Positions 1-64,000 of a stretch of 64,000 nucleotides of DNA are shown piece by piece (position 1 is the first letter of the stretch; every line of letters starts with the position of its first letter). Location: positions 323,578,001 through 323,642,000 of the forward strand of contig OZ024741.1 of assembly GCA_964016885.1 (NCBI GenBank). The letters are read 5' to 3'. The notes under the pieces are model-generated. The model searched no databases. It was not told the origin of the DNA and saw only the letters and a program-made list of their open reading frames with translations. Made by a program: the position numbers and the translations under genes. This DNA comes from Eledone cirrhosa. Lineage: Eukaryota.

Positions 1-968
1 TGGTTGTGTGGTTGGTGTTCTGGTGGTTATGTGGTTGGTATTGTGGTGGTTATGTGGTTGGTGTTGTGGTGGTTATGTGGTTGGTGTTGTGGTGGTTGTG
101 TGGTTGGTGTTGTGGTGGTTATGTGGTTGTTGTTGTGGGTGGTTGTGTGGTTGGTGTTGTGGTGGTTATGTGGTTGGTGTTGTGAGTGGTTGTGTGGTTG
201 GTGTTACGTTGGTTGTGTGGTTGGTGTTGTATTGGTTGTGAGGTTGTGTGGTTGGTGTTGTGGGTGGTTATGTGGTTGGTGTTGTGGTGGTTATGTGCTT
301 GGTGTTGCGGGTGGTTGTGTGGTTGTTGTTGTGTTGGTTGTGTGGTTGGTGTTGTTGGTGGTTGTGTGGTTGGTGTTGTGGTGGTTGTGTGGTTGGTATT
401 GTGGGGGTTATGTGGTTGGTGTTGTGGAGGTTATGTAGTTGGTGTTGTGGTGGTTGTGTGGTTGGTGTTGTTGTGGTTATGTGGTTGGTGTTGTGTTGGC
501 TGTGTGGTTGGTGTTGTGTTGGTTGTGTGGTTGGTGTTGTGGTGGTTATGTGGTTGGTGTTGTGGGTGGTTGTGTGGTTGGTATTGTGGTGGTCATGTGG
601 TTGGTGTTGTGGGTGGTTGTGTTGTTGGTGTTGTGTTGGTTGTGTGGTTGGTGTTGTGTTGGTTGTGTGGTTGGTGTTGTGGTGGTTATGTGGTTGGTGT
701 TGTGGGTGGTTGTGTGGTTGGTGTTATGTTGGTTGTGTGGTTGGTGTTGTAGGTGTTTGTGTGGTTAGTGTTGTGTTGGTTATGTGGTTGGTGTTGTGGT
801 GGTTATGTGGTTGGAGTTGTGGTGGTTATATGGTTTGTGTTGTTGTGGTTATGTGTTTGGTGTTGTGGTGGTTATGTGGTTGGTGTTGTGTTGGTTGTGT
901 GGTTGGTGTTGTGGTGGTTATGTGGTTCGTGTTGTGTTGGTTGTGTGGTTGGTGTTGTGTTAGTTGTG
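1..968. repeat. GT-rich degenerate minisatellite (~20-23 bp unit, TGGTTGGTGTTGTGGTGGTTATG-like)
   Basis: Directly visible tandem units; the overlapping V/W/C/G-rich ORFs are artefacts. Confidence 0.95.
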
Positions 969-1440
969 TATATATATATATGGATAGAGTGCAAATTATA
1001 GAAAAGTGGTAGAGACTTCGAAGTTTCAGCGTGATCACTTCATCTACTTGAAATGCAGCCGCACGCTCTAATGCAGTCGACTATAATAATAGTCGATCAC
1101 TATAAATAATGTATATTTTTATATTATTTCCAATTTCAAATCATCCTAATGCTTCTTAAGTCAACCTAGACACATATAAATAAAATATTTATATATAAAG
1201 AATAGAAGTAAGCGAGACTACGCAAATGTATATATATATCTATACATTGTTAGTATATAGACATGTAAACATACTAAGTATAGTTATTTCCCTGAAGTTT
1301 TGAAAAATGGAAACACTCATGTGTTTTGAAGACTATTGGACTTCCATCAGAAAGTATGATATCATCTAAACAACCACAAAGAAATACGTACTCAACGGGC
1401 TTACATAATCTGTCACATATAGTAGTATACTGGAATGGAA

Positions 1441-1583
1441 TCATCATCATCTTCTTCTTCTTCTTCTTCTTCTTCTTCTTCTTCTTCTTCTTCTTCTTCT
1501 TCTTCTTCTTCTTCTTCTTCTTCTTCTTCTTCTTCTTCTTCTTCTTCTTCTTCTTCTTCTTCTTCTTCTTCTTCTTCTTCTTC
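1441..1583 (-). repeat. (GAA)n tract, probably the 3' tail of the adjacent RTE LINE
   Basis: Pure (TTC)n on + strand lying directly 3' of the minus-strand RTE ORF end; RTE elements commonly end in short tandem-repeat tails. Confidence 0.85.
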
Positions 1584-1960
1584 GCCCACTTATTCCTGTG
1601 AGGGTCATGGGGGTAGAGTCCTCAAACACTCCTTCCAGCGGGTCCTGTCAGAAGCAACCATCTCCCACTGATTCTGATGGATCCTCAAGCAAGACCAATG
1701 AAGCTCATGGATGTTATCCAACCATCTTCCTCGGGGTCTAACCGTGGATCTCTTGCCGTATACTTTTGCCCGTAAAACCTGTCCAGCGACTTTTTTCTGA
1801 GACATTTTAACCACATTCCATAGTATCAGAGAAGTAACAGCTCTACCTGGAGTGACTCTCTCATCTCTGGACTACGCACTCTATCAAGGAACGTTACCCC
1901 CAAGGAACCTTCGGAGGAATCTCATTTCGGCCGCTTGTATTCGAGATCCTACTCTTTCGG
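1584..1960 (-). mobile_element. RTE-clade LINE, 3' fragment (post-RT region)
   Basis: Minus strand reads SRIQAAEMRFLRRFLGVT (~1895-1950) and VYGKRSTVRPRGRWLD...DRTRWK (ORF 1605-1814), typical of RTE C-termini. Confidence 0.8.
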
Positions 1961-2211
1961 AATGGAAGAATAATTTGCATATAATTAGCGTTCATGATAG
2001 GAGTTGATTAAGGTATATCTTAATTAACTAACAACATGAGTGCTAATAATATGCAAATTAGCTCGTCCATTTCATCGTAGTTGTTTAAAAGATGCACGTG
2101 CCTTCTGATAAAAGACCTGTCAAGCTTGAAAACCAGCTAAAACGTGTTTATCATTTTTTTAAATAACAGGAAAATACATATATTATATTAGGCTTGTTTA
2201 TATGTCTATAT

Positions 2212-2437
2212 AATTGTTTCTACTCTAGGCACAAGGCCAGCAATTCTTTTTAAGGGCAGGGGAAAGTCGATTAAAACGACCCCAGTGCATTACTGGTGCT
2301 TTATTTTATCGACCCCGTAAGGACGAAAGACAAAATTAACCTCGGCGGGATTCGAACTCAGACCGTAAAGGGCCGTAACTCTATGCTGTAAAGCATGGCG
2401 TCCGATTCTCTACCAACACTGCCAATCTACCGCCCTT
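2212..2437 (-). mobile_element. tRNA-derived SINE, family A. Other full or partial copies: ~9838-9938(-), 18198-18390(-), 20580-20705(+), 22365-22615(-), 22770-22940(-), 38834-39020(-), 39036-39225(-), 42157-42270(-), 50636-50692(-), 52395-52570(+), 52590-52750(+)
   Basis: Repeated consensus TTGTTTCTACTTTTGGCACAAGG...TTTATCGACCCC...GTTAACCTCGGCGGGATTTGAACTC; B-box GAGTTCAAATCCC on the sense strand. Confidence 0.9.
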
Positions 2438-2648
2438 ATATAACAATTTATAAACACAGTTATAAAGTCTGATTCATTTCTATTCTGCATATATACAGAT
2501 ATAACTTTATCAGGTAATCGGTTGCTTGTACATAACATCATTTATAAATTTATATATAAACAATCTCTCCCTGCTATTTCAAGCGTTAAACTAATATATT
2601 TCTTCCATGTACTGTGCCGTTTGTTTTGTTACTTTTGTTATTTTATTA

Positions 2649-2693
<45 letters not shown>

Positions 2694-2882
2694 AGGAGAA
2701 AACGGCGAGTGGAATTTGTAAAAATTGAATTAGATTTTCTCTAACGTTGACTGAATGAAATAGTCTAATAATAATAATTGGGATTATAAACCAATTGAAC
2801 AGAAAAAAGATGGACACACACACGCGCACAAACACGCGCACAAACACGCACACACGCACACACACACGCACACACACACGCG

Positions 2883-2997
<115 letters not shown>

Positions 2998-3177
2998 AAA
3001 CGAATATGACATGGTTTAGGAGTTAATCCAGTGTTTTATGATGGATTTAGAGGTAAAAAAATACAAACACTAATAAATCTATCAATATGTTAACTAATCC
3101 ATAGCAACTATGTAATTCTATACTGTTAGCCTCGAAAAGTAAACTGACAAATAACGCAGGAAAACAATACATATAAG

Positions 3178-5477
3178 ATGAGTAAAATTTATCCTACGAG
3201 GTTACCCTTTAATAAAAGGCTTTGTATACCACAACAAATAGATGACGAAACAGAGGCACAGTTCACCATAGCTAGAAATGAGATTAGACAAATATTAGAC
3301 CGATATACTAAGAGACAAAGCAGACCAGAGGTCCAACAACTTGGAAGGAAACCTGTAGAAGGCTTAGTTAGCCTCAAGTATCACACAAGGAATGGTGAGG
3401 TAGTGTGTCTACCCACAGATTAGTCTGGTAGGATGTCGATAGATAGCATGCCGAACTACATCAAGGCTATGCAACCCCACATCACCAACACGAACGAAAT
3501 TACACAACAAACACACGAGGGGAGAGAGAAGATCCTAAATGCTCACATGATGATGTGGACTGACATCCTAAAGCCAAGCAGACGCACTGCCAACAACTTC
3601 CAGGCGTCTAACAATGACATACCATCCTTGTATGGGCTCCGCAAAGACCATAAGACAGTTGACGACCTGACAACGGGACCAACAACAAGACCTGTATACT
3701 CAGCCAATATCGCTAGCAACTACAGGATCTCCTACTTCCTCTCAATGGTTATACGCCCCATAATCAAGATGTCCCCAGATGTATGTAACAGTACAGAGGA
3801 CCTCCTCAGCAGAATCAATGAGTGCAACAAAAACAAAAACCTATCTAACTGCATAATAGGCAGTATGGACGTGGTATCATTATACCCATCCATTAACATT
3901 GATTTTGCTGTTGAAAAATGTGTTGAGATGATCAGTGAGGGTGAGGTGGAGTTCTGCGACGTCGACACAGATTAACTGGGCCTCCTACTTAGACTTACCT
4001 ATGACACCGAGTACCTAGACAGCCATGACCTTAGCCGATTCTGCCCAGTAGACCCATAAGAGGTAGACCCCACACAATAACCTCAATGACAAAAAAGACT
4101 CCCATGGGAAGGTGGATTAGGTGGACCAAAGCTATACGGATCCCCCAAAACAAGGATCAGGTAAGAAAAACGGCCACGCATGCAATAGGGGCTAGCATTA
4201 AAACTACCCTAAAGGGCCATATATTCAAATTCAACGAAAAGATCTACACCCAAAATGAGGGAGCACCCATTGGCGTCAGCATAGCTGGTGACGTTGCCAT
4301 CCTTTTTATGGTATGGTGGGAAAGGAGACTCAAAGATTTCCTTGATGAGAGCTCCATAGACCTCATCATGTAATCTCGTTACGTAGACGATATTAATATA
4401 GTAATAAGGACACCCCCACAAGAGAGTACTAACAAATATGATTTAGAATGTAGCACAATGGAAAGCATCCAGCAGATAGCTAATTCCATACACCAGAGTA
4501 TAACTGTAACTATCGACTACCCTTCCAAACACCCTAACAATAGACTACTTGTATTAGACACGGAACTCTGAATTAACACTATAGACGAGAGGTTCCAAAT
4601 TCTCCACTCACACTATGCTAGACCCATGGCCTCCAAATACCTGATACTAAAAAACTCAGCAATGTCCAGTAGTGCTAAGTTTAATATTCTGATCGCAGAC
4701 TTTGTACGAGTGATGAAGAACGTGTCCCGCATGTGCGACCCAACAGAAATGGAAAGACACACCCAACACTTCATCAACCGCATGCAGTTCTCTGGCTACA
4801 ACCAAAGAGACAGAATCAGAGTATACGAAGGAGCCACGGAGAAGTATAAGACCCTCTTAGAACTGGACACGAAAGGAATTTGCCCATTATACAGGAGAAA
4901 ATCAGGGAATAGCCTAGATAGGACTAAACATAAGATAGGGAAAGCTACCTCATGGTACGACAACCAGAGATACCAGAGTGTCATGTTCGTGGACGCTACC
5001 TCTGGAGGGAAATTAGCTAACCAGTGTAGAAAGGCCCTGAGAAAGACCCACTTAAAGATTAAAGTGGTAGAAAAGCCAGGAACTACCATAAAATCCCTGA
5101 TCAGCAAAAAATACCCTTTTAAGAAAACCCACTGGAAATGTGTTATATGTAAAGTAAACCTCCAGATAACCTGTAAAACTAGAAATGTAGTCTATAGCAT
5201 AAGATGTACAGAGGCTACTTGCGGAAACATGGCAACAACATACATAGGCGAGACAGCTCGAAGCATAGGAGAAAGGATAGACCAACACTGGGGGGAATTA
5301 AAAGGACGAAAAAACGGTTCAGTACTATACGAACACGCCAGACAACAACATGACGGTAACATAGACAACATAGAAATTAAAATAATATCTAAACATAGAA
5401 ATGACCCAGCAGGTAGGCAAATCAGAGAGGCCAGCGAAACAGAGCTTAGAAGGCCAAAGCTAAACAGAAAAAAATGA
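3178..5477 (+). pseudogene. Penelope-like element ORF (RT plus GIY-YIG endonuclease), disabled
   Basis: GSMDVVSLYPSI (RT motif A), YTQNEGAPIG (motif B), SRYVDDI at 4374-4394 (motif C), Cys linker CVIC...C, and VVYSIRC...YIGETARSIGERIDQH (GIY-YIG). Stops at 3421, 3973, 4371 and ~4569, and a frameshift near 4055. Confidence 0.93.
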
Positions 5478-6032
5478 ATGTAATAACAACACCCAAACAA
5501 ACAATACTGACTTAAGAGAAATATAAATAAATATATACACAAGCACAATAACAACAAACACATATAAACACACACTAATAAGCTAAGATAGAATACAATA
5601 ACCAAAACACAGTCACCCAAACGCAAACACACATTAAACACTATACACACACGCAAACGCATGCGCAGAGAAGAAGACAAAAATAAATAAATAAATAAAC
5701 AGATAAAATAAAGATGGCGTAGACATACAATACAACAGGAGGAACATAATAGTACCACTGATGATGTTGCAGATGTGCAACGAAAGAACTTTGTTAGATT
5801 ATATATATATGTGTTTATGTCTGTATTTTTGAGCGTTGGTCAGTCAATGATAAACATTGAGGACCAAATGAATTAACTGTGGAGATATAAAAGATACAGA
5901 AGTGAAAACCAACCAATCGGTGAATGTATTCTGTTATTATTTCTGGCAATATTATTACAACAATATGACCCTCCCCAAGTATAACAATATTTGTTTCGAC
6001 ACACGATTTCATATCAAAAACCTCGCAAAACA
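5478..6032 (+). mobile_element. 3' UTR / pseudo-LTR of the PLE, ending in (TA)n
   Basis: Homologous sequence recurs at 31697-32110 (-) and 32175-32385 (+). Contains CTGATGA-T-GTTGCA-GATG-TGCAAC-GAAA at 5758-5785. Confidence 0.8.
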
Positions 6033-6098
6033 AATATATATATATATATACATATACAATATATTAATAAATGAAAACTATATTTATAAAACCATATT

Positions 6099-6164
6099 TA
6101 TTTTATTATATATTTTTCAAGAGCAGCCAAGGCAAATTATGGTGCGCTTTCATCAGATAAAATA
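6099..6164 (-). ncRNA. Type I minimal hammerhead motif (TATATA-helix-III family; relatives at 13546-13611(-), 21923-21989(-), 35979-36039(+), 52254-52331(+))
   Basis: Stem I TATTTTAT/ATAAAATA, CTGATGA, stem II, GAAA, AT palindrome, TA cleavage site. Confidence 0.8.
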
Positions 6165-7007
6165 CAGATTTGTTTTATAAATAAATATTGACATACCCGG
6201 AAAAAAGACAACCTTAACGGTTGGAGCTTCCTGGATAGTGGAGATAATATTTTATTGAGGGTAATACAAAGTTATGAGTGAGATAACTTTGTCTTTTCTC
6301 TTTTTCTCTCTCTGTCAATCAATACACACACACACATATATATTTATGTGTGCACGTGTGTGTCTGTGTGCGCATGTATTTCTCTTATCAATGTTATTCT
6401 ATATTCTGCAGTACAATTGCTATAAAGAAGTGATAGTTGCTTAATGTTGACCACCCGCTTTGTTTGGGGATCGAAAATAAAATGAAATAATCAAAATAGA
6501 AATATCTACTTCTGCTTATCTTATCTTACTTTCAACCGAGGCCAAACACACTAAGATTTGGCAGTAAAACATATTAATATTCCTCTATCTCTGGCTTCCT
6601 CTTCAGAAAATACTTCTGCTATTTCTGTTCTATTTCTGTCAATAATATTTGGTATTTATTCGCGCTAGAGTTTCCTCTGATCCACGTATGATGCACACTC
6701 ATCTTCGGATATTTTTAGGGCAGGAAGACAGCAGAACGATGCAATGATCCTGGTGAGACAGCAATTTGCTACGTAATTGGTCTGGCGCCAAATAGTCGAC
6801 AGATATATTTTGGAATCAGTGTTGTGTGTATGGAGCTTCATTGCCAAATGTAATTGATTTTTATTATTATTTCTCCAAGGGCAAAGGATGTTGTATTTTT
6901 GGGGAAATCAATTAAGGTTAAGTTGTGGAGTAGGAATATTGATTATTGATTTACTAGCTAAAAAAATAAAAACAGGAAAAGAAAAGGAAACTAAAAGGAA
7001 GCGATCG

Positions 7008-7190
7008 TCAGATTGGACCAAAGCAACAAAGTTCACATTGGTCTTTCCATTGCTGGTATTATTTGCCTATCGTCGGATGGGAACAAGGAAACAATGCCCA
7101 CATGGGTCTTTCCATTGCTAATACTTTCCGCCGACCATCAGATTGGACCAAAGAAAAACTGTTCACATTGGTCTTTCCATTACTGGCAGT
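7008..7190 (+). repeat. Three degenerate ~65 bp tandem units (GGACCAAAG...CACATTGGTCTTTCCATTGCT); related copy at ~13945-14005
   Basis: Visible repetition. Confidence 0.6.
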
Positions 7191-7537
7191 AAGTATCAGT
7201 TAAAATTCCAGGCAGAAAAGGCTAGAAAACCGATCGTCAAACATATGGTACCAAATTTGATTTCACTCATAAAGTTTGTGTCGGCACAAAGCGAGAATAG
7301 CAGACAATTGTCCAAGGTACTGCGCAGGGTGATCAAACCTGGAACTTACATACAAAGCAAACTTCCTAAACAGTAGATCAGAGATATTTGAGTGAATGGA
7401 TAAATTATATTCTCTTATAATTTTAACGCTATTTCCACAGCCGCGGGTCATTAATTCTTGTTGGAGTCGTAGAGGAGCCGTACATACACACATTTTAATA
7501 TAACGGTATACATTAATCTCCAGGGGAGAACACAGCC

Positions 7538-7571
<34 letters not shown>

Positions 7572-7581
7572 GAGAGTGAGA

Positions 7582-7648
<67 letters not shown>

Positions 7649-7761
7649 GAGGAGATATAGTACAAGAATCGCAAAGTATTCTGTACGACATTCTAATGAT
7701 CTGCAAATTCGCTTTCACTGCCTTACTAAATAATTCGATACGCTAAAGAACCATCTACTGT

Positions 7762-7847
<86 letters not shown>

Positions 7848-8094
7848 CTGTGGATGTTCATCTGAAATGATACTTACCAAATTCATATATGTGTGTGTGT
7901 GTGTAGGTGTCTGTGTGAGGAGACTCATATGAAGTGAGACTACACAATAAATGTCCTTCTCTCTCTTACTCTCTCTCTCTGTCTGTCTGGTGTGGAGATC
8001 CATATGAAATGATACTTATCAAATTCATCTCTCTCTCTCTCACTCGCTCTCTCTCTCTCTCTCTCTGTAGAGGTTTATATGAAATGATACTTAC

Positions 8095-8232
8095 CAAATT
8101 CACTATCGGAACCATCTTCTAGATTTGAATCCTCCGAATCTTCCGTGCTGTGTTCGGTTTCTGATTTTCTGTCTGTGTCTGCATCTTTCTGACACAGCCG
8201 TTGATAGCCTCGACCTGTTGAACGGCTGTTAT
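8095..8232 (-). CDS. Putative internal exon of an unidentified host gene (acidic, Ser-rich: DNSRSTGRGYQRLCQKDADTDRKSETEHSTEDSEDSNLEDGSDSEF)
   Basis: Acceptor TATTCCAG| and donor |GTAAGT; 138 nt, phase 1-1, open frame, single copy in this window. Confidence 0.6.
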
Positions 8233-8411
8233 CTGGAATATTAGAGAACCATACATATGATATATTCAGGCATAGAGAGACATATGTGATTATTTCATAT
8301 GAATGAAACAGATATAACTCTGAAGAAGTCATTTCTATTTAAAATATTTATTTATTTCATCCCCCACATATATATGGGTGTGTGTGTGTACAATTGTCTC
8401 TCTCTCTTCAC

Positions 8412-8913
<502 letters not shown>

Positions 8914-8974
8914 ATAAGGGTTATATATGTATATATGTATGTATAACAGGTACTGTTATATTATATATATATAT

Positions 8975-9412
8975 AATATAAGATCAAAAGATGGTTAAAA
9001 GAGTTCCAAGTATTTTATTATGCGCATTTCAAAAACAAATATCATCATGGGATGATATCTGCGTTCTCATCAGATAAAATAGGGATACATGATATGAAGC
9101 TTAAAAAACACTTGTAAATAGTGAAGTTTTAAATCAACATATGTTGATTTAAAACTTCACTTGATATGTTGATTTAAAACTTCACTATTCACAAGTGTTT
9201 TTTAAGCTTCATATCATGTTTTATCTGATGAGAACGCAGATATCATCCCATGATGATATTTGTTTTTGAAATGCGCATAATAAAATACTTGGAACTCTTT
9301 TAACCATCTTTTGATCTTATATTATTTAGACTCCAGTCCTGCAAACTGTAGAGTGCTACTTATCCGATATTTGCATTGCTTTATTGCGCTACAATAAAAC
9401 TCACCTCCTACA
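8975..9412. repeat. Fold-back cassette with HHRs at 9011-9081(-) and 9219-9285(+)
   Basis: Inverted arms ~8975-9150 and ~9166-9322. HHR: TTTTAT CTGATGA [long stem II] GAAA TGCGCA TA ATAAAA. Confidence 0.88.
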
Positions 9413-9413
9413 T

Positions 9414-9448
<35 letters not shown>

Positions 9449-9479
9449 ATATAACAGGTACTGAGAAAAAGGACTTCAA

Positions 9480-10310
9480 CATGACATGCAATTAAATTGA
9501 TTTCAAAGAAATGCTACTGCGTAACATACAACCACTTGAGATTGTATAAATAGGAAATTATCAACACTCAATTGATGTATGGCAGATGGGTTTGACGACA
9601 CACTAGCAATCTTCAAGCTTTTAATAAATTCGGTACCCAAATTGGCAAAAGTATATTGGGATGTCTAAGATCTACATCCAAGATAGCGAATTTTCATGAA
9701 GAAGGGTTAATCCCAACTCACTTGTTGATAGAAGAGTCCGGGAAACGCAAATTTCTAAGTGCTCAGTTTAAATGCAAAAGGAAACGGCATGATACTTGGC
9801 TTCCTCAATGGGTGGAACAATTAAAATCATTTAAAATAATTGTTTCTACTTTTGGCACAAGGTCAGCAAATACCCAGTACATTACTGGTACTTTATTTTA
9901 TCGACCCCGTAAGGATGAAAGGCAAAGTTAACCTCGGCTGATTAAAAACACAAAAGAAGAAGAAAACAGCTGGCTCTGCTATATAGACAGGGGACATTAA
10001 AACAAGGGAGTTGGTTGTGGAGCTACTTGGTCTTTCAAAAATAATTATAAAGATATGAACTTCAGATTACATCGGTATTACACTATATTTGATGCAGAAT
10101 TGTGGGGATTCAGCTAAGGAATTACCTTGGAAAAATGGTTTTCTATTTACTGATAGTCTATCGAACCTAGAACTGGTTCAGTCAAGAAAAAAGGGGTCGA
10201 GTTAGAGATATTGAGAACTCTCTGCTAAAAATAGATAACTACCTCGCATAAAATAATAAAGGCATAACAGTGATTTGGATACCAGATCATACAGATATCG
10301 GGAAACGAAC
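9480..10310 (+). mobile_element. Highly decayed I-group (I/Nimb/Ingi-like) LINE relic with RNase H remnants, interrupted by a SINE at 9838-9938
   Basis: Remnant peptides GCLRSTS...E.GLIP, TIFDAEL, FLFTDSLS and VIWIPDHTDI followed by a shifted GNE resemble LINE RNase H motifs. Confidence 0.6.
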
Positions 10311-10988
10311 TCACAACCAAACGATCGTAAGCCGAATACTGTAACCACAAAACCATACGTCTTCACAAACACTCACCCCCCACACTCACGCATCCATATA
10401 TGTATGGTATGTATGTATATATATATATATATATATACATAAACGGAAAAAATGAAACGAAATTTCATTTCTCACTCTTAGTACGGCTGTTACTATGCCG
10501 TTAATATGCATAAGGAAAGTATATACTTTCAGACGTTCAACCATCTGGCAGGAAGGTATACGTTGCTGACGCTAGCTAATAAGCTTGAAACTAGTACAGC
10601 GTTCCTACAATGTTGAACAAATGAGCAACGATGGTTGCTAGACACTGTACGGCTTAATTCGGGATGTTTGTTTACAAACACACCGAGCATTATAATAAAT
10701 ATTCGGTGAATCCATACGTACATATATATATATGTGTGCATGTATGTATATATATATACATACTACTGTACGTCTGTATACATATATGTATGTACGTATA
10801 CATACTTATATTTAAGTAACAACTGTACTAAGAGTGAGAAATGAAATTTCGTTTCATTTTTTCCGTTTATCGTTTTCGGTACCCCGGCCGATTAACTCAC
10901 TCGATATGCAAATTAGGCTGCTCAGCCGTTAATATGCATAAGGAAAGTATATACTTTCAGACGTTCAACCATCTGGCAGGAAGGTATA

Positions 10989-11029
10989 CGTTGCTGACGA
11001 TAGCTAATAAGCTTGAAACTAGTACAGCG
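10989..11029 (+). ncRNA. Type I minimal hammerhead, family F1 (also 10561-10601+, 11528-11568-, 13107-13147-, 19334-19374-, 19747-19787+, and 26765-26798- with a deletion)
   Basis: CGTTG CTGACGA TAGCT-AATA-AGCTT GAAA CTAG TA CAGCG. Confidence 0.9.
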
Positions 11030-11648
11030 TTCCTTTGTCAGTGTTGAACAAATGAACAACGATGGTTGCTAGACACTGTACGGCTTAATTCCGGATGTTT
11101 GTTTACAAACACACCGAGCATTATAATAAATGTTCGGTGAATCCATACGTACATATATATATGTGTGCATGTATGTATATATATATACATACTACTGTAC
11201 GTCTGTATACATATATGTATGTACGTATACATACTTATATATATATATACATATATATGTTGAAAAGAATGAAACGAAATTTCATTTCTCATTCTTAGTA
11301 CGGCAGTTACTTAAATGTAATAATGTATGTATACGTACATACATATTTGTATACAGACGTACAGTAGTATGTATATATATACATACATGCACACATATAT
11401 GCACGTATCGGTTTACCGAACATTTATTATAATGCTCGGTGTGTTTGTAAACAAACAAACATCCCGAATTACGCCGTACAGTGTTTAGGCAACCACGTCA
11501 CCTTTTTGTTCAACACTGACACAGGAATGATGTACTAGTTTCAAGCTTATTAGCTATCGTCAGCATTGTATACCTTCCTGCCAGATGGTTGAACGTCTGA
11601 AAGTATATACTTTCCTTATGCATATTAACGGCTGAGCAGCCTAATTTG

Positions 11649-11718
<70 letters not shown>

Positions 11719-11857
11719 CTATCTCTATCTATACATAGTTCTAGAACAAAACAAACAGAGGTACAAAAAGTTATATTAGTTTCATGCTTTATCTTGGAAA
11801 TGCATATATATTGATATGCATATATAGATATATAGATAGAGATATATATATGTATAA

Positions 11858-11950
<93 letters not shown>

Positions 11951-12040
11951 TATATATATATATCTATCTATATATGCATATCTATATATATAGATATTTC
12001 CAATATGAGTAAAAGAGTGTATGTAGATGCACATATATAA

Positions 12041-12131
<91 letters not shown>

Positions 12132-12154
12132 TCCACATATGTATGTATGGTATG

Positions 12155-12202
<48 letters not shown>

Positions 12203-12203
12203 T

Positions 12204-12812
12204 GTCAGGTCACCAGTTGGTGCTACTGGTAACATGTATCCCAGTACAACCTGTCTCATGGTCGGGTCGTTGGCGACTAAACTGGCAACCCCACCAAGGT
12301 TTCTTGGTGAGGAGGGTGACTTTTGACATCCTGCAGGACTAAAAACAAAACCTGTCAAAGGGCAAAGGAGCTCTTAAAAATCAATGGTCATCCAAAATCA
12401 CCGGGAGAGATGACCCCTTAGCCTTTGTCAAGGCAGAATTCTAGGAGAAGGAAAACTCTGATAAAACACCTGCAAAACTGATGATATCCAATGATGTTGA
12501 CTTGTTCTTCTTTTTGGTAAATATCATCTTGCTTAAGAGAGTGGGACTGGCTTTGTGCAGTGCCTTTGCTCACTATAAAAGCTTCACGGCACAGGCATTG
12601 CTTTGTATCTGGAGATCTCTCTGCGCTTGTCGTCACATGGTACCATGGGCCCAGCACTATGTGTCAGTCGTTGTCACAAGTGTATTGTTTGTACCAGAGT
12701 TTTCAAGTCGCTGGCTGGACTAAAAAGTCACACTCGTTCAGTGCATCGGTAGGGGTTCTCCTACATGGATATAAAGTAGTGGCCGTACTCGAAAACGAGT
12801 TGGCAGCCACCA
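12204..12812 (+). mobile_element. Non-coding interspersed element resembling an RTE-LINE 5' region derivative; relatives at 55490-55895(-), 59915-60540(+), ~63730-63920(+)
   Basis: Shared CTAGGAGAAGGAAAACTCTG motif and GGCAGCCA 3' end; inserted in microsatellites. The RTE link is an inference. Confidence 0.65.
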
Positions 12813-13245
12813 TATATATATATATATATATATATATGTTGAAAAGAATGAAACGAAATTTCCTTTCTCACTCTTAGTACGGCAGTTACTTAAATGTAAT
12901 AATGTATGTATACGTACATACATATTTGTATACAGACGTATAGTAGTATGTATATATGTACATACATGCACACATATATGCACGTATCGGTTTACCGAAC
13001 ATTTATTATAAAGCTCGGTGTGTTTGTAAACAAACAAACAGCCCGAATTACCCCGTACAGTGTTTAGGCAACCACGTCACCTTTTTGTTCAACACTGACA
13101 CAGGAATGATGTACTAGTTTCAAGCTTATTAGCTATCGTCAGCATCGTATACCTTCCTACCAGATGGTTCAACATCTGAAAGTATATACTTTCCTTATGC
13201 ATATTAACGGCTGAGAAGCCTAATTTGCATATCGATATATATATT

Positions 13246-13331
<86 letters not shown>

Positions 13332-13348
13332 TATATATGTATATATAT

Positions 13349-13419
<71 letters not shown>

Positions 13420-13690
13420 AAGTTTTATTTAAATTGTTGGGTTACAACGAGTAAATATTTATAACGGATATAAAAGCACTCAACAAGTATTTGGAGTATA
13501 TTTACGATATTAAATAAATGGAAACTATATTTATAAAACCATATTTATTTCATTATATATATTTCAGGGATATCATATTAAAAATATGGTATGCCTTCAT
13601 CAGACAAAATACAATATAAACAGTCTTATAAATAGATAGATTTGACATACCTTACAACTTCAACTTCCATTTAAAAAGTTGATTTGGTAG

Positions 13691-13723
<33 letters not shown>

Positions 13724-13895
13724 CTATCTCTATATAGAAATAGTTCTAGGAGACAACAAACAGAGGTACAAAAAGTTATATTAGTTTCATGCTTTATCTT
13801 GGAAATGCATATATAGATATATAGATAGACATATATATGTATAAATATAAATACATATATATATATATATATGTGTGTGTGTGCATGTGTGAGTG

Positions 13896-13927
<32 letters not shown>

Positions 13928-14276
13928 GGAACGATCGACTTTTTTGTCAAATCGGACCGAGGGAACAATGTTTCCGGTGGTCTTTCCAATTGCTAATACT
14001 ATCTATCGGTCGCAACTCCAGGTAGAAGGAGCAACGTGAAATAAAGTGTCTTGCTCAAGGACATAACGCATCGCCTGGTCCAGGAATCGAACTCACAACC
14101 TTACGATTGCGAATACAATTCTCTAACCACTCAGCCATACGCCTTCACTATATATATATGTCTATATATATATCTATATCTATATATGCATATCTATATA
14201 TAAGTATTTCCAATATGACTAAAAGAGTGTATGTAGATGCACATATATAAATATACATACACACACAGATATATAT

Positions 14277-14443
<167 letters not shown>

Positions 14444-15158
14444 ACCCACACACTACCAAATTTCATTGACACAGTATTGGTCGTACCTTTGAACATGGCC
14501 CCTCTAATTTCTGAGCCACATTGCTATGCTTGTTATTACTACAAATCAGTTTTATCTTTTGTTCCCTGATAGACATGTTAAACAAAATGCAAATGATAAC
14601 CTCCACGACTGATACATAACTATAAATTATACTGAATATATATATATAACTCGAGCCACATCAATATTGCGGATATATTTTAGTATGCACATTGCAGGTC
14701 CGCATAAACAATTATTTGGACTGCATAAAATATTTGTTGTGTACTGGGGATATAATGTGAGTTCATACATTTATTTCTTACTCTACATCAGCCGTTATTA
14801 ATATTGGTTTCTGATTTAGGCACAAGGCCAACTACATATCTCTCTACTTTTGCCTATGTTAAAGTTAGCTAGAATCTTATATATTTCTGCTTATGTTTAA
14901 GAGTTGATGAAACTCATTTGCATCATTGTCGATTACTTCCCCCTACTTTTGCTGAGGTTAGGTGTGTGACGTCTGTCGCAACCTTAAACATTCATAAACA
15001 TCCCATATATATTATTCAATAAAAACCTTTTCATAAACACCCCATATATTATTCAATATAGTTAATGGTTTATATGCTCGACCCGTTCGACTGTTTTATG
15101 TGTATGTGTGTGTGTGTACATATATGAATATATATATAGATTCATATATATACACACG

Positions 15159-15300
15159 AAGGCGTGTGGCTGAGTGGTTAGAGAATTGGATTCGCAATCG
15201 TGAGGTTGTGAGTTCGATTCCCGGACCAGGTGATGCGTTATGTCCTTGAGCAAGACACTTTATTTCATGTTGCTCTTTCTACCTGGAGTTGCGACCGATT
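15159..15300 (+). mobile_element. tRNA-derived SINE, family B (other copies ~14008-14147-, 23170-23385-, 37330-37480+, 38025-38350+, 55925-56225-)
   Basis: A-box TGGCTGAGTGG, B-box GTTCGATTCC, then a GTGTCCTTGAGCAAGACACTT-like core. Confidence 0.85.
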
Positions 15301-15452
15301 CGGTATCCAAGGATGCAATTCACTTCTAGCACTCAACGCCATATTACTTCCTAAAAACAAGGATGACGGAGTATATTAATAAGGAGAAAAATGCGAAGTT
15401 GAAGATGTTAGGGTCCTTTATTAATTGAGCTGTTATATATATTTCAATTTTT

Positions 15453-15503
15453 GCTGTCTGAAGAGATCACGATATCTATCGTCATTGAAATATATATAAC
15501 GGC
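15453..15503 (+). ncRNA. Type I hammerhead (copies at 16268-16318- and 16373-16423+)
   Basis: GCTGT CTGAAGA GATCACGATA-TC-TATCGTCATT GAAA TATATA TA ACGGC. Confidence 0.88.
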
Positions 15504-15560
15504 TCAATTAATAAAGGACCCTAACATCTTCAACTTCGCATTTTCCTCTCTCTTCCCCCC

Positions 15561-15614
<54 letters not shown>

Positions 15615-15836
15615 TAAGAAAGGGAGATCGAAGTTTCGGTTTAACATACTTTATTAGTAATCACGCGTAACAGTTGTTTCGCAAATGACCAGCTCGGAGC
15701 CTTAATTGATTACAATCAGCTTCGACTCTGGAATTGATTTGTTTATCAGACGCAGTGGTGATCAGAATCGGTAGGCATATGTTGGTCTCTTTTAGTGTTA
15801 AGCAGTTATGAACAAATTCCGATTCTGATCTCCACT

Positions 15837-15925
15837 GCGTCTGATGATTAAATCGATCCCAGAGTCGAAGTTGATTGCAATCAATAAATGTTTCGAGCTG
15901 GTCATTTACGAAACAAATGTTACTC
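15837..15925 (+). ncRNA. Type I hammerhead with a long loop 2, inside fold-back 15615-15965 (inverted copy 15665-15753)
   Basis: GCGT CTGATGA T-TAAAT...ATTTA-C GAAA CAAATG TT AC(T/G)C; stem II covaries to CAAAT/ATTTG in the other arm. Confidence 0.7.
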
Positions 15926-16458
15926 ATGGTTGGAAATAAATTATGTTAAGCTGAAACTTCAATATTTGGAAATAAATTATGTCAAACTGAAACTTTAATA
16001 TCCATTTTTTCATATAAACACTCTACATATTACGTCAATATCAAAATATGTCGATGTTAATACAAGCGTTTTAACCATACGGTGCTGAAACACGTGCCAC
16101 CTATATTGATATAACATTACAAACATATATATATATATTCGGTATCCAAGGATGCAATTCACTTCTAGCACTCAACGCCACATTACTTCCTAAGAACAGG
16201 GGTGACGGAGTATATTAATAAAGACGAAAATGCGAAGTTGAATATGTTAGAGTCCTTTATTAATTGAGCCGTTATATATATTTCAATGACGATAAATATC
16301 GTGATCTCTTCAGACAGCACAAATTGATTAAAAGGTAACATTTCTGAGGCAATTTTATGTGGAAGACAATTTGGTGTCTGAAGATATCACGATATTTATC
16401 GTCATTGAAATATATATAACGGTTCAAGCAATAAAGGACTCTAACATCAACTTCGCAT

Positions 16459-16580
<122 letters not shown>

Positions 16581-17001
16581 CAGGAAAGAAGAGTGACACG
16601 GTTTGCTATGCAAAAAAGGTTTTTCATCTCATTGCTGACAATTGTTTCTCTGAACTGGTAGGTCTCACAAGCTCCGATGAATTGACTGGTTACAACTATG
16701 TATTGGTGATCGAGTAACGTGAAAACAAGCGGGTAGCGATCTCTAGACCTACCAGCTCAGAGAAACAATTGTCAGGAATGAGATTAAAAACCTTTTTGTA
16801 TAGCAAACCGTGTCACTCTTCTTTCCTGATTTATTATTACTCCAAGTGTTTACAACATAGGAATTACAGCATACTCGCAGCATCACTATGGAAACGCCTT
16901 GTTGAGTCAAACTTAGCCAAGCGTTGATATTATCCACTACTCGGAGTACCATAACTGGACTACACCTAAGTAGACTACCTATAACAATAATTTGTTACCC
17001 C

Positions 17002-17081
<80 letters not shown>

Positions 17082-17089
<8 letters not shown>

Positions 17090-17600
17090 CGTAGTTTAGA
17101 AAGCCACAACAATGCAGAGGGAAATCTCGAAGTGAATGATAGATAGGAGAAATAGGAGAAAGTGAAAATTGAGAGAGACAAAGATGAAAACAAAACAAAG
17201 GTAGAAGGGTTACCGTAGTGGAGAGTTAATCCTAATATTTCGGGCTCACGCCCATCAACTGGGGAAAGTTCCAAAAGGGGGGGGGAACAGGCTAAGCGGA
17301 GAAAGTTGTGATGTCGTTAAAACAGGAATGCCGTTATGACATCACAACTTATGACATCACGTTTTAACGACATCACAACTTTCTCCGCTTAGCCTGTTCC
17401 CCCCCTTTTGGAACTTTCCCCCGTTGATGGGCGTGAGCCCGAAATATTGGGATTAAATCTCCACTACGGTAACCCTTCTACCTTTGTTTTGTTTTCATCT
17501 TTGTCTCTCTCAATTTTCACTTTCTCCTATTTCTCCTATCTATCATTCACTTCGAGATTTCCCTCTGCATTGTTGTGGCTTTCTAAACTACGTATTTTAC
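17082..17600. repeat. Near-perfect ~260 bp fold-back between (TA)n tracts
   Basis: Arms ~17082-17330 and ~17360-17600; the same ORF is predicted on both strands (16975-17274- and 17408-17710+). Confidence 0.92.
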
Positions 17601-17636
17601 ACATTTCACAATGCTTCAAGCAAACTTTAACACCCT

Positions 17637-17701
<65 letters not shown>

Positions 17702-17791
17702 AAAAGGTAAACAGGAATAACAACACAATCGGTACAGTATATGGAAAGAATACATTCGGTTAACGCTTGACGATTAAAATATGTTACCAAA

Positions 17792-17833
<42 letters not shown>

Positions 17834-17984
17834 GAAAAAATTTCAGGATCTCGATGGCCGAGTTCCGGCCGTTTTAACTGTTAGATCCGAATTAAATCGT
17901 GAATCTTTTCATATTACCCACTCTAATTCCCCAAGTATCGAGTTCTGGTGAGTAATGGTCTAACTGGTTTTTTTCCACCTCCAA

Positions 17985-18029
<45 letters not shown>

Positions 18030-18055
18030 CATACACACACACGCACGCACGCACG

Positions 18056-18137
<82 letters not shown>

Positions 18138-18963
18138 AACGTCAACAAGGAAAAACACGAGAGGACGATGCAATACAATTGTTATGCATATTAATTTAAT
18201 TGTTTCTACTTTTGGCACAAGGCCAACAATTATCCCAGTGCATTACTAGTACTTTATTTTATCGACCTCGTAAGGATGAAAGGCAAAGTTAACCTCGGCG
18301 GGATTTGAACTCAGATCGTAAAGGGGCGTAACTATAGGCTGCAAAGCATGGAGTCCGACCCTCTACCAATACTGCAATCCATCACCCTTTGCATATTAGT
18401 TTAATGCCTGATATAGTAGGAAGACAGTCTTGAAATTTCGAACTTTAATACTCTATCAGAGATAGAATGAGAATGAGAGAAAAGGAAATAGATGACTGCA
18501 AGAAAAGAAAAAATATGGGAGAATTTTTTTCATAGAGAAATCACGTGTTTAATTACTATAAGGTAAAAGTGTAGAATGTTTATTTATTTATTTTTTGTTG
18601 TTGTTTTGGTTTTCTTAATTTACTCTACTTTAGTTTTCATTCTTGTATTTGCATTGTATCTACTTTTCCAAAACAATCACTATCATTTTCTAAATCTTAT
18701 TTTTTAAAGTTGTGTGTTGTCGATTTCCTGTGCTAATTCGTTAATCGATCCTGTATATATTCGTAGATTTCGGAATTTTACTTTCTACGTTGTCGTTTTT
18801 CATTATTAATTTTGGTGGTTTTACTGTCTCTACTGGCGGATGATGGCATTCATTGTAATTTGTTTCACTGAAAAAACCGAGTTGATGTTGTTTTAAGACA
18901 GAGTTCATTGATTTGATGTTTGCTGTTATTTCTTCAGGACTATATATACATAATTATATATGC

Positions 18964-19043
<80 letters not shown>

Positions 19044-20049
19044 TTACACACACACACACATATTATATATACTTACACACGCACACACATATTATATATA
19101 TATATATATATATATATAATATGTATATGTACACGTACATACATATAGGTATACAGACGTACAGTAGTATGTATATATATATATACATACATGCACACAC
19201 ATATATATATATGTACGTATGGATTCACCGAACATTTATTATAATGCTCGGTGTGTTTGTAAACAAACATCCCGTATTAAGCCGTAGTGTCCAGCAACCA
19301 TCGTTGCTCGTTTGTTCAACACTGACAAAGGAACGCTGTACTAGTTTCAAGCTTATTAGCTATCGTCAGCACCGTATACCTTCCTGCCAGATTGTTGAAC
19401 GTATATACTTTCCTTATGCATATTAACGGCTGAGTAGCCCAATTTGCATATCGAGTGGGTTAATCGACCGGGTGCACCGAAAACGATAAACGGAAACAGT
19501 ATATATATATATATATATATATACATACTACTGTACGTCTGTATACATATATGTATGTACGTGTAGATACTTATATTTAAGTAACAGCTGTACTAAGAGT
19601 GGGAAATGAAATTTCGTTTCATTGTTTCCGTTTATCGTTTTCAGTGCACCCGGCCGATTAACCCACTCGATATGCAAATTGGGCTACTCAGCCGTTAATA
19701 TGCATAAGGTAAGTATATACGTTCAACAATCTGGCAGGATGGTATACGTTGCTGACGATAGCTAATAAGCTTGAAACTAGTACAGCGTTCCTTTGTCAGT
19801 GTTGAACAAACGAGCAACGATGGTTGCTGGACACTACGGCTTAATACGGGATGTTTGTTTACAAACACATCGAGCATTATAATAAATGCTCGGTGAATCC
19901 ATACGTACATATATATATGTGTGCATGTATGTATATATATATACATACTACTTTACGTCTGTATACATATATGTATGTACGTGTACATACTTATATTTAA
20001 GTAACAGCCGTACTAAGAGTGGGAAATGAAATTTCGTTTCATTGTTTCC

Positions 20050-20138
<89 letters not shown>

Positions 20139-20272
20139 CATATATATACACTATGTTTCCGTTACTCTTTCCATTGCTGACATATTATCTGTTAGTCGCA
20201 ATTCCTGACAAAAAGAAACGGTATTTGAACTCAGAAGACTAACAGCCGAATCATGTACTGTAAGCCCTAGGG

Positions 20273-20441
20273 CAGGCATGTCAAACATGCGGTCCGCGGG
20301 CCGTATGCATCTCTTTACAAGCACACCTGCGGCCCGCACGAGCGTAATATAAATAAAAAAAATATTAGTTGTCATGTGTGACCCTCAGACAACACATGTA
20401 TCCCATGTCGCCCTCGGAGGACCCCCAGTTTGACATGCCTG
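20273..20441. mobile_element. hAT-superfamily MITE (169 bp)
   Basis: 14-bp TIR CAGGCATGTCAAAC/GTTTGACATGCCTG; 8-bp TSD CCCTAGGG at 20265-20272 and 20442-20449. Confidence 0.95.
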
Positions 20442-21455
20442 CCCTAGGGTACTTGGTACATTATTTATCAAAGTTAACTTTGGCGAGATTTGAACTCAGA
20501 GCGTAGTAAGCTGGAATAAAATGTATTTAATCCAATGCTCTCAACATTCTAAGCGGCATATTTACAGTGCTGTTAGAACGCGGGATAGAATGCTTTCCAG
20601 TATTTATTTCAGTTCACTGCGCTCTGTGATCAAATCCCGCCCAAGTCAAATTTCACTCTCATCCTTTCGAGATCGATAAGAATATCTACCTCTCTAGTAC
20701 TGGGGTACATTGCAAGGGCTTACGAGTCTGACAATTCTTCGAGTAGAATGAAATCGGAGAAAGAAGTATTTCAATAAGACTTTTGATACCAACCTACCTA
20801 AAACTGTCTCTTGTTATATGGAACAAAACCAACCACTTTAAAGGCAGACCTTCCAACCTCTAATAACCCAAACGGGGAGTACCATGAAAAACGAGGAGAA
20901 ATGAGATAAAATAGGGAGATTTTACATAATGAAAGCTATACCTATTTTCACAAGAGAAGACATCTCTCACTCACCCCAAAGTGGGTGGGAGATCTCCCTG
21001 TCGGACGAGTATGTTAAAGGGTTCCAATTTAAAATAAAATCTTCCCACATAATTTAATATATGAACATTTGTTAAGTTATACATTCCATTTACAAGAAGA
21101 AATAATTGATAACGTTAGTAAATCCCTCTGAATTCTTAATTAATCAACTCAATTAAAGTATATTTGATTAGAAATATAGTGACAACAGGGTTAAATATTC
21201 TTAATTAATAACATGTATGACTATGTGTATTGATTATTTCTAAACGTGAGATATTGTATGTGATACAGCAGCCAAATACTATTGCATCGGTGTGATATCT
21301 CAAAAGATCTTTCCTGAATAAATTGAATGCTGAGAGCAAAAAACAGCAGTTAGTCGCCATAATAATAGCAATTCAATTTCAGCGAGCACTATTATTTAGC
21401 ACAACACATCTATATATGTAAGTTATGATACATCTCTCGCTCTCACTTTCTGCCC

Positions 21456-21547
<92 letters not shown>

Positions 21548-21668
21548 CTATATCTATATAACGAAGGAAATGTGGTAAGGAACCAGGTGGACCATAACGC
21601 ACCAAAGTACTCAATACTTAGGGTAGTAGAGTGGGTATATATATATATACACACAAATAAGCAGAAAG

Positions 21669-21740
<72 letters not shown>

Positions 21741-21803
21741 GATAGACACATATATATATACACATATATATTTATATATATGTATATATATATAAGTATA
21801 TAT

Positions 21804-21881
<78 letters not shown>

Positions 21882-23690
21882 TTCAAAATATTAACAAAAA
21901 TAGACATTCGTGTGATCAAGTATATTTTATTATACATATTTCAGAGGTACTGAGCTATCTTCAACAGTACGTCCTCATCAGATAAAATAAGATGATGCAT
22001 GACATACCCTGACATAGTAGATGGTTAAGATTCAGTCATGATAGCGAATATGATATGACAAGACTCAATATTTATATACCTTAAGATTGAGACATGAAAA
22101 AATGTACATATAATACAGAGGGTGCGTGTGAGAAAGCTTAAAAATACATAATAGCAATTTACATAACTGTTAGAGATTCAAATAATTTAAATTATTGAAG
22201 AAAGAAGAAAGAAAGAAGAAAGACAGAGAGGAACAGATGAGGAAAAAAAATAGTTACTAGAAGTATAGAAAGCAAAAGAGAATTGATCAAGGATAGAGAG
22301 ACACAAAGGGGAATAATTTTTATAGTATAAAGCATAGATAAATACATGTATTTATCTATGCTTTAGGCCAACGTATAGATATGTTATCGAATAATGATTT
22401 GATACAGAAAGCCAGTAATTTTGATGGATGGAAAGTCAATTAAATCGACACCATTACATGACTGGTACTTTTATGTGGTACTTTATTTTATCGACCCCGT
22501 AAAGAAGAATGGCAAAGCAAATCTCAGTGGGTTTTGAACTCAGAACGCAAAGGACCACAACGCTATGCCGTTAATCATGTTGTCCAACGCTCTACCGATT
22601 CTGTCAATCCACTACCAAATAATGTAAAACTGTTCGCTCTGAGATACTAAGTTTCCTTATATTTAAACCTAGGAAGTCAAAATAACTCGTATATGGAGAA
22701 AGGGAGATAATTGTGGCAGTAAAATTACTGGTCGGAATGGAACCGATTTCTTTTAAAGAAAGAAGGACAATGAAAATGAGAGACAATGAAAAAGACATTG
22801 CTGGTAATTTATTTATCAACCTCGAAGGATTGAAAGGTAGAGTTGACCATGATGGGATCCGATCTCAGGATACAGGGAACTGAAATGAATGCCGCAAAGC
22901 ATCCTATCCGGTGTCCTGACGATTCTTCCAATCTCTCACTTATTTTACAACACATGCTTCAAACAAAAATTTGGAAATATTTTCAGTCATTTATTATGTC
23001 TTTCTCGAAGACACGGTGGTTGTTATTGATAGTTAAACCTCCTTCAATTCTGAATATATCTCATGTCTGAATATATGTATGAATGTATCATACATATATC
23101 TCTTTATGCATGAATATATCACATATGTCTCTGTATGTATGAATGTATTAAATATCTATCTATAGCATTCCACAGATACGTGCACGCTTAACGTAGTTCT
23201 CAAGTATATTCAATGCAGCAGAGTGTGTGATAAGGTACAAGTACAACTCATGTTTTTCTTTTTTTTAGCTGAATGGTGGACTAGAGTAACCTGATATATA
23301 TGGCACAACGTACCATCGGGAATCGAACTTACGACTTTACGAAACTGACCCGAACAACCTAACCAACAAGCTATGCGTCTTCACCTTCACACTATATTTT
23401 TCTTTTACATCACAAAATCTACATCAAACAACAATTTTGAAATAATTTCATGGCATTTATTATTTCAGTGGTGCTTGTAAATCCATTTTGTTTAACAACT
23501 TCCCACGCTTGGTAGAATCAAGAACTTCTTAGATTATATATTTGCCTGGAGGATATGATTTCATGAAAATAGTAAATTACAAGCGAAGCTAAAAACACGA
23601 AAAACCTAATCGCATGAAACTCATTATATTTTAAATATCTGTATGAAACACGGAGCATTGTCTCCCTCTTAATATATATATATATATATA

Positions 23691-24305
23691 TAAAACATGG
23701 GAAGAAAGAGGAAAACTGCGTGGTTGCACATGGGTTACATATTATAAAATTAGTCTCTCATCAGTGATTTGCCAACCATCATTGGTATTTCATCGCATTA
23801 AAAATCATATACCTCAGGTTGGTGCGAGCAATAACTAAAATAAGCTATTGGGACAAGTGAATCGCGTAAAGCGAGTGAGACAAGTGAACAACATAGAAGG
23901 AAAAGCAAACCGAAGGTAGGAAAAAAGCAAGCAACATGATGGTTATCCGGTCAGCATAAGCTGGGTGAATTTCATGAGCGGTCAGAAAACAGACCGTCCG
24001 ACGTGAATGAGATGTGAGAAAGAAAGAATCCCACTACTAACGAACGGGAGGAAGTGAGAAGGGGAGAAACAGAGAGCGAGTGAGTGGAAGTGCGAGGAAG
24101 AGGTCAGTCGAGAGAAAGTGTAACTGATAGAGGGGGGCAAAAGAAGGTGAGAGAAACAGAGAGAACGGGGGAGCAGAAAGAGAGAAACAGACAATCGCAG
24201 TCGAGGTAAATATGTATAAAAAACATGGGAAGAAAGAGGAAAACTGCGTGGTTGCACATAGGTTACATATTATAAAATTAGTCCCTCATCAGTGATTTGC
24301 CAACC

Positions 24306-24308
<3 letters not shown>
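23691..24308. repeat. (TA)n-bounded unit with an ~85 bp terminal direct repeat (period 528)
   Basis: CATGGGAAGAAAGAGG...GATTTGCCAACCAT at 23696 and 24224. Confidence 0.85.
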
Positions 24309-24339
<31 letters not shown>

Positions 24340-24372
24340 GGAGAGAGAAATAAATAAATATATATATATATG

Positions 24373-24464
<92 letters not shown>

Positions 24465-24479
24465 TAAATAGATAGACAG

Positions 24480-24515
<36 letters not shown>

Positions 24516-24571
24516 GAAAGGTATAGAAATTGTTTTAGCGAGAAGCTAACAGTATTTCATAACACATATGC

Positions 24572-24631
<60 letters not shown>

Positions 24632-25243
24632 TCTTTTACTCTTTTACCTGTTTCAGCCATCCGGCTGAGGCCATGCTGGGGCACATATATATATATATAT
24701 ATATTTATATTAAATATAAAGGTTTACATATACATAAAGTTATAGATATATATGTTGCAACCGGTCACTTTTAAGCTCTATGAAGAATTAATAAATTAAA
24801 TAATCAGAGCAATATATCATAAATCATGTCTTTAGAATTATTAGATAAAATATATACCGTTTCTTCTTCCAATTAGCATAATTAACCATATAAAAAATCA
24901 ATTAGACCAAGCTATAAGAATAAAGGCTCTTATGAAGAAATATCCGACAAATAACCGAAAGTGACCTTAAAAGTGACCGGTTACAACTTAAAAGTGACCG
25001 GTTGCAACATATATATCTATAACTTTATATATGTATATGTAAACCTTTATATTTAATAATCTCCCGTTAGGTTGAGATTAAATTTGGAGATATTTGGCTG
25101 CGCTTTCTAGCAACAACCTACCCGCCGTAAGCAGCCAATCACATTCTTTCTAGCTTGACCACAGCCACATAGCGATTCTTAGCCATTTTTGAATCTAATT
25201 TTGGTGGGCCCAGGTTGAAAAACTAGATGTCTGATTTTGAGTT

Positions 25244-25322
25244 TGTCTCCTGATGAATCCTAACTCAGGACATTCCTATTAATTGGATGTCTAAAAATAC
25301 GGATGAAACCATGGTAGAGATA
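25244..25322 (+). ncRNA. Type I hammerhead within cassette 24700-25612
   Basis: TGTCTC CTGATGA ATCC...GGAT GAAA CCATGG TA GAGATA. Confidence 0.88.
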
Positions 25323-26361
25323 TAATTACGGTATGTACACATTTCTTCTAAGTTTAATTTTACACCTAATTGCGTATGGTTGATGATATATTTAGTCAGT
25401 TTCTACATGCTGTCGAAATGTTGGATAAATATACTATATTGGGGCCACCGCGAAGAGGCCACTTTCGGTTATTTGTCGAAGATTTCTTCATAAGAGCCTT
25501 TCCTCTTATAGCTTGGTCTAATTGATTTTCTATATCGTTAATTATGCTAACTGGAAGAAGTAACGGTATATATTTTATCTAATAATTCTATAGACATGAT
25601 TTATGATATATATTTATATATATATTTATATATATATATATGGGATGTATATGAAAAACATTTGAAGGCCTTTCGCTAAGAATTTATAAGATTGTGTCCA
25701 ACGTCACATACCTAACCCCAGCAAAAGCAATAGGAAGTAATAAACAATGTTTTGCTAAGGTTAAAATAAACTAGAAACTTATAGATTTCTGCTTATGTTT
25801 ATGAACTGATGAGACTCATACGGAGCGGTATATGGCCAGGCTTAAATTAAAAAGTTGTATTGGTGCTCCTACATAGTGATATACATATAAATGTACGTAT
25901 TGTCTATTTTATCTATGAACTGTAGACAAAGAAACAATCGATTTACGAAGCAGTAAGGAAATTTGAATTTTTGATAAGTATGTTAGCTTATTGTGGGTTG
26001 CGACAACGCAAGACTGACTATGGATTAGTATAATCAAGCTACCAAAATGATGTGTAAATTGTCAGCATTGCCTTGGTGCAATAGTTGCGCTATCGCCCGG
26101 CATACGTCAGATGTGAGTTCAGTTACATTTTTGATTAGGTGCTTTTGTCTGGGTGCTTATATACCTTATTTGTTTCAACGTATTATAGTCAAACTCTGTA
26201 GTAGCTTAACATACATTCAAAAATTCAAACATGCTCAACGCTTCTTAAAACGCTTGCTCTCATTCTCCCGTTCATTCATATATAGAACTGACTCCCTTCA
26301 ATAACCATGTGTTTTGCACCTAGAAAGTTCCCCTCCAAGGTGTGTGTCTTGGAGGGGAACT

Positions 26362-26419
<58 letters not shown>

Positions 26420-26454
26420 TGTATATATATACAGTTTCTATATATATATATACT

Positions 26455-26502
<48 letters not shown>

Positions 26503-27086
26503 GGAAAAAATGAAACGATATTTCATTTCCCATTCTTAGTACGGCTGTTACTTAAATATATATATGTACACGTACATACATATATGTATACAGACGTACA
26601 GTACTATGTATATATATATACATACATGCACACATATATATATGTACGTATGGATTCACCGAACATTTATTATAATGCTCGGTGTGTTTGTAAACAACCA
26701 TCCCGTATTAAGCCGTAGTGTCTAACAACCACCGTTGCTCGTTTGTTCAACACTGACAAAGGAACGCTGTACTAGTTTGTTAGCTATCGTCAGCAACGTA
26801 TACCTTCCTGCCAGATTGTTGAACGTATATACTTACCTTATGCATATTAATGGCTGAGTAGCCCAATTTGCATATCGAGTATATATATATATATACTGTA
26901 TATATATATATATATATATGTATATATACGTATATACATATATATATATATATATGAAAAATTTTCAAGACCCCGACGGCTGAGCTGAAGGGTCTTGAAA
27001 ATCTTTCCTATTACCCATTCTACTACTCTAAGTATTGAGTACTCTGGTGCGTTATGGCCCGTCTGGTTCCGTACCGCACTTCCTTC

Positions 27087-27193
<107 letters not shown>

Positions 27194-27344
27194 GTGTGTG
27201 TGTGTGTGTGTCTGTCTGTGTGCGTGTGTATATGTATATATATATATATATATGTATATAAATGGTAAACAGAAATAACAACACAATCGGTACAGTACAT
27301 GGAAGGGATATATTAGGTTAACGCTTGATATGGCAAGAAGAGGG

Positions 27345-27380
27345 TCTTAACGTTTCGGACGCTAGTCCTTCATCAGAAGA
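27345..27380 (-). ncRNA. Minimal hammerhead (degenerate relative at 45955-45989+)
   Basis: TCTT CTGATGA A-GGAC-TAGC-GTCC GAAA CG TT AAGA. Confidence 0.8.
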
Positions 27381-27634
27381 AAAAAGAATGAGAAATAAGA
27401 TAGATTGAGGGGCGGGCGGGTTGGAATTGGAAAAAATGTCTTTAGATAAAAATAACAGGTCCATTCATGTTGACATCTCTTGCAAAACTGTTGGTGCTGG
27501 CGTTATATATATATACCAACCGCATATTAAGTGACTCCAAACATGAAATTTCGAAAAGCATTTTATACACACTCCGTGATTTTTGTAGAACTACTATAAC
27601 AGGAAATTTACAAATTGGATTAAACTCTGAACTG

Positions 27635-27715
27635 TCTTTTGCCAATCTTGCTGTAGATAATAAACTCACATCTTAGCTTTGAACATCTGTTTGCCTCATA
27701 CAGTTGTATTATCAA

Positions 27716-27752
<37 letters not shown>

Positions 27753-27855
27753 GTATGTATATATATATATATAAGTTGATAATACAACTGTATGAGGCAA
27801 ACAGATGTTCAAAGCTAAGATGTGAGTTTATTATCTACAGCAAGATTGGCAAAAG
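27635..27855. repeat. Inverted repeat (~85 bp arms) centred on a (TA)n tract
   Basis: ~27635-27719 is the reverse complement of ~27772-27855. Confidence 0.9.
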
Positions 27856-28083
27856 AAACGATTGTAATATATGTCTAATAAATTCTAATTCATTGCACCA
27901 CTGATTCTCCGTCCTCATATGTGAAATATATGTATATATATAGGAAAAGAGCTCCCGCCGTTTCGACAGCTAGAGCTCAGCCGTCGGGGTCCTGACTCTT
28001 TTCTTATTACGCACTCTACTACACTAAGTATCGAGTACTCTGGTGAATTATAGTCCACCTGTTTCCATACCACACTTTCTTTG

Positions 28084-28178
<95 letters not shown>

Positions 28179-28233
28179 TATAGAAGAGCTTCTACAGGAC
28201 TAGAACTGTTTCATTCGTGAGAAATCACCAGGA

Positions 28234-28282
28234 AGCTCCTGATGATTTCTCACGAATGAAACAGTTCTAGTTCTGTAGAAGC
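28234..28282 (+). ncRNA. Type I hammerhead in fold-back 28175-28293 (inverted copy 28186-28237 has CTGGTGA)
   Basis: AGCTC CTGATGA TTTC-TCAC-GAAT GAAA CAG-TTCTAGTT-CTG TA GAAGC. Confidence 0.8.
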
Positions 28283-28364
28283 CCTTCTATATTAAAACAT
28301 TTATACTCTGCTATGTATTGAGTACCTTTCTTACTGTGGTTACCTCCGATTCAACCCGGAATAA

Positions 28365-28456
<92 letters not shown>

Positions 28457-29419
28457 CTTGATCACCTTAACCGACCAGTCTGTCGGCCGCCAGTCGGCGC
28501 CGCTAGTCGGCGCCGCTAGTCACAGCACGTCGTGCTGTTTTAGCCATAAGATAACGCCAACCGACTGGCTGGGCGGGCATATATATATATATATATATAA
28601 AACAACATAAGAGCAAGAATGAGGGGCTCATTCTACTGACATTGCTTAAAAGAGGCTGTTTGCATGATTACAAACGGATCGAATATTATTATTGATATTT
28701 GAAAAACTCAGATTACATATATATATATTAATTTCCACAGTACCATAATGCACTATATTATATTACATATATTATAATATTATATTATTGTATTTTATTA
28801 TCTTATTATAATTTTCATCTTTTAATATATTATCCATCCTAGTTATGACCATTACTTTACCTATCTATATTTATCCTAGTTATCTCTGTATATTTTATAT
28901 TTCTTTATTTATATTCACCTAAAAATTCCATACAACACAACTCAACATATAATATTTACATCCCTTTTTAAACTTCACTCCACCATCTACATTCCACTAT
29001 CAATACAACAATCCCTTTTCTTCATAGGTTCTTCATAGTAATTCTATTTTTAACACCATTCAACCATTCCTTTCAAAAGGTCATGACCTTAACCAGAGTG
29101 AGTTATATTTCGTCTTAACATCATATGGCAAAACACCATTTGATTGGTTTGTTCTTCAGCAACCTCCAAATAAGGTCATAGAAGTCAATTTACTATTGAT
29201 TTTGAATAAAACTTTCATTGCTTTTGACAACGGCTGACGATATACACGTAGGTAAATATATTCCTTATTTGATATTTTGTAACTAACCTTACATAGATCG
29301 ATAACGAAATATGCGTACGATGTATTATCATCATCTAGAAACGATCGTAAGTATATTCCTAATGACTTGAATTTTTATTTCATTGTTTTAACTTATATAT
29401 ATTTATATATATGTGTATG

Positions 29420-29521
<102 letters not shown>

Positions 29522-29823
29522 CTTATATAGATACACACACACATACACAAATATATATGTGTGTATATATATATATGTACTTACACGAATAAACACATAC
29601 ATATAGGCATACACAGATACATACACGCAAATATACATACATATATATATGCACGTGTGTGTATGTATAAATATGAGTGTGTGTGCATTGACATAAATCG
29701 ATTTGGACTTCTATTTATTTGTTAAGATATCTAAGCAATGATGGAAGGACACATATATGTTCAGATAATAATTTATTAGGATGTGTCTGTCCGGAAAGCG
29801 AAGCCAAATTAATGTTATATGAT

Positions 29824-29921
<98 letters not shown>

Positions 29922-29925
29922 CAGT

Positions 29926-31050
<1,125 letters not shown>

Positions 31051-31177
31051 CTTCTATAATAAATCTAGATACATAAACTCTACCAATCTATTGAGTACCT
31101 TCTTTAACTGTGACCATTTCCCGATACTCATTGGGATATTCTACCCGTATATATATATATAATATATATATGTATAT

Positions 31178-31248
<71 letters not shown>

Positions 31249-31269
31249 AAAGAATAGAGGTGTAACACA

Positions 31270-31680
31270 CAAGTTATTATATATTGGTAAACGGAATAGA
31301 AAATGCTGACAAATTGTTCACAGTTGAAAAATGGTTTAATTAGGAATAAAAGAGTATTAGTGATTGTATGGGTTAGTATTCAGTTGTGGTTTTAAGTTTT
31401 TAAGTTTTTACCGGTTGCGCATTTCTAAATGCTTTTCAAAAATAATTTTGAGATAGAGTGTCCGTGCTGTTTGCTCAGATCAGAGCAAACAGCACGGACA
31501 CTCTATCTCAAAATTATTTTTGAAAAGCATTTAGAAATGCGCAACCGGTAAAAACTTAAAAACTTAAAACCACAACTGAATACTAACCCATACAATCACT
31601 AATACTCTTTTATTCCTAATTAAACCATTTTTCAACTGTGAACAATTTGTCAGCATTTTCTATTCCGTTTACCAATATAT
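31270..31680. repeat. Perfect ~205 bp-arm palindrome of the pLTR family also seen at 46463-46935 and 47947-48331
   Basis: Centre GCTCAGATCAGAGC at ~31473-31486. Confidence 0.92.
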
Positions 31681-32380
31681 ATATATATATATATATATAA
31701 TACTTGGGGAGGGTCATATTTGCGTAATATTGCCAGAATTAATAACAGAACACACTCACTGTTTGGTTGGTTTTCGCTTCTCGCTGTCTTTTATTATATC
31801 TGCGATCTAACTTACTCGGTCCTCAATGTTGCCATTGACTGACCGGCGGTCAAAGATAATACAGATACAATATAGACACAAACACATATATATATATATA
31901 GTTTACATAATTTACATAAATCTTTCGTTGCACATCTGCAACATCGTCAGTGGTGTTATATTCATTGTTCCTCCTGTTGTGTTGTATGCCTACGCCATTT
32001 TTTTATTCAGTCTGTCTATATATTTATTTATTTATTTGCTTGTTTGTTTATCTTATTTTATTTTGTCTTCTTTGCGCATGCGTTTGCGTGTGTGTATAGT
32101 GTTATGTGTGATGTGTGACTAGTGTGTATAGTGTTGTGTCTGCTGGGTGACTAGTGTGTCTATATTGTATCTGTATTATTTTTGACCGCCGGTCAGTCAA
32201 TGGCAACATTGAGGACCGAGTAAGTTAGATCGCAGATATAATAAAGACAGCGAGAAGCGAAAACCAACCAAACAGTGAGTGTGTTCTGTTATTAATTCTG
32301 GCAATATTACGCAAATATGACCCTCCCCAAGTATAACAATATCTGTTTCGACACACGATTTCATATAAAAAACCTCGCAA

Positions 32381-32440
<60 letters not shown>

Positions 32441-32650
32441 CTACCAAAATATACGGCATGTAAATGTGAAGGTATGTATATTTCCTCTGATAATTTGTAA
32501 TATTTTTACATAGATCTATATGATATACATACCAACACACACATATGCATTCCAGAAACGATCGTAAAATGCTGAATTTTTTAATATAAAGAACTTGTTC
32601 TTTGTGTTTATTTCATTGTTTTTATTAATATATATATATATATATATATA

Positions 32651-33753
32651 TAGAAGAAGTTAGTAGGCCCGTGGGTACTAAGTACCCCTGTGTTTTACAA
32701 GGCGAAACCAATCGGTAAGAGCCATAAGAATAGGTAAATATTTAAATTATATTTTTTAATTTATTTAAAAAAATTGGGTGAATTTTGCTTGTTCCGCTTA
32801 TATTAATATTATAGTTCTGGTATGTCAAATTGATACCATAGAACAACCTTAAATCATAGACAACCTATGTATTTCCAGGGGTACTTAGTACCCACGGGCA
32901 TACTAACTTCTTCTATCACTCTCCATTTGTTGAGAACAAACCTGTTGTTTCTATTTAGCTGCTATTTTTAGTAACGCGATAGACAACATGTCTATGTTTT
33001 TCCCGCTTTCACCTCGGGTAGTTCACGTACAGGTCATTTTTCGGCCTTTTGGATCTGTGCTAGCTGGCAGATAACAATATATTTTATCGCTCCTGGGTCT
33101 TTAGCCCTAGGAAGGGAAAATGCTTCTCTGATGAGCCTTGATTTTCCATTAGAAATCCATTGGGTCTCTAGTGTTTTACAAGGCGAATCCGATCGGTAAG
33201 AGCCATAAGAATAGGTAAATATTTAAATTATATTTTTTAATTTATTTTAAAAAATTGGTTGAATTTTGCTTGTTCCGCTTATATTAATATTATAGTTCTG
33301 GTATGTCAAATTGATACCATAGAACAACCTTAAATCATAGACAACCTATGTATTTCCAGGGGTACTTAGTACCCACGGGCATACTAACTTCTTCTATCAC
33401 TCTCCATTTGTTGAGAACAAACCTGTTGTTTCTATTTAGCTGCTATTTTTAGTAACGAGATAGACAACACGTCTATGTTTTTCCCGCTTTCACCTCGGGC
33501 AGTTCACGTATAGGTCATTTTTCGGCCTTTTGGATCTGTGCTAGCTGGCAGATAACAATATATTTTATCGTTCCTGGGTCTTTAGCCCTAGGAAGGGAAA
33601 ATGGTTCTCTGATGAGCCTTGATTTTCCATTAGAAATCCATTGGGTCTCTAGTGTTTTACAAGGCGAAACCGATCGGTAAGAGCCATAAGAATAGGTAAA
33701 TATTTAAATTATATTTTTTAATTTATTTTAAAAAATTGCTTGTTCCGCTTATA

Positions 33754-33760
<7 letters not shown>
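32651..33760 (+). repeat. 481-bp tandem repeat (2.2 units) with one hammerhead per unit, preceded by a ~39 bp inverted segment and bounded by (TA)n
   Basis: GTGTTTTACAAGGCGAA at 32690, 33171 and 33652; 32651-32689 is a reverse complement of ~32876-32915. Confidence 0.95.
33601..33687 (+). ncRNA. Type I hammerhead, intact (upstream copy 33120-33206 has GAAT)
   Basis: ATGGTTCT CTGATGA GCCTTG...CAAGGC GAAA CCGATCGG TA AGAGCCAT. Confidence 0.92.
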
Positions 33761-33787
<27 letters not shown>

Positions 33788-33793
<6 letters not shown>

Positions 33794-33866
33794 CGAGTAA
33801 ATCAGACAAAGTTGGAATTCCTTTTATTAATATAATCTTCTATATACAATCATACACACCCGAGTA

Positions 33867-33962
<96 letters not shown>

Positions 33963-34040
33963 TACTCGGGTGTGTATGATTGTGTATAGAAGATTATATT
34001 AATAAAAGGAATTCCAACCTTGTCTGATTTACTCGTTTTA
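33788..34040. repeat. Inverted repeat (~80 bp arms) centred on (TA)n
   Basis: 33788-33870 is the reverse complement of ~33957-34040. Confidence 0.9.
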
Positions 34041-34229
34041 TTTACAATCCTTTAAAATTATAATGATAGTATAATGAAATAGTATGGTAGAATATTAAAT
34101 GTTAAGTGTTAATTGAACAAGTACTTTCATGCTTTCGCAATCTTCAGGTTTATATTCTGTGGTGACAGTCAAGTTTACAATTTTCAACTTGTTTCAACAA
34201 TTGAAAATTGCAAACTTGACTGTCACATG

Positions 34230-35500
34230 TTCTATGGCTGGGCTTCTACGCTTTGTGGTTCGTAGATGTTGTCGGAGGGATATAATGAGACACTCAAATA
34301 TTTGGATTGATGTTAAGCCTCTGCCTCACTGTTTACATTTTAGGTAGAGAGAGTTTAAGTCACTATTGAAGTAGAACCTTCCGATGCTGGATAGAACTTT
34401 TTGGGTTTTTAACATCAACAGCTCAGATCTCATCTAGCGTCTATTGAAGTTGTTGGTGTTAGTACAAGCATAGGAAACACTGTGGGCCATTGATTTATTG
34501 TATGCAGAGAGTTCCGGAGACCATATTCTTCTTACTCGGGTGTTATATTCTTTGGCTACGCATTCCTTGTTACGAATTCCATCAAAGGATATATTTCCAT
34601 CCATCCTAAGTATCTGTAGCAGTTCTCATCTGATACCCGTGAATCAGTTAGACTATTGATAGAAAAATACCTAGATTCAGCAACACGCTCAAACTCCTTT
34701 CTTCTTAGCTGCTTGCTAACCTGTGATGATATTGTTTTGACATTCACCTGGGAATATAGATTCAGCCAGAGTGTGTACATGTTATACATTAGGTTCTGGC
34801 ATGCAACAGGCCGTAGTTTATTGCCAAGTCAGTTTCTTTGCTTTGGGGACCAATATTGTTTCTGGTAATGCCGCTAGATTGGTATATGTATATCTCTGTT
34901 AAGTGCTTGCTGGTAGAGGTTACCAAAATACCTCCGAGTGAAAGACGACTTTTTTGTGACCAGTAGCTGACAATCAAGTCTGTTCATATATATATATATA
35001 TATATATTTTATTTTCTTGAAGTTTTTCTATCACAGTCTCAAGGTTGATACTATTGATGCTCTATGTTTTTCGTGTAATTCAGGGGCTAAATTTCCTTCG
35101 GATTTCTTTCAACCACACCATATCTTGGTTGAAATTCTTTTCCTTATTTCATATTTTTCTCCAGAAGGAATCTATGTATTTCTAGGACGTAGCCTCGGTG
35201 ACGTTTATTAATTTGTCTGTCATATCGCTATAAACTGATGCTTGTAATTACATAAAAAACGATCCTGTTTAGCCTTCCCGTTACTTTTCTTCCATTCTTT
35301 ACCAATGTTGTTGATGTTGTGTCAAGTCAGGTAAATTCTTGTATGGCGAATACAATTTTTAGACGGATATCTCCATGATTTTGAATAAAAGGTGTTTTCA
35401 ATAAATGTCATCCGAAGAATATCCAGTTATTTAGCAAGACTATTACTTGGAGATAATATTCATCATAAATTTAATGAATAGTCAATCACACCATATGAAC
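34230..35500 (-). mobile_element. Decayed R4/Dong-like (RLE-type) non-LTR retrotransposon, RT region
   Basis: Minus-strand remnants RPVACQNLMYNMYT, ENCYRYLG and FNSDLNSLYLKCKQ*GRGL; several stops and frameshifts. Confidence 0.75.
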
Positions 35501-35551
35501 CCGTATGTATGTATGTATGTATGTATGTATGTATGTATGTATGTATGTATG

Positions 35552-35582
<31 letters not shown>

Positions 35583-35617
35583 CCACCTCTCTCTCTCTCT
35601 CTCTCTTCCTCTCTCTC

Positions 35618-35661
<44 letters not shown>

Positions 35662-35776
35662 TAGATAAAAATGTCTGTATGCATGAATGTATGTATGTAT
35701 GTTTGCATTCATGTATGTAACCATCTCTCTCTCTCTATTTATATAGATATGTATATACATACATATATATATATAA

Positions 35777-35855
<79 letters not shown>

Positions 35856-36087
35856 CAAAGGGATATTTAATTTGTTGGTAATTCAACAAATATATTTATA
35901 ACACCATATGCTATCCAGGCAAACTTGAACCGTTAAGGTATCATTCCCGGGTATGTCAATATTATAAAACAAATTTTGTATTTTATCTGATGAGAGCATA
36001 CCAAAGTTTTGGTACCCTTGAAATATATATAATAGAATAAATATGGTTTTATAAATATAGTTTCTATTTATTAATATCATTGATATA

Positions 36088-36151
<64 letters not shown>

Positions 36152-36967
36152 TAGAAATGTCCTATGCATGCATGTATGTATGTATGTATATGTGCATTTA
36201 TCTAAGAGCAGGAATATATGTACGCATATATACATGTACATTCATAGAGATTCAGTAACTAATACATAATTAGTAGTTCAGTTACTAGAGAAGCACGTCG
36301 TTAATATTCCTCTACAGTTCGGTAACTGGTACTATTAATTATACTCAACGATTTCTAATAGAAATTTGCCATGGATTTGACCTTTACAATTCATCTTGAA
36401 GTTATTAACATTTCAAAATTACTGATTCAGCTAAAGAACATTTTTTAGTCCCCAACATCGCCGCCTTAGTGATGTCAATAAAACTACTTCAGAATCTACA
36501 TTACTTGCAATGAAATGAATTGAAATCTATCTATCATCTTATTACGTATATAGTATCAGCTTCTACTCGTCATTCGCATTGCTAAGGAATCATACATAAA
36601 AGAGATGGTGACCTTTCGTTGCACTTTAACATGGGCGAAATATAGGAAAACTTCCTTTAGATCCAGCTTATAGAGCTTATGAAGCAAGAAGTAAGTTATT
36701 TACACGCACGCGCACACACACACGCACACACACGCACACACACCAACAGACACACACACAATAACACACGTACAAGCGTACATATATTCATACACGCATA
36801 TACAGAAATGTATTTTACACACTCATAAGAGTGGGAGGATGGTGCGGCGAGCTACTTATATGCTTTAATACTAAGTATGTAGAAACCAGGCATGTAGAAG
36901 ACACTGATTGACTATAGACAAATACATACGCACACACACACACACGCACGCATACACACGCACATAC

Positions 36968-37168
<201 letters not shown>

Positions 37169-38549
37169 CATATATATGTTTAACTACGCAATGGAGATCT
37201 CTGAAACAGATTTGGAATGAGTAACTTCAAAACAAATGTTGGCAGATTCACATCTCAACAAATTCGAAACGGTGGCCTGTGAATGGCCGCTTTGTACTTG
37301 CTATAAAGGTATCATTGAATTACTATAGTCTCGCTTGTTGCAATTGGCTGACAAAGTAATGCTATGGGCTAAATAAGCATTTTCACATTTTGCTCAGCCA
37401 CTTGCAAGTTAATTTCATGCGTAGACTGTTTCGTTCATCGAAAAACTGAAACACTCATTGTCGAAACCCATGGCGGTCCGTTCCATAATGCTTGGAATTT
37501 GTTGAAATAATCTTCTTGCAACAACAGACTTTCATGGAAGCATGTCACTTGCTCAGCTAGCACAAAATAGAATGGAATATTTTCTTTAACCCATTATAAA
37601 TATTTACAGGTGTCATTAATTCAATTTCTGCCAAATTGCAAAGCATTTTCGTGAACAATTATCTATTTCACATTTTAGAAAAAAGGAATTAGCAGCGAAA
37701 AATTCCTTGAAATTAATGAGGTTTCAACAATTTACATTTTTAATTATTTTTTTCTTTCGCTAAAAATTTCATTTCTTATTTCTGTTAAATATCCGACAAG
37801 AAAAAGTGAAGAAAATCGCAAATGCTAGCATGAATTCATTCAATTTCTACTTTGAATCTCTACATCTTCCTCAATGTAATCTACGCTGAAAATATAACTG
37901 ATTAACTCAGTAATACCTTGGGTTTTATCAATAGATATAATTTCATTTTCTTAAATCTCTTTTCTTTCAAAGTTTCTTTGTTCTTCGTGAATTATAATTA
38001 CGATATTTGCATGAGAATTTGGGGGAAGGCGCGTGGTTTAATAGTTTAGAATGTTTCGCTGACAATCTTAAGATGGTTAGGTTGATTCCTCGTGCCGCGT
38101 TGTTTCCTTGATCAACAAACTTCATTTCACTTTTGCTCAGTCCACACACCTAGAGAAAAATAAACAGTTGTATCTATAATTCAAAGAATCAGCCTTGTCA
38201 CATACTGTTTCACGCTGAATCTACTTGAGAACTAGTCTAAAGGTAGATGTGTCTGTAGAACGTTCCACCAAATGCACATTATTTTCACGAACAGGCAGTT
38301 CTGTTGTTCGATAAACTGAAACACACATCGGTAAAACTGACGGAGGGCACACATATTTCTTTCAAAAACGTTTTTTCATTTTCGAGATATTTTCATCAGC
38401 ACATATGTTATATGACTGCATTCACTATAAAATAGGAAAATATTTTATTAAAAAATATCCTTTTGTAACTTATTCATACAGTGATAGCAGCCCTGCTTTA
38501 TATGTCTAGCAACCAATTCATCATGCGTTTTTATTAAAAAATGGTCCTT

Positions 38550-38610
<61 letters not shown>

Positions 38611-38614
38611 CTAC

Positions 38615-38678
<64 letters not shown>

Positions 38679-39393
38679 TATATTACTAATGCAATGCTTC
38701 GCTTTCCATTTTGATTAACTGTTTACTTACCAGCGCGAAGATATATTATCAAATGTTTCCCTATTCTTAGCAATAAAACTATTGGGAAAACAAATGCTCG
38801 AACATTTCATGTCTCATCATTAAGGGTTTAATAATTGTTTCTACTTTTGGCACAAGGCTAGCAATTACCCAGTACATTACTGGTACTTTATTTTATCGAC
38901 CCAGCAAGGATGAAAGGCAAAGTTAACCTCGGCGAGATTTGAACTCAGACCGTAAAGTGACGTAACTATGCTGGAAAGCATGGCGTCCGACTCTCTACCG
39001 ATACTGCCAATTCACCGCTCTTTTTAAGGTTTAATAATTATTTCTACTTTGGGCACAAGGTCGACAATTATCCTAGCGCATTACTGGTACTTTATTTTAT
39101 CGACCTCGTAAGGATGAAAGGCAAAGTTAACCTCGGCGGGATTTGAATTCAGACCATAAAGGGCTGTAACTCTTTGCTGCAAAGCATGGCGTCCCACCCT
39201 CTATTCTATACTGCCAATCCACTGGGTTTAATAATGAAATATAGACTGTGTGGTAAAAGAGTTCGCAAACATTGTTTTGCGTTTACTCTCGTTGTCTGGA
39301 TCATTGGACAAGTATATTTTACTATAGATAATCTGAGGTTGACCAATGTCTTGTGAGTAGAATATGGTGGACGGAAACTGTAGAAACCTGTCG

Positions 39394-39458
<65 letters not shown>

Positions 39459-39633
39459 CAACATAGATAACAATCAAATTGTGTTTAAGGCATTTAATTG
39501 CTTATGATCTTTTCACCAATTAAATGCCTTAAACACAATTTGATTGTTATTTTTGTTGTATTTCTGCTCTGTATTATATCTGATATGTTACATTGAGGTA
39601 TTTATCTTTCTGGTAATCGGGTAATATAGTAAT

Positions 39634-40075
39634 ATTAGCAGAGGTACCCGGCGTCTCACGGGTATTAAATAGCAGTTATGTATACCATTTATGTCAATAC
39701 TTCAGTGCTGCTTCGAAAAGTATACTTTTACAAAATCATCGGCTTTTTCCAAAAGGGGTTCCTGCCCCCAGGGGCCCCCTACTCAATATGTGCCAATTCT
39801 GAGAGTTCACATTCATCTGTAGAACAAACGTAGCCCATGTGTCAAGTTTCGTAAAAATCGGTTACGAACTCCAGAAGCTATGACGTTTCGTTGCATTGTA
39901 CTGCAGTGCTTCAGTCGTCTCCAAGGAAGCGGTTGAAGGGGGTTATCTGTCGGGAGGCCTTATAATCAATATCTGGAAAAATGAAAGTGCCCATGACCAT
40001 CCGGAGTACATAAATAACCTGTCTTAAGTTTGGTGAAAATACTGTAGAAATGCATAAAGTTTACACACACACACA
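39634..40075 (-). mobile_element. Non-autonomous Helitron-like element
   Basis: Minus-strand 3' hairpin CCCGTGAGACGCCGGG followed by TACCTCTGCTAA, matching the 3' end at 57228-57255. Confidence 0.6.
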
Positions 40076-40568
40076 CACGCGCGCTCGCGCGCGCGTGTGT
40101 TTGTGTGTATGTATTTGTGTGTGCGTATGTATATCTATGTGTATGTCCGTCGGCGCATACGTATGTACTGGCCTAAATCTGCACTATTTACTTTTACTAT
40201 TTTAATAACCTCTGTCATTTTCGTTTTCAATTTTATTTACATCATTCTTAAACTCCGGGGCTGGAAATCATTCGGTTATTTTAAATAGAATATTAGTCTA
40301 ACGACTCCATTTACACCATAAACTTGGTCTTGTCTTTGCATGAAATTGTTCTTCTCGGTTCACATAACGACGTATTATCCTCGCCTTTTTCCGTTCATTA
40401 CCAGGGAACATCTTCACGAACCAAAATATCGTCTTCCTGTTTTAGTTCGGTTGAAACGTTTCTCGAAATATTTACTTCTGCGTTCACAGATAAAATTTTT
40501 TAGTTTCAGAAGATCCCGTTAATGTTGAAAGCAGCGATTATTTGCTTAAACTTTAATCTGTTCTTATA

Positions 40569-40708
<140 letters not shown>

Positions 40709-41155
40709 ATATGGCTTTTGGAGGAAAGAGTGACCAGCAGTACTTTGTTCGGTATTATTACGAAAAGGTGTAGCAGAGAATCCCGCGTGAACTAATAGCT
40801 CGGGAGGAAACCACTTACCTCGAAGATTCATTCGCCATCGTTCTTGTCAACGCTCTGTTTACTTGGTATTTGTTGGTCTACAGTTAGATGAGTGGCGCAC
40901 AAAGGGTTAATGTTTATTGGCAAGATGTTTTTTGAATAATAAAAGACGGGTTAAAGCGACCTACAATGTATCTGTATATATATATATATATATAGTAATA
41001 AGAATATTTATATTTATATATGTTTGATATAACTATAAATATGTAGGGTACTAAGTACCATCCGGTTACCGGTATGACAAAAGGCTCAATGCAAATTTTC
41101 AAGTGTTTTACAGAGCCGAGATACAAAGTGTTAAAACGATCAAATTTTAGTTATT

Positions 41156-41202
41156 TGCTGACAATTGTTTCGTCCAGAGGGAAGTCTGGAATCATCGGAG
41201 CA
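41156..41202 (-). ncRNA. Type I hammerhead with CCGATGA core variant (relative at 16671-16776+)
   Basis: TGCT CCGATGA T-TCCAGA-CTTCCC-TCTGGA-C GAAA CAATTG TC AGCA. Confidence 0.75.
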
Positions 41203-42304
41203 TAAGGAATGTCGAAACATGTTACTAAAATCCTAGTAATTTAGCACATTTAGGGTACATAATTGTTGTTAGTGTCATAGGCATCATGTGGAGAGTCAGG
41301 AGTTAAAAAGATGTTCTGCTTGAACGAACATAATTACAGGTAGCACTGGTTGAAAGTGTAATAGGTATAAGTAAAAATCACAAGCAGAAAAACAAAAACA
41401 CAGCAAAAAAGTTATAAGCAAGGAAAATTGGTGTACAATGCAGGAGTCAATACAGTTAATAAGGCATGTATTGGGAAAGAGTTATAATGTAGTTGAAATA
41501 AACATATTTTGTGTGGGGTATTAAAGCATGTTATAATTGTTATAAATGTTTAAGATAGTGTGTAATTTGTTACAGAGGCGTGTGGTGATAATGTAGGTAT
41601 TTGTTATGTAAGGTGTAATGCAAAGCACGTGATAGAGTTGGATATGTGGTTTTCATTTAGGTGTTTTTGTGTTGTAGTTCGTATGTATGCGTATATGTTG
41701 TTTGTTACTCGCAACTATTAATCATGGATTATTTTGAGTCGTTTATAGTCAATAGGTGTTTGTTTGTTAAATGTAAATTCCACCGGATTCCTGGCCATGT
41801 TGTTATTGTAGGTATATTATTTTATGTATTTTTTATCTACAAATTATCTTTTCTAGGGTTTGTATTAACCGTTATTAAGCTGTTGGTAAACCGTTCGGTT
41901 GCTTAATTTTATAAGTTTACACAGGAAGTTGTAAAGGGGGTTAATAACAAAGGGAGGTAATTAAGGTTGTTGATAAATTAAGGGTTGTTTTAATATTGTA
42001 GTAGTGTTCTAAATTAATCTTTATAAAGCATATAAAATATTATTGGTTATATAATTTTTATTTTTTAAACTTGTGTGGAGGAAGTTAAAAACATTTTTTA
42101 AAATTTAGTTTATTATAATTAGATAGTTTTTACATAGTTAGTATATGTATATATAATTGTTTCTACTTTTGGCACAAGGACAGCAATTCACCAGTACATT
42201 ACTGGTACTTTATTTTATCGACCCCCGTATGGATGAAAGGCAAAGTTAACCTCGGCGGGATTTGAACTCTGTATATATGTTATAAGGTAAATACATGTGT
42301 GAGA

Positions 42305-42350
<46 letters not shown>

Positions 42351-43084
42351 GTTTGTATATGTATAATAAAGCCAAAACAATGCAGGTATGGACATAGAAT
42401 AAAGAATGCAAATGCAAAAGATATTGTTGACAATTAGTCTTTTACCTTAGAATGATTTAAATGTCCTTAATTTTCGAGATAATATCTCTTCTTCGGACGG
42501 AAGTAAAGCGGTTAAACCAGTGTTCTAAATAGCTTGCCAAGTCATGACATAAAGTTTTTTTTGACAGGATAGTGAGTTGCATAATATATACTGGAGTATT
42601 GGTGTTACATACACAGTTGTCTGTTATTTAGTTTGTGTTGTATATTGGGAGTGTATTAGAGTGTCTATATTATTTAAATATTTTAATTGTATAAGTAAGA
42701 GATCAAGCAGGGGTTTATTAACTGTATGTATGTTAGTGTGGTCTTTTAATTAAGGTGTAGTCCTATATTCATGAAGGTCTAATTGGATAAATTAAAAGGT
42801 GGTGGTCTAGTGTTATCTCCGACATTAGTTTTTATTTTTATTTTTATTATTATTATTATTAGTAACTAGGTTTGAAGTAGTGGAACGAGAATCTAGAGTA
42901 ATGCGGACACGTGTAGAAGATCTCTAATTTCCTATTTAGTAGGCTAAGGTTAGAGTGAAACATATTTTTAGACTCGAGGATGCAAAGGTTACACTTCCCA
43001 TTTTAAGGTGTATGGTATATTACTTGATTTTAATGAGTGTATGTATGTAGTGAGGTTACGTTGCAATGACGTGTTCGTCAGAAT

Positions 43085-43323
43085 GTCATTATGCAGACAG
43101 CCAGACACACAGACAGATATTATAAGGGCTCGACGGAGATCGATAACCGGCGCCTAACAACAGAAAATTGAAAAATAAAAGCTGCAGTTAGTATCTTTAG
43201 ACCGCAAGGAATATATAAAAGCAAATTTGAAGTCAATCGGAGTATAAATGTGGATTTGTATAGACTTTGCAAAAATGAGGACACACACCACACACAGACA
43301 ACAACAGTTTTATATATATAGAT
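43085..43323 (-). mobile_element. 5' part of the Helitron family seen at 56428-57255 (another internal piece at ~40365-40570+)
   Basis: Reverse-complement similarity to 56430-56690, including the TCTATATATATAAAA start. Confidence 0.75.
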
Positions 43324-43378
43324 ACAATATTACCCTTATCTTATTGATATATATATAATATATATATATATAACTATA

Positions 43379-43423
<45 letters not shown>

Positions 43424-44094
43424 ACAGGGAGAAAGAGACGATTATGAGGAAGAAAAATTTTTTTTTCCTTTTTTTGTCTCTCTCTCTCTTTTTCTGGGTT
43501 AGAAAATGATTAAAACGAAATGTTTTACTTTGTGTGAAGTGTTAAGGTATTAGTTGATTTATTTATTATTTAACAATGCCATTTATTTATCTATTTATAT
43601 ATTTAATTATTGTCTATTACCGGTTTCTGCATTTATATGCATTATCAAATGATAGTGAAATGTATTAGTGTGGTGTCGCACATGTTAAACAGAAGGTGCA
43701 GAAAGAATAATGTTATATACAAACAATGTAATCTGAGTTTTTCGAATATTAACAATAACATTCGATTCGTTTGCAATTATGCAAACAAGCCTCAATTTTC
43801 TAGCCATGTCAGTTGAACGAAAAACTCATATTACATTTATTGTATTCAGCCATGTAGAGCGAAATTTTCTTTTCTATTTGAATTTGGCAAAGCCGGCCAT
43901 TAATCGCTCGTATACAGGAATCTGACTGGCCAGTCTGCTGACATGCAAATCTGGCTGATCATTGGATCTGCTAATATGCAGATCTGACTGATCAGCCAGT
44001 CTGCTAATATGCAAATCAGGCCGATCAGTCACTGTGCATCTTTGAAAATAGCATATATTTTCACTAGCTCTGACAGTTTAACAGGTGAACAGTA

Positions 44095-44142
44095 AGCTGT
44101 ACTGATGAAGGATGATACCCAGAAACATTAGTGTCTACAGTT
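44095..44142 (+). ncRNA. Type I hammerhead in cassette 43722-44310
   Basis: AGCTGTA CTGATGA AGGATGATACCCA GAAA CATTAGTG TC TACAGTT (GUC site). Confidence 0.8.
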
Positions 44143-44449
44143 CTATTCACATGCCTACACAAGAGCAAGAATGAAGTGTTTATTCTACTGACATGGCTAT
44201 AAAATTGAGGCTTGTTTGCATAATTGCAAACGAATCGAATGTTATTATTAATATTCGTAAAACTCAGATTACATTTATTGTATTCAGCCATGTAGAGCGA
44301 AATTTTCTTATATATATATATATATTAGAAAATGATTTTTTTTTACAAAATAAAAAAAAAATGAGATGTCCTACACGAGTGAAAGTATAAGGAAAAAAGA
44401 TAAAATCGAAAATGCAATTGGAGTCTTTTTAAAAATATTTATTTGGTTC

Positions 44450-44485
44450 CTTTACCGGTTTCACAATTCCTGTGCTTTTCAAAAG
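44450..44485 (-). ncRNA. Minimal hammerhead-like motif with U3-A8 core
   Basis: CTT TTGAAAA GCACAGGAATTGT GAAA CCGG TA AAG. Confidence 0.55.
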
Positions 44486-45013
44486 TAGAATCGAGATGGA
44501 GGATTTGTGGTTTTTCTCGCATCTGTATATATATTTCTATATATCTTTGAATTTACCCGCAAAAAACGGGGGTTGCTTCGCTTGTTGGAAATAACACGTG
44601 ACAACGAAATGACTGAAGGCTGTCTATTGTGGCGGTCGCATTGAGTTACAGTTCACACCCGTTTGAGGCAAAGAACGAAATACCTGTCGATGAAGTGAGT
44701 CCCCTATCCGATCATGGAATACCACAAGCTTACGTGTTACGTAAGTTGGATTGATGATTTCGGTTTCATAGAAACATATTGGACGTATTGCAGAATTGTC
44801 CAGGTCTGTTGTCTAACCTGATTAGTTTTTTCGTTGTTTTGGTATTGTATGGTTGGGTTTTGCCTGCCGCAATTTTTCAATTTGTCAAGATATCTAAACG
44901 TAATGTTATTACTCTGAGGACCTACCCCTATTGAGTGCTTTGCTACTCATTGCTTATTGTAGGTCGACTTTGCTTGGCCACAGCCAAAGCTTCGATTTTA
45001 CTAAGCATCCATT

Positions 45014-45068
<55 letters not shown>

Positions 45069-46095
45069 TGTGACACTACAGTGCTAGACTATTATTATTG
45101 TACTGCAATACATTGGGTATCTTAGTGGAAAAATTGAAGTCGGAAATAAATCAAACGAATACCTGCTGATGAAGATGTTCACTGCTTTAATTGCGACATA
45201 ACTATTAGACGCAGTTACGACTTGTGAATGCAAAGGACTACTCGTGCTGCACAATATAAGATGTATCAGAAGCCGTGATGGTCCGGGTGAGGAATTCTTT
45301 TCCCTTTTGGTATTCGTCGTTGATGTTGTTATATACTATAGTTGCATGAACGAACACATTAAGTTATACGAAGGAAACACCATAAATAATATATAGACCA
45401 GATGTATGGCTGCATACACCTGGTCTATATATTATTCATGGTGTTTCCCTCGTATAACTTAATGTGTTCATTCTGATGGAGGAATTAATTTATTTCTCAC
45501 ACCATTGAGTGCTTAGGGACTACCTAAAACAGTTTGACTGGTGTTGCCCTATTGCAGCTTCAGCTTCGATGTGATACTTGAAATAATATATATATATAAC
45601 ATTTCAGGAACATACAACTCGGTATGGATACTTCTGTCGATCGTCATTTCTGTTCCCCAGGCCACTCCTCTCTACATTTCTCAGTCCTTGGTGTCTTTTT
45701 ACATCACGAGTCCCCAGAACTAGGCAGAATCTGTTTTTCCACCTTGGGTTCAATTTCCCCAATGAACTCAACACTCCTCCCCAATTTTTTTAATTTTACA
45801 CATACGTTAATCATACACAAAACGCCAGCATCAACAGTTTTTCAAGAGATGGCAAGACTAATGGACGTGTTATCTTTCTGTAAACAATTTTTTTCGGTTT
45901 CTGCCCTGCCCGTCTCCTCAATCTTTATATTTCTTCTTTAATTTCTCATTCTATTTTCTGATGAAGGAATAGTGCCCGAAATGTTAAGACTATTTTCCTA
46001 CTATATCAAGCGTAAAACTAATAATATATTTCTTCATTGTACTGTGTCGTTTGCTTTATTATTTCAGTTTGCCCTTTGCATACACGCACGCACAC

Positions 46096-46228
<133 letters not shown>

Positions 46229-46388
46229 CACACACACACACACACGCACCCCCCACACACATACACCCCCCCACACACAGAAACACACATATATATATAT
46301 ATGTATGCATGCAAAGGCAAACATCATATATATATGTATATATATATAAACATGTGTATATATATATGTATATATATATATATATGTA

Positions 46389-46462
<74 letters not shown>

Positions 46463-46468
<6 letters not shown>

Positions 46469-47718
46469 AAAGAATAGAGGTGTAACACACAAGTTATTAT
46501 ATATTGGTAAACGGAATAGAAAATGCTGACAAATTGTTCACAGTTGAAAAATGGTTTAATTAGGAATAAAAGAGTATTAGTGATTGTATGGGTTAGTATT
46601 CAGTTGTGGTTTTAAGTTTTTAAGTTTTTACCGGTTGCGCATTTCTAAATGCTTTTCAAAAATAATTTTGAGATAGAGTGTCCGTGCTGTTTGCTCCGAT
46701 CTGATTAGTTTTGGGAATTCTACCTGTTTTTATGTTAAAAAAGTGGCTCCAGCGTTATTTTTGTGTTGCAAAAATGCTTGTGGTCAAAACAATTTTGATT
46801 GGTCGGTAGAGGTCATGTGAATGTAAAAAGTTGATTTTGCGCCAAGACTGTTTTTATGTTAAAATGTTAAAAAAGTGGCTCCAGCAAAAATTATTGGTCA
46901 AAACAATTTTGATTGGTCGGTAGAGGTCATGTGATAGTAAAACACAATTTCACATGTGCATCGGAAAATCTAATATATGTATTAACTTGTTCAGGTTGTC
47001 GAGAACAATACATAGGCCAGACCAAAAAACAGCCTCCGCCAACGCATGACTGTCCATAGATCCCAAATTAAAATACGGGAATACAGGAAAATACCACTGA
47101 GTGAACACATTGATACCTGTGCCGCCCAAAATCATCCCAACTTCAGAATCTTTCCCCTCTACAAATTTAAAGATAATGCCACCCACACCCAGCGCATCAG
47201 CAAGGAATCTTACTTCATTAACAAATACGGACCCCGTCTAAACACTTCTCCCTAAGACGAACCCACAACATACACACGTCAACATACATACCTACATCAG
47301 CACACATCTCTACCCACATATAAACACAATGACACACGTAAACACACATGCTCTATGATGCAATACAAAAAAATATATGTGCATATATATGTATGTATAT
47401 ATGTATATATATATATATGTAGTGAATGTGTGTATGTGTGTGTATATATATAGTGAATATCATTTCACACCTTTTATTGTTAAGATTTTTGATGTTCTAT
47501 TAAGAGAACCGATTTTACTGAAGAAATCGAATAATGTACACCATTTTACCAGGGGAAAAAAAATACTGGTCCCCCCCCACACACATATATACACAAACAC
47601 ATACACACGCGTACATCAACATACAAAGAGACTTATACACACACACACACGCACTTCTCCGTATAAGACAAAAGCTGAAAAATATCTTTTGACCTTCGAA
47701 TGACTTTGCTGTGTATAT

Positions 47719-47752
<34 letters not shown>

Positions 47753-47821
47753 ATCTTAATAGCCATTTGACACACATCGCTGCTGGCCATTGTCGCAGCA
47801 TCGAACACCTTACTACTACTA

Positions 47822-47872
<51 letters not shown>

Positions 47873-48330
47873 CACACACACACACACACACATATTTGTT
47901 GTGAAAGAGTCATTTCTCAATCTTGGCGCAAAACCAATTTTTTATCCACATGACCTCTACCGACCAATCAAAATTGTTTTGACCAATAATTTTTGCTGGA
48001 GCCACTTTTTTAACATTTTAACATAAAAATATTCTTGGCGCAAAATCAACTTTTTATATTCACATGACCTCTACCGACCAATCAAAATTGTTTTGACCAC
48101 AAGCATTTTTGCAACACAAAAATAACGCTGGAGCCACTTTTTTAACATAAAAACAGGTAGAATTCCCAAAACTAATCAGATCAGAGCAAACAGCACGGAC
48201 ACTCTATCTCAAAATTATTTTTGAAAAGCATTTAGAAATGCGCAACCGGTAAAAATTTAAAAACTTAAAACCACAACTGAATACTAACCCATACAATCAC
48301 TAATACTCTTTTATTCCTAATTAAACCATT

Positions 48331-48331
<1 letters not shown>
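46463..48331 (+). mobile_element. 5'-truncated PLE (GIY-YIG end at ~46977-47255) with an inverted pLTR upstream
   Basis: YVLTCSGCREQYIGQT, then a frameshift to RQRMTVHRSQI...EHIDTC...KESYFINKYGPRLN; ~385 bp inverted arms at 46548-46933 and 47947-48331. Confidence 0.88.
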
Positions 48332-48379
<48 letters not shown>

Positions 48380-48514
48380 GCATCAAGACAAATTTTTATA
48401 AAAGCGCATGATGAATTGGCTGCTAGACACATAAAGCGTAGCTGTTATCGCTGTATAAATAAGTTACAAATGGATTATTTTAAATAAAATATTTTTACAG
48501 TATTTCTATAATGA

Positions 48515-48793
48515 ATGCAGTCATACAACATGTGTAGTAAAATACGGATAGCTTTCATAAAGCCGGTACAATGCAGTATAAAATATACCTCCTCGTACAT
48601 CGGAAGTACCATTCGGATGTTGCACATACGGATCAAAGAGCACATGATGATGAGACCTGTTAAGAAAAATCTTGACAGATGCCGCAGCCAAGACATTCAG
48701 GTCACCATAGAGGTGACAGAAAGAAGTATAGACAATTTAAGAATCAAAGAGGCCATTATCATCTGTCAGAAAAAACAAAACAAAGAGACATAA
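48515..48793 (+). pseudogene. PLE GIY-YIG endonuclease fragment
   Basis: SYIGSTIRMLHIRIKEH...DNLRIKEAII, similar to 30651-30944. Confidence 0.8.
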
Positions 48794-49227
48794 CAGATAG
48801 GAAATTCACGATGCAGACTGGTTACTATGACGACTCCATGCACGCGTATTACAGACACGTAAGCGAGTTAGGGAAGAATACATCGATTGTTCGTGTTGTT
48901 TTATTTTGAACTGTTTCAGTTCCGCATTTGGAAAGTGAGTAATAATTCTGAAATATCATGTTAAAATACACTGGGTAAAACATACTTTTTTTGTTTTATT
49001 ATCATCATTTGCCCTTCGTATTTTTCTGCTGCATTGTATCGACTTTTTGAAAATTATTGGTCTTTTACTCTAGTCAGGAACGGCATCACAACGCCTACTA
49101 CCTTCGTAGCTTTAGAATATTCTGGATGGAAAGCAAGTGGACCGACCGAGTCACCAACGCAGAATTCCTCAATTGAATAAATTTGGTTTGCTTTTACTTT
49201 GAAGTTCAGTGAACCAAATTTATTCAA

Positions 49228-52335
<3,108 letters not shown>

Positions 52336-52951
52336 GAGATGATATAAAGTATATATTTTTCGTTTCTTACTATTATTATTATTATTATTATATAGATTGG
52401 CAGTATCGATAGAGAGTCGGGCGCCATGCTTTCCAGCATAGTTACGTCCCTTTACTGAGTTCAAATCCCGCCGAGGTTAACTTTGCCTTTCATCCTTTCG
52501 GGGTCGATAAAATAAAGTACCAGTAATGTACTGGGTATTTGCTGGCCTTGTGCCAAAAGTAGAAACAATTATTATTAAATACACACAACTTAACCTCGGC
52601 GAGATTTTAACTCAGTTATGACCCTTTATGGTCTGAGTTCAAATCCCGCCGAGGTTAACTTTGCCTTTCATCCTTACGAGGTCGATAAAATAAAGTACCA
52701 GTAATACACTGTGGTAATTTCTAGTCTTGTGCCCAAAGTAGAAGCAATTATTATATACACACATAATTACACATACACACACACACACAGACAAACACAC
52801 ACAGATACACATACACACACATATGTGTGTGTGTGTGTGTGTGCGTGCGTGTTAATTGTACTTTGTTATTTGCTTTGCTGGTTTTCGTTTACTTTCCGCA
52901 TATATATATTTATATATATATATATATGTGAACATACATATTCATGTATCC

Positions 52952-53067
<116 letters not shown>

Positions 53068-53572
53068 CTATTTCAGAGCAACAATTCTAATTTTCAATTT
53101 CTGTTTGACCGGCAACCGCTCTGTATAATCAGTTCCTGATTATTACTAAGAATTCTATAAGAATCAAACGTTTATGATTTTCAGCAAACAGGAGGAGTAG
53201 TTAGCTTTGATAAGCATAACAAAATGCGAAACAGAGCTCTGTCAGCTTTATCTCCCCTGTTTGCTGAAAATTAAAGTAAGTGAGACTGTCACTACTCTAA
53301 AACAATAGCATAAGGTCTTCGAAATGCTTTTAATTAAGCATACAATGTATTGCAAAATACACTATATATATATATATATATATAATATTCAGGATACTAT
53401 TTATGGTTATGTATATTTTAAACTTTTTATAGTTATGTATATTTTAAACCCTAAACAGTGAAGGTCAGTAATTTATTACTACCTTATTACCAGTAAGATA
53501 AATAGTTCAATGTAATAACATCAGTTGTTCTACAGACCAGTTATATAGAATATAACTATATATATAAGAACA

Positions 53573-53631
<59 letters not shown>

Positions 53632-53708
53632 TAATTAGGTCGTCAAGTATGAAATTTGTAGAAATTTGTTTTTTTCTACAAATTTCTACAGATTTCATAC
53701 CTGACGAC

Positions 53709-54101
<393 letters not shown>

Positions 54102-54425
54102 TACATATATATGTATTGTACATACATACACGTTCAGGTGCTCCAGTGTGTTTTCTGTCAATACATGCAATATAGATTAAATCAAATTTGTGAGAATCTA
54201 TTTTAACTTTTCACCAGAGAATCTTGCTAACAGCAACAATTACTCTGTTCCCGAGTGGGCGCCTCGTAGAAAACCTCTTCCTATATTTCAAGATGAAGAT
54301 TAGCTGAAGATCTTATGATTAATACGTAAATCGTATCACATGTAGTGTTATCGTATTGAGTGAAAGAGAAAGTGAGAGATAAATAGATAGGGAGAGAGAA
54401 AGAGATGGAGAAGGAGAGAGAGGTG

Positions 54426-54509
<84 letters not shown>

Positions 54510-54530
54510 AAGGGAGAGAGAGAGTGAGTG

Positions 54531-54594
<64 letters not shown>

Positions 54595-54643
54595 GTACAG
54601 TAAAAAGAGAAGAATGGATATTTGTATGTATATATATATATAT

Positions 54644-54717
<74 letters not shown>

Positions 54718-54864
54718 GGGATGTTTGTTTACAAACACACCGAGCATTATAATAAATGTTTTGGTGAATCCATACGTACATATATATATGTGTGCATGTA
54801 TGTATATATATATACATACTACTGTACGTCTGTATACATATATGTATGTACGTATACATACTTA

Positions 54865-54933
<69 letters not shown>

Positions 54934-56340
54934 GTAGTGGTGGAGCAATCAGTCCATATATATATATATAAAGAGAGAGAGAGAGAGGGGGGGGGGGAGT
55001 AATGATGAGAAATAAAAGCGAAAAGGAGGAAGACGTAGAGCATGAAAAAGATGACGAAAATGACGATTATGACAACGAAGAAGAAGAGAAAGAAGATAGA
55101 AGAAAATGGTATGTGAGAATATGTGAGAGAAGGAAAGAAGACACAAGTTGCTTCAACTAATATTAGTATAATCAATAAAAGAGTTGCAATAAGAAGATAG
55201 TCTCTTATGCAAACAATAGTGAACTACACAAATACCAATTGATACATAATAGCGGGGATTTGTAACCGCTGTCAAAGCTACTATAGTTAATCAGATACAT
55301 ACATACACACATACATACATATGTACATACATAGATGCATACGTACGTACATACATACGTACATACGTACGTATATACATAAATACGTACGTATATACAT
55401 AATACACACATTTACACACACACATACATACATACATACATACATACATACATACATACATACATACATACATACATACATACATACATGATGGCTGCCA
55501 ACTCGTTTTCGAGTACGGCCACTACTTTATATCCATGTAGGAGAACCCCTACCGAAGCGCTGAACGAGTGTGACTTTTTAGTCCAGCCAGCGACTTGAAA
55601 ACTCTGGTACAAACACTACACTTGTGACAATTATTGACACATAGTGCTGGGCCCATGGTACCATGTGATGACAAGTGCAGAGAGATCTCCAGATATAAAG
55701 CAATTCCTGTGCCGTGAAGCTTTTATAGTGAGCAAAGGCACTGCACAAAGCCAGTCCCACTTTCTTAACCAAGATGATATTTACCAAAAAGAAGAACAAG
55801 TCAACATCATTGGATACCATCAGGGTTGCAGGTGTTATATCAGAGTTTTCCTTTTCCTAGAATTCTGCCTTGACAAAGGCTAAGGAGTCATCTCATACAT
55901 ACATACATACATGCATACATGGAGGGCTCTCAGTCGGTAACGACGACGAGTGTTCCAGTTGATCCAATCAACGGAACAGCCTGCTCGTGAAATTAACGTG
56001 CAAGTGGCTGAGCATTCCACAAACACGCGTACCCATAACCTAGTTCTCAGGGAGATTCGGCATGACATAGAATGTGTCAAGACTGGCCCTTCGAATTACA
56101 GGTACAACTCATTTTTGCCAACTGAGTGAACTGGAGCAATGTGCCCAAGGACACAGCGCGCTGCCTGGAATCGAACTCACGACCTTACGATCGTGAGCCG
56201 AATTTCCTAACCACAAAACCATACAAACATACATACGTACATAGATACATACATACATACATATAAACATACATACGTACATAGATACATACATACATAT
56301 AAACACATACGTACATAAATATATACAAACATACGTTCTT

Positions 56341-56384
<44 letters not shown>

Positions 56385-56427
56385 ACACACACACACACAT
56401 ACACATACACACACGAACCCACACACA

Positions 56428-57255
56428 TCTATCTATACATATATATAAAAGTGAAATTGTCTGTGTGTGTGTCCTTATTTTTGCAAAGTCTATACAAATC
56501 CACATTTCTACTCTGATTGACTTCAAACTTGCATTTATATATTCCTTGCGGTCTAAAGATATTAACTGCAGCTTTTATGTTTCAATTTTCTGTTGTTAAA
56601 GGGGTGTTAGGCGCCGGTTATCGATCTCCGTCGAGCCCATATAATATCTGTCTGTATGTCTGACTGTCTGCATTACGACATTATGACAAACATTGATGAC
56701 GTATTATCTTCGCTATTTTCCGTTCATTGCCAGGGCACGTCTTCACGAACCAAAGTATCGTCCTCCTGTTTTCCTTCGGTTGCAATGTTTTTCGAAATAT
56801 TTACTTCTGCGTTCATAGATTGATGTTTTTAGTTTCAGAAGATCCCGTTAAGGGTGAAAGCAGCAATTCTTTGCTTAAACTTTAATCTGTTATTTTAAGA
56901 GAGAAAGAGTAATTTAGTGGAAAGTGTGCGAATGAACTTTTGAGGTAAGTAGCCTACGCCTTACTGCTATTATACTGGAACCTTCTGCCAACTTAACCTG
57001 TGACTTTCTCTTTCACATTTACTCCAATAGGCCAAAACAGAGGAGTATGAAAAGAAGGGGCTCAACAATATTTCTATGAACAATGCACGTAGACAGCTAA
57101 ACTGTACTTTCAACTTCTTAATTTTCTCCAAATAAAACAAGTTTCCTGTCGGTATATTTTCGTGAGTTTCTAACAGGCACTCACAAATAAACGTTTCTCA
57201 TTGGAGGTGCTATTAACAATGTTATTACCCGTGCAACGCCGGGATACACTGCTAG
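56428..57255 (+). mobile_element. Non-autonomous Helitron (~830 bp)
   Basis: 5' A|TC start; 3' hairpin CCCGTGCAACGCCGGG then CTAG|T at 57252-57256; no TSD. Confidence 0.82.
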
Positions 57256-57663
57256 TGTATAGTAAAGGCTACCAATTTTTTCTGCTACTTAAACTTAAAT
57301 AATGCAATTTTATACACAAAAAAATTTACAACAAAAATTATTGGCCTATACCGATGTTCAGTGCAGTGCAGGTGCAAGTTTCGATCCTTTTGATAGTTCC
57401 ATCATATTTTCCCTCTCATATTTCGCATGTATAAAAATGTAGATTTTAGAATATCACCATAAAAACCTTAGTGCCCTACCCTTAGCTTTAGAACATCCTA
57501 CACGATCAAGAACCTCCATTACAATATGGTGGACTGAATGAGTTGGTATTATGTCCAATGAAACTAGAGTATCTCTTTAATGCCACTGTTGTGAACTCCC
57601 CCTCTCTCTCTGTAAATATATATATATATCATTCCACAATGCTTGAAGCAAACTTCAACACTC

Positions 57664-57742
<79 letters not shown>

Positions 57743-58411
57743 CGTGTGTGTGGTGTGTGTGTGTGTGTGTGTGTATATGGGGATGAACCATCCATTTATA
57801 TATGATGTTTTGGCCAAGCATTTATTTTGCAGGGTTATTCGCTCTTGGCACGTCAGCTACAGGATCAGTGCTACCTGCTCTTTGCGGGTTGGCGAGTGGT
57901 ATTGCCTGAGACCTCCATGGGTGGGTGGTGGCTGGTCACAGCCTTGCTGGCCGGTTTCGTGTTGTTGCACCACCACCATCACCACCAGGTCACGGCATAT
58001 GCGGGTGTTGGGGTTGTGGTCAACAGAAGGTAAAGATGCAGCACTACTTATCCAATTCGTCAAGTTGTGGCTATGTTTGGACGTAACTAACAGGGAACTC
58101 CAATAGTCACCGCAACCATTGTGACCAATAGTTGGCGCACGGCCACGCGCCAATTTAAGTTAATGACCCACTTTCTTGGGTTTCTGTGAGCCTCTTCACT
58201 CTAACGTAAGTGTACATAAAGGGATCACTTGATCTATTTCAACAGCTTGAAGGTGTTCTGTGCCTATGAACGTGTATATGATGAGATGTTAATGCAGAGT
58301 CGAGCCCCGACTATTATGATCCAACCCTGAGCTGATTGTTATCGAAACAATTGTCATATGCAATAAAGTTGTATATATATATACATGTTGCCAATAAGAA
58401 ATTCAGAAACG

Positions 58412-58454
<43 letters not shown>

Positions 58455-58758
58455 ACTAGGTGCTGCCGGGATTCGAATTCCCGATTCTAAAATCGCGAAG
58501 CGACAGAGAAGACATCGTTAGTCACCTAAGAGTATTAAAACGGTCAACTGAGTATAATTCACTCTTCTCATCGTTCTCTTTCTCCTTCCATCCTACACTG
58601 TTCGTGTTCTTCTTCCTGAGCAGGAAGTCCATTGGCAACATTATAATTGTTTCATAATGAAGAAATGAAGACTGTCTGGAGAGGAAGTTGAAATCGATTT
58701 AACGTGACTATGATGCTGCCTCTTTGATATCCGTCAATATTTCATTCTGTTTTCGCCA

Positions 58759-58975
<217 letters not shown>

Positions 58976-58986
58976 TATATACACAT

Positions 58987-59041
<55 letters not shown>

Positions 59042-59204
59042 GGAGGTGAGTTTTATTGTAGTGCAATAAAGCAATGCAGATATCGGATATGTAGCACTCT
59101 ACAGTTTGTAGGACTGGAGTATTTCCCACTCTACTACCCTAAGTATTGAGTGCGTTATGGTCCATCTGGTCCCTTACAAAATTCCTTTGTTATATATATA
59201 AATT

Positions 59205-59875
59205 AGGTAAATATCTCACTGAGTACTAAGTACCCATAGAGATATATAGGGTGTCTATAATATAATTGTTGTTCTATGGTACTAATTCGAGATACCAGAA
59301 CTATATAAATTGATGAGCAGAACAAACAAACATTAAATAATCCTTTAAATAAATTAAAAAATGATTTAAATATCTACCTGTTCATAATGCTATTACCGGC
59401 GGTTTCCATCTACAAAAGATTAGAAATTCGGAGAATTTCCAACGGAAAGTAAACTTCATCAGATAGCTATTTCATTTCTATAGGACATATGTCCTACGGT
59501 CTGCAAATATAATGCCAACTACCAGCTCGTATGAGTTATGGCCGTTAAAGTGACCCACACGTGAACCGGCCGCTAGTGAAAGCGGGAATATTACAGACTT
59601 GTTGATGGCTTGGCTGCTAAAAAATAGCAGTAAGCAACAACGAATTTTTTCTCTACATAGATTGGAGAATATATAAAAATGAGGTAAATATCTCACTGAG
59701 TACTAAGTACCCATAGAGATATATAGGGTGTCTATAATATAATTGTTGTTCTATGGTTTCTAATCTTTTGTAAACGGAAACCGCCGGTAATAGCATTATG
59801 AACAGGTAGATATTTAAATCATTTTTTAATTTATTTAAAGGATTATTTAATGTTTGTTTGTTCTGCTCATCAATT

Positions 59876-59880
<5 letters not shown>
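59205..59880 (-). repeat. 477-bp-period partial tandem plus inverted segment, with HHR at 59389-59467(-); diverged relative of the 32.7-33.8 kb family
   Basis: AGGTAAATATCTCACTGAG at 59205 and 59682; GCTAT CTGATGA...GAAA CCGCCGG TA ATAGC; shared GTACTAAGTACCC motif. Confidence 0.85.
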
Positions 59881-59906
<26 letters not shown>

Positions 59907-60671
59907 ATATATATGCCGGGTCACTCTTGAGTGCTACTGGTAACATGTAACCCAGTACAACCTGTTACATGGTCGGGTCGTCGGCAACTAAACCGGCAAC
60001 CCCACCAATTTTACTTGGTGAGGAGGGTGATTTTGGACACCCTTTGATTTTGGACAAAAAACAAAACCTGACAAAGGGCGGAAGAACTCATAAGAGTCAA
60101 CGGCCATTCAAAAGTGTGTAAATATGTATATACACATGTACATGTGTATTATATGTATATGTGTGTATACACGGGTGCACGTGTGTGTACATATGCGCGG
60201 GGACATAGAAATAGTCGGGCTGGACACCCGATTGCGCGGTTAAACCACTGGGAGTGAAGGACCCTAGCTTTTGTCAGGGCATTCTTCTAGGAGAAGGCAA
60301 CTCTGGAAACTGGGATAACTCCGATATAAAACCTGCGGCTCAGTAGTTACCGATGATGTTGAACTTTTCTTCTTTTCGGGTTATAGCTACTGTTGCTCAG
60401 GGAGTGGGATTGGCTCAGTGCACAGTCTTTCCTAAAAAAATATCTTCACGCACAGGCATTGCACGATAGAATTAAGTAATAATTATTAATAATGATATAT
60501 CGTGCAATGGCCATACTCGATAATGAGGGGGCAGCCATCATATATATATATATAGCAAAAGAGTCAGGACACCGACGGCTGAGCTCCGACCGTTTCGACA
60601 GCTAGATCCGAACTATCCGAACTGGTGCGTTATGCTCCACCTGGTTCCTTATCACACTCTCTTTGTTATGT

Positions 60672-60718
<47 letters not shown>

Positions 60719-60930
60719 TGCAAAAGTTCTATTTAAAATTGTTGGGATACAACAAGTAAATATTTTTATAACTGATATAAAGCACTCGACAAGTATTTGG
60801 AGTATATATACGATATTAATAAATGGAAACTATATTTATAAAACCATATTTATTTCATTATACATATTTTGAAATATGTATAATGAAATAAATATGGTTT
60901 TATAAATATAGTTTCCATTTATTAATATCG

Positions 60931-61029
<99 letters not shown>

Positions 61030-61088
61030 GTATATATACATAAATACATACATACATAAATACATACATATATAAATACATACATACA

Positions 61089-61972
61089 ATGTTCAAACAA
61101 GATGAAAAAATTGACCAATTTACAGAAAAAGTTGTGCATGGATACTTGAGACGTAAAACACAGACCATAGAGGGGATAAACCACTCAAAAATCTTGGCAT
61201 GGAGTTCCGACAAGTTTATGACATCACACCTTGAGGGATATCTCTATGCAATACAGGAAAAAGAACTCCCTACCAAATATCTGTTGCACAAAAGGGGAGG
61301 GCCATCAGCTGACAATAAATGTAGGCTATGTAAAACAAAGATCGAGGATGTAAGCCACATTGTTGCCAGCTGCGAAAGAATGTCATCTCGCTACTACCTC
61401 CCCATGAGACACGATGGGATAGCTAGAACCATCTGGAACGCACTTCGGAAAACAAAATTAACAACAAACGAGGAAGAATATATTGAGACAGATGGCACTA
61501 AGGAATACTGGTGGAACCTGAAAATAAAAATTGCCACCAAATTAAAGCACAACCGGCCTGATATTCTGGTTTGGGACCACACATTGAAAACGTGTTCTGT
61601 TGTGGGGATCAGCTGCCCACTTGATGTAAACGTTGTCAGAAAAATACAGGAGAAGGAGAACATCTACGGACCATTGATGAGGAGTTTACAAATCCAGTAT
61701 CCAAGATACACCTTTAGCTTCATACCCATCATTATTTGAGCTACGGGTTATATACCAACCCGCTAGGACCAAAGTATGACTGAACTTGGATTTGCGGACA
61801 AAGAGCGCAGCTCCCTAATTCATAGTCTACAAATGGCTGCAACAGCTGGCACCTTCAAAATTTGCAAAACATTCTTGCGATTCAAGGGATGACAATTTCT
61901 TTTCTTTTACAACCTTGCCACCAGGAAGGTGGCCAGTCAAAAAAATATACTCGAAATTAAGAGAAAGATATA
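61089..61972 (+). mobile_element. R4/Dong-like non-LTR retrotransposon, 3' fragment (CCHC zinc knuckle plus restriction-like endonuclease)
   Basis: AIQE, CRLC-x8-H-x4-C, RHD, RPDILV...EK..IY; premature TGA at 61737-61739, after which the frame continues ATGY. Confidence 0.88.
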
Positions 61973-62247
61973 ACATACATAAATATATGTTAAACAATAT
62001 GAGAAGGTGAAGTAGTTAGTCTACGATCGTTTCAGAGAGCACAATAATCGATATGTTAACCGATCAGTAGCAATTATTAGCTCCATATTATTAGCTTTGA
62101 GAAAATACATTCATTTTGCCGTCCATCTTCAGAAACCACAACTCAACCTTGTCTTATTCTTTAATGGTTTAACATTACATATCACACTCAGTAGCTTTCA
62201 ATACACAACGGCATAACAGATTTCATATATATATATATATGTGTGTA

Positions 62248-62282
<35 letters not shown>

Positions 62283-62468
62283 ATATATATATATATAGTG
62301 GTGGAACACTGGAAGGTAATATCCGTAGTGATAGAGCACTCAGTCCATGGGACGTGTTAGGTAGAAGTGGTTACACAACAGTTAGTTCACCAGTTAGTTT
62401 CCGAGCTGAGGATCCGCTAAGGTGAAACAATTCTTCTCGGTATGGTGAACTAACTGTTGTGTAACCAC

Positions 62469-62543
<75 letters not shown>

Positions 62544-62544
62544 G

Positions 62545-62629
<85 letters not shown>

Positions 62630-63018
62630 CAAATATAAATTCAGCGAGAATCGCATTTCGGCGGGTAGAAAAAGGGAAACGAAACGCAAAAATCAGAGTT
62701 TGGCTGCCAAGCGTTCCCTAGTTAAAAAAACCAGAGCTAAACAATATTTTAAAACGCTATACAAACTGAGAAGTGGTCAAGAAGGCATTAACCACCTAAG
62801 CCAAAAAGCAAATCAAGCTAAACAGGTCAAAACAAAATTAATGATAAAGAAATAGACCTGGACCTATTGGAATTGATGGTAAAATCCAAATGCAGGGTTT
62901 CTATGACACCTTAATCAATAATACTGTCTGCTTAAAACTATAAGCTTTAGGTATAATGATCGAACAAGGTATATCACGTTATCAACAGGTATTTTTCTCT
63001 GTACCAAGTTTGTGAATG

Positions 63019-63065
<47 letters not shown>

Positions 63066-63069
<4 letters not shown>

Positions 63070-63257
63070 AACCAGTAAGACCCCGACAGCTGAGCTCAAG
63101 CCGTTTCGACGGCTAATTCTGGACTGAATTAGCCGTCGAAACGGCTTGAGCTCAGCTGTCGGGGTCTTACTGGTTCCTATTACCCACTCTACTACCTCAA
63201 GTATTGAGTACTTTGGTGCGTTATGGTCCACCTGGTTCCTTACCACATTTATTTCGT
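63066..63257. repeat. Fold-back (~55 bp arms) of a (TA)n-bounded family also at 17835-17990, 21557-21635, 26955-27090, 27940-28087, 59120-59192 and 60555-60668
   Basis: Shared CCCGACGGCTGAGCTC and TACCCACTCTAC...GAGTACT...GGTCCACCTGGTTCC motifs. Confidence 0.85.
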
Positions 63258-63376
<119 letters not shown>

Positions 63377-63429
63377 ATTTATATATATATATATATGTAT
63401 ATATGTATATATATATATGTATATATGTA

Positions 63430-63468
<39 letters not shown>

Positions 63469-64000
63469 GTTTATATATATATACATATATATATAGTGTA
63501 GATGATTCAGTGAATTACTGGTGTTGGTACCATTCTATGCACAGGTAGAGTGTATGTTTTTTAGTCATATGGCATTTCAGATCGATAGTGGAGTCGGGTC
63601 CATAACTCCTATGGGTGACTTTGAGCCAATCCTCTGCGGGACGCGCGTAACAGGTCGATACACAATAAATATCATATACATGTAAACGAAACTTGCTCGT
63701 TTTTTTCTTCTAATATATATATATATATATGGCATCAAAAAGCGTGGTTGGCCCAACGGGAGTGAGAGTAGTTCACGTTAGGACCCCATTCGAGAAGAAA
63801 ATCTCTGCGACTCGATGGCAGTCAATGATGTTGACCAGTTCTTCTTTTTGAATACCCGTCACCGTTGTTCAGACAGTGAGATTGGTACAGTGCAAGCTTC
63901 AAGCACAGGCATAACCTGATCTAAACGACTTTCATGAGTGTTGAGTGAACATCGCCTTTTCTTTTTTCTTTCGCTGCAACATACGTAGAAAGGACTCTAA

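What the first reader, a model, noticed from the sequence alone, without database searches (positions are those of the whole stretch)
24700..25612. Circular permutation: the inverted arm joins the unit's end to its start
Seen: the reverse complement of 24700-24965 first matches ~25460-25610 (unit end). It then runs through a ~35-nt bridge straight into sequence matching ~24987-25058 (unit start). The unit contains the HHR at 25244-25322. Inference: the template was circular or tandem (~660 nt), and reverse transcription switched strand or template.
Basis: partly seen in the sequence, partly recalled or inferred. Interest (0 to 1): 0.75.

Follow-up and report, generated by a model that had tools for sequence, protein, structure and literature searches.

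The report
Two-armed hammerhead retrozyme, Penelope-type insertion
This is one of many genomic copies of a 658-base non-coding repeat that carries a predicted self-cutting RNA (hammerhead) and sits in TA microsatellites as two back-to-back arms with two fixed end points, likely because a Penelope-type retrotransposon enzyme copied a small, probably circular RNA from both cut DNA ends.

Summary
The inverted arm (24708-24967) is one contiguous 260-nt piece of a 658-bp repeat unit that occurs head-to-tail across this 3-Gb animal-type genome; the 'bridge' is ordinary unit sequence (30 of 30 loci). The unit carries a type I hammerhead with covarying stems and no ORF: a non-LTR retrozyme. Its insertions show the Penelope-like (PLE) footprint: (TA)n targets, 5' ends all around the unit, two fixed 3' ends about 100 nt apart, and head-to-head pairs that join one of each (31 of 31; also 17 of 17 in an intact autonomous PLE here). 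A single strand switch does not explain this; priming from both DNA ends does. A circular template is favoured, not shown: passes and arms of one insertion share rare variants (31 shared, about 1 expected), cross the ribozyme cut without added bases, and an excess of arms stops at the cut (11 of 21; weaker in two replicates). No RNA data; partner PLE not identified. This scan noted the same pattern in other repeat families of this genome. New member of a known kind.

The parts
24685..24707 (.). Left (TA)n target remnant
   Evidence: sequence; 3' flanks of nearly all arms shown are (TA)n
24708..24967 (-). Left (inverted) arm: monomer positions 140-399 counted from the ribozyme cut, ending outward at the long 3' end (site B, about 392-399)
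   Evidence: one contiguous 260-nt alignment, 97.7%, to a natural monomer; end classes
24776..24811 (-). The 'bridge': monomer positions 296-331, first part of the ~100-nt tail between the two fixed 3' ends; ordinary unit sequence absent from the right arm
   Evidence: present in 30 of 30 loci
24968..24986 (+). Central junction filler, 19 nt: near-copy of the first bases of the right arm; a 9-nt match is shared between the end of the left arm and the start of the right arm
   Evidence: sequence, junction list; 34 of 49 junctions overlap by 1-17 nt, 14 carry extra bases
24987..25611 (+). Right arm: monomer positions 332-658 then 1-295 (625 nt, crosses the ribozyme cut once), ending outward at the short 3' end (site A, 295)
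25244..25322 (+). Type I hammerhead ribozyme (predicted): stem I 6 bp, CUGAUGA core, stem II 4 bp plus extension, GAAA, 2-bp stem III with palindromic CAUG loop, cut after GUA at 25316
   Evidence: constrained fold; 85% of cells paired and 4 pairs with double changes across three related families; free MFE fold does not give the core
25612..25641 (.). Right (TA)n target remnant
   Evidence: sequence

Best explanation
This is one insertion of a 658-bp non-coding hammerhead repeat (a non-LTR retrozyme) whose two back-to-back arms end at two fixed sites in TA repeats, and it was likely written into the genome by a Penelope-like RT/GIY-YIG protein that primed reverse transcription from both cut DNA strands on a ribozyme-excised, probably circular, monomer RNA. 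Steps: (1, inferred) a locus with two ribozymes is transcribed and self-cleaves to a 658-nt monomer, part of which is ligated into a circle; (2, inferred) the PLE protein nicks both strands of a (TA)n tract; (3, ends shown, priming inferred) one strand starts at monomer position 295 and the other about 100 nt further 3', at AU-rich sites that resemble the target; (4, shown as anatomy) each cDNA runs a variable distance, 0 to 2 or more times through the cut site; on cleaved linear RNA it would run off at the cut; (5, inferred) the two cDNA ends are joined by microhomology, often with a templated filler, giving a head-to-head structure. In the window the left arm ran 260 nt from the long end and the right arm 625 nt from the short end. 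My odds: PLE-type two-ended insertion about 0.85; circle as the template of cut-crossing arms about 0.6.
For: Fixed 3' ends: 70 arms at A, 46 at B, 22 elsewhere, of 138 arms at 80 sites; lone arms 25 A, 3 B, 3 other. Head-to-head pairs: 31 of 31 classifiable are A+B, none AA or BB (49 pairs, 18 with an end elsewhere); second sample 12 of 12 (2 counted before); 689-bp sister family 9 of 9. An intact 900-aa RT+GIY-YIG PLE in the same genome (Pfam RVT_1 and GIY-YIG) has the same footprint: (TA)n, two ends 40 nt apart, 17 of 17 pairs heterotypic by my count. One haplotype per insertion: discordance at polymorphic sites is 5.7% between passes of an arm, 3.9% between arms, 29.8% between loci. Alleles seen in at most 2 loci are carried by every pass of an insertion in 31 cases in 24 insertions (324 single; naive recurrence 1.35 or fewer), and 11 cases in 8 insertions in the sister family (0.22). 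The cut junction has no added bases in 75 of 75 passes (69 exact). 11 of 21 arms reaching the cut stop there (about 1 expected, p 5e-9 to 6e-8); replicates 4 of 19 and 4 of 28 (combined p 0.004-0.013). All 49 central junctions differ (2 or 3 rows lost to output truncation). Literature: PLE partial tandems, inverted 5'-truncated copy and one-sided tail (PMC8557442); two internal RT start sites and cleavage of both strands (PMC11167929); circular retrozyme RNAs and PLEs as proposed mobiliser (PMC7229834).
Against: No RNA run holds the sequence, so expression, cleavage and circles are untested. No autonomous PLE sharing the unit's tail was found among 40 GIY-YIG loci; only a short end motif resembles one PLE end, and there it is the short end whereas here it is the long end. 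The tail (~100 nt; ~125 nt in the sister family) is longer than the 30-40 nt in the literature and the 40-68 nt in three autonomous families here. The window's own two arms differ at 10 of 156 sites, four of them in the innermost 47 nt of the left arm, more than is typical. The stop-at-cut excess was found post hoc, was much weaker in both replicates, and the bases just after the cut resemble (TA)n, so microhomology could contribute. Only 2 shared rare variants came from the newly added loci. An A>G/T>C bias among shared variants (18 of 31) did not replicate (2 of 11; 0 of 2). In vitro, the anole PLE used unprocessed RNA and did not need its ribozyme (PMC11167929). Long arrays here show DNA-level amplification, so tandem units can also arise without a circle. 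Samples are the best-scoring 40 matches per query, not random.
Confidence: 0.68

Rival explanations
1. Same PLE-type two-ended insertion, but the template is an uncleaved linear multimer transcript of a tandem locus; no circle is needed.
For: The 2-bp palindromic stem III is the weak, dimer-dependent type (PMC4209133), so multimers may persist; multimeric RNAs exist in axolotl (PMC7229834); unprocessed RNA was the main substrate in vitro (PMC11167929). A young source with identical units would also give one haplotype per insertion. A 46-unit array exists.
Against: Many different rare variants are present in all passes of their insertion, which needs repeated monomer-to-multimer steps. Only 11 of 218 between-pass differences recur in another locus, 5 of the 11 at CpG-type sites. 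No central junction is repeated among 49. The long array carries a stem I change in 37 of 39 units that at most 1 of 85 dispersed passes has, so it is not the master.
Confidence: 0.17
2. The template is the cleaved linear monomer and the RT jumps from its 5' end to a 3' end of the same or a sister molecule (end-to-end template jumping, as recalled for R2 RT).
For: An excess of arms stops at the cut, so linear cleaved RNA was probably used; monomer period and a monomer bottleneck are predicted as well.
Against: No added bases at the cut junction in 75 passes (69 exact, 2 with a 2-nt loss just downstream, 4 with substitutions). Jumps to other molecules should mix haplotypes, yet passes agree. 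That R2 jumps add bases is recalled, not from a call.
Confidence: 0.08
3. One reading: one reverse transcription event that switched strand or template (snap-back) made the inverted arm.
For: The central junction has a 9-nt match and a 19-nt templated filler, and the innermost 47 nt of the left arm carry four differences, one of them the other subfamily's allele.
Against: A switch would leave the outer end of the inverted arm variable. It is instead a fixed site followed by (TA)n, always the partner site of the other arm (31 of 31, 12 of 12, 9 of 9).
Confidence: 0.05
4. DNA-level rearrangement of a satellite, or an assembly artefact.
For: Two loci are locally amplified arrays with higher-order patterns.
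Against: Dozens of dispersed sites with unique junctions and common fixed ends, the same in sister families and in an autonomous PLE; arms differ by 6%, so they are not a read chimera.
Confidence: 0.02

Closest known systems
Metazoan non-LTR retrozymes (Cervera and de la Pena 2020, PMC7229834: abstract, passages and Discussion read; Li et al. bioRxiv 10.64898/2026.07.22.740005: parts 1-3 of 5 read)
   Same: Non-coding tandem repeat, low GC, one type I hammerhead per unit, dispersed short multimers plus rare long arrays, co-occurring with PLEs; circles and PLE mobilisation are already proposed there.
   Different: 658-nt unit is longer than the 170-400 nt RNAs studied in 2020, though within the 51-972 bp range of the preprint. 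The parts I read describe neither inverted arms nor fixed ends ('inverted' 0 hits in PMC7229834). RNA circles are not shown here.
EN+ Penelope-like elements, pLTR and tail architecture (Craig et al. 2021, PMC8557442: passages; Frangieh et al. 2024, PMC11167929: parts 1-2 of 4; Cervera and de la Pena 2014, PMC4209133: passages)
   Same: 5' truncation, partial tandems, inverted 5'-truncated copy, tail often at one end only, microsatellite / AT-rich target, two internal RT start sites, hammerhead; a circular template for more-than-unit copying was proposed in 2014.
   Different: No ORF (longest stop-free frame 67 aa); tail about 100 nt rather than 30-40; no homology to the PLE untranslated regions sampled; priming sites resemble the target, whereas the anole element starts at non-homologous sites.
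Non-autonomous Chlamys PLE derivatives such as MRC1 (PMC8557442, passage)
   Same: Non-autonomous, multicopy head-to-tail insertions made by PLE machinery.
   Different: Those share 3' sequence with an autonomous family and the clade lacks canonical hammerheads; no such partner was found here.
L1 twin priming (recalled, no call)
   Same: Two priming events from opposite target strands giving head-to-head arms joined by microhomology.
   Different: In L1 the second site is variable and upstream, and arms barely overlap; here both sites are fixed and the arms overlap by hundreds of nt.

Membership tests
Metazoan non-LTR retrozyme | Type I hammerhead in each unit | tested here: met
   Core and three stems present; core conserved in 81-84 of 85 passes per position; 4 pairs with double changes across related families, 1 of 500 shuffles reach the % paired (only 7 rows from about 4 lineages)
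Metazoan non-LTR retrozyme | Head-to-tail tandem copies with at least two ribozymes | tested here: met
   14 of 137 arms cross the cut two or more times; 46-unit array. The window copy has only one ribozyme.
Metazoan non-LTR retrozyme | Non-coding, low GC, no LTR/PBS/PPT | tested here: met
   Longest stop-free frame 67 aa over all six frames of the circle; AT-rich unit; PBS/PPT not searched specifically
Metazoan non-LTR retrozyme | Self-cleavage of the RNA | tested here: inconclusive
   Indirect only: excess of 5' ends at the cut, 11 of 21, 4 of 19, 4 of 28
Metazoan non-LTR retrozyme | Expressed as linear and circular monomer RNA | not testable with these tools
   No RNA holder listed
PLE-mobilised non-autonomous element | Partial tandem plus inverted 5'-truncated copy, variable 5' ends | tested here: met
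PLE-mobilised non-autonomous element | [quoted passage not shown] | tested here: met
   116 of 138 arms; 31 of 31 pairs heterotypic; tail longer than published
PLE-mobilised non-autonomous element | Young intact PLE with the same footprint in the genome | tested here: met
   900-aa RT+GIY-YIG family, many copies at 94-96% identity, same target and pairing
PLE-mobilised non-autonomous element | 3' sequence shared with an identified autonomous partner | tested here: inconclusive
   No homology to about eight PLE families in 40 loci, of 10595 GIY-YIG candidates
Autonomous Penelope-like element | ORF with RT and GIY-YIG endonuclease | tested here: not met
   No ORF in the unit; the unit repeats on itself with 658-nt period

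The most novel reading that the evidence does not exclude
The genome keeps a countable record that a PLE protein dimer primes both target strands on one ribozyme-made RNA circle, at two dedicated start sites, one per strand, with both RTs rolling around the same molecule by strand displacement; arms that stop at the cut record in vivo hammerhead cleavage. That would be the first sequence-level evidence I found (five paper searches) that circular RNA is the retrotransposition template of animal retrozymes, and would explain the PLE tail and inversion as one mechanism.
Probability: 0.4. Interest if true: 0.72.

Novelty: new member of a known kind. Interest (0 to 1): 0.45.

Why it matters
Retrozyme circles and PLE mobilisation have been proposed since 2014-2020 but rest on co-occurrence, shared ribozymes and pLTR similarity. 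A short, young, high-copy unit lets the insertion mechanism be read from the genome: strict pairing of long and short ends, one haplotype per insertion, and run-off at the ribozyme cut. It supplies a small defined RNA and an intact PLE protein from the same genome for a direct test of rolling-circle reverse transcription. The element class and the tandem/inverted/tail architecture are already known, and this scan noted the same pattern in several other families of this genome.

Tried and rejected
Rfam scan of the window: no hit. Unconstrained folding does not recover the hammerhead core, z -0.4 to -0.7; the constrained fold is 2.7 kcal/mol above the MFE. No RNA holder listed; the three runs laid are contigs of unrecorded kind from one sample and say nothing on RNA. 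Partner search: no homology of the unit to PLE loci apart from three nested older relatives of the repeat itself and a short end motif; rejected as identification of the partner. The 46-unit array as master locus: rejected (92-94% to the window, diagnostic stem I change, higher-order structure). A>G/T>C bias among shared variants as a sign of RT error or editing: significant in the first sample (20 of 31; 18 of 31 on re-analysis), not replicated; dropped. One search used a mis-registered structure string and is void; one search is the corrected count. Rows dropped before counts: the 46-unit arm throughout the variant tests; one locally amplified locus (C1:92.98 Mb); the window arm and one arm with a non-standard end; the query loci, five loci that had entered earlier through cut-spanning queries (all cross the cut; keeping the three non-query ones with usable ends gives 4 of 22) and arms with non-standard ends. 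The second sister family (about 70% identity) was used only for the ribozyme alignment. Supplements of the papers were not read; the bioRxiv ones are closed and may list such a family.

Full report
1. Observation. The reverse complement of 24967-24812 matches 25456-25611 (146/156), 36 nt follow with no match in the right arm, then 24775-24708 matches 24987-25058 (68/72). The ribozyme is at 25244-25322 with a predicted cut after 25316.

2. The family. The window lies in a 3.0-Gb genome; a 401-nt piece of the unit has 3437 first-look candidates and its 40 best full-length matches are 95-100% identical. In 30 of 30 loci (26 distinct sites) the 'bridge' is present, as part of an ordinary head-to-tail repeat. 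A natural monomer taken from cut to cut is 658 nt, and the window's left arm aligns to it as one piece, positions 140-399 at 97.7%; the right arm is 332-658 plus 1-295. The junction is therefore the repeat's own sequence. The unit has no ORF (longest stop-free frame 67 aa). Sister families exist at about 78% (689-bp unit) and about 70% identity. Across them the hammerhead stems hold: 85% of cells paired, 4 pairs with double changes, slid controls 33-47% (7 rows, few lineages). Stem III is 2 bp with a palindromic loop, the type described as dimer-dependent (PMC4209133).

3. Anatomy of insertions. At 80 sites, 138 arms were mapped. 3' ends: 70 at position 290-297 (A), 46 at 378-400 (B), 22 elsewhere; 5' ends in all ten bins of the circle. 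A and B ends run into (TA)n (partly truncated output). Of 49 head-to-head pairs, 31 have both outer ends at A or B, and all 31 are A+B. A second sample gave 12 of 12 (2 already counted), and the 689-bp family 9 of 9. Lone arms are mostly A (25 of 31). Central joints overlap by 1-17 nt in 34 of 49, are blunt in 1 and carry extra bases in 14. The window copy is a typical B+A pair with a 19-nt templated filler.

4. The likely enzyme. The genome has 10595 GIY-YIG candidates. One young family has intact ORFs of about 900 aa with RT and C-terminal GIY-YIG. Its arms that end in (TA)n do so at two sites 40 nt apart (40 and 44 of 86 ends), and by my count 17 of 17 head-to-head pairs join one of each. 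Two other families show paired ends about 44 and 68 nt apart. This matches the published PLE architecture: partial tandems, an inverted 5'-truncated copy, a tail often at one end only (PMC8557442, passages), and two internal RT start sites with cleavage of both target strands (PMC11167929). I found no PLE sharing the unit's tail among 40 loci, so mobilisation by a PLE is inferred from the footprint and the partner is unknown.

5. Circle or multimer. (a) One haplotype per insertion: at 51 polymorphic sites, passes within an arm disagree in 5.7% of comparisons, the two arms in 3.9%, different loci in 29.8%; at other sites all three are 2.7-3.0%. (b) Rare alleles (at most 2 loci) are carried by all passes of an insertion in 31 cases in 24 insertions, against 324 singles and a naive recurrence of 1.35 or fewer; sister family 11 cases in 8 insertions against 0.22; only 2 cases came from the newly added loci. 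This implies repeated passage through a single unit. Gene conversion or local duplication could give some of it, and two loci do show DNA-level amplification. (c) Only 11 of 218 between-pass differences recur at another locus. (d) The cut junction carries no added bases in 75 passes. (e) Among arms sampled by a query 3' of the cut, 11 of 21 that reach the cut stop within 16 nt of it, about 1 expected (post hoc); replicates gave 4 of 19 and 4 of 28, combined p 0.004-0.013. TA-like bases just after the cut are a confound. Together these fit a mixed pool of cleaved linear monomer and re-ligated circle, as measured for other animal retrozymes (PMC7229834). They do not prove it. The window's own arms differ more than usual (10 of 156). 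A mutational bias among shared variants did not replicate and is dropped.

6. Mechanism, with status. Shown: unit, period, ribozyme motif and covariation, fixed complementary 3' ends, (TA)n target, single haplotype per insertion. Inferred: cleavage and ligation, PLE nicking of both strands, one start site per strand, strand displacement, microhomology joining.

7. Comparison and novelty. The element meets the testable features of a metazoan non-LTR retrozyme and bears the PLE footprint; it is not an autonomous PLE. Circular templates and PLE mobilisation were proposed earlier (PMC4209133; PMC7229834; bioRxiv 10.64898/2026.07.22.740005). Five paper searches returned no paper whose listing or read parts report end pairing or haplotype tests on retrozyme insertions; the library lacks most subscription papers. 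After I had reached this reading, the scan's notes showed the same pattern in 310-, 316/318-, 467- and 537/541-bp families of this genome; none matches this sequence. Those notes are unchecked and I did not test their families.

8. Verdict. Real, correctly observed, new member of a known kind. Interest 0.45: the class and architecture are known, but the copies give quantitative, testable hints on an open mechanism. Most novel reading (both strands primed on one RNA circle): probability 0.4, interest 0.72 if true.

Noticed in passing
G000:C3:272135357-272166600 (L063-L066): 30-kb array of 46 units closed by a head-to-head arm; units form 2-, 3- and 4-mer higher-order patterns and 37 of 39 scored units carry a stem I change: a retrozyme turned satellite.
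   Followed up: partly
G000:C1:92985600-92992000 (L447): Second locally amplified array, at least 5.5 kb, with variants shared by alternate units.
   Followed up: partly
L292-L293 (G000:C2:200.83 Mb) and relatives: Young intact Penelope-like family, 3127-bp unit, ~900-aa ORF, minimal hammerhead-like motif, two 3' ends 40 nt apart, strictly heterotypic head-to-head pairs.
   Followed up: partly
L341-L370, L401-L446; L311-L340: Two sister repeat families (689-bp unit at about 78%; another at about 70% with a longer stem III). The first has the same short end and a ~125-nt tail.
   Followed up: partly
window 25085-25145: GC-richer block with a CCAAT-like motif, visibly conserved in both sister families; possible internal promoter, untested.
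   Followed up: no
whole window: A loose pattern finds 37 hammerhead-core-like motifs on both strands, several in repeated families and inverted pairs (e.g. 9073-/9225+, 15458+/16313-/16378+); many are probably ends of other PLE or retrozyme families, some chance.
   Followed up: no
window 25677-25819: Short repeat right of the insertion that matches 14848-14996 in two pieces of opposite orientation (78-83%) and holds a CTGATGA motif.
   Followed up: no
window 26321-26365: Small near-perfect inverted repeat beside a (TA)n tract.
   Followed up: no
window 23690-23790 and 24218-24308: Direct repeat of about 90 nt, about 530 nt apart, each copy next to (TA)n (seen).
   Followed up: no
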